Notes under the pieces: generated by a model
Told to the model about the DNA's origin: nothing
Database searches by the model: none
Seen by the model: only the letters and a program-made list of their open reading frames with translations
Position numbers and translations under genes: made by a program
Shown here: positions 1-64,000 of the stretch, one piece after another
Layout: each line of letters opens with the position of its first letter
How positions within the stretch are numbered: position 1 is the stretch's first letter
Assembly (NCBI GenBank): GCA_047602405.1
Contig: JASGHJ010000002.1
Coordinates: 832,001-896,000, forward strand
DNA: 64,000 bases
Source of the DNA: Anaeromyxobacteraceae bacterium
GTDB taxonomy: Bacteria > Myxococcota > Myxococcia > Myxococcales > Anaeromyxobacteraceae
Reading direction: 5' to 3'

Positions 1-743
1 AAGTCCGCGTAGAACTCGCTGTGCAGGTGGAACTCGTGGCAGTTCCAGCGCGGTCGCGTGGCGCCGCGCTCGCCCGGCAGCTCGAGGACGCCGATCTTCG
101 GGTACCACTGGCCCACGAGGTGGAAGCGGTCGAAGTAGCCGGTGCGCGCCATCACCCGCGGGAGCTGATCGAAGAAGGCGAGGTCGAGCACCGTGCTCCC
201 GCCCGGCGGCACGGCCTCCTGGAGGTCCACCCGCACCACGGTGTGGTCGGTCTCGGGGCCGCCGTCCGGGTGCACGAACGTGCGCGCGCACTCCTTCCCG
301 CCCTGCTTCACCGAGCGGAGCTCGATGCGCCCCCACTCGCCGGCCTCGAGCGAGAGGTCGGTGCGGAAGGCGCCGTAGCGGCGCTTCTCGGTCTGGAAGG
401 TCGACCCGTCCGACTCGAAGCCGTTCAGGTAGAGGTGGAAGTAGACGCTCTTCACCGGGACGGCGCTGCGGTTCCGCCAGGTGAGCCTCCCCGTGCCGTC
501 GACGGTGTGCTTCACCGGGTCGAGCACGGCCCGCAGCTGGTAGTCCGCCACGCGCTGCGAGAGCGTCGGCTCCTGCCCGGTCCGCGGGCCGCCCCAGGCG
601 TCGGGCGCCGACGGCGTGCGCACCGCGCCGGCGTCGGCCCCGACGAGCTCGAGCTCCGGTGCCGTCGAGGGGGGCGGGGCGGAGGACGGAGCGGCCTGGC
701 CCGCGGCGAGGAGCGCCGCGGCGACGAGCGGGGGGGAGAGCAT
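1..743 (-). CDS. M1-family (aminopeptidase N-like) secreted metallopeptidase, 5' part; runs off the window's left edge
   Basis: Manual translation from ATG at 743: MLSPPLVAAALLAAG signal-like start, then YQLRAVLDPVKHTVDGTGRLTWRN...FHLYLNGF...ARTGY...GQWYPKIGVLE...WNCHEFHLHSEFYADF, typical of the N-terminal domain of bacterial M1 peptidases. Not in the ORF track because it has no stop inside the window. Confidence 0.8.
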   Translation of the reverse strand, partial: MLSPPLVAAALLAAGQAAPSSAPPPSTAPELELVGADAGAVRTPSAPDAWGGPRTGQEPTLSQRVADYQLRAVLDPVKHTVDGTGRLTWRNRSAVPVKSVYFHLYLNGFESDGSTFQTEKRRYGAFRTDLSLEAGEWGRIELRSVKQGGKECARTFVHPDGGPETDHTVVRVDLQEAVPPGGSTVLDLAFFDQLPRVMARTGYFDRFHLVGQWYPKIGVLELPGERGATRPRWNCHEFHLHSEFYAD

Positions 744-845
744 CCCCGATCGTCTAGCAAGGGACGCAGGGCCGGGGAAGCGGGATCCCGGGGAGCCGGG
801 CTCCTCCGTTCGCCCCGGTCCCGTCGAGGGGCGCGGCGCACGGCG

Positions 846-1310
846 TCAGAAGACGCGGGCCGGACCCGGGCCGCGCTCGAAGGAGGCGGCGGCCTCCCGC
901 GCCTTCTGGCGCGCGAGGGGGAGCGCTGCCTCGACCTCGGCGGACAGGGCCTCGCCCCAGGCGAAGTCGCGCCCGGAGACGGTGACGAGCGCGGCGGGCG
1001 GGACCCGGCCGTGCAGCGCGGAGGCGAGCCCGAGGATCTCCTCGGGCATGAGCGCGTGGATCACGGCCGTGCGGGCGGGCTTCGGGCCGATGCGCGCGAC
1101 GCGCACGTCGCCGGGCCTCCCCTCGACCGAGGCGTCGAGGAACAGCACGCCGTCCGCCGCCGCCACCCGCTCGGCGTGCTCGGGGAGGAGCTCCTGGACC
1201 TCCACGATCTCCACGCCCGGGAGCACGGCCTCGAGCCCGGCCGCCACGGCGCTCCCGGCGCCGTCGTCGGCGCGCACCACGTTGCCCATCGCGATCGCGA
1301 GCAGCTTCAT
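846..1310 (-). CDS. hoxW: Hydrogenase maturation endopeptidase (HoxW-like)
   Basis: MKLLAIAMGNVVRADDGAG...FLDA...HAL motifs of the HyaD/HycI family; directly downstream of hoxH. Confidence 0.88.
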   Translation of the reverse strand: MKLLAIAMGNVVRADDGAGSAVAAGLEAVLPGVEIVEVQELLPEHAERVAAADGVLFLDASVEGRPGDVRVARIGPKPARTAVIHALMPEEILGLASALHGRVPPAALVTVSGRDFAWGEALSAEVEAALPLARQKAREAAASFERGPGPARVF

Positions 1311-1312
1311 CT

Positions 1313-2740
1313 TCAGCGGACCCTCCGGTCGAGGAGCTGCCCCTCGGCGCCCAGGAGCGCCACCTCGAGCGGCATACGCCCGTCGGCGTGCGTGGAGCAG
1401 GAGAGGCACGGGTCGAAGGCGCGGATGCCGGCCTCGACGCGGTTGAGGAGCCCCTCCTCGATGCGGGGCTTGCCCGGGACGATGAAGTGCTTCGCGATCT
1501 GCGCGACCGTGCGGTTCATCGCGAGGTTGTTCTGGCCGGTCGCGATCACGAGGTTGACCTTCGTGAGCAGGCCGCCCCGGGCGACCTCGTAGTCGTGGAA
1601 CAGCGTGCCGCGCGGCGCCTCGCAGGCGCCCACGCCCTGGAGCCGGTTGCGCATCGCGACCGCCTCGACGTCCTCGGAGAGGATGTCGGGCCACTCGAGG
1701 AGCTCCTGGGTGCGCTCCACGGCGTAGAGGATCTCGACGAGCCGGGCGTAGTGGTAGTGGAACGAGGAGAGCACCGCGCCGCGCCCGAGCTGCCGGAACT
1801 CGGCGAGCTCTGCGTCGGCCTTGGGCGTGCCGCAGTAGGTCGCGACGTTGAGGCGCGCCAGCGGTCCGACCCGGTACATGCCGTCCGGGTAGCCCTGCGG
1901 CTTGTAGTACGGCGACTTGAGGTAGCTCTGCTTCTCGCCGGACTCGCCGATCCACTGCGCGTAGTCGGCGGGGTCGACCTGGTCCTGGACGATCTCGCCC
2001 TTCTCGTCGACGAAGCGGAGCTTCCCGTACGTGTGCTCGAGGCCGCCGTCCTCGGTGACCATCCCCATGAACATCGAGGGGAAGTTGCCGAACACGCGCG
2101 CCTCCTCCTGGCGCTCGTCGAGCGTGCGCTTCCAGTAGGCGAGCGTCCGCTCGGCGATGGAGAGCGCCTCGGGGATGCCGTCGCGGATCTTCTGGCGGCC
2201 GGCCTCGGTGAGCGGCGCGGCGACGCCGCCGGGCACCGCCCAGTGCGGGTGGATGCGCTTGCCGCCGAGGACCTCGATGGTCTCCTGGCCCCACTTGCGC
2301 AGCCGCACGCCGTCGCGGGCGACGTCCGGGAACCTCGCCGCGAGGCCGAAGAGGTTCCGGGTGGCGGGCTCGGCGTCGAAGCCGAGGAGGAAGTCCGGCG
2401 AGGAGAGGTGGAAGAACGACAGCGCGTGCGACTGCACGAGCTGGGCGAGGTTCATGATCGAGCGCAGCCGCTTCGCGGTGGGCGGCACGTCGACCGCGAG
2501 GATCGCGTCGGTGGCCTTCGCCGAGGCGAGCAGGTGCGAGACCGGGCAGATGCCGCAGATGCGCGGGGTGATGACCGGCATCTCGCGGAAGCTGCGCCCC
2601 TCGCAGAACTTCTCGAAGCCGCGGAACTCGGTGACGTGGAACTTCGCGTCCTGGACGTCGCCGCGGTCGTCGAGGTGGATGGTGATCTTGGCGTGACCCT
2701 CGATGCGCGTGACGGGGTCGATGACGAGGCGCTGGGCCAT
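1313..2740 (-). CDS. hoxH: Bidirectional [NiFe]-hydrogenase large subunit (group 3d)
   Basis: [11 protein letters not shown]1 motif [11 protein letters not shown]2 motif [10 protein letters not shown] followed by a cleavable C-terminal extension. Confidence 0.96.
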
Positions 2741-2742
2741 GG

Positions 2743-3303
2743 CTAGCCGAACCTCACCTTCTGGCCGAGGTCGGGGAGCTTGCCGGCGAGGAGATCGACC
2801 ACCGCCGCGTGGATGAGGTCGGGGTGGGTCGGGCAGCCGGGCAGGAACGCGTCGACCTTCACGACCTGGTGCACCGGCAGCACCCGGTCGAGCAGCTTCG
2901 GCACGATGCCGGGCTCCTCCGGGATGCCGGGGTTCACGTCCACCGCGTCCTTGTAGGCGCGCTCGAGCACCGGCAGCGCGGAGCCCAGCGCGTTGCGGAT
3001 GGCGGTCACGTTCCCGTTCACCGCGCAGTCGCCGAAGGAGACCAGCACCTTCGTGGCCTTGCGGATCACGTGGATGAGGTGGAGGTGCTCCTCGTTGCAG
3101 ATGGCGCCCTCCACGAGCGTCACGTCCACCTTGTCGGGGAACTTCTTCGCGTCGGCGATGGGGCTGTAGACGAGGTCCACCTGGTCGGCGAGCGCGAGCA
3201 GCCGCTCGTCCATGTCGAGGAAGGACATGTGGCAGCCGGAGCAGCCGCCCATCCAGACCGTCGCCACCCGCGCCTTGGTCGGCAGGGTTTTCACCGGATC
3301 CAC
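2743..3303 (-). CDS. hoxY: [NiFe]-hydrogenase small subunit
   Basis: [13 protein letters not shown] and PGCP [4Fe-4S] ligands; about 186 aa single-cluster small subunit. Confidence 0.94.
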
Positions 3304-4003
3304 TGCTTCTTCTCCCGCGCGTTACGGATGTAGGTGAGGAAGTCGCGCCGCTTCTCCATGCCGGTCGCGGCCGTGGCCTTCTCGAAGAGCGCGCCGGTGG
3401 GGCAGACGTTCACGCACTTGCCGCAGCTCGTGCAGGACTGCGCGTTGCCCCAGGGCTGCGCGAGGTCGGTGATGACGCGGGTGTTCGCCCCGCGCGAGGC
3501 GAGGTCCCAGGTGTGCGCCCCCTCGATCTCGTCGCACACCCGCACGCAGCGCGTGCAGAGGATGCAGCGGCCGTGGTCGAGGATGAAGCGCGGGTGCGAG
3601 ACGTCCATCTCGGTCTGCGGGTGCTGGTACTCGAACCGGACCGAGTCCATCCCGACCGAGTACGCCGCCTGCTGCAGCTCGCACTCGCCGTTCGCGGTGC
3701 AGATGGCGCAGACGTGGTTCCGCTCGGCGAAGAGCAGCTCCACGATCTCACGGCGGTACTTCTGGAGCCGCGGCGAGGAGGTGGTGACCTCCATGCCCTC
3801 CTCGGCGCGGGTGACGCACGCGGGGAGGAGCTTGTTCGAGCCCTTCACCTCGACGAGGCACAGCCGGCAGGCGCCGATGTCGCCGAGGCCGTCGAGGTGG
3901 CAGAGGGTGGGCAAGGGGACGTCGTGCTCGCGGCAGACCTGCAGGAGCGTCTCCTCCTCGCGGGCGGAGACCTGCTTGCCGTTCACGGTGAGGGTCTTGA
4001 CCG

Positions 4004-4007
<4 letters not shown>
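3291..4007 (-). CDS. hoxU: Diaphorase Fe-S subunit (NuoG N-terminal-like)
   Basis: [10 protein letters not shown]...PTLC...GACRLCLV...ERNHVCAIC...[11 protein letters not shown]...[15 protein letters not shown] overlaps the hoxF stop. Confidence 0.95.
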
Positions 4008-5679
<1,672 letters not shown>

Positions 5680-5683
<4 letters not shown>

Positions 5684-6183
5684 GTCGCGGTCCACTCCCT
5701 CGTGCGCTTCAGGACCGTCTCCTTCGTCTGCTTCCCGGAGACCTCGGAGTCGAAGACCACCGCCGGCGCGATGCCGCACGCGCCGACGCAGCGGGCGACC
5801 ACGACGGAGACCTTCCCGTCCGCGGTGGTGCCGCCGGCCTTCACCCCGTGCGCGTGCTCGACCGCGCCGAGGATCTCGCCCGCGCCCTTCACGAAGCAGG
5901 CGGTGCCCATGCACACGGTGCAGGTGTGCTCGCCCTTCGGCTTCAGCGAGAACAGGTTGTAGAAGGTGGCGACGCCGTAGACCCGGGAGAGCGGGAGCGC
6001 GAGCGCCCGCCCGACGTAGACCAGCACGTCATCGGAGAGGAACCCGAAGAGCTCCTGGGCGCCGTGAAGCACCTCGAGGAGCGCGTCGGGCTGGTGCTGG
6101 TGACGCCGGATCTGGGCGTCGAGCATCTTGAACCGCTTGTCGCCGCTGGGATGGCCCTGCGCGACGCGAGCCGGAGCCGACAT
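5680..6183 (-). CDS. hoxE: NuoE-like 2Fe-2S subunit
   Basis: [29 protein letters not shown]. Confidence 0.93.
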
Positions 6184-6292
6184 GCGGCGACCGTACACCT
6201 GGACCCGGCGTGCGTCACGCGCAGTGCCTGCGCGCGGCAAAGTGGCCGAGCGAGGCGCGCAAAATTCGCGCGCCTCCCTTCGGCCTGCGCCG

Positions 6293-7084
6293 TCAGGTCT
6301 TCGGATGCTCCGGCTCCACCAGGTGGAAGTGGCAGGCGTTGCAGTCCATCTTCGAGCGCGCGTCGTCGCGGGCCGCACCCTGGGTGTGGCAGCTGCCGCA
6401 CTGCGAGGCGGCGCTCGCCGGCACGACCGGGAGCGCGCGGCCGGCGAGCTGCGCGTTGAGGAGCTCGGTCGTCCGCCGCGCGACCGACGCCACGAGCGCG
6501 CCGCAGCGGTGGACCCGCGCCGGGTCGTCCGCCTTCTTGCCGGTCGCGGCGCACCAGCGCGCGATGGACACGTGGCAGAGCGGCGAGCCCGCGACGGTCT
6601 GCGTCGCGGCGGTCGACGAGGTGAGCTGGACGTTCGGGAGCGGCTCGCGCTCGTACCAGGCGAAGAGCGAGTCGACGACCGGGCCGGGCTCCTTCGAGAG
6701 CAGGTGGATCGCCGCCGCCGCGCCGTTGAGCGCGCCGCACACGGTGCCCCAGCCCCCGATCCCCTCGGCGCCGTACGCCATCACGTCGAAGGGGAAGTTG
6801 TGGTAGCGGCCGCCGAGCTTGTCGGCGGCGCTGCCGACGAGGGCCTCGAAGGTGCCGTACATGCACTTCTTGTGGTCGAAGCCCTTGAAGGCGCGGAAGG
6901 CGACCTGGTCCGGCTCGAGCTTCGCGTACGGCCACGGCACCGACCTGAACTTCTCGTCCTCCTCCGCACTCGACTTGCGCACCGCCGCCACCGCCGCGGT
7001 GGCGCCGCCCCCCACCACCATCACGCCCGCAACGCCCGCGAAGATCCGCCCGAAGTTCCTGCGACCCGTGACGACGTCGAACAT
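6293..7084 (-). CDS. Split-Soret cytochrome c-like protein (C-GCAxxG-C-C family) with two c-type hemes, Tat signal
   Basis: RRNF twin-arginine leader, GWGTVCGALNG, SPLCHVSI..WC, C-terminal CGSCH and CNACH. Confidence 0.8.
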   Translation of the reverse strand: MFDVVTGRRNFGRIFAGVAGVMVVGGGATAAVAAVRKSSAEEDEKFRSVPWPYAKLEPDQVAFRAFKGFDHKKCMYGTFEALVGSAADKLGGRYHNFPFDVMAYGAEGIGGWGTVCGALNGAAAAIHLLSKEPGPVVDSLFAWYEREPLPNVQLTSSTAATQTVAGSPLCHVSIARWCAATGKKADDPARVHRCGALVASVARRTTELLNAQLAGRALPVVPASAASQCGSCHTQGAARDDARSKMDCNACHFHLVEPEHPKT

Positions 7085-7168
7085 GGTTTGACCTCCCGTC
7101 TTCGCAGCGTAGGTCCGCCGCGCGAGGAGGGTGCCCGGGCCGTCCGTCGCAGCCCCATGGCGGTCGGG

Positions 7169-8413
7169 TCAATCCGCCGCGCCCGAAGGCTCGCCCCGCG
7201 CGACGAACGCCGCCGCGGCGAGGTCGCCCATGACGTTCACGGTCGTGCGGCACATGTCGAGGAGCCGGTCCACGCCGAGGACGAGCCCCACGCCCTCCAC
7301 CGGCACGCCGATGATCCCGAGGATCATGGCGATGAACGGGATGGACGCGGTGGGGATGCCCGCCGTGCCGATGCCGGCGAGGACGCAGAGCGACATCGCC
7401 ACGATCTGCTGGCCCACCGTGAGGTCCACCCCGTACACCTGGGCGAGGAACAGCACGGTGACGCCCTCGAAGAGCGCGCTGCCGTTCTGGTTCATCGCCG
7501 AGCCCGCGGTCAGCACGAAGCGGGAGACCCGGCGCGGCAGCCGCAGGTTCTCCTCCGCCACCCGGAGCGCGGTCGGCAGGGTCGCCGACGACGAGGCCGT
7601 CGAGAACGCGGTGAGCATCGCGAGGCGCGAGCCCTGGAAGAAGAACCGCGGGCTCATCCCGCCGAGGTACTTCACCGACAGCGAGTAGACGCCGAAGAGG
7701 TGCAGCGCGAGCCCGCCGATCACCACGAGCACGTACAGCAGCACCGGCTTCACGACCGCGAGCCCGAGCCGCGAGGTCATCACGAAGAGCAGGCAGCCCA
7801 CCCCGAGCGGCGCGAGCTTGAGGACGATGGAGATGACGGTCATCGAGACGTCGTAGACGCCCTGCAGCACCTCGCGGAGCTTCCGCGCCGGCTCGCCGTC
7901 GGTGAGGGCGAGGGCGATGCCGAAGAAGAGCGCGAAGAAGATGAGCCCGACGTAGTCGCCGGTCGCGGCGGCCTTCACCGGGTTGTCGGGCACGAGGGCG
8001 AGCACGAACGCGCCCACCGTGTCGCCCGCCGGCGCGGCCACCGGCTTCACCGCGCCGCCCGCCTCGCGGGCGAGCCGCCGCACCTCGTCCGGCAGGCCAC
8101 GGCCCGGGCCGACGACGTCGACCAGCACGAGGCCGATGACGACCGCGATGGCCGACACCACCACCGTGTAGCCGAGCATCTTCGCGCCCATCCGGCCGAG
8201 CTGCCTCAGCTCGAGCTCGGACACGCCCAGGACCAGCGCCGAGAAGAGCATCGGCACCACGATCATGAAGAGGAGCCGGATGAAGAGCTGCCCGATGGGC
8301 TGCGCCAGGTCCTTCGCGAGCGTCTCGACCCAGGCGGCGCCGGGGGCGAGCAGGTTGGCGGCCACGCCCAGGGCGGCCCCGAGGACCACCGCGACGATCA
8401 TCTTCCGGTGCAT
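7169..8413 (-). CDS. Dicarboxylate/amino acid:cation symporter (DAACS, GltP-like)
   Basis: AFSTASSSATLP, MNQNGSAL and DRLLDMCRTTVNVMGD motifs. Confidence 0.92.
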   Translation of the reverse strand: MHRKMIVAVVLGAALGVAANLLAPGAAWVETLAKDLAQPIGQLFIRLLFMIVVPMLFSALVLGVSELELRQLGRMGAKMLGYTVVVSAIAVVIGLVLVDVVGPGRGLPDEVRRLAREAGGAVKPVAAPAGDTVGAFVLALVPDNPVKAAATGDYVGLIFFALFFGIALALTDGEPARKLREVLQGVYDVSMTVISIVLKLAPLGVGCLLFVMTSRLGLAVVKPVLLYVLVVIGGLALHLFGVYSLSVKYLGGMSPRFFFQGSRLAMLTAFSTASSSATLPTALRVAEENLRLPRRVSRFVLTAGSAMNQNGSALFEGVTVLFLAQVYGVDLTVGQQIVAMSLCVLAGIGTAGIPTASIPFIAMILGIIGVPVEGVGLVLGVDRLLDMCRTTVNVMGDLAAAAFVARGEPSGAAD

Positions 8414-8439
8414 CCGCGGTCCTTAGCGCGGCGGGCGAC

Positions 8440-10035
8440 CTAGCGCCAGGCCCCCGCGCGCGCGTAGACCACCGCGAGCGGGACCTCGTCGACGTAGAAC
8501 CCCGCCACCGGCCGGTCGGAGCGGAGCGCCGCGAGCGCGCGGTACTCCGCGTCGCGGTTCGCGCCGTCGAGCGGCACCACCGCGAGGTCGGCCTCCTCCG
8601 CGTCCGGCACGATCGCGAGGTCGCTGCGCACGAGCCCGGCGCGGGTCCACGCCCGCACCGCCTCGGGCGCGACGCCCAGGAACGCGACCTTCGCGCCGGG
8701 CCTCGCCCGGAGCGCGAGCGCCTCGAGGACCCCGGCCGCGCCCTCGCCGCCGGCCTGCCGCGGCAGGCCGCGCGTGGCGGCCCCGGTCGCGCCGCCGGCG
8801 AGCTCGTTCCAGGCCGCGCCGCCGGGCGCGTCCCGCACGGCGGCGAGCCCGGCCGGCGCGAGCGTCGCCGCGAGCACGAGCGCGAGGGCCGCGCGCGGCG
8901 CGGCGGGCCAGGCCGCGTGCGTGGCGACGTCGGCGGCGCGGGCGCCCAGGAGGGCGAGGAAGGGCAGGGCGGGGAGCACCGGCGCGACGCCCGGCCCGCC
9001 CGGCGCGAGGCCGAGCGCGGCCCCGGCGAGCGGCGCGGCGGCGAGCGCGAGGAGGAGCGCGTCGTCGGAGGCGACGGCGGGGTGTCCGCCGCGGCCCGTG
9101 AGCGCCCGCGCGGCGCGCAGGGCCGCGATCGTGGCGCCGGCAACGTAGAGGAGGAGGAGCGCCGCCGGCACCGTGAGCCCCACGAGCGCCAGCGCCGCGA
9201 GCGGGCCGCCCACCGCGCCGAGCGAGGGCGCGGCGCCCGCGCCGAGGGCCGAGAGCGCGCGCAGGAGGGGCGAGGGCCAGAGCGCGGGGGAGGCGGCGAC
9301 CGCGAGCGGCAGCCCGAGGGCGAGCATCGCGGCGAGCGCCACGGGCACGCCGTGCAGCCGGGCCTCGAGGCCCTCCGCGGCCGCCTCGGGGTGCGGCCTC
9401 GCCACGCGCCCGAGCACCGCGGCGCCCGCCGCGTGCAGCGCGAGCGCCGGCAGGAGCACGAGGAGGTCGATCCGCACCGCGACGGCGAGCCCGAACGCCA
9501 CGCCCGCCACCGCGGCGCTGCGCAGCCGGGCCACGCGCGACTGCGCGCCGGCGGCGGTGCGGTAGCCCCACGCGGTCGCGAGCGCGAGGGCGGTCGCGGC
9601 GAGGTCGGGCCCGGCGGCGAGCCCCGCCGCGAGGTGGCGCGGCGCGACCCAGAAGAGCGCGGGCGCGACGAGCGCGCCGGGGCGCCCGGCCACGGTCCGC
9701 CCGAGCGCGGCGAGGAACAGCGTGAGCAGGGCGCCCGCGAGCGCGGTCGCGAGGCGGCCGGCGCGGACCTCACCGGCGGCGGGCCCGGCGACGGCGACGC
9801 CGGCGCCGGTCAGCGCGTCGCCCAGCCCGGCGGGCGCGGCGTGATCGGGGAGGGCACCCCGCGTGGCGAGCGCGGTCCAGGCCGCGGCCGCGGCGCGCCC
9901 GCGCGCGATCGCCTCGCCCTCCGGGCGGGAGACCCACGGGTGGCCACAGAGGGCGGCGAGCGCGACGAAGGCGGCGAGGCCGAGGGCGAGGGGCGCGGCC
10001 CCGGAGGTCGCGAAGGCGAGGGCGCGGCGCTTCAC
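8440..10035 (-). CDS. Multi-pass membrane protein, probable GT-C/PMT-like glycosyltransferase
   Basis: Many Ala/Leu-rich TM segments; GTG at 10035 overlaps the upstream gene's stop; C-terminal soluble domain. Confidence 0.5.
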   Translation of the reverse strand: MKRRALAFATSGAAPLALGLAAFVALAALCGHPWVSRPEGEAIARGRAAAAAWTALATRGALPDHAAPAGLGDALTGAGVAVAGPAAGEVRAGRLATALAGALLTLFLAALGRTVAGRPGALVAPALFWVAPRHLAAGLAAGPDLAATALALATAWGYRTAAGAQSRVARLRSAAVAGVAFGLAVAVRIDLLVLLPALALHAAGAAVLGRVARPHPEAAAEGLEARLHGVPVALAAMLALGLPLAVAASPALWPSPLLRALSALGAGAAPSLGAVGGPLAALALVGLTVPAALLLLYVAGATIAALRAARALTGRGGHPAVASDDALLLALAAAPLAGAALGLAPGGPGVAPVLPALPFLALLGARAADVATHAAWPAAPRAALALVLAATLAPAGLAAVRDAPGGAAWNELAGGATGAATRGLPRQAGGEGAAGVLEALALRARPGAKVAFLGVAPEAVRAWTRAGLVRSDLAIVPDAEEADLAVVPLDGANRDAEYRALAALRSDRPVAGFYVDEVPLAVVYARAGAWR

Positions 10036-10934
10036 GGCGTCGTCACCGCGTCCAGGCAGAGGTCGCCCACCGGCGCCGCGGCGGTGAGCACGAGCGCGAC
10101 CTCGCGCGCCGGACCGGCGAGGCGCGCGGTGTCGACCCGGAACGGCGTCCAGCCCGCGGTCGCGAGCTCGGTGCCGCCGAGCGCCTCGCCGTCCACCACG
10201 ACCGAGATCCCGACCTGCCCGGCCGGGCCGCCCGCGACGCCGGCGTGGCCGCGCAGCCAGCGCCCGACCGGCGCGTCGCGGAACGCGAGCGCGAGCGGGG
10301 CGGGGAGCGGGCCCGCGGGGGAGATCGAGAGGCACGGGCGGGCGGCGCCGGCGACCTCGCGCAGGGTGCGCTCGACGCGGGGCCCGCCGGGGCCGCAGGA
10401 GAAGCCGGCCGCGGTGGGCGCGCAGGCCGCGTCCCCGAGCCTCACGGTCAGCGCGCCGGCGCGGTCGGGCAGGAACGCGAGCGGGAGCACGGGGTCGACG
10501 AGGTCGAGCCGCGCCACCGAGAGGCGCCCCAGCGCCACCCGCTGGCCCTCGACGGCGCGCGGCCCGACGAGCGCCTCGACCCGCGGGCGCGGGGCCGGGA
10601 CGCCGGAGAGCGAGACCACCCAGAGCCGCTTCACGCCGGGGAGGTCGCCGCCCGCCACCGCGGCCGCCGGCACCACCGGGACCGCCGCCGGGAGCACCTC
10701 GCGGGCGCGCTCGGCCCAGGCCGGCTCGACCGCCACCGCGTCGCCGGGGCGGGCGTCGCGCTCGAGGAGGGCGCGCGCGGCCGCCCACTCGAGCGCGGTC
10801 GGCAGCCGCCGCGCCGCGAGCACCGGCGCCGCGACCGACCAGGTCCCGGCGGCGACGAGCGCGAGCAGGAGGAGGATCGCGAGGGTCCGGGTGACCGGCG
10901 GACGGTCGATCCAGGCCTGGCGCAGGCCGTCCAT
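10032..10934 (-). CDS. Hypothetical membrane-anchored protein (start could be as far upstream as ~11066)
   Basis: TM segment TLAILLLLALVAAGTW followed by an extracytoplasmic domain; co-oriented and stop/start-coupled with its neighbour. Confidence 0.55.
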   Translation of the reverse strand: MDGLRQAWIDRPPVTRTLAILLLLALVAAGTWSVAAPVLAARRLPTALEWAAARALLERDARPGDAVAVEPAWAERAREVLPAAVPVVPAAAVAGGDLPGVKRLWVVSLSGVPAPRPRVEALVGPRAVEGQRVALGRLSVARLDLVDPVLPLAFLPDRAGALTVRLGDAACAPTAAGFSCGPGGPRVERTLREVAGAARPCLSISPAGPLPAPLALAFRDAPVGRWLRGHAGVAGGPAGQVGISVVVDGEALGGTELATAGWTPFRVDTARLAGPAREVALVLTAAAPVGDLCLDAVTTP

Positions 10935-11073
10935 CGCCGCCTGCCGGCGGATGCGGGCGGTGTCGACGATGTCGCCGGTGATCTCGCGGACCGCGGCGTC
11001 GAGCAGCGTCTGCCGGCGGGGCTGCGGGCCGTCGTCCGCACCGGTCCTGTGCGGGTCCTCGCTCAGGGGCGTC

Positions 11074-11620
11074 TCAGGTCTTCGCGAGCCGGACCTCTCG
11101 CTCGCTCTTCTCGCGGCAGAACGTGCAGAGGTCCATCTCGGGGTTCGCAGGCAGGTTGGGCGACCACGAGGGGTGCATGGCGCACTTCGCGTCGTAGCAG
11201 TGGTGCAGGCCCCACAGGTGGCCGACCGCGTGGGTGGACTCGCGGGCGAGCCGGCGCCGCCGAGATCTCGACCGAGGCCTCGGTGACGCCGCGCGCCGGG
11301 AAGCGCGAGGTCGATACCACCGCGCGGTCGCCGCCGTAGAGCGCGAAGCCCCAGCACGGCGGCTCGCCGAGGGGGCCCGGCGCGAGCGCGAGCGGGGCGG
11401 TGGTGAGGTAGAGGACCTTGTCGTCGGCGAACGTCCGGACGCGCTCGACGTCCTCGAGGAGCGCGACCGCGTCGATGCGGCCGTCGCGCTTCGTCGCGTC
11501 GCGCGGCATCGAGCGCTGGCCCGCGAACTCGGTGCCTGCGCCGAAGGCCCGGTAGAGCTGCTTCACCAGGAAGGCGACGTCGCCCGGGTCGAAGTCGTCG
11601 AGGGTCGCGACGCGGATCAC
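11074..11620 (-). CDS. carG: CarG, non-proteolytic archaemetzincin-like Zn protein (apparent 1-nt frameshift at ~11262)
   Basis: Directly downstream of carD (GTG overlaps the carD stop). After removing one base next to GATC (11264) it reads ...RRRLARESTHAVGHLWGLHHCYDAKCAMHP...DLCTFC, an HxxxHxxGxxHC-x4-C..M..CxxC metzincin motif lacking the catalytic Glu. Confidence 0.85.
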
Positions 11621-12651
11621 TTCTTCCCCTTCTTGGCCGCCGGCTTCTTCGCCGCGGCGGGCTTCTTCTCGGCCTTCTTCGGCGCGGCCTTCTTCTCGGC
11701 GTGCTTCTCCGGCGCGTGCTTCTCCGCCCTGGCCGCGGGCTTCTTCTCGGGCGGGTGCTTCGCGGCGGGCTTCCTCTCCGGCGCGTGCTTCTCCGCCTTC
11801 GCCGCGGGCTTCGCCGGGACCTTCGCGCCCTTCTTCGGGGGCGGCGCCTCCTCCACGGCCGGCGCTTCCGCCTCGCCCTCCGCCGCCTCGCCGCCCTCGC
11901 CCTCCGCGGCGGCCTCTCCGCCCTCGCCCGCGGCGGCCTCGCCTCCGGCCTCCGCGCCGGCGGCGCCGAGCGCCGCGTCGAGATCGCCGCCGCCGAGGTC
12001 GATGCCGAGCTCGCCCAGCCCGAGGTCGTCGAGCCCTTCGCCCTCCTCCTCGGCGGCCGCCGCCGGGCGGCGCCGCTGCCGCGGGGGCAGCACGACCGGC
12101 TTCGGCGGGGGCTTGAGCTCGAACTTCGTGCCCGCGGGGGGCATCAGCGCGTAGTCGATGTAGTCCTCGGCGAGCCCGCCCGGCACGCCGAGCGACACCG
12201 CGACCTCGTTCACGAGCAGGTGGCGCGCGTTGTCGTACTGCTCGCGCTCCTTGGTCGGGAGCGGGCGGATGCGCGAGAGCGCGTGCAGCCCCTTCACGAC
12301 CTCGGCCACGCCGAGCACGCCGCCCGCGATGAGCCGGTCGGCGTTGTCGCGGTGGCGGATCTTCCAGTCGAGCTCGGGGTCGTCGAAGGTCGCCGCGAGG
12401 TAGTGGAAGACGCCCTCCATCTGCTCGCCGGAGGCGACGCGGCGCAGGCCGATGCTGGGCACCTTGTTGCGCGGCACCATGACCGTCGCGCCGTCCTCCT
12501 CGCGCTTCATCTTCACGAAGAGGAGCTTCTGGCCGGAGATGTCCTTCTCCTCCATGCCTTCGATGGCGCAGACGCCCTGGTTCGGGTAGACGACGCGGTC
12601 GCCCGCCTTGAGCTCGGCGGCGTCGGCGATCACGCCCTCGACGGGGAGCAT
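11617..12651 (-). CDS. carD: CarD transcriptional regulator with acidic region and Lys/Ala/Pro-rich histone-H1-like C-terminal tail
   Basis: GDRVVYPNQGVC CarD/TRCF RNAP-interacting domain, Glu/Gly-rich acidic segment, KKPAA/EKHAP repeats. Confidence 0.9.
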   Translation of the reverse strand: MLPVEGVIADAAELKAGDRVVYPNQGVCAIEGMEEKDISGQKLLFVKMKREEDGATVMVPRNKVPSIGLRRVASGEQMEGVFHYLAATFDDPELDWKIRHRDNADRLIAGGVLGVAEVVKGLHALSRIRPLPTKEREQYDNARHLLVNEVAVSLGVPGGLAEDYIDYALMPPAGTKFELKPPPKPVVLPPRQRRRPAAAAEEEGEGLDDLGLGELGIDLGGGDLDAALGAAGAEAGGEAAAGEGGEAAAEGEGGEAAEGEAEAPAVEEAPPPKKGAKVPAKPAAKAEKHAPERKPAAKHPPEKKPAARAEKHAPEKHAEKKAAPKKAEKKPAAAKKPAAKKGKK

Positions 12652-12738
12652 CGCGTCGCGGTTGTCGTCGGGATGACGGGGAGGGGGGCCTCGCACGGTC
12701 CATTGCTCCTACCACGCGATCCGTGGGGCATCAACGAC

Positions 12739-13578
12739 TCAGGGCACCCCCCGACGCCCTCTTCCGGGCTCCAGCCGGAACACCTCGGCGAGCCGGAACG
12801 GCGGGCGCGCCGCGCGCGGCTCCGCCCGCCGGAGCGCGGCGTAGATCGACCAGGTCCGCCGGATGGCCGTCCCCGCGGTCAGCGCCGCGAGCAGGGTGAG
12901 CGCGGCCGCCACGAGCGTCCGGTCCGCGCCGGGGCCGGCCCAGGCCGCGGCGAGCGGCGAGAGCGCGCACGCCACGCCGCAGAGCACGACCCGCTCCGGA
13001 CGTTGCATGCCCCCCACCCGGGCGGCGTCGCCCGCGCCGAGCGCCTCGCCGCGCGCGCGCGCGTACGAGACGAGGAGCGAGGCCCCGGCTGCGGCCAGGC
13101 AGGCGAGGAGCACCGGTCCGTCCCGGAAGGCGATCGCGAGGCCGCCGAGCACGCACAGCTCGCCCACCCGGTCGAGGGTCGAGTCGAGGAACGCCCCCGC
13201 CCGGCTCGCCTGCCCGCTCGCGCGGGCCACCCGCCCGTCGATGAAGTCGAGGCTCGAGGCGAGGAGGAAGATCCAGCCGCCCAGCGAGAGGCGCCCGGAG
13301 GCGAGGAGCGCCCCGGCGAGCGCGGTGAATGCCGTGCTCGCGAGCGTGATCGCGTCGGGGGTGATCCGCAGGGCGAGGCAGGCCCGCTCCACCGGGGTGA
13401 AGAGCCGAATCCACCACTCCTGGAAGAACTTCGAGAGGAAGCTCCGCGGCCGCTCCTCGATGTAGCGCTCGTGCGCGCGCCCGACGAGGAGCGTGCGAGC
13501 GCCGTACACCGCCATGGTCGAGAAGACGAACGCCAGGACGGCGGCGAGCGGGACCAGGGCGGGCAGGGCAGGGGCCAC
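12739..13578 (-). CDS. CDP-alcohol phosphatidyltransferase
   Basis: DFIDGRVAR-x7-GAFLDSTLDR signature; YARARGE and RPER motifs. Confidence 0.9.
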   Translation of the reverse strand: MAPALPALVPLAAVLAFVFSTMAVYGARTLLVGRAHERYIEERPRSFLSKFFQEWWIRLFTPVERACLALRITPDAITLASTAFTALAGALLASGRLSLGGWIFLLASSLDFIDGRVARASGQASRAGAFLDSTLDRVGELCVLGGLAIAFRDGPVLLACLAAAGASLLVSYARARGEALGAGDAARVGGMQRPERVVLCGVACALSPLAAAWAGPGADRTLVAAALTLLAALTAGTAIRRTWSIYAALRRAEPRAARPPFRLAEVFRLEPGRGRRGVP

Positions 13579-13640
13579 GCCCTGATATGGACACTGCGTG
13601 CGGGTCGGGCAGCCGCAGCGGGCGAGCGGCCGACCGCCCG

Positions 13641-14006
13641 CTACCGGTGCCCGCCGAGGTCGGACTCGCCCGTCGCGCCGGCCGAGGCGCTCACGGTGAC
13701 CGCGGCGCTCCTCGTCGCGCCGGACGCGTCGGTCACGGTGACCGTGTCGGTGCCCGCGGTCGCGCCGGCGGTGTAGGCGCCCGTGGCGGGATCGATCGAG
13801 CCCCCCGAGCCGTTGCCGGTCAGCTCGTAGGAGTAGCCGCCCGCGCCGCCGGAGGCCTTGAAGGCCACCTGCCCCCCGGCGACGACGCTCGCGCCGGTGG
13901 GCGAGAGCGCGAGCGGGACCGGCTTGCCGGCCGCGGCCGGCAGGGCCAGGGAGAGGAGCGCGACGGCGGCGAGGACGCGGGCGGCGGCGGGCGCGAGGCG
14001 GCGCAT
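13641..14006 (-). CDS. Small secreted protein with one Ig-like/beta-rich repeat
   Basis: Signal peptide, then LSPTGASV...ASGGAGGYSY...SIDPATGAYTAG...DTVTVTDASG. Confidence 0.65.
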   Translation of the reverse strand: MRRLAPAAARVLAAVALLSLALPAAAGKPVPLALSPTGASVVAGGQVAFKASGGAGGYSYELTGNGSGGSIDPATGAYTAGATAGTDTVTVTDASGATRSAAVTVSASAGATGESDLGGHR

Positions 14007-14098
14007 GGCGAGACCCCCTGGTTCACGGAGCGTGTCACGAGGCGTGGAGCGGAGGCTCTAGGCGGACGGCCCGTCCGCCGCAACGTCGGGGCGGGTCC

Positions 14099-16060
14099 CT
14101 AGGGCGCGATATCGCCACGGACTGCCGCGAAGCGGGGATCCGCCCGCAGCGCGGCGGGGGTGACGAAGCCGTCCCGCTTCGCGAGCGCCTCGCGCAGCGC
14201 GTCGAGGGCGAGATCGGACCGCCCCGCGGCGAGCGCGGCGTCGGCCATGGCGATCCGCAGGTTCGCGCCCGAGAGCCCCTGGGTCCGTAGCAGGTCCCGG
14301 GCGACCCCGAGCTCCCGCAGGGCGTCCGCGCTCCAGCCCAGGCCGGCGTAGCAGCGCGCGAGCGTGACCCTCGGCCCCGGCTCCTCCGGCTCCGCGCGCA
14401 CGCGCCGCTCGAGGGCCGGACGCGCCGCCTCGAAGGCGCGACGGGCCTCGTCGCCCTGGCCCAGGGTGGCGTGCGCGAGCGCCACCACGAACGCGCGCGA
14501 CACGAACGGCGTCTCGGAGACGGGATCGGGGAGGTCGCCGCGGGCCGCGAGCGCGAGCGTGCGCTCCGGGAGCAGGACGAGGATCTCCGCCAGGTAGCGG
14601 GCCCCGTCGCCCATGGTCGGCCACTGGCGCGGCATCGCCGCGAGCGCGCGCGCGGCCGGCTCCAGGTCGCCGCCCTGCCAGTGGGGCACCAGCCCCGAGA
14701 GGGCCCCCGCGAACGCGTCGCCGGGCGCGAGCGCGAGGACGCGCCGCAGCTCGCCCTCGGCCTCCGTGAAGCGGCGCGCGCTGGCGAGGGCGAGGGCCCG
14801 GTACGCGCCGACCGCGTAGGAGTTCGGGTCGAGCGCGCGGGCGTGGTCGAGCTCCACGAGGCCGTCGTCCACCTGGCCCGCGTCGGACCGCAGGAAGCCG
14901 AGGTAGGTGCGGAGCTGGGCGTCGCCGGGCGCGGCGCGGACGGCGGCGGCGTAGGCCTCCACGCCGGCGAGCGTGTTCCGGCCGCAGTAGTACGCGAACG
15001 AGCCGCGCGCGGCGTGCGCCTCGGGGGCGCCGGGCGCGAGCTCGGCGGCGCGGTCGGCCTCCGCGCGGGCGCCGGGGCAGTCCCGCTTCCACTCCGAGAG
15101 CACCTGCGAGAGCTTCGCGTGGGCGAGCGCGAAGCCCGGGTCGCGCGCGAGGGCCTTGCGGAGCAGCTCCTCGGCGGTGCGGTTGTCCTCCTCGACGCCC
15201 ATCGACCGCTCCCAGAACGTGACGGCGCGCAGGTAGAGGTCGTGCGCCTCGCGGTCGGCGGTCGGCTCCTTCCCGACCTCCTGGCGCTCGGCGCCGGTGA
15301 TGCGCGCGCCCAGGGTCCCGGCGATGTCGAGCGCGACCTCCGTCTGGATCGCGAAGGTGTCGGCGAGGTCGCGATCGTAGCTCTGGGCCCACAGCGGCCG
15401 GCGGGTGGCGGCGTTCACGAGCTGGGCGGCGATCCGCACCCGGTTCCCGACGCGCTGGACCGTCCCCTCGAGCACGGTCGCGACCCCGAGCGCCACGGCG
15501 ATCGCGGGGAGGTCGCGCGCGCCCGGCGCGTACTGCTGCACCGAGCCGCGGGCGATCACCTTCAGGCCGGAGAGCCGGGCGAGCTGCGTGATGATCTCGC
15601 TGTGCACGCCCTCCGCGAAGTAGGCGTCCTCGGGGGAGGGGCTGAGGTTGCTGAACGGCAGCACCGCGACCGACCGGGCGTCCTGCGCCGGCCTCGCGGA
15701 GCGCGCCGCCACGAAGAAATGGAGCGCGACGCCGGGCAGCGCCGCGAGGACCCCGATGGCGACGACCGTGAGCGTGACCCGCGGGCCGCGGGCGAGCGCC
15801 TCGTCCTCCTCCGCTCCGGAGTCGGCGGTGCGCTCGATGCCCTTCGCGGTGATGTCGAAGACCCAGGCGAGCGCGGCCGCCACGGGGAACCCGAGCCCGA
15901 GGCCGATGACCGCCGCGGTGAGGACCCAGTCCGGCAGGTGGAGCCCGTTCTTCACGGGCTCGACGACCTGCAGGATCGCGAACGCGGCGATGCCGTAGCC
16001 CGCGAGCGCGCTGAAGACGCGGCGGCGGCGGAGCTCCCGGACGAGCGCGGAGAGGTTCAC
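14099..16060 (-). CDS. Membrane-anchored TolB-N/FlgO-like domain plus TPR protein
   Basis: ELRRRRVF N-terminal TM module, SVAVLPFSNLS..YFAEG domain, TPR helices, LRADPRF end. Confidence 0.8.
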   Translation of the reverse strand: MNLSALVRELRRRRVFSALAGYGIAAFAILQVVEPVKNGLHLPDWVLTAAVIGLGLGFPVAAALAWVFDITAKGIERTADSGAEEDEALARGPRVTLTVVAIGVLAALPGVALHFFVAARSARPAQDARSVAVLPFSNLSPSPEDAYFAEGVHSEIITQLARLSGLKVIARGSVQQYAPGARDLPAIAVALGVATVLEGTVQRVGNRVRIAAQLVNAATRRPLWAQSYDRDLADTFAIQTEVALDIAGTLGARITGAERQEVGKEPTADREAHDLYLRAVTFWERSMGVEEDNRTAEELLRKALARDPGFALAHAKLSQVLSEWKRDCPGARAEADRAAELAPGAPEAHAARGSFAYYCGRNTLAGVEAYAAAVRAAPGDAQLRTYLGFLRSDAGQVDDGLVELDHARALDPNSYAVGAYRALALASARRFTEAEGELRRVLALAPGDAFAGALSGLVPHWQGGDLEPAARALAAMPRQWPTMGDGARYLAEILVLLPERTLALAARGDLPDPVSETPFVSRAFVVALAHATLGQGDEARRAFEAARPALERRVRAEPEEPGPRVTLARCYAGLGWSADALRELGVARDLLRTQGLSGANLRIAMADAALAAGRSDLALDALREALAKRDGFVTPAALRADPRFAAVRGDIAP

Positions 16061-16175
16061 GTGTGAGGGAGGCTAGCGGGCGGGCCCGCGCCCTGCCAGT
16101 AAGCCTGCCGACGGCGGCGCGCGCACCCGCCGCCTTGGTGCGGCCCTCGGCGGGGCGCCGCACGCTGCGTGAGCC

Positions 16176-17029
16176 CTACCGCTCGGGATCGAGCTGCGCC
16201 GCGCGCAGGCGGCGCGCCGCGAGGTCGACGTACTGCTCGTCGCGCTCGAGCCCGAGGAACCGGCAGCCGGACTGGACCGCGGCCACGCCGGTGGTCCCGG
16301 AGCCGGAGAACGGGTCGAGCACGAGGTCGCCCGGCGCCGCGCTCGCGGCGAGCACGCGATCGAGGAGCGCGAGCGGCTTCTGCGTCGGGTGGCGCCCGTG
16401 GACCTTCTCGCGCGGGCCGGGCGTGGGGAGCGACCAGACCACCTGCTCGCCCTCGGCCTCCGGCATCTGCCAGAGAATCGCGCATCTGCTTGCCGCCGTT
16501 CTCCTCCTTCATCCGCTTGTAGTTGAAGCGGTGGGCGAGGGGGCGGCTTCTTCGACGGGCTCGCCCAGAGGATGAGCTCGGTCGAGTGCGTGAACATGCG
16601 GCAGGCGAGGTTCGGGGAGGCGTTCGGCTTGTACCAGGTCACCGTGTTGAGGAGGTGGTAGCCGAGCTCCTGCATGGCGAAGCCGATGGAGAAGATGACG
16701 TGCTGGGTGCCGGACACCCAGATCGTGCCGGAGGGCTTCAGCACGCGGCGGACCGCCTCCAGCCACCGGGCCTGGAAGGCGTGGTCGGCCATGACGCCGT
16801 TCGAGGCGTCCCACTCGCCCTTGTCCACCCGGACGCGGCGCCCGCTCTGGCAGGTCGTGCCGCCGTTCGACAGGTGGTAAGGCGGGTCGGCGAACGCCAC
16901 GTCCACCGAGTGCGGCGGCAGCTTCTCGAGCGCCTCGAGGCAGTCCCCCTGCACGAGCGCCCACCCCTTGCCCCGCGCCGCGGTGTTCGGCAGCGCATCC
17001 CACGCCCTGAGATCCAACCGTCGCGCCAT
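16176..17029 (-). CDS. Beta-class amino-DNA methyltransferase, DpnA/M.DpnIIB-like (two apparent frameshifts at ~16541 and ~16476)
   Basis: FADPPYHLSNGG..CQSG..V.VDKGEWD, WYKPNASPNL, FNYKRMKEENGGKQMRDLW, HPTQKP, VLDPFSGSGTT; motif order IV before I. Confidence 0.9.
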
Positions 17030-17198
17030 CGTCCGCCAACTCTATGGGCGATATCGATCGCGTCCATTTTTCGGCCGTTCGCTCGGCCCCGCGTCCCCTC
17101 TCTCCCGCCGCGCAGCGTCGGGAGAGGGTTCAGGGTGAGGGGGCGACCGGCCCACCCGTGACCGCGCCCGGGTTTCGCGCTAACTCAAGGGCCCGCCG

Positions 17199-18240
17199 AT
17201 GCCCGCCCTCACCGCCGCCTTCGTGAAGGACGCCGCCCGCCGGGCCGGCTTCCACCACGCCGGAGTAGCCCGGGCAGGCCCGCTCGACCCGCGCGCGCTC
17301 GACCGGATGCTCGCGGTGGGCGCCGAGGCGGACCTCGACTGGCTCCGCACGCAGCGGGAGGAGCGGCTGCGATCCTGCGCGGCTCTTGCCCGGCGTCCGG
17401 AGCGTCCTCGCCGTCGGGCTCGCGCACGGTCCCAACGGGCTCCCGGCGCCGCCCCCGGCCGGGCACGGCGAGGTGGCGCGCTACGCCCGCGGCCGCGACT
17501 ACCACGCGGTCATGAAGAAGAAGCTTCGCGCGCTGTGCGAGGTCCTCGAGCGCGAGGACCCCGGCGTGAGGACGTTCGCGTCCTCCGACATGGCCCCGGT
17601 CATGGAGAAGGTCTGGGCCGAGCGCGCGGGGCTCGGCTGGATCGGCAAGAACGCCTGCCTCATCACCGAGCAGCACGGGAGCTGGGTCGTGCTCGGCACC
17701 GTGCTCCTCGACCGCGACCTCGAGCCCGACGCCCCGCACCCGGAGCGCTGCGGCACCTGCGAGGCGTGCCTGCCGGCGTGCCCGACCGGCGCCATCCCGG
17801 AGCCCGGGTTCGTCGACGCGCGCCGCTGCATCTCCTACTGGACGATCGAGCGGCGTGGCGTGGTCCCGCCGGAGGCCGCGGCGGCGCACGGCCGCTGGGT
17901 GTTCGGCTGCGACGCGTGCCAGCTCGCCTGCCCCTGGAACCGCAGGCCCGACCCGGTCGGCGACCCCGACCTCGCCGCGCGCCCGGGCCAGGCGGCGCTC
18001 CCGCTCGACGCGCTGCTCGCGCTCGACGAGGCGGGCTTCCGCAAGCGCTACGAGGGCACGCCGCTCGCGCGGGCCCGGTACGACGGGCTGCTCCGGAACG
18101 CCCTGTTGCTCGCGGGCCGCGAGGGCGACGCCCGCCGGCTCCACGCGGTCTCGGCGCACCTCGCGAGCCCGCACGACGGCGTCCGGGCGGCGGCGCGCTG
18201 GGCGGCGGAGCGGCTCGCTTCGGGCGGCGATCCCGGCTAG
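17199..18240 (+). CDS. queG: Epoxyqueuosine reductase (apparent frameshift at ~17369)
   Basis: YARGRDYH, EKVWAERAGLGWIGKN, CGTCEACLPACPTGA, RCISYWTIE, FGCDACQLACPWN. Confidence 0.92.
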
Positions 18241-18253
18241 ATTCCGCGCCCCC

Positions 18254-19117
18254 GTGGCCGTCCACCTCGTCATGCTCTTGCACTCCGTCATCTCGGCGGG
18301 GACCTACCTCGCCGCGAAGCGCGCGCTCGACGAGCTGCCGCCGTGGGAGGTCGCGCTCGTGCGCTTCACGCTCGCCGGGCTCGTGTTCGGCGGGCTCCTC
18401 GTCGTGCGGCGGGCGCGCATCGCGCGGAAGGACCTCCCCGGCTTCCTCGCGCTCGGCTTCGTGGCGGTGCCGCTCAACCAGGGGTTCTTCCTCGCCGGGC
18501 TCTCGCTCTCGACGCCGGGCCACGCGGCGCTCCTCTACGCGCTCACCCCGATCTTCGTGTTCATCCTCGCGCACCTCCGGCTGGGCGAGCGGGTGAGCCT
18601 CGCGAAGCTCCTCGGCATCGGGGTCGCGTTCGCGGGCGTCGTCATCGTCCTGCTCGCCCGCGGCTCCGTCGCGTTCGGCGGCAACACGCGCCTCGTGATG
18701 GGCGACCTCCTCATGCTGCTCGCGGTCATCGCCTGGGCCATCTTCGCGGTCGCCGGCAAGGTCTACGCCGAGCGTTACGGCGCGGTCGTCTCGACCTCCA
18801 CCGCCATCGCGCTCGGCGCGCTCATGTACGTCCCGGTCGGCCTCTGGATGAGCGACTTCCACCGGCTCGCCGCCACCTCCGCCGCGGGCTGGGCGAGCCT
18901 CGCGTACCTCGTGTTCTTCACGAGCGTCGCCGCGTACCTCCTCTACTACTGGGCGCTCGCGCGGGCCGAGGCGAGCCGGGTCGCCATCTGGTCGAACCTG
19001 CAGCCGGTGCTCACCGCCGCCGCGGCGTGGGCCATCTACGGCGAGCGGCTCACGGGGCCGTTCCTCGCCGGCGGCGCGATGGTGCTCCTCGGCGTCGTGC
19101 TGACGGAGCGGGGCTGA
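18254..19117 (+). CDS. DMT/EamA family transporter
   Basis: Two EamA repeats, about 10 TM segments, LGER and NLQPV motifs. Confidence 0.88.
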   Translation: MAVHLVMLLHSVISAGTYLAAKRALDELPPWEVALVRFTLAGLVFGGLLVVRRARIARKDLPGFLALGFVAVPLNQGFFLAGLSLSTPGHAALLYALTPIFVFILAHLRLGERVSLAKLLGIGVAFAGVVIVLLARGSVAFGGNTRLVMGDLLMLLAVIAWAIFAVAGKVYAERYGAVVSTSTAIALGALMYVPVGLWMSDFHRLAATSAAGWASLAYLVFFTSVAAYLLYYWALARAEASRVAIWSNLQPVLTAAAAWAIYGERLTGPFLAGGAMVLLGVVLTERG

Positions 19118-19178
19118 GCCACCCGCCAGCCACGCGCGGCGCGAGCGTGCGCGCGTCCGCGGCGTTAAGCTCTCCCGC

Positions 19179-20085
19179 GTGAACGCGCAGGAGCTGTCGC
19201 TCGCCCGGACGAGCTGGGCCGTCGGACCCGTGGAGGCGCGCGCGCTCGTGCGCGCGACCGGCGCCGACGCCCGGGCCTACCTCAACCGGATGTCCACCCA
19301 GAAGCTCGACGCGCTCGCGCCGGGCGAGACCGCCTTCGCCGCGCTGCTCGATGCGAAGGGGCACCTCCTCGCCGACCTGCAGGTGCTCGGGCGCGAGGAC
19401 GGGCTGCTCCTCGAGCTCGAATCCCGCCGCCGCGGCGACCGCCATCCCGCACCTCGAGAGGTTCGTCATCGCCGACGACGTCACGTTCGAGGACGCGTCC
19501 GCCGCGCTCCGGGTGATCCCGGTGCTCGGCCCCGAGGCCGCCGCGAAGGTGGCGGACGTCGCCGGCGACCGCCTCGAGAGCCGCCGCCGGGGCCTCCCCG
19601 CCGTGGACCTCGTGGTACCCGCCGCCGAGGCGGAGCCCGTGCGCGCCGCGCTCGTCGCGCGTGGCGCCGCCGCGCTCGACGCGGACGCGCTGGAGCTGTT
19701 GCGCATCGAGGCCGGCCGTCCGCGCTGGGGCGCGGAGCTCGACGGGAGCCGGCTGCCGATGGAGGCGGGGCTCACGAAGGAGGCAATCTCCTTCTTCAAG
19801 GGCTGCTACGTCGGCCAGGAGGTCGTGATGCGCGCGACCGCCCGCGGCCGGCTGCAGAAGGGCCTCGTGGTGCTCGGCCTCCCGCCCGGCGCCGCCCCCG
19901 GCGCGAAGCTCACCGCGGCTGGCCAGGAGGTCGGCTGGGTGACGAGCGCCGCCGACGGGCCGGAGGGCCGGGTGGGGCTCGGGTACCTGCGCCGGGCCCA
20001 CTGGAACGTGGGCGAGCGGGTCGCCGTCGCGAGCGGGGGCGACGCCGAGGTGCGGCGGGTCGTCGTGGAGGAGCCGGAGCCGTAG
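19179..20085 (+). CDS. ygfZ: YgfZ/GcvT-like folate-binding Fe-S assembly protein (apparent frameshift at ~19420)
   Basis: ISFFKGCYVGQEVV signature, LRIEAGRP; N-terminal G.DA..YL...ST. Confidence 0.88.
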
Positions 20086-20110
20086 GAGACGTTCCGGACG
20101 CCCCCGCAAG

Positions 20111-20130
20111 TGCCATCACCGGTGATGGCA
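20111..20130. promoter_or_regulatory. Perfect 20-bp palindrome, candidate operator
   Basis: TGCCATCACCGGTGATGGCA is its own reverse complement. Confidence 0.45.
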
Positions 20131-20433
20131 GGGCGCCGTGAGGGCGCAAGCTGGAACCCCGGCGTCGTCCGCTGCCAGGGGCCGGCCGGCGATCGGCATT
20201 CACCATCGGTAACACTCGCCCTCATCGTCTTCGTCGTGTTCCTCGCGCCCTGGTGGAGCATGCTCCGGAAGGCGGGCCACAGCGGCGCGCTGGCGCTCCT
20301 GCTGTTCATCCCCTACGTGAACGTCGCGTTCGTCCTCTGGTTCGCGTTCGCCAAGTGGCCGGTGCAGCGCGAGCTGGAGGCGCTCAAGGCCGCACGTGCC
20401 GCGTCGACCGCCGCCCCTCGACAGACGGGGTGA
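20125..20433 (+). CDS. Small two-TM membrane protein (start uncertain)
   Basis: WWSMLRKAGHSGALALLLFIPYVNVAFVLWFAFAKWP, a pattern common in small DUF805-like membrane proteins. Confidence 0.65.
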   Translation: MAGRREGASWNPGVVRCQGPAGDRHSPSVTLALIVFVVFLAPWWSMLRKAGHSGALALLLFIPYVNVAFVLWFAFAKWPVQRELEALKAARAASTAAPRQTG

Positions 20434-20507
20434 ATCGGCAGGCCCCGACACGCGCGTCCGGATCTCTGCCGAATTCAAGTTCGGCAACGCTGCGTTCCGG
20501 CGGCCGC

Positions 20508-20556
20508 CCCTCGTCTCCGCCGCCGCCTTGGCGGCGGCTACGCTCGGGACGGGCGG
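20508..20556 (-). repeat. REP-like palindromic element, copy A
   Basis: Reverse complement CCGCCCGTCCCGAGCGTAGCCGCCGCCAAGGCGGCGGCGGAGACGAGGG is nearly identical to 62471-62519. Confidence 0.8.
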
Positions 20557-20641
20557 ACGGAGACCACAAAAGGGCCGCGAAAGCGTCCTGAGACGACGCC
20601 GAGGGCCCGCGGACGAAGAGACTCCCGCCTTTCAGCGCCTC

Positions 20642-20857
20642 TCAGGCCTTCGCCTCCGGCAGGTCGTCGTCGGCGACGTCCTCCGGCGGCGGGTGCACGC
20701 CGAGGTCCTTGCGGAGCCTCGCGAGGTCGCCCTTCAGCTCCGCGCGCACCGAGCGGATCTCCGCGCGCACGTCCTCGATCGTGTACCGGATCTCCTCGGC
20801 GGAGATGCCGAGCGCGCGGCGGCGGAGCTCGCCGAGGAGGGCCGAGAGGAGGCTCAC
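20642..20857 (-). CDS. Hypothetical coiled-coil protein
   Basis: GTG overlaps the peroxiredoxin stop; heptad-like [22 protein letters not shown]. Confidence 0.6.
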
Positions 20858-21345
20858 GACTTCTTCTTCAGCGGGCACGCCGCGATGGCGGAGTTCGGAT
20901 CGACGGCGTCGCTGCCCTCGACCACCTGCGCGACCTTGCCGTCCTGGCCGATGACGAAGTTCGCGCGGCTCGACACCCCGACGAGCGGCATCGTGCCGCC
21001 GTACTGCTTCGACACCGCGCCGCCCGGATCGGAGAGGAGCGAGTAGGGGAGCTTCAGCTCGTCCTTGAACCGCTTCTGCGTCGCCACGTCGTCGACCGAC
21101 ACGCCGAAGACCTGGGCGCCCTTGCCGGAGACGTCGGAGTACTTGTCGCGGAAGTTGGAGTTCTGCTTCGTGCAGCCCGGGGTGAAGGCCTTCGGGTAGA
21201 AGGCCAGGATCACCGGGCCGCTCTCGAGGGCCTTCGAGAGCGTGACGGGCTTGCCGTCCTGGTCCATGAGCGTGAAGTCGGGGGCCTTGTCGCCGACCTT
21301 GAGCGGCGTCGCGGCGAAGATGAGCGCGGTCAGGGCAGAGAGCAT
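20854..21345 (-). CDS. Peroxiredoxin (BCP/PrxQ-like), possibly exported
   Basis: [13 protein letters not shown] peroxidatic PxxxTxxC motif; hydrophobic N-terminus. Confidence 0.9.
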
Positions 21346-21432
21346 GGCGCCTCCTTAACGGGCGGGCCCCCGCCGGGCAACGCGGCCCGCGGGGCGCGGC
21401 CCCCCGCCGCCGGCTAGAACACGGACCACCCG

Positions 21433-21843
21433 ATGGGGACGCCCATGATCGAGAAACTGCACCTGACCGATGCCGAGTGGCAGAAGCGCCTGACGCCCGA
21501 GGAGTACGACGTGCTCCGCGGCCACGGGACCGAGCGGCCGGGCACCGGCTGCTTCCTCGGCACGAAGGAGCCCGGCACCTACGTCTGCGCCGGCTGCGGG
21601 AACCCGCTCTTCCCGAGCGGCACGAAGTTCGAGTCCGGCACCGGCTGGCCGTCCTTCACGAAGCCGGTCTCGGGGGACGCCGTGGTCGAGATCGAGGACC
21701 GCTCCCACGGCATGCGCCGGGTCGAGGTCCGCTGCGCCCGGTGCGACGGCCACCTCGGGCACGTCTTCCCGGACGGCCCGCCGCCCACGGGCCTGCGGTA
21801 CTGCATGAACTCGGTCGCGATGAAGCACGTGAAGGCGGGCTGA
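21433..21843 (+). CDS. msrB: Peptide-methionine (R)-S-oxide reductase
   Basis: [35 protein letters not shown]. Confidence 0.97.
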
Positions 21844-21986
21844 GCGCGGCGCCCGGCCCTCCCGGCGCGCCGCCGGAGCCCCATCCACTCCGGGTGCGAG
21901 GCGCCCCCACACGACCGCCTGACTCGACGGGGGTTCCTCCACCGTGGGTGGCGGTCCGCGCGCCGGAGCGGCGACGATGGCCGCCG

Positions 21987-22484
21987 GTGTTGAGCCTCCC
22001 CGACCGCTTCCCGGCCCGCCTCGCCGCCCTCGCCACCGCCGGCGCGCTCTCCGCCTGCGCCACCGGCTCCGGTGCCGATGGCTCCGCGAACGTCGCGGGC
22101 CGGAACCGCCGCGTGGAGGTGCTCGACCTCATGGCGAGGAAGGCGGACGCCGCGCCGATGGACACGGGGCCGGTTCCGGGCGGCGGCCGCGCGCGCGGGC
22201 GGTCGCTCGACCACGCGGTGAGCCGCACGGTCGAGGGCCACCGCCGCGCGTTCCAGTCCTGCCTCGAGCGCACCTCGAAGGGCCCGCCGGTCCGCACGCG
22301 CGCGACGCTGCTCCTCAAGGTGCGCGCGAGCGGCGCCGTCTCCGACGCGCGCGTCGTCGAGCGGCACGTGCGCGCCCGCCCGCTCGGACAATGCCTCGTG
22401 GACGCCTCTTACCGGATGACGTTCCCGGCGTTCGACGGCCCGCCGCTCGAGGTCAGGGTGCCCCTCGACCTGCAGGCCCGGTAG
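21987..22484 (+). CDS. Lipoprotein with TonB-C/AgmX-PglI-like C-terminal domain
   Basis: LSAC lipobox; FQSCLE...GQCLV...MTFPAFDG pattern. Confidence 0.65.
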   Translation: MLSLPDRFPARLAALATAGALSACATGSGADGSANVAGRNRRVEVLDLMARKADAAPMDTGPVPGGGRARGRSLDHAVSRTVEGHRRAFQSCLERTSKGPPVRTRATLLLKVRASGAVSDARVVERHVRARPLGQCLVDASYRMTFPAFDGPPLEVRVPLDLQAR

Positions 22485-24804
22485 CGGGCACGGCGGACGC
22501 GCCGAGCCGGGCGAGCGCGGCCACGCTCCGGGGGTACGCCCAGCCGCGCCACATCGTCCGCGGCAGGTAGAGCGCCTGGAACGCGCGCAGCGCGCGCGCT
22601 GCCTCGGCGCCGCGCCCGTGCTCGGCCGCGAGGTCGGCGTAGAGGAAGCGCGGCGGCAGCCGCCAGGCCGTCACGGGGTGCTCCGCCGCGAGCGCGCGGA
22701 GCGCCTCGAGCCCGCGGTCCACGTCGCCGGCCCGCACCGCGGCCACGCCCGCGTACGCGCGGGCCTCCACGGACCCGGGCGCGAGCCCGGCCGCGAGCCG
22801 CGCGGCGAGCGCGGCCTCGCCCACCCACGCGAGCCCGGCCGCGTGCTCGGGGGCGTCGGCCGGCGAGACCGCGAGGAGCTCCTCGGCACGGGCCCGCGCC
22901 TCGGCGCGCCCGAGCCCGAGCGCGTGATCGACGCGGAGCGCGAGGTGGAGCGCGTCGCGCGAGAGCGCCGGCCGCTCCTTCACGAGCGCCGCCAGCCGGG
23001 CGTCGCCCGCGCGCGGATCGCCGCGGTAGGCGTCGAGCGTCGCGAGCGCGTAGGCCGCGAGCGGGCGGCCCAGGGTGCCCGCCGAGGCGAGCGCGGCGAG
23101 CGCGGCCTCGGCGTCCGCGTACCGGCCCGCGAGCACGAGCGCGGCCACGAGGTCCTCGCGCGCGACGAGCCCGCCGCCCGCGTCGACGCCGCTGCGGGCC
23201 GCGCCCTCGGCCGCCGGCAGCTCCCCGAGCCAGCCCCGGCCGATCGAGACCGCGTGCCAGGCGGCCGCGTCGCCCCGCCCCTCCCACGCCGCGATCCGCG
23301 CGCGGAGGTCGTCCGCGCGGCCGGTCGCGCCGAGGGCCTCGGCGAGGAGTCCCTGCGCGCGCGGCGAGCCGGGGTCGAGCGCCGCGGCCCGCTCGAGCCA
23401 GGGGAGGGCCGCCGCGAGGTCGTCCGCCGCGCGCAGCGTCGCCCCGGCCTCGAAGAACGCCTCGGGGTCGTCCGGCCAGCGGCGCGTCGCCTCGCGGTAG
23501 CGCGCGAGCGCCTCCTCCGGGCGCCGGTCGATGCGGGCCTTCCAGGCCTGCGCGAGGAGCCGCTCCTTGTCGGGCGCGCCGCGGGCGTGCTCGAGCGCCT
23601 TCTCGATGGCGAAGCGCTGCTCGGCGCGGTCGCCGCCCTCGCTCGCGCTCCAGGCGGCGAGCCGGTACCACGCGGCCGCGAAGGCGGGATCGCGGGCGAG
23701 CGCGTTGCGGAAGAGCGCGCCGCAGTCCTCGCCGAGCGTCGGCCGCGTCGCGCACTCGGTGCCGAGGACGTACCAGCGGTGGGCCTCGGCGTCGGCGGCG
23801 CCGGCGCGCACGCTGCCGGGGTGGGGCCCCGACGAGCTTTGCTCGGCGGGGCGGGGGGCGCCGAGCCCCCCGCGAGACGCAGCATCGGGCGCCGCGCGCC
23901 CGGCGAGGTAGCCGACGACGGCGGCCGCGACGGCGAGCACCCCGCCCGCCGCGAGCGCGAGGCGCAGCCGCCGCCGCCCGGGCCGGAGCTTTCGCCCCGC
24001 GTCCTCGAGCGCCGCGAGGAACGCGGCGGCGCTCGCCGGGCGCCGGGCCGGGTCCGGATCGCGCGCGTTCGCGGCGAGCGCCCGGAGCGCGGTGGGCGCG
24101 CCGGCCCCGTCGCCGAGCGCGTCGCCGAGGAGCACGCCGAGCGCGAAGAGATCGGTGCGGGCGTCCTCGGCGCCGCCGGCCCGCTGCTCCGGCGCCATGT
24201 AGCCCGGCGTGCCGCCCTTCACGCCGTCGCGGCCGAAGACGTGGGCGAGGCCGAAGTCGAGCACCTTCACCTCGCCGCCCGCGGTCAGGAAGACGTTGCC
24301 GGGCTTGAGATCGCGGTGCAGCACGCCGCGCGCGTGGGCGTGCTCGAGGGCCCGCCCCACCGCGCGCGCCACCTGCACGGCCTCGCGGGCGGGGAGCGGC
24401 CCGCGAACGAGCCGGTCGGCGAGCGTCTCGCCCTCGAGGAGCTCGAGCACGAGGTACGGCCCGGCCTCCGAGCGCCCGACGTCGTGGAGGGTGACGATGT
24501 TGGGGTGGTGGAGCGCCGCGACCGCGGCCGCCTCGCGCGCGAGCAGCGCCTCGCGGGCGGGGTCGCGCGCGCGCCGGCCGGGCCGGACCGCCTTGAAGGC
24601 GACGCGCCGCCCGAGCTCGACGTCGCGCGCCTCGAGCACGACCCCGAAGCCGCCGCGACCGAGCTCCCGCACGAGCTCGAAGCGGCCGACCCGCTCGCCG
24701 GGGCGCGGCGCGCGGGCCCAGGCGTCCGCGAGGTCGGCCTCGGGGGCGCTCGCGAGCTCGGCGATGAGGGCGGACAGCCCGCCCCGCTCGGCGGGCGCTC
24801 TCAC
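22453..24804 (-). CDS. Hanks-type Ser/Thr protein kinase with TM segment and extracellular TPR region
   Basis: LGRGGFGVV, VAFK, HRDLKPGN, DFGLA, GTPGYMAPE, then a TM helix and TPR-like helices. Confidence 0.9.
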   Translation of the reverse strand: MRAPAERGGLSALIAELASAPEADLADAWARAPRPGERVGRFELVRELGRGGFGVVLEARDVELGRRVAFKAVRPGRRARDPAREALLAREAAAVAALHHPNIVTLHDVGRSEAGPYLVLELLEGETLADRLVRGPLPAREAVQVARAVGRALEHAHARGVLHRDLKPGNVFLTAGGEVKVLDFGLAHVFGRDGVKGGTPGYMAPEQRAGGAEDARTDLFALGVLLGDALGDGAGAPTALRALAANARDPDPARRPASAAAFLAALEDAGRKLRPGRRRLRLALAAGGVLAVAAAVVGYLAGRAAPDAASRGGLGAPRPAEQSSSGPHPGSVRAGAADAEAHRWYVLGTECATRPTLGEDCGALFRNALARDPAFAAAWYRLAAWSASEGGDRAEQRFAIEKALEHARGAPDKERLLAQAWKARIDRRPEEALARYREATRRWPDDPEAFFEAGATLRAADDLAAALPWLERAAALDPGSPRAQGLLAEALGATGRADDLRARIAAWEGRGDAAAWHAVSIGRGWLGELPAAEGAARSGVDAGGGLVAREDLVAALVLAGRYADAEAALAALASAGTLGRPLAAYALATLDAYRGDPRAGDARLAALVKERPALSRDALHLALRVDHALGLGRAEARARAEELLAVSPADAPEHAAGLAWVGEAALAARLAAGLAPGSVEARAYAGVAAVRAGDVDRGLEALRALAAEHPVTAWRLPPRFLYADLAAEHGRGAEAARALRAFQALYLPRTMWRGWAYPRSVAALARLGASAVPATGPAGRGAP

Positions 24805-24806
24805 GG

Positions 24807-25375
24807 TCAGTCGACGAGCCCGCGCTCGCGGGCGAGCCCGGCGAGCCGGTCCTTGAGCCGCTCGAAGCGCTTGCGGAGGGCGGCGGGCGAGACGTCCTCG
24901 CCGGTCTCGGCGAGCGCGGCGGCGACCTCGTCCCACTCGAGCCCGCGATCCACGCGCAGGACGAGCAGCGTGCGGTCCTCGGGGGAGAGCTCCGCGCGGA
25001 GCTGGGCGAGCCGGTCGCGCCTCGAGCCGGGCTCGTGGCCCGAGTCCGGCGCGATCGAGGCCGCGAGCCGCGACGCCATGCTCGTCGGCAGGTGCTCCCG
25101 CCGGACCTTGTAGCCCTCCCGCATGACCCGGGCGGCGGCGCGGTAGGCGACCCGGTACGCCCAGCCCCGGAGCGAGCACTCGAACCGGAAGCCGGGCAGC
25201 CCCTTCCAGAGATATCCTCCGCGAAGAGCGAGAAGGCATCCCGCGCGTCGTCCGGCTCCAGCATCGAGAAGAGGTAACCGAGCACGCCGGGGCCGAGGGC
25301 CTCGAGCGCGCGCGTCGCGGCGGTCGCCTGCTGCCCGGCGGCGAGCTCTTCCCGGATCTGCCCCTCGAGGTCCAC
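24807..25375 (-). CDS. ECF sigma factor (apparent 2-nt insertion at ~25212)
   Basis: Region 2 DARDAFSLFAEDLWKGLPGFRFECSLRGWAYRVA after repair; region 4 LSPEDRTLLVLRVDRGLEWDEVA...LRKRFERLK. Confidence 0.82.
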
Positions 25376-25473
25376 GTCGGGAGTGTACCGTCCCGTCCGC
25401 CCCCCGAGGTAGCGGACGGCCGGGCCGACAACGTCCGCCCGTCCGGGGCGGTCCGTGGTTGAATCACGGGCGC

Positions 25474-28134
25474 ATGCGCCTCCCAGCACGCACTCCGTCC
25501 GAGGCCGAGGGGCTCGCGGCCCTCGCCGCGGAGATTGGCGGCAAGGGGGCCGGGCTCGCCGCGCTCACCGGGCTCGGCATGCCGGTGCCGCCGTGGGTGC
25601 CCGTGCTCGCCTCCACCTGCGACCGCGTGCTCGCCCGCGCCCGGCCCGAGATCGACGCCGCGCTCGTCGGGCTCGGCGCGGGCCCGCTCGACCGCGCCGC
25701 GTGCGAGGACGCCGCGCGCCGGATCGCCCGGGCCATCCGCGAGGCGGGCTTCGTGCCCGCCGACGCCGCCCGCCTCGAGGCCGACCTCGGCCGCGCGTTC
25801 CCGGACGATCCCCAGGTGGCGGTCCGCTCGTCGGCCGTCGGCGAGGACGGCGAGCTCGACTCGTTCGCGGGCCAGCTCGACACCTTCCTCGCGGTCCCGC
25901 GCGCGGAGGTGAAGGAGCGGGTGCTCGACGCCCTCGCGTCCGCCTTCGGCGCGCGCGCGCTGCTCTACCGGCGCGCCCGCGGCCTGCCGCTCGACGGCAT
26001 CCGCGCGGCGGTGATTGTGCAGCGGCTCGTGCCGGCCCGGCGCTCGGGCGTGATCTTCACGGCCAACCCCACGACCGGCGACGCCTCGGAGGCGGTCGTG
26101 GTCGCGGGCTTCGGCCTCGGCGAGGGCGTGGTCGAGGGCCGGGTCGCCGTCGACGAGTGGACCTGCGAGCTCGCCTCGGGCGCCGTGCGCCGCGCGGTAC
26201 CCGCCTCGAAGCGGACCCGGGTGGTGGCGGCGGCGGAGGGCGGGACGCGCGAGGAGCCGGTGCCGCCGTCCGACGTCGAGTTCCCGGCGCTCTCCGAGGC
26301 CGAGGTCGCGCGGCTCGTGGAGCTGGGGCGCGAGATTGGGGCGGCCGCGGGCGTCCCGCAGGACGTCGAGTGGGCCATCGATCCGGCCGGGAAGCCCTGG
26401 ATCCTCCAGGCGCGGGCGATCACCACGCTCGCGCGCGGGCGCGAGCACGTCTTCGACGGCGCGAGCGTCGTCGAGGGCTACCCCGGCCTCACCCGCCCGC
26501 TCACCTTCACGACGCTCTGCCGCTCGCAGGCGGCGTCGCTGCGCGAGGCGGCCCGCCAGCTCGGCGTCCCGGACGACGTGCTCGACCGCGAGGGCCGGGT
26601 CTTCGACCAGCTCTACGCGCTCGTCGAGGGCCGGGTGGTGCAGGACCTCGTCGCGCGGCGCCGCGTGGTCGGGTTCGCGCCGGGGCTCGAGTTCCTGCTC
26701 GACGGCCTCGACGAGCAGCTCGGCCTGCCGGGCCGGCCGGGCGACCGGACGCGCAAGCCGAGGCGCGCGGGTCGGCTCGCGCGGCTGCGCGGCCGCCTCC
26801 GCCTCCTCGCGCTGCTGCGCTCGCACGCACGGCTCGCCGAGCGGTACGTCGCCGCCGTGGACGAGGAGCGTGCGCGCCACGCCCGGCTCGACCGCGGCGC
26901 CCTCGACGCGCACGCGCTCCTCGAGGAGGTCGAGGCGCTCTCGCAGCGGGTCGATCGCCTCGCGGCGGCGGCGCCGCTCAACGACCTCTTCACCTCCCGC
27001 CTGCACGCCCTCGTCCAGCGGCTCCTCGCGCGCTGGGCGCCGGGCGACCCCGCCGCCCTGGGCGACGCCCTCGTCGGCCGCCTCACGAACCTCGAGAGCC
27101 TGGAGCCGGCCCGGTCGTTCGCCGAGCTCGCGGAGCTCGCGCGGGCGGTGCCCGACGTCGTGCACGCCCTCGAGTCCACGCTCCCGCCCGCGGAGGCGTG
27201 GGCCGCGATCGAGTCGGAGCAGGGGACGCGGGCGTGGCGCGGCGCGCTCGCCGAGCACGTCGACCGGTTCGGCGAGCGGACCGTCGAGGAGCTGAAGCTC
27301 GAGACGCCCCCGCTCGCCGAGCGTCCGGACGTGTGCATCGCGCTCGTGCGCCACGCGCTCGTCCCGAGCGCGCTCGGCCACGGCGAGGCGCCCGCGGTCG
27401 CCGAGGCCCGCGCCGCGGTGGAGCGTGCGCTCGTGGGCCACCCGCTCCGCCGGGCGATCCTGGGGTGGGCGGTGCGGCGCTGCCGCGAGGGGCTCCGCCG
27501 CCGCGAGGTCCTGCGGCTCGCGCGGGCGCGGACGGTCGGCATCGCCCGGACGCTCTGGCTCGCGCTCGGGGAGGTGCTCGTCGAGGACGGCCTCCTCGGC
27601 GCGCGGGCGGACGTCTTCTGGCTCGGCGCCGACGAGCTCTCCGGCCTCGTGCGCGGGCAGGCCCTCGACGTCGAGCCCGCGAAGGTGGTCGCGGCCCGCA
27701 GTGCGGCCTGGGACGCCTGGGCGAGGCGGCAGCCGGCCCCGCGCATCGTCACCCACGGCACCGTGCACGCCCGGCCCTTCCCGCAGGCGCCCCGGTCCGC
27801 GTCCGACCGCGCGGGCGAGCTGCGCGGCCGCGGCTGCTGCCCGGGCAAGGTCCGCGGCCCGGCGCGGGTGGTGAAGGACGCCGCCACGGCGCCGCCGGTG
27901 CGGGGCCACGTGCTCGTCGCGCCCTCGACCGACCCGGGCTGGATCTTCCTCATGGTCTCGGCCGCCGCGCTCGTCTCGGAGCGCGGCAACCCGCTCTCGC
28001 ACACCGCCATCGTCGGCCGGGAGCTCGGCATCCCGACGGTGGTCGGCGTGCCGCGCGCGACCGAGCGCTTCGCCGACGGCGAGACGCTCGAGGTCGACGG
28101 CGCCGCGGGGACCGTGAAGCGGGTCGCGAGGTAG
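25474..28134 (+). CDS. PEP-utilising dikinase-type enzyme (ATP-grasp, substrate domain, C-terminal phospho-His swivel; RPH/PigC-like architecture)
   Basis: GGKG, VRSSAVGED, SFAGQ, GLGEGVVEG, DVEWA, LQARAIT; C-terminal TDPGW and LSHTAIVGRELGIP. Confidence 0.88.
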   Translation: MRLPARTPSEAEGLAALAAEIGGKGAGLAALTGLGMPVPPWVPVLASTCDRVLARARPEIDAALVGLGAGPLDRAACEDAARRIARAIREAGFVPADAARLEADLGRAFPDDPQVAVRSSAVGEDGELDSFAGQLDTFLAVPRAEVKERVLDALASAFGARALLYRRARGLPLDGIRAAVIVQRLVPARRSGVIFTANPTTGDASEAVVVAGFGLGEGVVEGRVAVDEWTCELASGAVRRAVPASKRTRVVAAAEGGTREEPVPPSDVEFPALSEAEVARLVELGREIGAAAGVPQDVEWAIDPAGKPWILQARAITTLARGREHVFDGASVVEGYPGLTRPLTFTTLCRSQAASLREAARQLGVPDDVLDREGRVFDQLYALVEGRVVQDLVARRRVVGFAPGLEFLLDGLDEQLGLPGRPGDRTRKPRRAGRLARLRGRLRLLALLRSHARLAERYVAAVDEERARHARLDRGALDAHALLEEVEALSQRVDRLAAAAPLNDLFTSRLHALVQRLLARWAPGDPAALGDALVGRLTNLESLEPARSFAELAELARAVPDVVHALESTLPPAEAWAAIESEQGTRAWRGALAEHVDRFGERTVEELKLETPPLAERPDVCIALVRHALVPSALGHGEAPAVAEARAAVERALVGHPLRRAILGWAVRRCREGLRRREVLRLARARTVGIARTLWLALGEVLVEDGLLGARADVFWLGADELSGLVRGQALDVEPAKVVAARSAAWDAWARRQPAPRIVTHGTVHARPFPQAPRSASDRAGELRGRGCCPGKVRGPARVVKDAATAPPVRGHVLVAPSTDPGWIFLMVSAAALVSERGNPLSHTAIVGRELGIPTVVGVPRATERFADGETLEVDGAAGTVKRVAR

Positions 28135-28665
28135 TCAGCGCACGTGGCCGCCGGCGCGGTTCACGCGCTCGACGAGGCGGCGGGCGCGCGCGACGGCGTG
28201 GGCGCTCGCGCCTTCCACGGGCACGAGCTCGGCGCGCCGCAGGAACCCGGGCGTGCGCGCGAGGCGCAGCGCGATCGTGCGGGCGGGGTGGGGGAGGCGC
28301 TCCGCGAGGCGTGCAGCGGAGCGGTCGTCCGGCGCAGCGACGAGCGCCGAGGCGCGGAGGTGGTGCGCGGCGAGGACGGACGCCCCACCAGAGCCGTCGA
28401 GGACGAGATCGGCCGCGGTGATCGCCTCCTCGAGGTCCGGCGTGAAGAGGATCCCGTCGAGCACGCGCTGCCGCTCGCCGCGCGTGAGCGCGCCCGCACC
28501 GGTGGCGGCGTCCACGAGCGCGCGAACCCCAGTCGCGGCGCGCTCCAGCGCCTCCTCCGAAGGGTCGTGCAGCCGGACCGCGCAGCGCGCGAGCGCGCAC
28601 AGGAGCGCCCACGCGGCCTCCGCGTCGCCGCAGCCCAGGATCGCGACCGTCTCGACTTCCTGCAC
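28135..28665 (-). CDS. Degenerate 3-hydroxyacyl-CoA dehydrogenase NAD-binding-domain protein
   Basis: TVAILGCG, VRLHDPSEEALERA, DLEEAITAADLV; no C-terminal dimerisation domain. Confidence 0.6.
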   Translation of the reverse strand: MQEVETVAILGCGDAEAAWALLCALARCAVRLHDPSEEALERAATGVRALVDAATGAGALTRGERQRVLDGILFTPDLEEAITAADLVLDGSGGASVLAAHHLRASALVAAPDDRSAARLAERLPHPARTIALRLARTPGFLRRAELVPVEGASAHAVARARRLVERVNRAGGHVR

Positions 28666-28740
28666 CTTCCCTCCCGGGAGGGGTGTATTCCGCCGGGGTT
28701 CGCGCTGGCAAGCGGGCGCCTCCGACCGTACAAATGAAGC

Positions 28741-29214
28741 ATGACCTGGACCCGCGCCGCCGCCACCCTGGCCGCCCTCGCGCTCGCCGCCTGCGGCCCT
28801 TCGAAGGAGGAGGAGCGCCTGAAGCAGCTGAAGCAGCAGTGCGAGGCCTCCGTGGGGGGGACGATCCGCGATCTCGAGATCACCTACGGCGGGCTCGACA
28901 TCCAGATCCGCGCGCTCGGGGTCGACCAGAGCGGCAACGTCGTGCTCGCCTGCGGCACCGACATCTCGAAGCTCCAGTGCACCTCCGAGGCCGATCGCTG
29001 CATCCTGGGGTTCTTCTTCCCGAGGTCGAACGACCCGGGCACCTGCGGCGCCACGGGCTGCTACTTCACCTGCGAGGTGCGCGCGGACCTCGCGGACCTC
29101 GCCGCCCACCAGGACGACCACCTCGCCACCATCTGCGGCGCGCGGTGGGACCAGCACCTGGAAATCCCGCCGTTCTATTACGATCCGTACCTGTTCGAAG
29201 TGAACCTCAACTGA
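28741..29214 (+). CDS. Cys-rich lipoprotein
   Basis: LAAC lipobox plus 8 further Cys. Confidence 0.75.
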   Translation: MTWTRAAATLAALALAACGPSKEEERLKQLKQQCEASVGGTIRDLEITYGGLDIQIRALGVDQSGNVVLACGTDISKLQCTSEADRCILGFFFPRSNDPGTCGATGCYFTCEVRADLADLAAHQDDHLATICGARWDQHLEIPPFYYDPYLFEVNLN

Positions 29215-29222
29215 GACCGCCC

Positions 29223-29657
29223 GTGATCCGCACGCCCTCGAAGCTCGCCGTCGTCCTCGCTGCCGCCGCCGCGGCGCTCACCCTCGCCGCCTGCGGCGAC
29301 AAGTGCCCGACCGAGTCGCCGAACATCGACAAGGTGCCGAGCTGCACCTACCCGCCCGGCGCCACCGCCTCGGTGACCATCCGCGTCTGCGAGAAGTGCA
29401 ACCAGAGCGCGACCACCTGCCAGGTCGACATCCAGGGCAACACCATCCAGCTCGACCCGATGAGCGAGGCCTGCTCCGACGCGTCCTCCTGCTCCGGCGC
29501 CTCCTGCAACATCAACCCGAACATCACCTGCTCGTTCCAGGTCCCGGCGGCGACCGGCACCTACACGCTGCTCGTGTACGACCCCGGGACGGCCAGCACC
29601 AAGCAGGGCACGCTCACGGTGCAGCAGGACGCGGTGGCGAGCTGCGCCTTTCCCTGA
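29223..29657 (+). CDS. Cys-rich lipoprotein
   Basis: GTG start, LAAC lipobox plus 10 further Cys. Confidence 0.75.
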   Translation: MIRTPSKLAVVLAAAAAALTLAACGDKCPTESPNIDKVPSCTYPPGATASVTIRVCEKCNQSATTCQVDIQGNTIQLDPMSEACSDASSCSGASCNINPNITCSFQVPAATGTYTLLVYDPGTASTKQGTLTVQQDAVASCAFP

Positions 29658-29731
29658 GCCCTCGCGCCCTGCACCGATGGTAGAGTCGCCCTCCGCGCGC
29701 CGCACCCTGGCGGCGCACGAGGAGGGGCGAC

Positions 29732-31501
29732 ATGTCCACCCATCGTGACGAGTGGCTCGCGACCGCGGGCCACGACCTCCCGCTCGACGCCGCCACGCTG
29801 TTCCCCGAGGGGGACGGCTTCCTGGAGCGCCGCCGCGCCGCGCGCCGCGCGGGCCAGGTCGCGAAGCTGCGGCCGGTGCTCTCGAGGCTCGAGCCGGGCG
29901 AGGTGGTGCGGTACGTGGCGCTCGGCGCGTACCACAAGCTCGCGGAGGCCTACTTCACGGGCTACTGGGTCTCGTACCAGACCAACCTGACCGCGCTCGT
30001 CCTCACCGATCGGCGCCTGCTCCTCGTCCACTGCAGGTCGAGCGGCGCGCCGCGCGACGTGAAGAACCAGGTCCGGCTCGACCAGCTCCGCGAGGTGAAG
30101 CCTCGCGGGCTCTTCAGCGGCGCGACGCTCCTGCTCGCCGACGGGGCGAAGCTCTTCTACCAGGGGCTCCCGAAGGCGGACGCGCAGCGCCTCGCGGCGC
30201 TGGTCGCCGCCGCGCGCGGCGCCTCGCCCGGCCCGGCGGTCGCGCCGCCGGGGGCCCCGGCGTCGCTCGAGCACCTGTGCCCGTCCTGCCTCGCGCAGGT
30301 GCCCGGCCCGGCCGCGAGCGCGCGCGCCTGCCCCCGGCCGGAGTGCCGCATCCCGTTCCGCGACGCCCGGCGCGCCGCGCGGCTCTCCGCGGTCGTCCCC
30401 GGCATGGGCGACCTGTACCTCCGCCACCACCTCTTCGGCGCGTGGGAGTTCGTGGTCTCGATCGCCCTCCTGTGCTTCGCGGTGTTCCTGATCGCGGACG
30501 CCGCCACGGGCCAGGCGACCGTGATCGCGGGGGTGGTGGGCCTGCTCTTCGTCGTGCTGCCGCGGGTCATCGACTACTTCCTCACCCTGCACATGGGGAA
30601 GAAGGGCTACATCGCGCTCGCCGACCGGCCCGCGCCGGGCGGCGACGTGCGCAACCTGCCCGCGTTCCCGCGCTGGGCCATGGCGCTCTTCGCCGTGGGC
30701 GCCATCGCGGTCCTCGGGACGGCGGCCGGCGCGATCGGGCACGCGGGGGAGCGGCGGGTGGTCCGGCGGGCGATGGAGGCGGCCACGGCGGCGCGCTTCG
30801 ACGAGGCGCTCACCGCCTGGGGGGAGGCCGAGGCGAAGCAGGTGGCGGACAAGGAGGACCTCGCGGACCTCGTGCTCGCGCTGCTCCGCGCGGGCGACGT
30901 GCTCGACGCCGAGCGGCTCATGGCCGGGCTGGCCGGCGTGCAGATCGAGGACGCGAAGGCGAAGGAGATCGACGCCTCCTACGAGCGCTACTCGCAGGCC
31001 TTCGGGCGGTACGAGCGCGGCATCCGCGCGCTCGGCGAGCGCGACGACGAGGCCGCCTGGAAGGAGCTCGACCCGGCGTTCCCCGTGCTGCGGACGGTGA
31101 AGCGCCCGGCGGTGCCCGCGACGCGGGCCGAGGCGGCGCTGGAGCTCGCCGAGGGCGTGCTCGCCGGACCGGAGCAGCCCACCTCCGAGCACGTCGCCGC
31201 GGTGACGCACCTCGTGGAGCTCGGGAAGGGCGGCGGCGCCCGCCTCGCGCTCGTCGAGGCCCGCGTCGCCGCGGCGTCCGGCGAGGGCGACGCGGCCCGC
31301 GCGAAGCTCGCCGTCCGCGGCGCGCGCCTCGGTGGCCCGAACTGGAGCCTGCTCGAGCTCGAGACCCGGCTCGCCATCGCGAAGGACGCCACGGAGGCCG
31401 CCGCGGTCGCCGCCGAGGCGAAGGCCCTCGGCGAGCTCGAGGAGGGGCTCGCGGCGCGCCGGGACGCGGTGGTCGAGGGCGCGGCGGGGTTCGGGAAGTA
31501 G
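29732..31501 (+). CDS. Membrane protein (PH-like N-domain, Cys cluster, TM helices, helical C-domain)
   Basis: Good SD (AGGAGG); LVLTDRRLL, CPSC..CPRPEC, several TM segments. Confidence 0.7.
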   Translation: MSTHRDEWLATAGHDLPLDAATLFPEGDGFLERRRAARRAGQVAKLRPVLSRLEPGEVVRYVALGAYHKLAEAYFTGYWVSYQTNLTALVLTDRRLLLVHCRSSGAPRDVKNQVRLDQLREVKPRGLFSGATLLLADGAKLFYQGLPKADAQRLAALVAAARGASPGPAVAPPGAPASLEHLCPSCLAQVPGPAASARACPRPECRIPFRDARRAARLSAVVPGMGDLYLRHHLFGAWEFVVSIALLCFAVFLIADAATGQATVIAGVVGLLFVVLPRVIDYFLTLHMGKKGYIALADRPAPGGDVRNLPAFPRWAMALFAVGAIAVLGTAAGAIGHAGERRVVRRAMEAATAARFDEALTAWGEAEAKQVADKEDLADLVLALLRAGDVLDAERLMAGLAGVQIEDAKAKEIDASYERYSQAFGRYERGIRALGERDDEAAWKELDPAFPVLRTVKRPAVPATRAEAALELAEGVLAGPEQPTSEHVAAVTHLVELGKGGGARLALVEARVAAASGEGDAARAKLAVRGARLGGPNWSLLELETRLAIAKDATEAAAVAAEAKALGELEEGLAARRDAVVEGAAGFGK

Positions 31502-31502
31502 C

Positions 31503-32438
31503 CTACGCGAACCGCACGCCGCGGCGCATGGCGCGGAGGCGGCGGACGCGCTCCTCGATGGGCGGGTGCGTCGAGAACAGGCGCAGGAAGCTCGCGCCGC
31601 CGCCACCGCCGCGCAGCGGGCTCACGATGAAGAAGTGCGCGGTCGCCGGGCCGGCGTGGTCGTACGGGATCACCTCGTTGCCGCGCTCGAGCGTCTCGAG
31701 CGCGTCGGCGAGCGCGTCGGGGTCGCCGCACAGCTCGGCGCCGGAGGCGTCCGCGCCGTACTCGCGCGAGCGGGAGACGGCGAGCTGGATGATCATCGCG
31801 ACGAGCGGGGCGAGGAGCGCCCAGGCGATCGCGGCGATGGGGTGGCCGCGGTCGTCGTCGGAGGAGCGGCCGAAGCCGAGGATCGCGCCCCACTGGATTG
31901 CGTGGCCGAGCGCGGAGACGAGGCCGGCCACCGCGGCGGCGACGGTCGCGATGAGGATGTCCCGGTTGCGGACGTGGGCGAGCTCGTGGGCGAGCACGCC
32001 CTCGAGCTGGCGGCGGTCGAGGATGCGCAGGATGCCCTCGGTCACGGCGACGGCCGCGTGCTCGGGGTTCCGGCCGGTCGCGAAGGCGTTCGGGGTCGGC
32101 GACGGGATGACGTACACGCGCGGCATCGGCATGCCGGCCTTGCGCGTGAGCTTCTCGACGCTCTCGAAGAGCTGCGGGGCCTCCTGGCGCGTCACCTCGC
32201 GCGCCCGGTGCGCCATGAGCGCGATCCGGTCGGAGAACCAGTACGAGACGAAGTTGATGACGAGGCCGATGCCACCGAAGAGCAGCATCCCCCCGGTGCC
32301 CCCGGCCATCTGCCCGCCGATGGCGAGCACGCCGATGAGGAGGCCCATGAGGGCGGCGGTCTTCAGGTAGTTCCGGCCGAAGCCGGGCTGGCTTCCCGAC
32401 GGGATGCCGCGCACGGGGGTGGATTCGTTCCAGGCCAT
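31503..32438 (-). CDS. htpX: Zinc metalloprotease HtpX (M48)
   Basis: PNAFATGRNP, HELAH, SRSREYGAD, FSTHPP. Confidence 0.95.
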   Translation of the reverse strand: MAWNESTPVRGIPSGSQPGFGRNYLKTAALMGLLIGVLAIGGQMAGGTGGMLLFGGIGLVINFVSYWFSDRIALMAHRAREVTRQEAPQLFESVEKLTRKAGMPMPRVYVIPSPTPNAFATGRNPEHAAVAVTEGILRILDRRQLEGVLAHELAHVRNRDILIATVAAAVAGLVSALGHAIQWGAILGFGRSSDDDRGHPIAAIAWALLAPLVAMIIQLAVSRSREYGADASGAELCGDPDALADALETLERGNEVIPYDHAGPATAHFFIVSPLRGGGGGASFLRLFSTHPPIEERVRRLRAMRRGVRFA

Positions 32439-32583
32439 GGCGTCCTTGTAACCACTGGCCGCCCAGCGTCAATCCGACCGGGGGTGCAAGGGCCTGGATC
32501 CACGGTCGGTTTTTTCGCTCGAGGGGGATCCCCGTGATAAGGCTCGCGAAAGCGGGCGGTATCGCCCGGAGGTGGTGATGGGG

Positions 32584-34672
32584 ATGGCGGCCAAGAAAGT
32601 GGCGGCGAAGGTGGCCCCGCCCTCGGCGAGCAAGAAGCCGGGGAAGGGGAAGGTGAAGGAGAAGGAGCAGCTCGAGCTCGTGAAGACGCCCCCGGCGAAG
32701 AAGCCGGCCGCGGCGGCTCCCGCGCCCGCTCCGAAGGGGAAGGCCAAGGCGAAGGGGCCCGCGGCGCCGGAGCCCGAAGTCTCCGACGTCTCCGAGGTCG
32801 GAGACGCGGCCTCCGAGCCCTCGGCCCGGACGCCGAAGCGCCGCGCCACCGCCGAGCAGATGGCGGCGAAGCAGCGCGAGATTCTCGATCTCCGAGTTCT
32901 TCACGAAGAACCGCCACCTCCTCGGCTTCGACAACCCGTCGAAGGCGCTCCTCACGACCATCAAGGAGGCCGTCGACAACTCGCTCGACGCCTGCGAGGA
33001 GGCCGGCATCCTCCCCGAGCTCACCATCGAGGTGCGCGACCTCGCGCTCGACGCGAAGGGCGAGGGCGAGCTCACGAAGGGCGAGGGGCGCTTCGTGGTG
33101 GTCGTCGAGGACAACGGCCCGGGCATCGTGAAGGCCCAGGTGCCGAAGATCTTCGGCAAGCTCCTCTACGGCTCGAAGTTCCACCGCCTCAAGCAGTCCC
33201 GCGGCCAGCAGGGCATCGGCATCTCGGCGGCCGCGATGTACGGCCAGCTCACGACCGGCCAGCCCATCCGCGTGGTCTCCCGGACCGGCAAGGGCAAGCC
33301 GGCCCACTCGTTCGACATCCAGATCGACACCCGCAAGAACAACCCGGTCGTCACGCGCGACGAGGAGCTCGACGGCTGGCACCAGGAGCACGGCACCCGG
33401 GTCGAGCTCGAGATCGTCGCCAACTGGCAGCAGGGCCAGCGGTTCGTGAACCGCTACGTCGAGCACACCGCGCTCGCGAACCCGCACGCGACCGTGCACT
33501 ACGTCCGGCCGCGGCAGGAGAGGCTCAGCTTCCCGCGCGCCACCGAGGAGCTGCCCAAGGAGGCCGTCGAGATCAAGCCGCACCCGCACGGCGTCGAGCT
33601 CGGCGCGCTCATGCTGATGGCGGGCGACTCGAAGAGCCACGACGTGAAGGGGTTCCTGCAGACCGCCTTCAGCCGCGTCTCCGCCACCGTCGCGGACGAG
33701 ATCGTCCAGCGCGCGGGGATCAAGGGCAGGGTCCGCCCGCGCGACGTCGCGGAGGACCGCGACCTCGCGGCGCGCCTGCACAAGGCGCTCGGCGAGACGA
33801 AGATCATGAACCCGCCGACGAACTGCCTGTCGCCCATCGGCGACGAGCTCATGAAGCGGGGGCTCATCTCCTTCCTCAACGTCATCGAGACCGACGGCCC
33901 CGAGGAGGAGGAGCAGCTCGACCTCGACGGCGCCGCGAAGAAGAAGACGTCGAAGAAGGGGAAGGACGCGAAGGCCGCCGCGCCCGAGGTGCCCGACGCG
34001 CCGCCCGAGGAGGGCGTCGAGAAGATCAAGGGGCACAACTACTTCATCGCGACCGTCACCCGGCCGCCCAAGGTCTATCGCGGCAACCCGTTCCAGGTGG
34101 AGGTGGGCCTCGCGTACGGCGGCTCCTGGCCGGCCGACAAGCCCATCGAGCTCTTCCGCTTCGCGAACCGCGTGCCGCTGCTCTTCCAGAAGGGCGCCTG
34201 CGGCACCACCGATGCGATCGTGAAGACCGACTGGCGGAACTACCTCCTCTCGCAGCCGAAGGGCTCGCTGCCGGTCGGCCCGATGGCGCTCCTCGTCCAC
34301 ATCGCCTCGGTGTGGGTGCCGTTCACGAGCGAGGCGAAGGAGGCGCTCGCGCACTACCCGGAGATCATCCGGGAGATCCAGCTCGCGGCGCAGGAGTGCG
34401 GCCGCAAGCTCGCGACGCACATCCGCAAGAAGAAGCACATGGACTACCAGCTGCAGCGGCGCAGCATCTTCGAGCTCTACATCGAGGAGGTCGCGACCGC
34501 GATCGGCAAGATCACCGGCAAGGCGCGCGACGGCATCAAGCGCGACTTCATGCGGATCGCCGAGAAGGTCACCGAGGCCGAGCTCGAGCAGCAGGACGCC
34601 GAGCTCGAGAAGGCCGCCGAGAAGGTGTCGAAGTCGCCCCGCCGGGCCGCGAAGACTGACGAGGACGAATAG
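32584..34672 (+). CDS. top6B: DNA topoisomerase VI subunit B (apparent 1-nt insertion at ~32882)
   Basis: Repaired QREISISEFFTKNRHLLGFDNP..LLTTIKEAVDNSLDACEE; DNGPG, GKLLYGSKF, SRGQQGIG, RFANRVPLL, VPFTSEAKE. Confidence 0.93.
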
Positions 34673-34675
34673 CCC

Positions 34676-35779
34676 ATGGCCCGCCTGAACGCCGTCGACA
34701 AGAAGACCATCGCGAAGATCGAGAAGCTCGCCGAGTCGGTGCTGAAGGCCACGAAGACCGGCAAGAACCCGTTCGTCGAGATCCCGATCCGGTCGCTCGC
34801 GAACGTCCGGTTCAACGAGAAGAAGCGGCTCATCGAGCTCGGCACCCAGCGCCAGAAGCGCTTCTTCTTCAACGTCTCGATGGCGAAGAAGTTCATGCAG
34901 ACCTTCCTCGTGTCGGAGGCCTGCCAGGAGCTCGTGGAGTCCGGCAAGACCACCAGCATCCGCGACCTGTACTACATGACGAAGCACACGGTCGGGGACA
35001 CGAAGCAGAACACCTTCGAGGAGCAGGACGAGTCCGACCCCATCATCGAGGACCTCGAGGTCTCGGTGGACGCGCTCCGCGAGGAGCTGCACCTCTTCGC
35101 CTCGCGCAAGGGCACGATGGTCGGCCCCATCACCATCCGGGACTCGGGCGACACCATCGACCTGCGCAGGATGGGCTCCGGCGGCTGGGGTGTCCCCTCG
35201 ATCGTCGAGGAGAACGTCATCGAGTTCGGCAAGCACGAGGCGAAGTACGTGCTGCTCGTCGAGAAGGACGCGGTCTGGAGCCGCTTCAACGAGGACAAGT
35301 TCTGGAAGCGCCAGAGCTGCATCATCGTCCACGGCGGAGGCCAGCCGCCCCGCGGCGTGCGCCGCCTCGTGCGCCGGCTCAACGCCGAGCTGAAGCTCCC
35401 GGTCTACGTGCTCGTCGACAACGATCCGTGGGGCTTCTACATCTACTCGGTCGTCAAGCAGGGCTCGATCAACCTCGCCTACGAGTCGATGCGCATGGCG
35501 GTGCCCGACGCGCGCTTCATCGGGCTCTCCTCCTTCGACAAGCTCACCTACAAGCTGCCGTCCAACGTCTCCATCAAGATGGACGACGGCGACGTCTCCC
35601 GCGCGAAGCAGATGCTCGCCTACCCCTGGTTCCAGGCGAAGCAGTGGCAGCAGGAGATCCAGGAGATGGTGAAGTCGGGCGTGAAGTACGAGCTCGAGGC
35701 GCTGTCGCGCCGCGGCATCAGCTTCATCACCGAGGAGTACCTGCCGAAGAAGCTTCGCGAGCGGGACTGGCTGGAGTAG
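34676..35779 (+). CDS. top6A: DNA topoisomerase VI subunit A (Spo11-like)
   Basis: SIRDLYY catalytic Tyr, VEKDA and DNDPWG TOPRIM motifs, KYELEAL. Confidence 0.95.
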   Translation: MARLNAVDKKTIAKIEKLAESVLKATKTGKNPFVEIPIRSLANVRFNEKKRLIELGTQRQKRFFFNVSMAKKFMQTFLVSEACQELVESGKTTSIRDLYYMTKHTVGDTKQNTFEEQDESDPIIEDLEVSVDALREELHLFASRKGTMVGPITIRDSGDTIDLRRMGSGGWGVPSIVEENVIEFGKHEAKYVLLVEKDAVWSRFNEDKFWKRQSCIIVHGGGQPPRGVRRLVRRLNAELKLPVYVLVDNDPWGFYIYSVVKQGSINLAYESMRMAVPDARFIGLSSFDKLTYKLPSNVSIKMDDGDVSRAKQMLAYPWFQAKQWQQEIQEMVKSGVKYELEALSRRGISFITEEYLPKKLRERDWLE

Positions 35780-35850
35780 AAAGCGCTGCCGGAATACTGG
35801 ACCGCGGCCGGAGCCGCGGTGAGACTCCGGGACGAAAAGGAGGCCGATCC

Positions 35851-35979
35851 ATGGCCAAGAAGGGCAACCGCTCCAAGAAGAAGGTGTCGAACCGCTCGAA
35901 GGTGAAGCGTATCCAGGCGAAGCGGAAGCGCGGGCTCTCCATCAAGCGCAAGCGCCGCGCGAAGCGCAGCAACCGGTAG
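35851..35979 (+). CDS. 42-aa highly basic protein
   Basis: Strong SD AAGGAGG before ATG; MAKKGNRSKKKVSNRSKVKRIQAKRKRGLSIKRKRRAKRSNR; followed by a terminator. Confidence 0.8.
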   Translation: MAKKGNRSKKKVSNRSKVKRIQAKRKRGLSIKRKRRAKRSNR

Positions 35980-36008
35980 CGCACCGCGTCCCGCACGCCG
36001 GGATGGCA

Positions 36009-36048
36009 AAGCTCGCCAGGGCCCGCGGCCCGGCGAGCTTCGTCTTTT
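36009..36048 (+). terminator. Intrinsic terminator
   Basis: AAGCTCGCC...GGCGAGCTT stem followed by CGTCTTTT. Confidence 0.65.
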
Positions 36049-36054
36049 CGGGGG

Positions 36055-36102
36055 TCCCCCGTCTCCGCCGCCGCCTCGCGGTGGCCACGCCGGGATGAGC
36101 GG
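36055..36102 (-). repeat. REP-like palindromic element, copy B (diverged)
   Basis: Reverse complement CCGCTCATCCCGGCGTGGCCACCGCGAGGCGGCGGCGGAGACGGGGGA matches copies A and C. Confidence 0.7.
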
Positions 36103-36115
36103 AAGGGCCGGGCGG

Positions 36116-36805
36116 TCAGACGTCGTGCAGCCCGCCGCGGCCGCGGATGCCGTCGGGGCCGTCGATGCCGGGGCCGGTCGGGCAGTGCAGCTCGAGGCAG
36201 AGCGGGCAGTACACGAACCGCGTGCTCCCCGGCGGGACGGCCGCGAGCGACACCACGTAGTCCCACTCGCCGCTGCCGTCGTGGCGGACGGTCCGGCGGC
36301 AGCAGGTGCACTGCTCGACGGCGCCGTCGGGGCGGCGGTGCGCGTCGCCTTCGACGTCGAGGGGCGGGTAGACCTCGCCGAGCGGCAGCTCGCGCACGGT
36401 GCGGTGCACGACCGCGACCGCGACGAGCGCGCCCGCGGGCGACAGGATCGCCTCGAGCCGGGTGGCCACGAGCCGGGCGGTGGTGGCGTCGTTGGCCTCG
36501 GAGGTGTGGATGACCGCGCCGCCGGGGCCGTTGCCCGCGCGGCGCATGGCGCGGTGGAGGAGCACGGCGTGCACGCGCCGCGGGTCCTCGCCCTGGATGC
36601 CGTCGAGCCAGCGGGTGCCGACCACGCCCGCCGAGCCGGCGCGGGTGCCGCCGCCGTTCACCGACGCGAACCGGTCCCACGCCTCGTTCACGAAGAGGAC
36701 GACGCCGTCCGCGTCGAGCAGGCAGGCGGGCTCGTGCAGGCTCGCGAGCTGGTGCATCGCGTGCGCGAAGGGCGAAGGGCGGGCTGTGGCGGCACGGGCG
36801 GCCAT
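36116..36805 (-). CDS. PAS-like domain protein with C-terminal Cys cluster
   Basis: LLDADGVVLFVNEAWDRFA PAS start; CTCC...YCPLC; SD GGAGG. Confidence 0.7.
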   Translation of the reverse strand: MAARAATARPSPFAHAMHQLASLHEPACLLDADGVVLFVNEAWDRFASVNGGGTRAGSAGVVGTRWLDGIQGEDPRRVHAVLLHRAMRRAGNGPGGAVIHTSEANDATTARLVATRLEAILSPAGALVAVAVVHRTVRELPLGEVYPPLDVEGDAHRRPDGAVEQCTCCRRTVRHDGSGEWDYVVSLAAVPPGSTRFVYCPLCLELHCPTGPGIDGPDGIRGRGGLHDV

Positions 36806-36980
36806 CCCTCCTGGGGATTGCAGCCGCGGTGCCACGTCCAAGTGCCCGTGATGAGGGGACGTTCCATTCGGTACGGCCGACCCCGGGTCCCCTCCACCAC
36901 GTCCCGGGCGCGGCGGGGCGCGTGTGAGGGCAGGTGAGCCGCGTTGCGGGCGGGCCCGTCCGCGGGCAGATTCGCCGCCG

Positions 36981-37494
36981 ATGCCGCCCGCCATCGGGGC
37001 CACCGCCCCCGCCGCCAGCGCCCTCGACGCCCTCGCGCCCGAATCCGTCCGCGCCCGGCGGCGCGCCCGCCGTGGAGCTCGCCGCCCTCGCCGCGGGGGG
37101 GCCTCTCGTGCTCGCCTTCACGAAGCGTGACTGCGGGGCCTGCGTGGCGCTCGCGCCGGCGCTGCCGCGCCTCGCGGCGATCCCCGGCCTCGCGGTGGCG
37201 GTCGTCTCCCAGGACCCGCGCCCCGACGCCGCCGCCTTCGCGGCAGCGCACGGCTGGGCCGCGCCGCTGCGCGTGCTCGTCGACCCCGAGCCCTGGCCGG
37301 CCTCGGACGCGTGGGCCACGCTCGCGACGCCGACGGTCGTGCTCGTGGAGCGCGGCGGCCGGGTGGCGGAGGTGCTCGAGGGCTGGAGCCGCCGGGACGT
37401 GAACGCGCTCGCCGCGCGCGCCGCGGCGCTCGCCGGCGCCGCGCCGGTCGTGGTCTCGCCGCCCGGCGAGGGCCCCGACTTCCGCCCCGGTTGA
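36981..37494 (+). CDS. Thioredoxin-fold (TlpA/AhpC-like) protein (apparent 1-nt insertion at ~37042)
   Basis: MPPAIGATAP...LVLAFTKRDCGAC...TPTVVLV; frame restored by GAATC to GATC. Confidence 0.75.
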
Positions 37495-37541
37495 AGCGCC
37501 CTCAACGCGCCGTAGGTGACGGCGCTCCAGTCAGGAGGGAC

Positions 37542-38357
37542 CTACAGCGCCCTGCGCAGCGCCGCCTGCGGGCCGAAGAACGCCCCGCAGCGGTCGAGGA
37601 AGCCGTCGAGCGCGGCGCGCGGGCCCGGCGCGAGGCGGCGCGAGAAGAGCGAGGGCAGCACCTGCCGCGCCTGCTCGGCGCTCTCGGCGTAGCCGTCCGG
37701 CGTGAGCGACCCCTCGACGAGGCGCCAGCGCAGGAAGAGCAGGAAGGTCTGCACCACGTCGCTCATGCAGTACGCGACGATCCGGTCGAGGTCGCCCGAC
37801 GCGTGCAGCGCGAGCACGTCCTCGCCGGCGACGTCCTCCTTGCCGGGAAGCCCCACGAGCTTCGCGTAGAGGTCGAGCGGGGCGGCCGCCGCGCCCGAGG
37901 GGCCGGCGAGCAGCTCCTTGAGATCGAAGTGGCCCGGGCCGCTGCCGCGGCGCGCGGGCGAGACCCACGGCGGCGCGGGCACGCCGTGCTTCAGGGAGCG
38001 CAGCTCGAGCACCGGCAGGTCGAACCCCTTGCCGTGGAAGCTCACGAGCGAGGCGCCGTCGAGGCGGGACCAGAAGGCCTCGAGGAACTCCGGCTCCGCC
38101 TCGCGACGCTCGGACCAGTCGGCGACGTCGACCACCCGGATGAGCCCGCCGTCCTCGACCGCCTCGAGCACGCAGGCGGCGATCGGCCGGTGGTAGGGCA
38201 GGGGGAGGAAGTCGCTCCGGCCGCCGGTGCGGGCCCGCCGCTCGGCCAGCACGTTGCGGAGCTTCTCCGGGTAGGGAAGCGACGGGTTGCCGTCGACCGC
38301 CGAGACGAGCGCCTCGTCCGGCACGGTCTCGAGGTCCAGGGTCAGGAAGCGCCGCAC
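37542..38357 (-). CDS. PolB-related 3'-5' exonuclease (DEDD family)
   Basis: LDLETVPD, SFHGKGFDLP, YCMSDV. Confidence 0.85.
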   Translation of the reverse strand: MRRFLTLDLETVPDEALVSAVDGNPSLPYPEKLRNVLAERRARTGGRSDFLPLPYHRPIAACVLEAVEDGGLIRVVDVADWSERREAEPEFLEAFWSRLDGASLVSFHGKGFDLPVLELRSLKHGVPAPPWVSPARRGSGPGHFDLKELLAGPSGAAAAPLDLYAKLVGLPGKEDVAGEDVLALHASGDLDRIVAYCMSDVVQTFLLFLRWRLVEGSLTPDGYAESAEQARQVLPSLFSRRLAPGPRAALDGFLDRCGAFFGPQAALRRAL

Positions 38358-38554
38358 GGAACGAAGGGTGCCAGGGGGGTCTGACAAGCCCAGACCTTCA
38401 GGCTTTTCCGATTGGACCCTTCGGGGTTTGACACGGAGCGGCAAAAATTCGAGTATCTTGACGCTATGCGGCAATGACGCACGGTCAGTATGCGCCGCGC
38501 ACGCTTCAACACGCCGGCACGCGCCGGCAGCCGAGCAAGAAAGGGAACGAGACC

Positions 38555-39037
38555 ATGGCCGTCACGATGAGCGAGCTTCCGAAGGGCAAGGAGCTGAACG
38601 CGATGCTGAAGAACCAGATCGCGAACCTGCAGCAGACCCTCTCCACGCTGGAGACCGAGGCCCGCGGCCGCCTCCGCGGCGTGCTCGAGAACGGCAACAC
38701 CCGCCTGCTCGAGCTCGACGGTGCGCTCGCCAAGGTCTCGAAGGACGACTTCACCGCCGCCGCGCTCAAGAAGCAGCTCGACGGGCTCCGTCACAAGGCC
38801 GAGGGGCTGCGCGACGACGCGATGAAGAAGGTCGAGGACGTCCCCGCCCAGGCGGTCGAGAAGCTCGTCACCTCCACCCGCGCGCCGATCCAGAACCTCG
38901 CGAAGAGCCTCGCCGACTTCGCGAAGAAGCTCGAGGCCGCGGCGCCCGTGAAGAACGGCACGAAGAAGGCCGTGAAGGCGGCGGCCGAGAAGGCCGAGAA
39001 GGTCGCCGAGAAGGTCGAGAAGTCCGTCACCGCGTGA
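38555..39037 (+). CDS. Helical Lys/Ala-rich protein (phasin-like)
   Basis: Coiled-coil composition, AEKV repeats, strongly biased codon use. Confidence 0.7.
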   Translation: MAVTMSELPKGKELNAMLKNQIANLQQTLSTLETEARGRLRGVLENGNTRLLELDGALAKVSKDDFTAAALKKQLDGLRHKAEGLRDDAMKKVEDVPAQAVEKLVTSTRAPIQNLAKSLADFAKKLEAAAPVKNGTKKAVKAAAEKAEKVAEKVEKSVTA

Positions 39038-39081
39038 GCGGGGTGACTTCGGCCGGGACTCCCGCGAGCCCCGGCAGCCGC

Positions 39082-39112
39082 GAAGGGCCGGGAGATCTCC
39101 TCCCGGCCCTTC
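39082..39112. terminator. Hairpin between convergent genes, possible bidirectional terminator
   Basis: GAAGGGCCGGGA-N7-TCCCGGCCCTTC perfect 12-bp stem. Confidence 0.55.
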
Positions 39113-39134
39113 CTGTTCCGGGACGCGGGGCGCG

Positions 39135-39995
39135 CTACGGCTTCGTCACCCCGAGCTCGCTCGCCGCGCCGGCACCCTTCGCGGTGAGCAGCATCGTGTA
39201 GTGCGCCGGGTCGGCCTTGCCGTCGTCGTCCGGCTTCGCGCCCGTGTGGATCGTCTTCACGTTGCCGCCCGGGACCGTCTCGGCGAGGAACCACTCGACC
39301 GAGCCGCCCGCCGCGTCGCCGAAGACGACGTGGCGCGCCTTGTACGTGCCGGCCGGCACGGTGACGGTGACGACGCCCTTCGTCGCGCCCTTGATGCTCT
39401 CCGGGGTCAGGCGCTGCGGCGGGACGTAGTACGTCTGCTGCGTCACCGGCATCTCCTTGCCCTCCTTCTCGTTGGGCATCTTGGCGCGCATGCGACGGAG
39501 CGTGTAGTCCTTCTTGTCGAAGAGGGCCTCGAGGATCATCGTCGACTCCTCGGGCTTCTTGGGGTCGGCGACGTACTTCACCTTCCACCACGTCGCGCCG
39601 CCCTCGTCGAACAGGTAGGCGCGCTCGAGCGTCATCTCCTTCGCCTCGTCGCCCGAGGCCTTCTCGTTCGGGATCGACCAGCGGGTCCACTCGCCGGGCT
39701 TGTACGGCGTCTCCTCGAGCGAGTAGCCGCCCTGCGAGAACGCCATCGCGAAGATGAACTGCATGTAGAACTGCATCATGTACGGCGACATCGTCGCGCC
39801 GACCTTCGCGGCGGCGGCGTTGCCGACCTGGTTGCCGACCTGATCGCCGACGCGATCCGAGGCGGTGCCGACGGCGCGATCGGTGATGCGGCCGACGATG
39901 CCGCCTGCCGACGGGATGCCGAAGCAGGCGGTGAGGGAGAGGGCGGCCGCGAGGGCGGCGATGGTGAGCGTCGAGGACGGTGACGTGAGGCGCAT
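39135..39995 (-). CDS. Hypothetical lipoprotein
   Basis: LTAC lipobox; YKPGEWTRW and VTVPAGTYKA beta-rich motifs. Confidence 0.75.
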   Translation of the reverse strand: MRLTSPSSTLTIAALAAALSLTACFGIPSAGGIVGRITDRAVGTASDRVGDQVGNQVGNAAAAKVGATMSPYMMQFYMQFIFAMAFSQGGYSLEETPYKPGEWTRWSIPNEKASGDEAKEMTLERAYLFDEGGATWWKVKYVADPKKPEESTMILEALFDKKDYTLRRMRAKMPNEKEGKEMPVTQQTYYVPPQRLTPESIKGATKGVVTVTVPAGTYKARHVVFGDAAGGSVEWFLAETVPGGNVKTIHTGAKPDDDGKADPAHYTMLLTAKGAGAASELGVTKP

Positions 39996-40068
39996 GGTGA
40001 CCCTTTCCAGGAGAGGAGACGAGCGGTCCCCCTGGTACTCCGGGCTGCCCGGTCGGGCAATCCCGTAG

Positions 40069-41241
40069 TTAGGGAGCGGGCGGCGATCCGTCCGGACGTG
40101 GGAGGCCCGGACGGGGCGCGGCCGGGCGTTCCTCGCCCGTCCATGCGCGTTCGAGCGCAGCCCGGAGCGCCCTGCGCGCGGGCCGCTCGAGGAGCCGGGT
40201 GGCGGCGACGGACGCGGCGCAGGCGCAGGCCGTGAAGACCGCCACGTACGGCGCGCCCGCGCGCTCGGTCGCCGGCGGCACGAGCGCGTGCGCGAGGCGC
40301 CAGAGGGGCTCCTGGAGCGCGTAGAGCGCGAAGCTCGCGTCCCCGAGGGCCACCGCGGGGCGGCTCGACAGGGTGCGGGCGAGCGCGCCCTCCTCTCGCA
40401 CGAGCGCGAGCACCACGACCGCGAAGAGCGGCGCGAGCGCGCCGTTGTGCAGGAGCACGTAGGGCACCCCGCCCCACGCGAGCAGGGCGAGCACCGCGAG
40501 GAGCGCCGGCGCGGCCGCCCCGGCGGGCGCGCGGATCGCGCCGCGCGCGTGCAGGAGCCCGAGCACCACGCCGGCGAGGAACTCGCCCGCGCGCGCCACG
40601 GGGTGGAACTTGAGCGCCTCGAGCCAGCGCGGCTCGCCCCAGCCGAAGTCGGTGACGGGGCCGTCGGGCTGGAGCGCGAGCCACGCGAGCGGGAAGGCGA
40701 GGCTCGCGGCCCACGCGAGCGCGAGCGCGACGCGCAGGCCCCGCGTGGAGAGGCGCGAGAGGCGCGCCGCCGCGAACGGGAACGCCGCGTAGAAGGAGGC
40801 CACGACCGACGTGGACCAGCCCGGCGGGTTCCACAGCCGCGCGATCGGCGGCGCCCACGCGTGCAGGAGCGCGAGCGACGCGGCCCCCACGAGCGCCGCC
40901 TTGCCGGCGCCGGCCGCGCCGCCGTCGGCCCAGCGCTCGAGCGCGAACGGCGCGGCGAGCGCGAAGGCGAGGAGGTACGCCGGGTAGAGCCGCGCGGCGC
41001 GCGCGATCCAGAAGGAGCGGCGCGCGGCGCCCTCGAGCGGCGCCGGGTGCGCCCGCGCGAGCACGAACCCGGAGAGCACGTAGAAGAGCCCGACCCAGAC
41101 GTGCCCGCCCGCGCGGACGCGCTCGGCCCACTCCGGGAGCGCGGCGAGCCCGCCGGCGTAGTGGAACGCCACGATCGCGAGCGCCGCGGCCGCGCGCAGC
41201 CCCGTCAGCGCCGACACCCCTCGCGGCCCCGTGCCCCCCAC
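40069..41241 (-). CDS. Acyltransferase family 3 (OafA-like) membrane protein
   Basis: ALTGLR..AAL..AFH, FYVLSGFVL, R.ARLYP, WS.SV..SFY, LGDASFALY. Confidence 0.85.
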   Translation of the reverse strand: MGGTGPRGVSALTGLRAAAALAIVAFHYAGGLAALPEWAERVRAGGHVWVGLFYVLSGFVLARAHPAPLEGAARRSFWIARAARLYPAYLLAFALAAPFALERWADGGAAGAGKAALVGAASLALLHAWAPPIARLWNPPGWSTSVVASFYAAFPFAAARLSRLSTRGLRVALALAWAASLAFPLAWLALQPDGPVTDFGWGEPRWLEALKFHPVARAGEFLAGVVLGLLHARGAIRAPAGAAAPALLAVLALLAWGGVPYVLLHNGALAPLFAVVVLALVREEGALARTLSSRPAVALGDASFALYALQEPLWRLAHALVPPATERAGAPYVAVFTACACAASVAATRLLERPARRALRAALERAWTGEERPAAPRPGLPRPDGSPPAP

Positions 41242-41294
41242 CTCCGGAAATCTGCGGCGAGGCCCGTCCGCCCGGCAGGGCCCGCCGCGGCCGG

Positions 41295-42180
41295 TCACGC
41301 GAGCGGGGACCCGCCGGTCACGCCCACGATCTCCCCGCTCACGTAGCGGGCCTCGTCCGAGGCGAGGAACACGAAGACGGGCGCCACCTCGGCCGGCTGC
41401 CCGGCGCGCTCGAGCGGCGCGCTCTCGCCGTGCTTCTCCACCTTCTCCTCCGGGAACGACTGCGGGATGAGGGGCGTCCAGAATCGGGCCGGGTGCGACC
41501 CCGTTCACGCGGACGCCCCGCTTCGTGAGCTCCTGCGCGAGCCCCTGCGTGAAGGTCCGGATCGCGCCCTTCGTGGCCGCGTAGTCGAGGATCTGCGGGT
41601 TCGGCCGGTAGGCCTGGATGGAGGTCGTGTTGATGATCGAGGCGCCGGGCGCGAGGTGGGGCAGGGCGTGCCGGACGAGCGCGAACATCGCGAGGATGTT
41701 CACCCGGAACGTGCGCTCGACCCGCGCGGCGTCGAGCGCCTCGGCGTGGTCCACCGCGCGCCCCTGGAAGGCGGCGTTGTTGACGAGCACGTCGAGCCGG
41801 CCGAAGCGCTCGACGGTCCGCGAGACGAGCCGGGCGCACACCTCGTCGAGGTCGGGGCCGCCGAGGTCGCCCGCGAGCGCGAGCGCGCCGCGCCCGGCCC
41901 CCTCCACGAGGCGCACCGTCTCCTCCGCGTCCTCGTGCTCGTCGAGGTAGGCGATCGCGACGTGCGCGCCCTCGCGGGCGTACGCGAGCGCCACCGCCCG
42001 GCCGATGCCGCTGTCGCCGCCGGTCACGAGCGCGACCTTGCCCTCCAGCCGGCCGTGGCCGCGGTAGCTCGCCTCGCCGAAGTCCGGCCGGGGCGACATC
42101 CTGGCCTCCGAGCCGGGGCTCGCCTGCTGCTGCCTCGGGAACGGCGGCTGCCGCTCGGCCTTCCTGGGATCCTTCGTCAT
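41295..42180 (-). CDS. SDR oxidoreductase, YghA/YdaD-like (apparent 1-nt insertion at ~41482)
   Basis: TGGDSGIG, NNA, YAATK; repaired C-terminus PGPIWTPLIP...RAGQPAEVAPVFVFLAS..YVSG. Confidence 0.9.
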
Positions 42181-42265
42181 CCCCCACGATAGGGCGCCCG
42201 AAGCAGTGCGGCCCCGCGCGAGTCGCGCGGGGCCGCGGAGGCTGCCTCGTGGCCGGTCGGGCGGC

Positions 42266-43144
42266 CTACGGGTTCTTCGCGTGGCAGGCTTCGCAGTTCG
42301 ACGACGCGGCCGTGCCCTCGAACGAGGTGAAGATCGTCCCGTCCTTCGGGAGCACCGCCTCGCCCACGCCGTTCACGTGGTGCTCGAGGTCGATCATGCC
42401 GTAGCCCTGGTGGCAGCGCTGGCAGGCGACGGCGGGCGCGGGCGACGGGGAGGTGTGCCAGGCGTGGCCGCCGACGAGCTGGTCGCCGGCGACGGCGCCG
42501 CCGAGCTTCGGCGTGAGGTTGTGGCAGTCGCCGCACAGCATCGAGGCGCCGCCCCAGGTGACCTCCTTGCGCGCCGCGCCCTCGAGCGAGACGCCGTTGC
42601 CGTGGCAGTACACGCTCGAGCACGTCCCGCCCGCGTAGGTCGGCTTCTCGCCGTCGCGCAGGTCCGTGGCGGCGAGCGCGCCGAGCTGCACCTCGACCTT
42701 GCCGTCGATGTGCGCGAGGGAGGTGACCGCCGGGTGGCACTGCTCGCAGGAGAGCCCCTTCGCGAGGATGGTGCCGTTCACGTGGGCCGGGTGCGAACCC
42801 GTCGCAGGCGCGGCCTTCGCCAGGTCGGTCGCCGGGTCGAACGCGGCGACCTGCTCCGTGCCGTGACAGAAGGTGCAGTTCGACTGCCAGTTCGCGAAGC
42901 CCTGCTGCTGGTGGCAGGACGCGCAGCTCGGGCCGAGGCCGTCGATGCCGGTGAGCGCCTCGCCGTGGCACAGCCTGCAGCTCGTGAACTGCGCGGCGAT
43001 CGCCTGGACGCCGTGCTCGGTCTTGAGCGAGAAGTTCTTGGGGTGCGTCCGCTCGCCGCCCTCGACGACGTTGCGCGAGCTGCCGCAGGCGCCGAGGAGG
43101 AGCGCGACGGGGAGCGCCAGGTACTTCTTCGAGCTGATCGCCAT
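42266..43144 (-). CDS. Multiheme cytochrome c lipoprotein (7 CxxCH plus 1 CxxxxCH)
   Basis: LGAC lipobox; CRLCH, CASCH, CTFCH, CEQCH, CSSVYCH, CGDCH, CQRCH, CEACH. Confidence 0.9.
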   Translation of the reverse strand: MAISSKKYLALPVALLLGACGSSRNVVEGGERTHPKNFSLKTEHGVQAIAAQFTSCRLCHGEALTGIDGLGPSCASCHQQQGFANWQSNCTFCHGTEQVAAFDPATDLAKAAPATGSHPAHVNGTILAKGLSCEQCHPAVTSLAHIDGKVEVQLGALAATDLRDGEKPTYAGGTCSSVYCHGNGVSLEGAARKEVTWGGASMLCGDCHNLTPKLGGAVAGDQLVGGHAWHTSPSPAPAVACQRCHQGYGMIDLEHHVNGVGEAVLPKDGTIFTSFEGTAASSNCEACHAKNP

Positions 43145-43309
43145 GGATTCCCTCGGGAGGTCGGGCGCAGGACAGCACGGCCCGATAGGGTCGTGCGTAC
43201 CTTCGCGCGCTTTGTCGCGGAGCGCAAGGTCCTGGGGCCGCAAGCGTTCCGTTACTCCGTCTCAGCCTGTGCGACGCGCTGCGGCCTGAACCCTGGTAGG
43301 AAAGGTGCC

Positions 43310-44524
43310 ATGGCAACCCTGTACCCCTTCCGCGCGCTGAGGCCGCCGGCGCGCCTCGCCGGCGAGGTCGCCTCGCCCCCCTACGACGTCATCTCCACGG
43401 CCGAGGCCCGCACCCTGGCGCGCGGAAAGCCGGACAGCTTCCTGCGCGTGAGCCGGCCGGAGGTCGACCTGCCCGAGGGCACCGACGAGCACGCGGAGCC
43501 GGTGTACGCAAGGGGCGCAGAGAATCTCACCGAGCTCGTCCGCCGCGGCGTGCTCGTGCAGGACCCCGAGCCGCGCCTCCACGTCTACGCGCAGGTGATG
43601 GGCGGCCACCGCCAGGTGGGGCTCGTCGGCTGCGCCTCGGTCGCCGAGTACGACGCGGACGTGATCAGGAAGCACGAGAAGACGCGGGCCGACAAGGAGG
43701 ACGACCGCGTCCACCACGTCGACACGCTCGGCGCGCACGACGAGCCGGTGTTCCTCACCTACCGCGCCGACCGCGAGATCGACGCCGTCGTCGCCGCGGT
43801 CACGGCGGGCAAGCCCGAGGTCGACCTCACGACCGCGGACGGCGTGCGTCACACGACCTGGGTCGTCCCCGCCGACGCCGGCGCGCGCATCCAGGCGCGC
43901 ATGGCGGCCATCCCCACGCTCTACGTCGCCGACGGCCACCACCGCTCCGCCGCGGCCTCCCGCGTGCACGCGAGGCGCAGGGGCACCCCCGGCGAGCACG
44001 ACCGGTTCCTCGCGGTCGTGTTCCCGCACGACCAGATGCAGATCCTCGCGTACAACCGGCTGCTCCGCGATCCGAAGGGGCGGTCGCCGGAGGCGCTGCT
44101 CGAGGCGCTGCGCGCGCGCCTGGACGTCGTCCCCGCCACCGACCCGCGCCCCGAAGGTCCGCTCTCGTTCGGCGTCTACGCCGCCGGCCGCTGGTGGCGC
44201 GCGAAGGTCCGCCCCGGCACGTACGACGCGAAGGACCCGGTGGCCTCGCTCGACTGCGACCTCGCCCAGAACCAGATCCTCGCGCCCATCTTCGGCATCG
44301 ACGACCCGCGCCGCTCGAAGGACGTCGACTTCGTCGGCGGCATCCGCGGCGCCGCCGAGCTCGAGAAGCGCGTGAGGGAGGAGGGCTGGTCGATGGCGCT
44401 CCACCTGTTCCCGACGCGGGTCGAGCAGGTGATGGCCGTCTCCGACGCGGGCCTGATCATGCCGCCGAAGAGCACCTGGTTCGAGCCGAAGCTTCGCTCG
44501 GGCCTCTTCGTGCACGCGTTCTGA
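43310..44524 (+). CDS. DUF1015 family protein
   Basis: PFRALRP, PPYDV, HEKT, YVADGHHR, MPPKSTWFEPKL. Confidence 0.92.
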   Translation: MATLYPFRALRPPARLAGEVASPPYDVISTAEARTLARGKPDSFLRVSRPEVDLPEGTDEHAEPVYARGAENLTELVRRGVLVQDPEPRLHVYAQVMGGHRQVGLVGCASVAEYDADVIRKHEKTRADKEDDRVHHVDTLGAHDEPVFLTYRADREIDAVVAAVTAGKPEVDLTTADGVRHTTWVVPADAGARIQARMAAIPTLYVADGHHRSAAASRVHARRRGTPGEHDRFLAVVFPHDQMQILAYNRLLRDPKGRSPEALLEALRARLDVVPATDPRPEGPLSFGVYAAGRWWRAKVRPGTYDAKDPVASLDCDLAQNQILAPIFGIDDPRRSKDVDFVGGIRGAAELEKRVREEGWSMALHLFPTRVEQVMAVSDAGLIMPPKSTWFEPKLRSGLFVHAF

Positions 44525-44535
44525 GGGAGAGGACC

Positions 44536-44772
44536 ATGACCGCGCTGCGCGTGGTGAAGCGGCTCGACGCCCGGCCACTGCGGGCCCAGGGCATCCACCC
44601 GGTGGACGAGGTGCTCCGCGATCTCGCCGGGCTCGCACCCGGCGAGGCCTACGAGCTCGTGACCCCGCACGTCCCGGGGCCGATCCTCGAGAAGGCCGCG
44701 GCGCTCGGCGTGCGCGGGACGAGCGTCGAGACCGCGCCCGGGGAGGTCGTGACGACGTTCACGCGCGGGTAG
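44536..44772 (+). CDS. DUF2249/TusA-like small protein
   Basis: LDARPL...HP...L..LAPGE..ELV.PH.PGP pattern; SD upstream. Confidence 0.7.
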   Translation: MTALRVVKRLDARPLRAQGIHPVDEVLRDLAGLAPGEAYELVTPHVPGPILEKAAALGVRGTSVETAPGEVVTTFTRG

Positions 44773-44840
44773 CGGGATCATGGATCGGGGTCGCGCCTCG
44801 CCGCGCGCCGCCCCGGGCCGGAGGTGAGGCGGCAGGCCCC

Positions 44841-46010
44841 TCACCCGACCACCCCCGCCGGCCGCCCCCGCGCGACCGCGAGCAGCGCCCCGCCCGCGCC
44901 GACCGCTCCGGCGGCGGCGAGCACCGCCGGCCTGGCATCGCCGAGCCGGTGCGAGAGCGCGCCCGCGAGCGCGGGCCCGAGCATCTGGCCCACGCCGTAG
45001 GCCGCGGTGAGCGTGCCGACCATCCGTCCCGGCGCCTCCGGCGCGAGGCGCCGCGCCGCGGACATGGCGAGCGTGACGATGCCGATGAAGGTGCTGCCGA
45101 AGAGCGCGGCGCCGACCGCCGCGGCGGCGCCGCTCGAGGAGACCGCCGGCAGGGCCATGCCCGCCGCCTGCACGCCGTGCGCGAGCGCCAGGGCGCGGCG
45201 CTCGCCGAGGCGGTCGCCGGCGCCGGACCAGAGGAGCGCCGAGGGCGCCGCGGCGAGGCCCGTGAGCACCCAGGTCCAGGGCGCGAGCGCCTCGAGCCCG
45301 GGCGTGCGGCGCACGGCGGCGACCGCGAAGGTGCCGCTGACGATGTAGCCGAGCCCCTCGAGGAAGTAGGCGGCCGCGAGGACGCGGAAGCCCATCCCGG
45401 CGGCCCTCGCGGGCGCGGCGCCGGCCGGCGCGGCGCGGACGTCCACGGCCGGAGGCCTCGTGCGCGCGAGCGAGAGGAGGCCGGGCACCGCGAGCGCGGC
45501 GGCCGCGCCGCCCAGCACGAGCCAGGGCGCGCCGTACCCGGCCCCGGCCGGCGCGAGCGCCGAGACGGTGCCCGAGAGCGCCATCCCGAGCCCCACGCCG
45601 GCGTACAGCAGGCCCGGCCGCGAGGTCTCCCCCTCGAGCGCCGCCGCGGAGGCGAGCACGAACACGAGGCCGCTCGCGAGCCCGGCGATCGCGCGCAGCG
45701 CGGCCCAGGCGTCCACGTCGGTCGTCGCCGCCGAGCCGAGCGTGGCGAGTGCGGTGAGGACGAGCCCGGCCGCGAGCGCGAGCCCCCGCCGCGGCGAGGC
45801 CGCGAGCCGCCGGCCCACGAGCACGCCGGCGAGGTACGCGACGAGGTTCGCCGACGCGAGCGCGCCCATGACGTCGTCGCCCACGCCGAGCGCGCGCTGC
45901 GTGCCGGGCAGGAGCGCCGTGTACGCGAAGCGGCCGATGCCCATGGCCGCGGCGAGCGCGGCGGCGCCGGCGAGGGCGCGGGCGAGGGGGGAGGAGGTCG
46001 CCCGGGTCAT
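44841..46010 (-). CDS. YbfB/YjiJ-type MFS transporter
   Basis: AMGIGRFAYT.LLP, AYFLEGLGYI, YGVGQMLGP. Confidence 0.88.
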   Translation of the reverse strand: MTRATSSPLARALAGAAALAAAMGIGRFAYTALLPGTQRALGVGDDVMGALASANLVAYLAGVLVGRRLAASPRRGLALAAGLVLTALATLGSAATTDVDAWAALRAIAGLASGLVFVLASAAALEGETSRPGLLYAGVGLGMALSGTVSALAPAGAGYGAPWLVLGGAAAALAVPGLLSLARTRPPAVDVRAAPAGAAPARAAGMGFRVLAAAYFLEGLGYIVSGTFAVAAVRRTPGLEALAPWTWVLTGLAAAPSALLWSGAGDRLGERRALALAHGVQAAGMALPAVSSSGAAAAVGAALFGSTFIGIVTLAMSAARRLAPEAPGRMVGTLTAAYGVGQMLGPALAGALSHRLGDARPAVLAAAGAVGAGGALLAVARGRPAGVVG

Positions 46011-46218
46011 CGCGGTCCACGCATACCACGGCGCCCGAGCCGCGCCGGACCTGGTTCACGCCCCGTGAGGGCCATCCCCGAGATGGCCCTCGTGGGTGTC
46101 GGGGCCACCCCGGGGCGCGCTCCTCCGCGCGCCGACATCACTCCTAGTGAAACATCCGCGCGCGCAGGTGCGCTTCTCCGTGACACCGCCGGCGGGGTTC
46201 GGCTAGCCTCGCCGCGCC

Positions 46219-47778
46219 TTGTCCGCGCTCGTGGTCAATCCGGCGGTCGCGACGGCCCTCGTCAGCGGGGCGGTGAGCGCGGCGACGTCGGCGGCGGCCT
46301 TCGCCATGGGCCACGCCGGGGGCTGGAAGGACTTCCGCCGCTTCGGGTGGGTGGCGCTCACGGCGGCCGGCGTGTCCTTCGCGAACGCGGGCAACACGCT
46401 CGAGGGGCTGTCCGCGGCGTGGATCGGGCGGGTCCAGTTCCTCCTGCTCGCGCTGCACGTCCTCGCCTGGCACGGCTACCTCGGGGCCTGGTCGGGCGTG
46501 GCGCTGGGCCGGCGAGCGGTGGCCGCGCTGCTCGCGCTCACGGCGTTGCCCGGCGCGCTCGGGCTCGTGCCCGGGGCGCTCGGGCTCGTGCCCGGGGCGC
46601 TGTACTCCGACGCGTTCGCGCTGCGGGTCGTGCCGTCGATCGGCGTCGCGTACCGCGACGCGCAGGTGACGTCGACCGGGGGCCTGCTCCTCGCGCTGCC
46701 GTGCGCCGCCGCGCTCTGGGCCTACGGTCGGATCGTGCGCCACGCGCGGCAGGGGGTGCTCGCGCCGCGGGCGCACCTCGCCGGCGGCGCCCTGATGGGC
46801 GCGGTGGCCGCGCACGACGCGATGCTGACCCTCGGGGTGGGGCTCCCGACGCCCTACCTCATCGACTTCGCGTCCTGGGTGCCGATCATCGGGATCGGGC
46901 TCGCCGCGCTGGACCGCGTCGGCCGGTCCTCCGCCGAGCTCGCCCAGCTCCGGGAGCGGCTCGAGGCCCGCGTCGTGGAGCGCACCGCCGAGCTCGCGCG
47001 GGCGAACGCCGCGCTCGGCCGCGCCGAGCGGCTCGCCGCGCTCGGGCAGCTCTCCGCCGGCGTCGCGCACGAGGTCAACAACCCGGCCGCGATCATCTCG
47101 TCGAGCCTCAACTTCGTCGCGCAGGAGCTCGGCCCGTCGACGCCGCCGGAGGTGCGAGGGGCCCTCGACGACGCGAGGAGCGCGGTCGGCCGCATCGCCG
47201 GGCTCACGAGGCAGCTCCTCGTGGCGGGCCGGGCCGCGGCGCAGCCGATGGCGCTCGTGCCGGTCGACGTCGCGGCGTGCGCCCAGGTCGCCGCGCAGGC
47301 GGCCCGCGCCCGCGGCGCCCCGGAGGTGGCGGTGACGCTCGACTTCCCGCCGGGGCTCACCGGGCTCGCGCAGGGCGGCGCGCTCGAGCAGGTCCTCTCG
47401 AACCTCGCGGTGAACGCGGTCCAGGCGATCCCGCGCGGGCGGGCGGGGAGGGTGGCCCTCCGCGGCGAGCAGGCGCGCGAGCACGTCGTCCTCACCGTGG
47501 AGGACGACGGCGAGGGCATGGGGCCCGAGGCGCTGCGCCACCTCGGCGAGCCGTTCTACTCCACGAAGCCGGTCGGCGTCGGCTCGGGGCTCGGGCTCGC
47601 GGTCGCCCGCGGGCTCACCTCGGCGATGTCGGGATCGATCGTCTTCGAGAGCGAGCCGGGCCGCGGGACGCGGGTGCGCATCACGCTCGTGCGGGCGGAC
47701 TCACTTCAGGAGCTTCACCGCGCGCAGGAGGCCGCCCCGGCGCCGGGGCCGGCGCCAGCGCGGGCGCCCCTCGAGTGA
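46219..47778 (+). CDS. Multi-TM sensor histidine kinase
   Basis: AGVAHEVNNP H-box, NLAVNA, DDGEGM, PFYSTK, GSGLGL. Confidence 0.9.
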   Translation: MSALVVNPAVATALVSGAVSAATSAAAFAMGHAGGWKDFRRFGWVALTAAGVSFANAGNTLEGLSAAWIGRVQFLLLALHVLAWHGYLGAWSGVALGRRAVAALLALTALPGALGLVPGALGLVPGALYSDAFALRVVPSIGVAYRDAQVTSTGGLLLALPCAAALWAYGRIVRHARQGVLAPRAHLAGGALMGAVAAHDAMLTLGVGLPTPYLIDFASWVPIIGIGLAALDRVGRSSAELAQLRERLEARVVERTAELARANAALGRAERLAALGQLSAGVAHEVNNPAAIISSSLNFVAQELGPSTPPEVRGALDDARSAVGRIAGLTRQLLVAGRAAAQPMALVPVDVAACAQVAAQAARARGAPEVAVTLDFPPGLTGLAQGGALEQVLSNLAVNAVQAIPRGRAGRVALRGEQAREHVVLTVEDDGEGMGPEALRHLGEPFYSTKPVGVGSGLGLAVARGLTSAMSGSIVFESEPGRGTRVRITLVRADSLQELHRAQEAAPAPGPAPARAPLE

Positions 47779-48171
47779 GCGCTCGAGCGCCTCGTGCGCC
47801 GAGACGTGTCCCGGCCCCGCGACGAGCAGCCCGAGCGCGGCCGCCGCGATCAGGAGGTTGAACTCGTAGCCGCCCGCGGCGTTCTCGAAGCCCTTCTGGC
47901 CGTGCACCTTCGCGATCGCGACCGCCTGGGTCACGAGGATCGCGAGCGCCGCGAGGCGCGTCCCGAGCCCGAGCAGCGCGCCCGCCCCGGAGGCGAGCTC
48001 GGCGAGCCCGGTGGCGCGGACCCAGCGCGGCCCGGGCTTGAGGCCCAGCGACTCGAAGAACGGGCCCATCCCCGCGGCGCCGTCGGCGCGGAGCTTCTGG
48101 CTCCCGTGGTACAGCATCGTCGCGCCGAGCGCCCCGCGCACCGGCACCATGGCGAGCTCCTTCGTCAGCAT
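47701..48171 (-). CDS. DoxX family membrane protein
   Basis: HGSQKL, AELASG, GGYEFNL, GPG.VS. Confidence 0.85.
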   Translation of the reverse strand: MLTKELAMVPVRGALGATMLYHGSQKLRADGAAGMGPFFESLGLKPGPRWVRATGLAELASGAGALLGLGTRLAALAILVTQAVAIAKVHGQKGFENAAGGYEFNLLIAAAALGLLVAGPGHVSAHEALERSLEGRPRWRRPRRRGGLLRAVKLLK

Positions 48172-48233
48172 GCGGTCCCCTCCGAGGCCTCCCAACCTGG
48201 CCACGCGCGGCGACCTGCGCTAGGAACGGCTCC

Positions 48234-48626
48234 ATGACCCCGAAGCAGCGCACCGCCCTCAGGGAGGCCCTCGAGCGCACGAAGGCCCAGGTCACCACCT
48301 CGGCGCCCGCCCGCATCGAGCCGAACCGGACCGACCCGGCCGCGGCGGGCGTCGCCGACGAGGACGCGCAGGCGCTCTCGGAGATGCTCCAGGTGCTCGC
48401 CTCCGAGCGGAACCGCGGCCAGGCGGCGCTCCTCTCGCGGATCGAGAAGGCGCTCCGGAAGCTCTCGGCCGCGCCCGAGGACTACGGCCTGTGCGAGGAC
48501 TGCGAGGAGGAGATCCCGCTCGCCCGCATGAAGGCGATGCCGTGGGCGACGCTCTGCGCCCCGTGCCAGGCGAGGGCCGAGCCCCGCCGCGGCGCGGGGC
48601 GGAAGAGCCTCACCGACTTCAAGTAG
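48234..48626 (+). CDS. TraR/DksA C4 zinc-finger protein
   Basis: YGLCEDCEEEI...R..AMPWATLCAPCQ. Confidence 0.88.
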   Translation: MTPKQRTALREALERTKAQVTTSAPARIEPNRTDPAAAGVADEDAQALSEMLQVLASERNRGQAALLSRIEKALRKLSAAPEDYGLCEDCEEEIPLARMKAMPWATLCAPCQARAEPRRGAGRKSLTDFK

Positions 48627-48628
48627 CG

Positions 48629-49876
48629 CTACGCCGCGTCGAGCGCGGCGCGGAGCTCCGCCAGCAGGTCCCGCCAGTCCTCGACGCCGACCGACACGCG
48701 CACGAGCGCGTCGGAGACGCCGTAGCGCCGCAGCTCGTCCGGGGAGAGCTCGGAGTGGGTGGTCGAGGCCGGGTGGCACGCGAGGCTCTCCACGCCGCCG
48801 AGCGACACCGCGTTCTTCATGATGTGCAGGTGGCGGAGCACGTCGAAGGCGGCCTTCTTGCCGCCGGCGAGCTCGAAGGCGAGCACGCCGCCGGGGAAGT
48901 CGCACTGCGCGTCGCGGATGCGCACCTGCTCGGGGTCGGTGAAGAGCGAGGGGTAGTGGAGCCGCTCGAGCTTGGGGTGGCCGGCGAGCGCCTCGGCGAT
49001 GTGCTGCGCGCTCTTCGACTGCCGGTTCATGCGGAGGTTCACCGTCGGCAGGCGGCCGTCGAGCATCCAGCACTCGTCGGGCTGGAGGATGTTGCCCAGG
49101 ATGGCGCGGGTGCCGCGCAGCCGGCTGATGAGCTCGGGGTCCTTCGCGAGCACGAGCCCGCCCAGCATGTCGGAGAAGCCGGAGAGGTACTTCGTCGCGG
49201 AGTAGACGGCGAGGTCGGCGCCGAGGGGCAGCGGGTGCTGGAACGCCGGGCCCATGAACGTGTTGTCGACGGCGACGATCGGGCGCTCGCGGTGGCGCGA
49301 GGCGGCCCGGACCGCGTCGGTGACGTCGGTCATGACGAGCGTCGGGTTGGCCGGCGTCTCGATGAGCACGAGGCGCAGGTTGGCCGCGCCCTCGATGGCC
49401 GCGCGGATGCCGGCGGTGTCGCCCGCCCGCACCGGGATGCCCTTCATGCCCCACGGCTCGAGGAGCTGGTGGATGAGGTGCTGGGTGCCGCCGTAGATCG
49501 GCGTCGTGTAGACGAAGCTCGCGCCCGGCGCGCAGAAGGTCGTGAACACCGTCGAGATGGCGGCCATGCCCGAGTTGAAGACCGCCGCCGCGGTGGCGCC
49601 CTTCTCGAGGGGCACCACCTGGTCCTCGAGGATCTCGGCGTTCGGGTGCGAGAGGCGCGAGTAGATGAGGTCGACGCTCTCGCCCGGGTTCGCCTGCTCC
49701 TTGCCGAGCGCGATGGAGAACGCGCGCTCCGCGTGCTCCGGGCTCTGGAACACGTAGGTGGACGAGCGGAAGACCGCCGGGCGGGCCGAGCCGACCGACA
49801 GGCGCGGATCGAAGCCGCGGGTCAGGACCGCGGTGTCGGGGCGGACGACGTAGGAGGGCTTCTTGGAGTCGGGCAC
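48629..49876 (-). CDS. PLP-dependent Cys/Met metabolism enzyme (methionine gamma-lyase/cystathionine gamma-synthase family)
   Basis: YSRLSHP, SGMAAI, ETPANP, VDNTF, YSATKYL.G, AVSLGGVESL. Confidence 0.9.
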   Translation of the reverse strand: MPDSKKPSYVVRPDTAVLTRGFDPRLSVGSARPAVFRSSTYVFQSPEHAERAFSIALGKEQANPGESVDLIYSRLSHPNAEILEDQVVPLEKGATAAAVFNSGMAAISTVFTTFCAPGASFVYTTPIYGGTQHLIHQLLEPWGMKGIPVRAGDTAGIRAAIEGAANLRLVLIETPANPTLVMTDVTDAVRAASRHRERPIVAVDNTFMGPAFQHPLPLGADLAVYSATKYLSGFSDMLGGLVLAKDPELISRLRGTRAILGNILQPDECWMLDGRLPTVNLRMNRQSKSAQHIAEALAGHPKLERLHYPSLFTDPEQVRIRDAQCDFPGGVLAFELAGGKKAAFDVLRHLHIMKNAVSLGGVESLACHPASTTHSELSPDELRRYGVSDALVRVSVGVEDWRDLLAELRAALDAA

Positions 49877-49996
49877 GGTGGCGTCCTCCGGTTGGCCGGG
49901 GCGCAGCCTCCGCCCCAGCGTGGGGTGCGAACGGGCGCACCATACCCCGTCCCGTCCGGGATGAAACAACCCGGCCGGGCCTGCGTAAGTCAGGGC

Positions 49997-50203
49997 ATGG
50001 TCGGCTTCCTGCTGTGGCTGCTCCTCTTCATCGTCTGCTGGCCGCTCGCGCTCCTCGCGCTCGTGCTGTACCCGCTCGTCTGGCTCGTGCTCCTCCCGTT
50101 CCGCATCCTCGGGATCGCGGTCGACGGCGTGCTCGGGCTCCTGAAGGCGATCCTGTGGCTGCCGGCGCGCCTCCTCGGCGGGCCGAGGGCGGTGCGGGGC
50201 TGA
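49997..50203 (+). CDS. Small hydrophobic membrane protein
   Basis: MVGFLLWLLLFIVCWPLALLALVLYPLVWLVLLPFR...; coherent GC3 bias. Confidence 0.7.
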   Translation: MVGFLLWLLLFIVCWPLALLALVLYPLVWLVLLPFRILGIAVDGVLGLLKAILWLPARLLGGPRAVRG

Positions 50204-50215
50204 CGGGCCGGGGGC

Positions 50216-50758
50216 TCAGCGCCGGGCGAGCGTGCGTGCGTTCGCCCGGACCACGCCCGCGCCGAGGTAGACCGCGAACGCGGACCACGCCAGGTACGGC
50301 ACGACGAGCGCCGCCGCGCCCCGGTCGACCCGGCGCGCGGCGAGCGCGTACGCGCCCACCGCCGGCACGAGCGCGCCCACCACCGCGAGCGCGGCGCGGG
50401 GCCGGCGCGCGCCGAAGAAGAGCGGCGACCACGAGGCGTTGAGCGCGAGCTGGGTCCCCCAGAGCGCCAGCGCGGCGCCGCGGCCCGGCCGCGTGCTCCT
50501 CCACACCCGGTAGGCGCTCCAGGCCATCGACGCGTAGAGCGCCGTCCAGACCGGGCCGAACGCGGCGCGCGGCGGCTGCGCCGCGGGCTTGCGGAGGAGC
50601 GCGTACCAGGGACGACGGGAGCCTGCGCGCGAGGCGGCGCCTCCGATCGCGGAGGCGCCGGTCACGAGGCCGGCGAAGGCGGCCGCGGCGGCGAGCCGGC
50701 GCGCCGTGCCGGGCCCGGGAGCCGGGCCGGGTGGCCACGTGGCGATGACGGGCTCCAT
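50216..50758 (-). CDS. tspO: TspO/MBR tryptophan-rich sensory protein
   Basis: WY..L.KP..QPP..AFGPVWT.LY, QLALN..WS..FF, PYLAW..FA. Confidence 0.9.
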   Translation of the reverse strand: MEPVIATWPPGPAPGPGTARRLAAAAAFAGLVTGASAIGGAASRAGSRRPWYALLRKPAAQPPRAAFGPVWTALYASMAWSAYRVWRSTRPGRGAALALWGTQLALNASWSPLFFGARRPRAALAVVGALVPAVGAYALAARRVDRGAAALVVPYLAWSAFAVYLGAGVVRANARTLARR

Positions 50759-50907
50759 CCCCGGACGATGCGCACGTTCCGGGGAGGACGCCGCCGAGGG
50801 TCCGCTCACCCCGCCGGGTTCGCCGCGCCGCGTCGGGGTCCCGCGCGGCTGCACCCGGAGGGACGCTGTGAACCTGCGGTGCGGCCGGGTTAGGAAGTCG
50901 CCCACGC

Positions 50908-52494
50908 ATGAGCCCGACCGAGCGCGCGATCGAGAGCCTGCCCCCGCACCTGCGCCGCTTCGCGGTCGCCCAGGACTACGCCGCGTACACGGCCCGCGAC
51001 CACGCGGTCTGGCGGCACATCCTCCGCCGCCTCACCGCGCTCCTCGAGGGCAAGGCGCACCCGCGCTACCTGGCCGGCCTCGCGGCGACGGGCATCGAGG
51101 TCGAGCGGATCCCGAGCCTCGACGAGATGAACGAGCGGCTCGCGCGGGTGGGCTGGTCGGCGGTGTCGGTGCGCGGCTTCATCCCGCCGGCGGTGTTCAC
51201 CGAGCTCCAGTGCCGGCGCGTGCTCGCCATCGCGGCGGACATCCGCACGCACGAGCACATCGAGTACACGCCGGCGCCCGACATCGTGCACGAGAGCGCG
51301 GGCCACGCGCCCTTCATCGCCGATCCGACCTACGCCGAGTACCTGCAGCGCTGCGGGGAGGTCGGGTGGAAGGCCATCGCCTCCGCCGAGGACCAGGCGG
51401 TCTTCGAGGCGATCCGGAACCTGTCGGTCGTGAAGGAGGACCCGAGCGCGCCCGCCTCCGAGGTGAAGCTCGCGGAGGAGCGGCTGGCCGCGGCGTCGGC
51501 GAGCGTGCGCTACGCCTCCGAGTCCACCCGCGCGAGCCGGCTCTACTGGTGGACGGCCGAGTACGGGCTCGTGGGCGAGCTCTCCGCGCCGCGGATCTAC
51601 GGCGCGGGGCTCCTCTCCTCCATCGGCGAGGCGCGGCACTGCCTCTCCTCCGAGGTCGCGAAGCTGCCGCTCACCGCCGCGTGCGCGGACCAGGTCTACG
51701 ACATCACGCGCATGCAGCCGCAGCTCTTCGTGGCGCGCGACTTCGATCAGCTCTTCGAGGTGCTCGAGGCCTTCGCGGCCACGCTCTCCTGGCGCAGGGG
51801 AGGCGACCACGGGCTCGAGACGGCGCTGCGCGCCTGCACGGTGAACCACCTCGTGCTCTCCGGCGGGCGCGAGCTCACCGGGCGGGTGGTGGAGCGGCTC
51901 ACCGGCCCGCGCGACCTCGCGCCGGGGCTCTCCACGATGCTCGCCCGCCTCGAGGGGCCGGTGCTCGTCTCGAGGGGCGGCGTGGCGCAGGGGAAGCCCT
52001 GGCCCGGCGAGGTGGTGGTGGCCTTCGGCGACGCCCGCCTCCCCGACCGCGGTGCGTTCGAGGTGCGCCTCGCGGGCGGGCTCGTGCTGCGCGGCTTCGC
52101 GGTGGGCGGCGGCGAGGTGGTGCACCTCACGGGCACGCGCGAGGGCCGGGCGGTCGCGCTGCCGTCCTGGGCGCTCCTCTTCGTCTCCGACGGGCTGCCC
52201 TCGGTGGCGGGCGGACCGGCGGATCCCGCGGCGTGGGATCGCTGGTTCGGCGAGCTCGGCAGCTTCACCGAGGGCGAGGGCGAGGCGCGGGCCCGGGCGG
52301 CGAAGGCCGCGGCGCTGCCCGCGGCGCTCGGCGCGCTCTACGCCGAGGTGCGCAGGCTGCGGGAGACCGGCGGGGCCACGCGCGAGCGGCTCCTCGCGAT
52401 CCGCGACGCCGCGCGGCCGTACGGCGAGGACTGGCTGCTGCAGGCGGAGGTGGAGGAGCTGTTGCCCCCGGCCCAGGCCGCGGAGGCCCGCTAG
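50908..52494 (+). CDS. Biopterin-dependent aromatic amino acid hydroxylase (long PhhA type)
   Basis: YTPAPDIVHESAGHAP iron-binding His pair, WWTAEYGL, YGAGLLSSIGE, YDITRMQPQLFV. Confidence 0.88.
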   Translation: MSPTERAIESLPPHLRRFAVAQDYAAYTARDHAVWRHILRRLTALLEGKAHPRYLAGLAATGIEVERIPSLDEMNERLARVGWSAVSVRGFIPPAVFTELQCRRVLAIAADIRTHEHIEYTPAPDIVHESAGHAPFIADPTYAEYLQRCGEVGWKAIASAEDQAVFEAIRNLSVVKEDPSAPASEVKLAEERLAAASASVRYASESTRASRLYWWTAEYGLVGELSAPRIYGAGLLSSIGEARHCLSSEVAKLPLTAACADQVYDITRMQPQLFVARDFDQLFEVLEAFAATLSWRRGGDHGLETALRACTVNHLVLSGGRELTGRVVERLTGPRDLAPGLSTMLARLEGPVLVSRGGVAQGKPWPGEVVVAFGDARLPDRGAFEVRLAGGLVLRGFAVGGGEVVHLTGTREGRAVALPSWALLFVSDGLPSVAGGPADPAAWDRWFGELGSFTEGEGEARARAAKAAALPAALGALYAEVRRLRETGGATRERLLAIRDAARPYGEDWLLQAEVEELLPPAQAAEAR

Positions 52495-52943
52495 TTCGGC
52501 TTCGCCGCCGGCCCGTGGCGGACGGCGTCCGGGTCGCGGCGCGCGGGGTTGCTCCGCGCGAGGAACTCGCCCAGCGGCACGTCGTTCATCCGGGTGTGGT
52601 AACGCAGCCACTCCGGCATGCGCGTGCGGACGATCTCGACGAGGCTCGGGGTGGGGCCGGCGCGCGTGATCTCCTGCTGCACGCCGAGCACGTCGGAGAC
52701 GAGCATGTCGTGCGAGGTCTTGTGGCGGAGCCGCTCCGGGTAGAGCGTCTCGACCATGATCCGCTCCTCCGCGGCGAGGTGGGCCACGAGGGCCTCCCCG
52801 AACCGGTTGAGCGCGACGAGGAGCGCGTCGCCGGGCAGCTCGACCGCGTCCGCGGCCACCTGGAGGAGGCGGAAAAGCCCGCGGTGCTGCGGATCGATCA
52901 GGTCGTGGTTCAGCGTCAGGTCCGGCGTCCACTCCGTCGACAT
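52491..52943 (-). CDS. Bacteriohemerythrin
   Basis: EW...L....IDPQH, HLAAEE..M, YP...H...H, WL..HT..D. Confidence 0.85.
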   Translation of the reverse strand: MSTEWTPDLTLNHDLIDPQHRGLFRLLQVAADAVELPGDALLVALNRFGEALVAHLAAEERIMVETLYPERLRHKTSHDMLVSDVLGVQQEITRAGPTPSLVEIVRTRMPEWLRYHTRMNDVPLGEFLARSNPARRDPDAVRHGPAAKPN

Positions 52944-53111
52944 GTCCGGCTGCCCCCCTGCGATCAACAAACCCGAGTCCGTGTGGAGCGGCAAGTGCTC
53001 CGATCGCCGGACACTCCGCGCCGCGACACGGTCGCGGTGTACCGGTGCGTACGGGCACCGCGGGTGCGGCGGTAGGATGGAGGTCTCGTCGAACGGCAGG
53101 GGGCGTGCGGG

Positions 53112-54675
53112 ATGGAGACGCGGCGCAGCGCAGGGTTCGCCGGGCGAGGCTGGGTCGCGGGGACCGCGGCCTGGCTCGCCGCCGCGGGCGCGCTCGCGTG
53201 GTCGCGCGAGCTCTGGCTCGACGAGGTGACCCAGCTCGCCGGGCTCCGCCTGCCGCCGGGCGCGCTCGTCGCCTGGCTGGCGGGGGCCGGGCTGGACGCC
53301 GGCGCGCCGCCGGATCGCGCCCCGCCGCTGTCCTACCTCGTCGGCCAGGTGTGGGCGCTCGCCTTCGGCGACGGGGTCCACGGGCTGCGGCTCCTCGGCG
53401 TGCTCGCGGTGGCGGCCGGGATCGCCGTCCTCGCCCGCGCCGCGGCCGAGGTGGGCGGGCCTGCGGCGGTGTGGGTGTGCGGCCTCGGGCTCGCGCTGTC
53501 GCCGGGCGCGCTCGTGGCCGGGGTGGAGCTGCGGTCCTATCCGCTCCTCCTCGCGCTCTCGTGCGTGCTCTTCGCGGAGGTGACCCGCGCGCTCGCGCGG
53601 CCGCCCGGCGCGCCGCGGGGCCCGGCGCTCGAGCTCGCGGCCGTCGCGGCGGGCTGGACCCACTTCTTCGGGCTCGTGGCGGCCCTCGCCGCGTTCGTCG
53701 CGCTCCTGCCCGCGGCGTGGTCCGACCGCGCCGCGCGCCGCCGCCTCGCGCTCGGCGCCGCCGCGGTGGCCGCGGCGTGCCTGCCCATCGCGCCGTTCGC
53801 GCTCGCGGCGTTCCGGCTCGGCGCGAACGCGGGGGCGCCGGGGCGCGAGGCGTCGGCGGGCGCGGGCGAGGTCGCCGCGGGGGCCGCGCGGCTCGGCTGG
53901 CGGCTCCTCGGCGGGCACGCCGCCGGCGCGGCGCTCGTCCTGCCCGCCGCGCTCGCCGTCGGCGCGTCGGCCGCGCTCGTGGCGCTCGCGCTCGCCGGCG
54001 CGCGGGGAGAGGCGCGCCGGGCGGCGCGCGGCCTCGCGCTGGGCCTCGGCGCGGGGCTCACCGCCACGCTCGCCGTGCGCCTCGCCGCCCGGTCGTTCGA
54101 CGCGCTCGTCCCCTCCTACGCGGTCTGGGCGCTGCCCCCGGTGGCGCTCCTGACCGGCCTCGCCGCGGCGTCCGCGGGGCGCGCCCGTACCGTGGCGCTC
54201 GCGCTCGGCGCGGCGCTCGTGGCGGGGCAGGGGGCGGCCGCGGCGACGCTGCTCGGCTGGCACGAGGTCTTCGCGTGGGCGCCGTCCGCGCGCCTCGCCG
54301 CGGAGGTCGCCGCGGCGGGTGGGCCGGAGGGCCTCGTCGTCCTGCACGACGGGGACGTCCGGCACGCCGCCTGGCCGCTGCGGGTGCTCGTGCCGCCGGC
54401 GCTCCGGCAGGAGGCCGTCGACGAGAATCCGCGCCCACCCCGAGCGGCTCGCCGGCGCCCCCCGCGTGCTGCTCGTCTCGACCCGCGCGCTCGACGCGGC
54501 CGCGCTCGGCGCCCTCGTCCGCGGCGCGCCGCCGCCGGCGCTCGCGGCCCCAGCGACGCGGGCGTGGCTCGAGGCCCAGGGGTTCCGGGGAGGCGGGGGG
54601 CGCACGCTCCCGGGCTTCCGCGCGTGCGAGGTGGAGCGCTTCGAGCGGGATCCCGCCCTCAGCGCACCACGCTGA
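53112..54675 (+). CDS. GT-C/PMT-like membrane glycosyltransferase (apparent 1-nt insertion at ~54426)
   Basis: LWLDE, PPL.Y, ELRSY, WTHFFG motifs; frame restored by GAATC to GATC. Confidence 0.72.
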
Positions 54676-56122
54676 ACCGCCCGTCGTCGAGCCGCGCGAG
54701 GTGGTCGAGGTCGGGCGGGAGCTCGTCGCCGTGGTGCGAGACGACCACGAGCGTCGTCCCGCGGGCGGCCTCCTCGGCGAAGATCGCGAGCGCGGCCGCG
54801 CGGGTGGCGGCGTCGAGCCCGGCGAGGGGTTCGTCGAGGAGGAGCACCTCCGGCCCGGGCGCGAGCGCGCGCGCGAGGAGCAGCCGCCGCACCTCGCCGT
54901 ACGAGAGCCGCGCGGCGTCGCGGCCCTCGAGCGCGGAGACCCCGAGCCGGGCCATGGCCGCGCGCGCCGCGGCGAGGCGGTCCGGCGGCGGGTCCTCCCC
55001 GAGCCCGATGGCGCCCTCGAAGCCCGACGCCGCGATGCGCTCGGCGAGCCCGCCGTTCCGGTGCCGGGCCTGGAGCTCCGGCGACACGAGGCCCACGCGC
55101 CCGGCGAGCGCGAACCGGTCCGCGTCTGCCCCGAGGTCGAGCCGGAGCGCGGTGCCGGTCGCGGGCTGCTCCTCGCCCGCGAGGAGCCGGAGCAGCGTCG
55201 ACTTCCCCGCGCCGTTGCCGCCCACGACGCCCCAGCGCTCGCCGCGCCGCAGCGTCCAGTCGACGTCGCACAGCACCGGGCGACCCTCGACGAGCACCGT
55301 GACCCGGTCGAGGCGGAAGGCGACGGGCGCCGCGGCCGGGCGCCCCGCTCGCGCCGAGCGTGGGCCGTCCGGTCGTCCCGCGGGTGGCCGGCCGGAGTCG
55401 AAGGACGGGACCGCGATCGGCCGCTCCCTCTTCACCACCCGCCCGCCCTCGAGCCGGATCCGCTCGTGGAATCCGGCGCCAATCTCCTCCTCGCGGTGCG
55501 TCGCCATCGCGACCGCGGTGCCCCCGGCGAGGATGGCGCCCACCGCCTCGAGGAAGGCGCCCCGGGCCGCGGCGTCGAGCCCGTCGGCGGCCTCGTCGAG
55601 GAGGAGCGCCAGCGGGCGCGGCGCGAGCGCGCGCGCGAGGAGCACCCGCCGGCCCTCGCCGCGCGAGAGCTCGAGCACCGACCGGCCGAGGAGGTGCGCC
55701 ACGCCGAGCGCGTCGGCGACCTCGCGCACGCGGGCCGCCTGCGCGGGCGTGGCCGGCGCCTCCGGGTAGATCGCGCCGTCGAACCCCGAGCGGATGACGG
55801 TCTCGACGCCGAGCTCGAGGTCGCGCCGGACGTAGAGGTCCTGCGCCTCCGGCGACACGAGCGCGATCCGCTCGCGTGCGCCGATGGGGCTCCCGGAGGC
55901 CTCGCCGTCGACGTGGAACGTCCGCCCGCCCCGGCTCGCCGGGTGGGGCCACGCGTCGCCGCGCAGCAGGCGGAGCACGGTCGACTTCCCCGAGCCGTTC
56001 GGGCCGGTGAGCGCGAGCCCCTCGCCCCGCCGGAGCGTGAGCGAGACGTCCTCGACGAGCGTGCGGCCGGCGAGCCGGACGTCCACGCGGTCGAGCATGA
56101 CGAGCGGCGGCGCGGGCGTCAC
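54659..56122 (-). CDS. Duplicated-NBD ABC ATPase (ModF-like)
   Basis: Two Walker A motifs (GPNGSGKST, GGNGAGKST), LSRGE/LSYGE signatures, LLLDE twice. Confidence 0.85.
   Translation of the reverse strand: MTPAPPLVMLDRVDVRLAGRTLVEDVSLTLRRGEGLALTGPNGSGKSTVLRLLRGDAWPHPASRGGRTFHVDGEASGSPIGARERIALVSPEAQDLYVRRDLELGVETVIRSGFDGAIYPEAPATPAQAARVREVADALGVAHLLGRSVLELSRGEGRRVLLARALAPRPLALLLDEAADGLDAAARGAFLEAVGAILAGGTAVAMATHREEEIGAGFHERIRLEGGRVVKRERPIAVPSFDSGRPPAGRPDGPRSARAGRPAAAPVAFRLDRVTVLVEGRPVLCDVDWTLRRGERWGVVGGNGAGKSTLLRLLAGEEQPATGTALRLDLGADADRFALAGRVGLVSPELQARHRNGGLAERIAASGFEGAIGLGEDPPPDRLAAARAAMARLGVSALEGRDAARLSYGEVRRLLLARALAPGPEVLLLDEPLAGLDAATRAAALAIFAEEAARGTTLVVVSHHGDELPPDLDHLARLDDGRFSVVR
55345..55406 (+). 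repeat. REP-like element, diverged copy D, in-frame in the ABC ATPase linker
   Basis: CCGCTCGCGCCGAGCGTGG...GGAGTCGAAGGA ends resemble the ends of copies A-C. Confidence 0.45.
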
Positions 56123-57231
56123 GGCGCGGCCCCCGGGCCACCCCGGATGCGCGCCGCGAGGGTGCACGCCTCCCGGTCGCCCGCCGCGCACGCCTCCTCG
56201 AAGCGCAGGAGGCCCTCGAACGGATCCTTCGGGCGGCCGTCGCCCGTGTAGAGCCGGTACCCGAGCATGTGCGCGATCGAGGCCACGTGGCGGCGGACGT
56301 CGGCGCGGAACTCCTCGTCCACGCCCGGCCGCGCGGGCCGGTCGAGCGGCCGGAGCAGCACGAGCGCCTCCTCGAGGCGGCCCTCCTGGGCGCGCGCGAG
56401 CGCCCGGTAGAAGCCGAAGGACTCGCCCTTCATGCCCTGCTGGTCCGCGTCGTCGAGGAGCCGGTTCGCCTCCATGAAGTCGCGGCCCCGGAGCGCCTGG
56501 TAAATCCGGTCTCCGAGCACGAGGGTGTCGTAGCGGGTCGGGCCGGGGCGCGGGCGGAGCGCGAGCGCGAGCGCCACGGCGAGGAGCGCGGCGCCGGGCA
56601 GGGCGGCCCGCCAGCGCGGGGCGGGCGCGAGCCGGACGAGCGCCACCGCGGCGCCCGCCGCGAAGCCGCCGGCGAGCGCGAGCCGGTCGGGTCCGAGCAG
56701 GTCGTTCCAGGCCGCGCCGGCAGGCAGCGCAGCCGGCGCGAGCGCGTCGGCGAGGAGCGCCGCCGCGGCCCAGGCGAGCCGGGGCCGCAGCGTGCGGGCG
56801 AGGGGCCCGGCGCCCGCGGCGTGCAGGACGAGCAGCGCGGCGGCGAGCCCGAGCACGACGCCCCCCGAGCCGGTGGAGACGGCGTCCGCGCCGAGGAGGG
56901 TGGCCGCGCCCGCACCGACGGCGGAGGCCGCCCAGGCGACGGCGAGCCAGGTGGTGCCGAGCGTCGCCTCGAGCAGGCTGCCCACGAGGAGCACGCCGAC
57001 GGCGTCCCCGAGCATGCGGCCCCCGGACGCGTGCAGGAACGGCGCGGTGAGGAGTCGCCAGGCCTGCCCGTCCCAGACGCGCCCGCGCTCGAGGGCCCCC
57101 CACGAGACGAGGGACAGCTCGTCCCCGGCGCCACGGGTCGCCGTCCACCCGTAGGCGGCGGCCATGGCGACCGAGAGCACCAGCGCACCCGTACCGATGG
57201 TGATCCGTGTCGCTGGGACGGGGGGCGGCAT
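56119..57231 (-). CDS. Rhomboid-fold membrane protein with TPR/Sel1-like tail, catalytic dyad apparently absent
   Basis: GQAWRLLTAPFLH rhomboid motif; expected GASG is GSGG and expected AHLGG is ALAGG. Confidence 0.75.
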   Translation of the reverse strand: MPPPVPATRITIGTGALVLSVAMAAAYGWTATRGAGDELSLVSWGALERGRVWDGQAWRLLTAPFLHASGGRMLGDAVGVLLVGSLLEATLGTTWLAVAWAASAVGAGAATLLGADAVSTGSGGVVLGLAAALLVLHAAGAGPLARTLRPRLAWAAAALLADALAPAALPAGAAWNDLLGPDRLALAGGFAAGAAVALVRLAPAPRWRAALPGAALLAVALALALRPRPGPTRYDTLVLGDRIYQALRGRDFMEANRLLDDADQQGMKGESFGFYRALARAQEGRLEEALVLLRPLDRPARPGVDEEFRADVRRHVASIAHMLGYRLYTGDGRPKDPFEGLLRFEEACAAGDREACTLAARIRGGPGAAP

Positions 57232-57295
57232 CCGGGGGGAGTGTACCGGGGCCGTGGGCGGGTGTAACCCGCCGTTTCCGGCTAGGATCCCTGCG

Positions 57296-58219
57296 ATGCC
57301 GGAATTCGTGTTCAACCCCCGCCGCTCGCCCCGCGCGCCAATCCGCTGCGCCACGCAGGTCATCACCGCCCGCGGCACCGTGGACGCGACGACCGAGGAC
57401 GTGGGCATGCGCGGCGTGCAGGTCGTGTCGCCGAGGCAGCTGCACAAGGGCGAGCCGATCCGGCTGATCCTCGAGCACCCCACCGTGAAGCGCGCGCTCG
57501 AGCTCGCGGGCCACGTGAGCTGGGCGACCCCGCACGCGCCCTGGCGCGCCGGCGTCGCGTTCGACGAGCAGGGCCTCGGGGCGGCCCGCCGCTGGTACGA
57601 GCAGCTCGTCGAGGCGAACCCGGGCCTGCCGACGCTCGACCGCGTGCCGGACCGCATCGCGCTCGACGCCTCGGTGTTCCTCGGGGCGCCGCCGCGCTGG
57701 GTCGTCGACTTCACGGTGGACGAGGCGCTCGTGCTCCGCGCGATCGGCAGCGGCGCGACGCTCGAGGACCTGAAGGTGAAGCTGCGCGACCGCTGGGGTG
57801 CCTGCCAGCGCGCGGTGTTCTCGCTGCTCGCGCGCCACCACGTGACGCTGCAGCGCGGGCAGGGCGTGCACCCCGACGCCTGGAAGCGGATCCTCGCCGA
57901 CCTCGAGGCCGAGGCGGCCCTCGGCGAGATCGCGCCGCCCACGCCCACGCCCGCTCCCGTGGCCATCCGCCCCGCGCCCCCGGTCGCGGCCCCGGTCGCG
58001 GCCCCGGCGCCCGTCCCGGCCCCGGCGCCCGCCGCGAAGGGGCGCTCGCCGGACGCCGAGGAGTGCCTGCAGCGCGGCCTCGCCGAGCTCGGCAAGGGCA
58101 ACATCGCGAGCGGCGTCGCCCTGCTCCGGCGCGCCGCGCAGCTGTCGCCCGGCGACGAGGAGATCCTGACGACGCTCTGGAAGGCCTCCTCGACGGCGGC
58201 CTCCTCGCGGCGGGCGTAG
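57296..58219 (+). CDS. PilZ domain protein with Pro/Ala linker and C-terminal TPR
   Basis: RRSPR and DVGMRG PilZ-like motifs, GVAF. Confidence 0.78.
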   Translation: MPEFVFNPRRSPRAPIRCATQVITARGTVDATTEDVGMRGVQVVSPRQLHKGEPIRLILEHPTVKRALELAGHVSWATPHAPWRAGVAFDEQGLGAARRWYEQLVEANPGLPTLDRVPDRIALDASVFLGAPPRWVVDFTVDEALVLRAIGSGATLEDLKVKLRDRWGACQRAVFSLLARHHVTLQRGQGVHPDAWKRILADLEAEAALGEIAPPTPTPAPVAIRPAPPVAAPVAAPAPVPAPAPAAKGRSPDAEECLQRGLAELGKGNIASGVALLRRAAQLSPGDEEILTTLWKASSTAASSRRA

Positions 58220-58301
58220 TCCCAGGAACTTCCGGCGGTTCTTGAACTCGCCTCGCGGCGCTGGTACCACGTCGGGACACCCCGACCGAGGGCCCCCCAC
58301 G

Positions 58302-61300
58302 ATGTTCAGAATCGTCCGCCGCGAGGCGTTCTCCGACACGACCTTCCTGTGGGAGGTGGAGGCGCCCGACGTGGCCGCCTCCGCCGAGCCCGGCCACTTC
58401 GTGATGGTCCGCCTGCACGAGGGCTCGGAGCGCATCCCGCTCACCGTCGCCGACTTCGATCGCGAGCGGGGCACGATCACGATGGTGATCCAGGCCCTCG
58501 GCAAGACGACGAAGGAGATGATGGCCCGCTACGCGGAGGGCGACGCCTTCGACGACTTCGTCGGCCCGCTCGGCCTCCCGCAGCACGTCGGCAAGGTCGG
58601 CCACGTGGTGCTGGTCGGCGGCGGCCTCGGCGTCGCGCCGGTCTACCCCCAGCTGCGCGCGTTCAAGGCGGCCGGCAACCGGACCACCGGCGTCATCGGC
58701 TTCCGCTCGAAGGGGCTCGTCTTCTGGGAGGACCGCTTCCGCGACCACTGCGACGACCTCGTCGTCTGCACCGACGACGGCTCGTACGGCAAGCCCGGCT
58801 TCGTCACGCAGGCGCTGAAGGAGCTCTGCGAGAAGGACCGGCCGGACCTCGTCGTCGCGATCGGTCCCTTGCCGATGATGAACGCCTGCGTCGAGACCAC
58901 CCGCCCGTTCGGCGTGAAGACCATGGTCTCCCTGAACGCGATCATGGTCGACGGCACCGGCATGTGCGGCTCCTGCCGGGTGACGGTGGACGGCAAGGTG
59001 AAGTTCGCCTGCGTCGACGGCCCGGACTTCGACGGCCACCAGGTCGACTTCAAGGAGCTCACCGCCCGCCAGCGCCGGTTCAAGGCCCAGGAGGCCGCGG
59101 CGGGCGAGGACTACGCGCACGTCTGCAACCTCGAGAAGCAGCTCTTCGAGGAGCAGAAGCGCAACTACAAGAAGCTGAAGGAGCTCCAGCCCACCCAGAC
59201 GCACATGCCCGAGCGCGACGCGCTCGAGCGCGCCCGGAACTTCAAGGAGGTCAACCTCGGCTACCGCCTCGAGGAGGCGCTCGTCGAGGCCGAGCGCTGC
59301 ATCCAGTGCGCGAAGCCGACGTGCATCGCGGGCTGCCCGGTCGGCATCGACATCCCGAAGTTCATCCGCCACCTCCTCGTCCGCGACCTCGACGGCGCGC
59401 TCCAGGCCATCCACGGCTCGAACCTGTTCCCGTCCATCTGCGGGCGGGTCTGTCCGCAGGAGAGCCAGTGCGAGGCGCAGTGCATCATCGCGAAGAAGAT
59501 GGAGCCCGTCGCCATCGGCCGCCTCGAGCGGTTCGTGGGCGACCACGCCATCCCGGAGGCGCCCGCCGGGCGCCGGGTGGCCGGCCTCGGCAAGGTCGCG
59601 GTCTGCGGCTCCGGCCCCGCCGGCCTCGCCTGCGCCGCCGACCTCGTTCGGATGGGCGCCGACGTGACCGTGTACGAGGCGCTGCACGTCGTCGGCGGCG
59701 TGCTCCGCTACGGCATCCCCGCCTTCCGCCTCCCGCGCGAGATCATCGACCGCGAGGTCCGCTACCTCGAGTCCCTCGGCGTGAGGTTCGTGACGAACCG
59801 GGTCATCGGGAAGACCTTCACCGTCCCGCAGCTCATGAAGGATCGCGGCTACGACGCCGTGTTCCTCGGCGTGGGCGCGGGCGCGCCGGCCTTCCTCGGC
59901 ATCCCGGGCGAGTTCGCCGGGCAGGTCTACTCGGCGAACGAGTTCCTCACCCGCGTGAACCTGATGGGCGGCGACCGGTTCCCGTACCTCGACACGCCCA
60001 TCGCGCTCGGGAAGAGCGTCGTGGTCGTGGGCGCGGGCAACACCGCCATGGACTGCCTGCGGGTCGCGAAGCGGCTCGGGGTGCCCACCGTGCGGTGCGT
60101 GTACCGCCGCAGCGAGGCCGAGGCGCCCGCGCGCATCGAGGAGCTCCGCCACGCGAAGGAGGAGGGGATCGAGTTCCACTTCCTCCACTCGCCCACCGAG
60201 ATCATCACCGACGAGGGCGGCAACGTGAAGGGCATGAAGGTCGAGCGCATGGTGCTCGGCGAGCCCGACGCGAAGGGGCGCCGCAAGCCCATCGGCACCG
60301 GCGAGCTCGTCGAGCTCGCGTGCGACACGGTCATCGCGGCCCTCGGCACGAAGGCGAACCCGATCGTCGCGGGCTCCACGCCCGGCCTCCAGACCGACCC
60401 CCGCGGCAACATCGCCGCCGACGACGGCGGGCCGGGCGCCACCCAGGCCACGAGCCTCCCCGGCGTCTTCGCGGGCGGCGACATCGTGACCGGCGGCGCG
60501 ACCGTGATCCTCGCCATGGGCGCCGGCCGGAGGGCCGCCCGCGCAATCGGCGCGTATCTGTCTCTGGGCAAGAAGTGGCCGCTCGCCCGCGAGGACGTCG
60601 ACGCGTTCGAGCCGCCCACGCCCGCGCTCGAGCCCGCCGAGGCGCCGGCGCGCTTCGCCGGGGCCACCGCGCAGGCGGGCGCGCTCCAGGCGGCCGTGGG
60701 CGCCTGCCCGCGCTGCCACCAGCCGATCGAGGGCGACGAGTCCTACGTCTGCTGCGCGGGCGCGTCGCTCTCCTGGCGGTGCACCGCCTGCGGGAAGGTC
60801 GACGAGGGCTTCGCGTTCCCGTACGGCCAGTGCCGCGCCTGCGGCGGCAGGCTCGAGACGGTCACCCCGCGGGAGGTCGCCGGGGCCGCGCCGCTCGAGG
60901 CGGTCCGCACCGCGTTCGAGATCGAGCTCGGCGGCATGGCGTTCTACGGGCGCGCCGCCGAGGAGGCGAAGGATCCCGAGCTGAAGGAGCTCTTCGGCCG
61001 GTTCGCCGGCATGGAGCGCGAGCACATGGCGACGCTCTCGCGCCGCTACCACGTGCGCCCGCCGGACCCGTCCGAGGGCTTCCACACCGATCGCGCCGCG
61101 GTCTACGCCGGCATCCCGAGCCACCCCGGGGACCCCGCCAACCTGTTCCGGATCGCGATCGCGTTCGAGCAGCGGGCCGTGGAGTTCTTCGAGGGGAGGG
61201 TGGGGCAGACCGCGGCCGGGTCGCCCGAGCGGCAGCTCTACCTGGAGCTCGCCGCGGAGGAGCGCGAGCACGTCGACCGGCTCGTCACCGAGCTCGAGCG

Positions 61301-61331
61301 GTGGAAGCGGGGCCAGCGCGGCCTCCTCTGA
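58302..61331 (+). CDS. Fused NfnA-NfnB (SudB/SudA-like) electron-bifurcating transhydrogenase with C-terminal Cys-rich and rubrerythrin/ferritin-like domains
   Basis: ERIPLT, GGGLGVAP, MVDGTGMCGSCR..CVDGP (NfnA); RCIQC..CIAGCP, CGRVCPQESQCE, GSGPAG, GAGNTAMD, FAGGD (NfnB); CxxC pairs and two EREH motifs. Confidence 0.9.
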   Translation: MFRIVRREAFSDTTFLWEVEAPDVAASAEPGHFVMVRLHEGSERIPLTVADFDRERGTITMVIQALGKTTKEMMARYAEGDAFDDFVGPLGLPQHVGKVGHVVLVGGGLGVAPVYPQLRAFKAAGNRTTGVIGFRSKGLVFWEDRFRDHCDDLVVCTDDGSYGKPGFVTQALKELCEKDRPDLVVAIGPLPMMNACVETTRPFGVKTMVSLNAIMVDGTGMCGSCRVTVDGKVKFACVDGPDFDGHQVDFKELTARQRRFKAQEAAAGEDYAHVCNLEKQLFEEQKRNYKKLKELQPTQTHMPERDALERARNFKEVNLGYRLEEALVEAERCIQCAKPTCIAGCPVGIDIPKFIRHLLVRDLDGALQAIHGSNLFPSICGRVCPQESQCEAQCIIAKKMEPVAIGRLERFVGDHAIPEAPAGRRVAGLGKVAVCGSGPAGLACAADLVRMGADVTVYEALHVVGGVLRYGIPAFRLPREIIDREVRYLESLGVRFVTNRVIGKTFTVPQLMKDRGYDAVFLGVGAGAPAFLGIPGEFAGQVYSANEFLTRVNLMGGDRFPYLDTPIALGKSVVVVGAGNTAMDCLRVAKRLGVPTVRCVYRRSEAEAPARIEELRHAKEEGIEFHFLHSPTEIITDEGGNVKGMKVERMVLGEPDAKGRRKPIGTGELVELACDTVIAALGTKANPIVAGSTPGLQTDPRGNIAADDGGPGATQATSLPGVFAGGDIVTGGATVILAMGAGRRAARAIGAYLSLGKKWPLAREDVDAFEPPTPALEPAEAPARFAGATAQAGALQAAVGACPRCHQPIEGDESYVCCAGASLSWRCTACGKVDEGFAFPYGQCRACGGRLETVTPREVAGAAPLEAVRTAFEIELGGMAFYGRAAEEAKDPELKELFGRFAGMEREHMATLSRRYHVRPPDPSEGFHTDRAAVYAGIPSHPGDPANLFRIAIAFEQRAVEFFEGRVGQTAAGSPERQLYLELAAEEREHVDRLVTELERWKRGQRGLL

Positions 61332-61443
61332 GCGGGGGCGAAGCCCCGGGAGCACGGGCGCACCCCGGCGAGGGCCCGCCATTTCCCGGTTGGCCCTCGC
61401 GTCGACTTCGGGTTAAGGCCTCCTTCTCCCCGGAGGGTGGACC

Positions 61444-62271
61444 ATGCGGCTCGACGACGACGGCGATCGCTCGAACGTGGAGGACCGGCGCGGCCTCGGC
61501 GGCGCGGGCGTGAAGCTCGGGCTCGGCGGCACGCTCGTGCTGATCGTGCTCTCGCTCGTCTTCAAGCAGGACATGTTCGCCCTCCTCGGCACCTCGCCGG
61601 GCGGCAGCGGCGGCGGCGCGGTCTCGCAGGAGGAGGCGCAGCAGCGCACGGCCGCCGAGCAGGCGCTCGAGAAGACCGCCGTGGCGACCTTCAACGACGC
61701 CCAGCGGCGCTTCGCCTCGATGGTGCGCGGCTACCGCCCGGCGAAGCTCGTGCTGTTCTGGGACCGGGTCGACTCGGGCTGCGGCGCCGCCGAGGCGGCG
61801 ATGGGGCCGTTCTACTGCCCGGCCGACGAGAAGGTGTACATCGACCTCGGCTTCTACCGGGAGCTCGCCTCGCGCTTCGGCGCGCCGGGCCAGTTCGCGC
61901 AGGCGTACGTCATCGCCCACGAGGTCGGCCACCACGTCCAGAACGTGCTCGGCACCTCCGAGAAGGTGCACGACGCGCAGGCGCGCGACCCCGGCCAGCG
62001 GAACCCGCTCTCGGTGCGGCTCGAGCTGCAGGCCGACTGCTACGCGGGCGCGTGGGGCCAGACGGCGCAGCAGCGCGACCTGCTCGATCCGGGCGAGGTC
62101 GAGCAGGGGCTGCGCGCCGCGGCGGCCGTCGGCGACGACCGGATCCAGAAGGCCGCGACCGGCCGCGTGAACCCCGAGGCGTTCACGCACGGCTCCGCCG
62201 AGCAGCGGATGCGCTGGTTCAAGACCGGCATGGACGCGGGCGACCTCGCGGCGTGCGACACGTTCCGGTAG
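61444..62271 (+). CDS. YpfJ-like neutral zinc metallopeptidase
   Basis: SNVEDRRG, GPFYCPAD, AHEVGHHVQ, ELQADCYAG, FTHGSAEQR. Confidence 0.92.
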   Translation: MRLDDDGDRSNVEDRRGLGGAGVKLGLGGTLVLIVLSLVFKQDMFALLGTSPGGSGGGAVSQEEAQQRTAAEQALEKTAVATFNDAQRRFASMVRGYRPAKLVLFWDRVDSGCGAAEAAMGPFYCPADEKVYIDLGFYRELASRFGAPGQFAQAYVIAHEVGHHVQNVLGTSEKVHDAQARDPGQRNPLSVRLELQADCYAGAWGQTAQQRDLLDPGEVEQGLRAAAAVGDDRIQKAATGRVNPEAFTHGSAEQRMRWFKTGMDAGDLAACDTFR

Positions 62272-62272
62272 T

Positions 62273-62490
62273 CCGTACGTCCCGAGCCGCTGCCCGTACG
62301 TCCCGAGCCCTGCCCGTACCGAGCCGCTACCCGCACGTCCCGAGCCGCTGCCCGTCCCGAGCCGCTACCCGTACGTCCCGAGCCGCTACCCGCAGGTCCC
62401 GAGTTGCTACCCGCAGGTCCCGAGCCCTGCCCGTACGTCCCGAGCCCTGCCCGTACGTCCCGAGCCCTGCCCGTACGTCCCGAGCGTAGC
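62273..62490 (+). repeat. Tandem array of about 11 imperfect 17-21-bp units (CCGTACGTCCCGAGCC[G]CT[G/A]C)
   Basis: Units read directly; no unique spacers. Confidence 0.92.
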
Positions 62491-62532
62491 CGCCGCGCAG
62501 CGGCGGCGGAGACGAGGGACGGAGACGAGGGA
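62471..62532 (+). repeat. REP-like palindromic element, copy C, with duplicated right end
   Basis: CCGTACGTCCCGAGCGTAGCCGCCGCGCAGCGGCGGCGGAGACGAGGGA followed by a second GGAGACGAGGGA. Confidence 0.8.
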
Positions 62533-62537
62533 GCGAC

Positions 62538-62723
62538 CTACCGTCCCCGCTGGCTCGCCCGCCGGGTCTGGTGGGCGACGAACGGGTTCGACGGCTTCGC
62601 GGCCTGGCGGACCAGCCCCTCGGGCTTCGCGTCCGGGCCGTGCGCGTGCTCCTCGCCCGCGGCGACCGGGGTGGCCCGGTGGACCGGCTTCCCGTCCTTC
62701 TTCCGCTTCTTCGAGACCGGCAT
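62538..62723 (-). CDS. Small basic hypothetical protein
   Basis: SD GGAGG upstream; MPVSKKRKKDGKPVHR... Confidence 0.7.
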   Translation of the reverse strand: MPVSKKRKKDGKPVHRATPVAAGEEHAHGPDAKPEGLVRQAAKPSNPFVAHQTRRASQRGR

Positions 62724-62930
62724 TCGCGTGTTCCTCCGCGCAAAGGCTAGCACGCGTCCGGCGGGCAGGCCCGGCCTCCGGCGCCGGAAATCCGGGCGCC
62801 CCGCATCCCTTGCGCGCCGGCAAGCGGTCCGCGCGAGCTTGGCGGGACGCCGGGTCGGGGATCCCCCGCAATGGCGAGGGGATCCGCGGTAGATGGAGGT
62901 CCACCCGCGACACCCGGTCGCGGCCGGCCG

Positions 62931-62946
62931 CGGCACGCGGCTTGCC
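62931..62946 (+). promoter_or_regulatory. Sigma54 (-24/-12) promoter
   Basis: CGGCACGCGGCTTGC is GG-N10-GC with GGCAC and TTGC boxes, about 40 nt upstream of the ATG at 62988. Confidence 0.7.
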
Positions 62947-62987
62947 TGTGCGGGCGGTGCCGAACCCCGAGAATTCCGGAGGAATCG

Positions 62988-64000
62988 ATGAAGAAGGTGC
63001 TCGAGGCGCTCGCCTCCCTCAAGGTCGTCGTGCTGCTGCTCGTCCTGCTCCTGGTCGGGCTGGCGGCCGGCACCATCACGGAGTCGAAGATGGGCACCGA
63101 GGTCGCCCAGCGCGCCGTGTACTACGCTTGGTGGTTCCTGCTCCTCCAGGGCGTGTTCGCGACGAGCGTCATCGCCTCGCTCATCCAGCACTTCCCGTGG
63201 GGGAAGGAGCGGCTCGGGTTCCTGACCCTGCACGCCTCGCTCGTCATCATCTTCCTCGGGTCGGCGGTCACCTACTTCTGGAAGACCGAGGGCCAGCTCG
63301 GGCTGTGGGAGGGCGAGACCGGGAGCCGAATCCACGACCCGGCCTCGGGCGTCGCGACCCCGCACGCGCTGCCCTTCCAGGTGAGGCTCATCGACTTCAA
63401 GCTCGACCGCTACCCGGGCACGATGCGGCCGGCGATGTTCTCGTCGATCGTCGAGATCATCGACGAGACCGGCACGCGCCAGGAGCGGATCTGGATGAAC
63501 CACCCGCTCCACTACAAGGGCTACAGCCTCTTCCAGTCGAGCTACCAGCAGCAGGGCGACCGCGAGGCCTCGGTGTTCTCGGTCTCGAAGGACCCCGGCC
63601 AGAACATCGTGTTCCTGGGCTACGCGCTCCTCGTGGGCGGCATGTGCCTCGTGCTCTTCACCCGCGCCGCGCAGGTGAAGAAGAAGGCCGCGATGGAGGC
63701 CGCGCTCGGCCTCGGCGAGAAGGCGGCGATGATCCTCGTGCTCGGCGCGCTCGCGCTGCCCGCCCAGGCGCTCGACCCGGCCCAGCTCGAGGCGATCCGC
63801 CGGCTGCCGGTGCAGCACGACGGCCGCAGCATGCCGCTCGACACGCAGGCGCGCGAGGCGGTCTGGAAGGTGACGGGCTCCTACCGGTTCGAGGGCGAGG
63901 ACCCGGTCGCGACCGTGATGCGCTGGACCTTCGATCCCCAGGCGGCCACCCAGCAGAAGCTCGTCAAGCTCGGCAGCTCGGATCTCGCCCTCGCCGCCGG
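62988..64000 (+). CDS. Cytochrome c biogenesis protein (ResB-like, probably CcsBA fusion), 5' part; runs off the right edge
   Basis: SD GGAGG; LASLK..V.LL, VYYAWWF, LHAS...I, YPGT..P, IWMNHPL.YKGY.LFQSSY, DPG, VQHDGR..PLDT. Confidence 0.85.
   Translation, partial: MKKVLEALASLKVVVLLLVLLLVGLAAGTITESKMGTEVAQRAVYYAWWFLLLQGVFATSVIASLIQHFPWGKERLGFLTLHASLVIIFLGSAVTYFWKTEGQLGLWEGETGSRIHDPASGVATPHALPFQVRLIDFKLDRYPGTMRPAMFSSIVEIIDETGTRQERIWMNHPLHYKGYSLFQSSYQQQGDREASVFSVSKDPGQNIVFLGYALLVGGMCLVLFTRAAQVKKKAAMEAALGLGEKAAMILVLGALALPAQALDPAQLEAIRRLPVQHDGRSMPLDTQAREAVWKVTGSYRFEGEDPVATVMRWTFDPQAATQQKLVKLGSSDLALAA

Follow-up and report, generated by a model that had tools for sequence, protein, structure and literature searches.

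Why does an enzyme that probably couples NADPH, NAD(H) and ferredoxin carry a C-terminal tail of predicted metal sites? The question is raised by one gene in the 64,000-nt stretch of Anaeromyxobacteraceae DNA analysed here (the window), in which an Nfn core is followed by a tail of ∼211–240 aa with a ferritin-like 4-Glu/2-His site and eight Cys. Electrons released by bifurcation, at about −500 to −900 mV, become a hazard once oxygen arrives, and the clade carries the tail as a partner module almost without exception. The features of the gene are as follows.

58302..61331, + strand: whole gene, 1009 aa, PRK12775/AadN-type single-chain Nfn with tail (ORF, profile, alignment)
58288..58292, + strand: Shine–Dalgarno-like GAGGG, 9 nt 5′ of the ATG, function putative (sequence)
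58302..59096, + strand: NfnA-like part, aa 1–265, with FAD motif ERxPxT, NAD domain and [2Fe-2S] ligands D217, C222, C225 and C237 (bit scores, conservation)
59097..59195, + strand: NfnA/NfnB joint, aa 266–298, predicted helical, mean column identity 0.78 (model, alignment)
59196..60563, + strand: NfnB-like part, aa 299–754 (485 bits to T. maritima NfnB; Foldseek; conservation)
60606..60701, + strand: Ala/Pro linker, aa 769–800, predicted disordered (pLDDT <50 at 775–799)
60702..60857, + strand: eight-Cys module, aa 801–852, CxxC-x11-CC plus CxxC-x13-CxxC (conservation, profile match, hhalign)
60888..61307, + strand: ferritin-like four-helix bundle, aa 863–1002 (AF2 pLDDT 87; fold match; conservation)

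The gene and its orthologue AadN

The first-pass annotation described one continuous ORF of ∼1009 aa, and a single unbroken frame indeed runs from ATG to stop at 58302–61331 (+, 1009 aa), with a GC3 of 0.99–1.0 across all parts. Pfam matches to DHODB_Fe-S_bind (212–249), Fer4_20 (310–417), Pyr_redox_2 (431–741) and Rubrerythrin (867–994), together with the ligand positions, agree with its division into NfnA, NfnB, linker, Cys-rich segment and four-helix domain. Stops between the modules, which it had named as grounds for refutation, were absent. The frame is likewise open in a separate Anaeromyxobacter assembly (L003), whose tail is 95% identical, and 59955–61497 is spanned with 0 gaps by a pair of contigs from two further runs; an assembly artefact at the core–tail junction is thereby ruled out. 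Every sequencing run contained less than half of the sampled words of the gene (0.05–0.06 for RNA runs). A long antisense ORF over the gene is probably a shadow frame of the kind common in GC-rich DNA.

The architecture is catalogued, because the ORF scores above the cut-off of the NCBIfam model PRK12775 (NF009413; 1905.2 bits versus 1895), with residues 1–1009 corresponding to model positions 1–1006. The protein is a real, widespread bacterial enzyme whose architecture is already in databases. The R. palustris TIE-1/BisB18 cluster protein (994 aa) shares 67% identity with the query over 1015 columns, end to end, scores 2136.9 bits to PRK12775, and retains all eight Cys and every bundle ligand. 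Three published aadN primers translate into the TIE-1 protein, including its C-terminal residues and stop. From primer translation and the strain list we identify this cluster protein as AadN; of the 64 cluster members 15 were listed, and the CGA009 accession was not one of them; family-wide genome searches gave no R. palustris gene copy of >80% identity.

AadN (RPA0678) of Rhodopseudomonas palustris is an Nfn homologue required for anaerobic growth on benzoate (Lewis, Sarne, Fixen 2023, PMC9973337), and also for growth on 4-hydroxybenzoate. Without it, strains fail to grow anoxically on aromatics yet still use cyclohexane carboxylate. Across strains, aadN and korAB exclude one another, and one suppressor allele of aadN supplies electrons to nitrogenase (PMC9973337). 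In that paper AadN was treated as a plain pattern B Nfn, and the words ‘ferritin’ and ‘rubrerythrin’ have 0 occurrences in its text, figures aside (PMC9973337). A biochemical study or assay of the tail was not found in the openly readable article texts searched, in which one phage paper names PRK12775 once. The earlier statement that no characterised enzyme has this architecture therefore holds for the biochemistry of the tail, but not for the family as such, which is curated in NCBIfam and has in AadN a genetically studied member. Since the AadN orthologue is genetically tractable and mutants exist, the question of the tail is directly testable.

The Nfn core and the predicted metal sites of the tail

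Every cofactor ligand expected from the first reading of the core (Asp-Cys3 2Fe-2S, two 4Fe-4S clusters, FAD, NADPH site) is kept. The NfnA FAD motif residues E43, R44, P46 and T48 and the ligands D217, C222, C225 and C237 are conserved in 128–129 of 129 aligned rows. The two [4Fe-4S] clusters of NfnB are assigned to C333, C336, C341, C345, C380, C384, E387, C390 and C394, the bifurcating-FAD Arg to R476 and the NADPH Args to R602/R603/R611, roles taken in part from alignment with 4ylf_B. All cluster ligands of the core are invariant (129/129), and R476 is present in 128/129. By Foldseek, the NfnB part matches 5jca_L with an E-value of 2.6e-47 and a TMt of 0.89. The NfnA part scores 315 bits to the P. 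furiosus NfnI small subunit versus 179 to NfnII, and its GFR and TDDGSYG segments align with NfnI, unlike 5vj7_B; in sequence it resembles NfnI with an NAD+ pocket, not the NAD-blind NfnII/Xfn. Some Nfn homologues are non-bifurcating, which counts against a bifurcating core. Glutamate synthase small subunit (GltD) was considered and rejected, for NfnA is fused and the scores stay below the cut-offs (TIGR01318, 365 versus 483; TIGR01317, 249 versus 448); no gltB-sized neighbour lies within the window. No second close Nfn was found in the host genome.

Behind the core, the linker varies from 12 to 98 residues in homologues. Due to its disorder in the full-length model and a pTM of 0.66, this model does not place the tail. 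The Cys groups C802/C805, C817/C818, C827/C830 and C844/C847 are predicted to form two mononuclear metal sites (Fe or Zn). The CxxC-x13-CxxC site is similar to the rubredoxin domain of rubrerythrin (D. vulgaris rubrerythrin 143–177; a weak profile match, E 3e-4; hhalign 87.6%), and PF21349 matches the module in 15 of 60 rows; zinc-ribbon models also match it. The CxxC-x11-CC site is shaped like a desulforedoxin-type site, but homology to desulforedoxin (the desulfoferrodoxin FeS4 domain) was not supported, with an hhalign probability of 3% in an alignment of the other Cys pair. An Atlas search with the Cys module alone gave no usable match, a result that shows neither novelty nor absence. Between the Cys pairs lies a surface motif, GFAFPYG, invariant in 119–120 of the 120 homologues listed. 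A regular expression for the Cys and two ExxH matched all of the listed homologues, 120/120 long and 120/120 short, and none of 200,000 shuffles of residues 770–1009.

The predicted di-iron ligands of the bundle are E875, E905xxH908, E956 and E987xxH990, a 4-Glu/2-His set kept in 58–60 of 60 diverse rows; the bundle also has Y882 and an extra conserved Glu, E986, which adjoins the bridging Glu and is kept in 59/60. Fold searches, which covered the bundle only, gave COG1633, ferritin and bacterioferritin bundles as best matches (2oh3, VIA Z 13.3, rmsd 3.0, 126 aligned), where a helical-bundle Z of ∼13 means fold-level likeness only; Foldseek with the tail gave no match at E ≤ 0.001. Glu/His ligand switching in rubrerythrins uses five Glu (PMC6616624), and in BpRbr the helix-C pair is E90/E93. 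This ExxE is present in a comparison rubrerythrin and in both host rubrerythrins, whereas position 959, the corresponding slot of the query, is A52/T5/S2/Q1 among 60 rows and never E. The NCBIfam rubrerythrin model matched only 5/60 rows (best E 0.003). Hence, the tail falls outside the true rubrerythrins, because it is without their extra Glu. Of the rubrerythrin-like domain first proposed, the four-helix bundle with E, ExxH, E and ExxH stands, but helix-C ExxE is absent and the Cys sites precede the bundle.

A proposed oxidant sink and its rivals

Across 160 loci the tail is fused to the Nfn core in 82 and is a separate next gene in 59, so that tail and core are tightly linked genetically. 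The tail is an autonomous protein, and the tethering in cis suggested at first is not required. Of 12 clade cores found by core-only searches, 11 have it behind them; in two loci without an Nfn upstream it is joined to a CoA ligase, nfn being absent or a remnant there. The clade is spread over facultative Proteobacteria, Acidobacteria and Actinobacteria. A tree of fused and split rows was built by a quick method from 53 hand-picked loci, the query and 10 outgroup rows. Almost all of the Anaeromyxobacter family has the clade, and a strong full-tail match occurred in 39/41 genomes of the host family versus 0/123 of the large sister family. A. dehalogenans can grow as a microaerophile and has no catalase (PMC2330069).

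Relatives are adjoined by PFOR and YfhL ferredoxin genes at 11 loci, by nifV/iscA/fdxN/fixC-like genes at L048 and L051, by hcrA/hcrB (4-hydroxybenzoyl-CoA reductase) at L065 and by hcrA at L069. FNR-like boxes lie upstream in 9/10 betaproteobacterial loci and 0/32 others. The query gene has no adjoining redox genes, and neither a sigma-70 promoter-like site nor an FNR-like box was found upstream of it in the window; a conserved operon around the gene was not found in Anaeromyxobacter, neighbours differing by lineage. In the host, neither a close match to hcrA/hcrB nor nifH was found.

Our best explanation, to which we give about even weight, is that a ferredoxin-linked bifurcating Nfn serves low-potential reactions without O2, and that the tail, with its predicted metal sites, is a built-in oxidant sink. 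NAD+-dependent ferredoxin reduction by NADPH is the likely core activity, to judge from the sequence, and supply of low-potential electrons under anoxia is likely by analogy with the genetics of AadN; an O2- or peroxide-reducing tail is probably the best guess. The single-chain NfnA–NfnB would couple NADPH, NAD(H) and ferredoxin through flavin bifurcation, and the tail would bind two mononuclear metals and a di-iron centre. Under anoxia the tail would take up a few electrons once, with no further cost. Upon entry of O2 or H2O2, the di-ferrous site would reduce the oxidant and could be refilled from the Nfn chain via the Cys4 sites, and oxidant removal would shield the Fe-S clusters in Nfn and in partner proteins. 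The PRK12775 score, ligand conservation, the Cys4 site resembling that of rubrerythrin, NfnI likeness, AadN genetics, the ferredoxin/nif/hcr neighbours, the betaproteobacterial FNR-like boxes, the near-constant presence of the tail in the host family, the microaerophily and missing catalase of A. dehalogenans, and the precedent of the hydrogenase–rubrerythrin chimera CperHydR speak for this explanation. Against an oxidant sink, the tail is without the seventh ligand behind the redox-linked ligand switch of rubrerythrins, and COG1633, ferritin and bacterioferritin bundles are its closest folds; the host already owns two stand-alone rubrerythrin-type genes with helix-C ExxE; the betaproteobacterial FNR-like boxes suggest induction by anoxia, not peroxide, and none lies 5′ of the query gene; and the two CoA ligase loci show a tail without a preceding Nfn. 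If the tail is a sink or a gate, it would show bifurcation made safe across the oxic–anoxic boundary, which bears on moving Nfn/nitrogenase electron supply into aerobic hosts.

The ferritin-, bacterioferritin- and COG1633-like ligand set and folds, and E986 next to the bridging Glu in 59/60 rows, would also suit iron handling, in which a tail on an otherwise ordinary Nfn core would bind Fe2+, buffer it or release it by reduction, for building or repair of the Fe-S clusters in Nfn and partner proteins, as in a one-chain reductase–Bfd–ferritin or RIC-type system. A bacterioferritin gene adjoins nfn at L193 and L194 and an IscA-type gene at L048 and L051, and FNR-like boxes fit biogenesis during anaerobic induction. 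However, the bfr and iscA neighbours are each limited to one lineage, one di-iron site per 110-kDa enzyme would store little iron, and the tandem Cys4 sites suggest an electron relay for turnover, so we consider iron handling unlikely.

The main idea of the first-pass annotation, a self-contained NAD(P)H peroxidase in which the Nfn part merely feeds the tail, draws on the tail following 11/12 clade cores and on CperHydR as such a dedicated chimera. As the main job it fits poorly with the anoxic requirement for aadN on aromatics but not cyclohexane carboxylate, korAB exclusivity, the nitrogenase suppressor, neighbours of relatives that produce or consume ferredoxin, and the betaproteobacterial FNR-type boxes. 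Moreover, a costly bifurcating core would be unneeded for reducing a high-potential site, and the gene is the host's only close Nfn found; we regard this role as very unlikely. Quite improbable, too, is an O2/redox sensor whose oxidised state blocks ferredoxin docking or electron flow. Such gating would stop low-potential electrons being spilled onto O2; the invariant GFAFPYG may be a docking face, and the hosts are facultative or microaerophilic. Yet the linker spans 12–98 residues, the tail is frequently a separate protein, and fusions to a CoA ligase retain it where only a remnant of nfn, or none, is left.

Least probable of all is a tail acting as alternative high-potential bifurcation acceptor, with H2O2, O2 or NO in place of NAD+ and oxidant destruction driving ferredoxin reduction: electrons would pass from the exergonic-branch [2Fe-2S] (+80 mV) over the Cys4 sites to the di-iron site, on their high-potential side the Nfn branch potentials match rubredoxin-type sites (∼ −0.1 to +0.3 V), NfnA could be within reach of the long, flexible linker and FixABCX employs quinone as such an acceptor, but NAD+ stays the likely acceptor because the NfnI-type NAD-binding features are fully retained, and low-potential ferredoxin is short-lived in O2. 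If true, facultative anaerobes would turn oxidant leak into low-potential electrons through a second bifurcation outlet, serving nitrogenase, aromatic ring reduction and PFOR-linked metabolism.

Comparison with known systems

With T. maritima NfnAB (4YLF) and P. furiosus NfnI (5JCA), the query has in common the A–B order and all cofactor motifs, and is 50–53% identical to their large subunits in structural alignments; the query differs in being one chain plus a tail. To the pattern B fused Nfn (PRK12778) it scores 975 bits, below the cut-off of 1103, and the portion of the Nfn review consulted lists no ferritin-like tail among its four patterns (‘ferritin’, 0 matches; Liang 2019, PMC6405883). 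The architecture of PRK12775 is identical to that of the query; its name, ‘putative trifunctional 2-polyprenylphenol hydroxylase/glutamate synthase subunit beta/ferritin domain-containing protein’, strings domains together under labels that mislead and gives an only putative function. AadN is colinear over its full length, tail included, at 67% identity; the query host is without a close hcrA/hcrB match and without nifH.

COG1633-type proteins (2OH3, 2FZF, TM1526/1VJX), bacterioferritin and ferritin come closest to the bundle in sequence and fold and share the 4-Glu/2-His spacing, but have neither the eight-Cys module nor the link to Nfn that the query has. Rubrerythrin, reverse rubrerythrin and CperHydR share with it a four-helix bundle of predicted di-iron type and two ExxH, and their rubredoxin-like Cys4 site has a candidate counterpart in the query; compared with this group, the query is without helix-C ExxE, has its Cys sites N-terminal of the bundle and has CxxC-x11-CC as first site. 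CperHydR, in which two rubredoxin sites and a di-iron site are fused to a reductase, reduces H2O2 (PMC11926857). The query and CperHydR (PMC11926857) both carry the reductase in the same chain, the reductase of the query being a probably flavin-bifurcating Nfn.

The reading frame, its family and its Nfn core

The frame at 58302–61331 (+) is uninterrupted over 1009 codons, and the single ORF of ∼1009 aa described by the first-pass annotation holds up with all the modules named there. By its nearest named relatives, the host is Anaeromyxobacter-like. Stops between the modules, named there as grounds for refutation, do not separate NfnB from the tail (an eight-Cys module followed by a four-helix bundle), since this junction is in frame in an independent assembly (locus L003) and in two contigs from other runs. 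Copies of the gene are frameshifted in three assemblies (L018, L070 and L077, the last in eight pieces), probably through sequencing errors, and one Anaeromyxobacter genome (G196, C19 and C118) has two equal-scoring full copies, a duplication or an assembly repeat.

The combined pattern of eight Cys and two ExxH motifs was found in 0 of 200,000 shuffles, and in 120/120 long and 120/120 short homologues among the matches listed. From end to end the query matches NCBIfam PRK12775 (1905 bits, cut-off 1895). With residues 770–1009 as query, 7,996 candidates restricted to 554–1766 aa were scored and 613 proteins were retrieved; a tail profile retrieved 1,507 proteins of 110–391 aa, fragments among them (7,999 scored). 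Named carriers include Anaeromyxobacter, Thiocystis, Magnetospirillum, Roseiarcus, Siculibacillus, Propioniciclava, Acidobacteriota and Rhodopseudomonas. The architecture is real, widespread and already catalogued.

Both Nfn modules were recognized correctly. The N-terminal part scored 315 bits against the P. furiosus NfnI small subunit versus 179 against NfnII, the second part scored 485 bits against T. maritima NfnB, and the predicted model superposes on 5jca_L with a target-normalised TM of 0.89. Cluster ligands and NADPH arginines are invariant across 129 full-length rows, and R476 is retained in 128 of them. As judged from its sequence the core is intact, and under anoxia it very probably performs ordinary Nfn chemistry. 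Nfn motifs and potentials (+80, −513 and −718 mV) are given by Liang 2019 (PMC6405883), which describes four Nfn patterns and, in the available part of its text, nowhere uses the word ‘ferritin’.

The tail as a partner of NfnAB

Among 160 tail-bearing loci, 82 are fused, 59 are split (the tail being the gene next after a fused nfnAB), the DNA upstream is too short in 17, and 2 are without a core; ‘fused’ was scored at the junction alone, a few loci are frameshifted elsewhere, and the split locus L069 retains only an nfn remnant. The stop–start overlap of translational coupling was seen in 7 of 14 split loci inspected. In the reverse test, a core-only search of 401 genomes in each of two proteobacterial orders, 12 cores were found at ≥70% identity (3 of them in seed genomes), 11 with the tail directly behind; the twelfth ends 260 nt short of a contig end. 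No tail followed any of 29 more distant NfnAB loci for which ≥800 nt downstream were available. A quick tree requires six changes of the fused state, at least three of them forced by strong branches, and therefore fusion and fission recurred. Judged by gene arrangement, the tail is a protein in its own right that partners NfnAB. Within the host phylum, 39/41 host-family genomes have a match at E<1e-80, versus 0/123 in the largest sister family; these kin are not independent.

The Cys/di-iron module is also found N-terminally fused to an aromatic-acid CoA ligase (L145 736–2928, L152 3537–5705 and L069 5980–7584; P0127, P0131), in hcr operons that lack nfn or have a remnant of it; both fused proteins checked retain all ligands.

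Gene neighbourhoods and the studied orthologue AadN

In the window, unrelated genes lie on either side of the query gene:

50908–52494 (+), aromatic amino acid hydroxylase PRK14056
about 52515–52900 (−), small hemerythrin-like ORF, by eye
56119–about 57100 (−), divergent rhomboid-like membrane protein, by eye; upstream, common to ∼10 Anaeromyxobacter loci
57164–58219 (+), PilZ-like by eye, without an NCBIfam match at 1e-8; upstream, common to ∼10 Anaeromyxobacter loci
61444–62271 (+), YpfJ-type zinc metallopeptidase
62988–64000 (+), 5′ part of a probable cytochrome c biogenesis gene, by eye

In relatives elsewhere the gene precedes PFOR (11 loci), a DHOD-like gene and a YfhL ferredoxin, lies amid nifV, iscA-type, fdxN and fixC-like genes (L048, L051), or comes after those for 4-hydroxybenzoyl-CoA reductase (L065, L069). 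All three contexts need or make reduced ferredoxin. The host genome encodes PFOR, a YfhL ferredoxin and 2-oxoacid oxidoreductase-like genes; neither a close hcrA match nor nifH was found in it. FNR-like boxes (consensus with ≤2 mismatches, raw counts) precede the gene in 9/10 betaproteobacterial loci versus 0/32 others, and the same scan found none in the window. In betaproteobacterial operons the DHOD-like flavoprotein (PRK07565) directly follows PFOR (L044 10397–11404 and 10 similar loci). In one deep-branching family (L193 11065–11793 and 7357–7605, L194 9301–9783, L195 535–777) the split nfn–tail pair has bacterioferritin next to it, L193 also having a small Bfd-like ORF there, and 2/3 loci carry a convergent YfhL ferredoxin as a further neighbour.

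A search that started with an alphaproteobacterial relative led to a 994-aa protein of Rhodopseudomonas palustris TIE-1; its 90% cluster also covers BisB18. Over the full length, end to end, this protein shares 67% identity with the window protein, and it has all Cys and bundle ligands of the tail. Three aadN primers (Table S2, Lewis et al. 2023) translate into this protein, one of them as its last five residues plus stop, thus the C-terminus of AadN is the tail and the published aadN deletion took the tail out too. According to Lewis et al. 2023 (PMC9973337), anoxic growth requires aadN on benzoate and 4-hydroxybenzoate, not on cyclohexane carboxylate, aadN and korAB are mutually exclusive among strains, and a suppressor form of aadN supplies nitrogenase; the available part of that text presents evidence on AadN without enzymology, and in it the words ferritin and rubrerythrin are absent. 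Hence the statement that no enzyme of this architecture is characterised needs revising, since the family is catalogued and a genetically studied orthologue exists; its tail drew no comment there.

In the AadN cluster (P0413, P0534, P0536, P0537, P0539) residue 38 counted from the conserved start is Leu, and the first 80 residues contain no Cys. In longer gene calls a Cys sits four codons before the conserved Met; with a start 41 codons upstream, as called in one relative, this Cys would become codon 38. The published ‘C38W’ substitution may thus lie outside the protein; in that case it would fall in the ribosome-binding region, ∼10 nt 5′ of the real ATG, where its effect might be no more than a higher level of AadN.

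Role of the tail

The AlphaFold prediction places a small beta module ahead of a four-helix bundle (pLDDT 87), and in the full-length model the linker is disordered. In fold, the bundle is matched by 2oh3 (Z 13.3, rmsd 3.0, 126 aligned) and about equally by ferritins and bacterioferritins. Predicted ligand positions E875, E905, H908, E956, E987 and H990, together with Y882, are retained in 58–60 of 60 diverse rows, and position 959, that of the extra rubrerythrin Glu, is never Glu among them; the di-iron rubrerythrin-like domain first proposed is borne out in predicted fold and ligand positions, not in this residue. Of the two predicted Cys4 sites, for either Fe or Zn, the second is retained in 60/60 and weakly resembles the rubredoxin domain of rubrerythrin; the first (55–57/60) has no supported homologue in sequence comparison. 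Halves of the bundle (60888–61307) align crosswise with 2FZF and 2OH3, the first half with their second, which hints at circular permutation, or merely internal symmetry.

The best-supported role of the tail is an oxidant sink, which would be drained by arriving oxidant and then refilled via the Nfn chain. No short circuit of bifurcation would follow, since a tail already reduced should stay so until oxidant arrives. A. dehalogenans is described as microaerophilic and catalase-free (PMC2330069). Against this role stand the missing seventh ligand, the redundancy of the tail with host rubrerythrins, regulation of the anoxia type, and persistence of the tail on CoA ligases without Nfn. Its rivals are that the tail handles iron, that the protein is a dedicated peroxidase, that the tail is a redox gate, or that it is a high-potential outlet.

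Compared with known systems, the core resembles P. furiosus NfnI in retaining the NfnI-type NAD segment, and CperHydR is a precedent for the oxidant sink (PMC11926857, in part). Ligand switching with five Glu is described as the rubrerythrin hallmark (PMC6616624; also the BpRbr preprint, each in part), and ExxE is present in the comparator rubrerythrin and in both rubrerythrin-type proteins of the host; rubrerythrin has the extra Glu of this motif, whereas the tail carries another residue at position 959.
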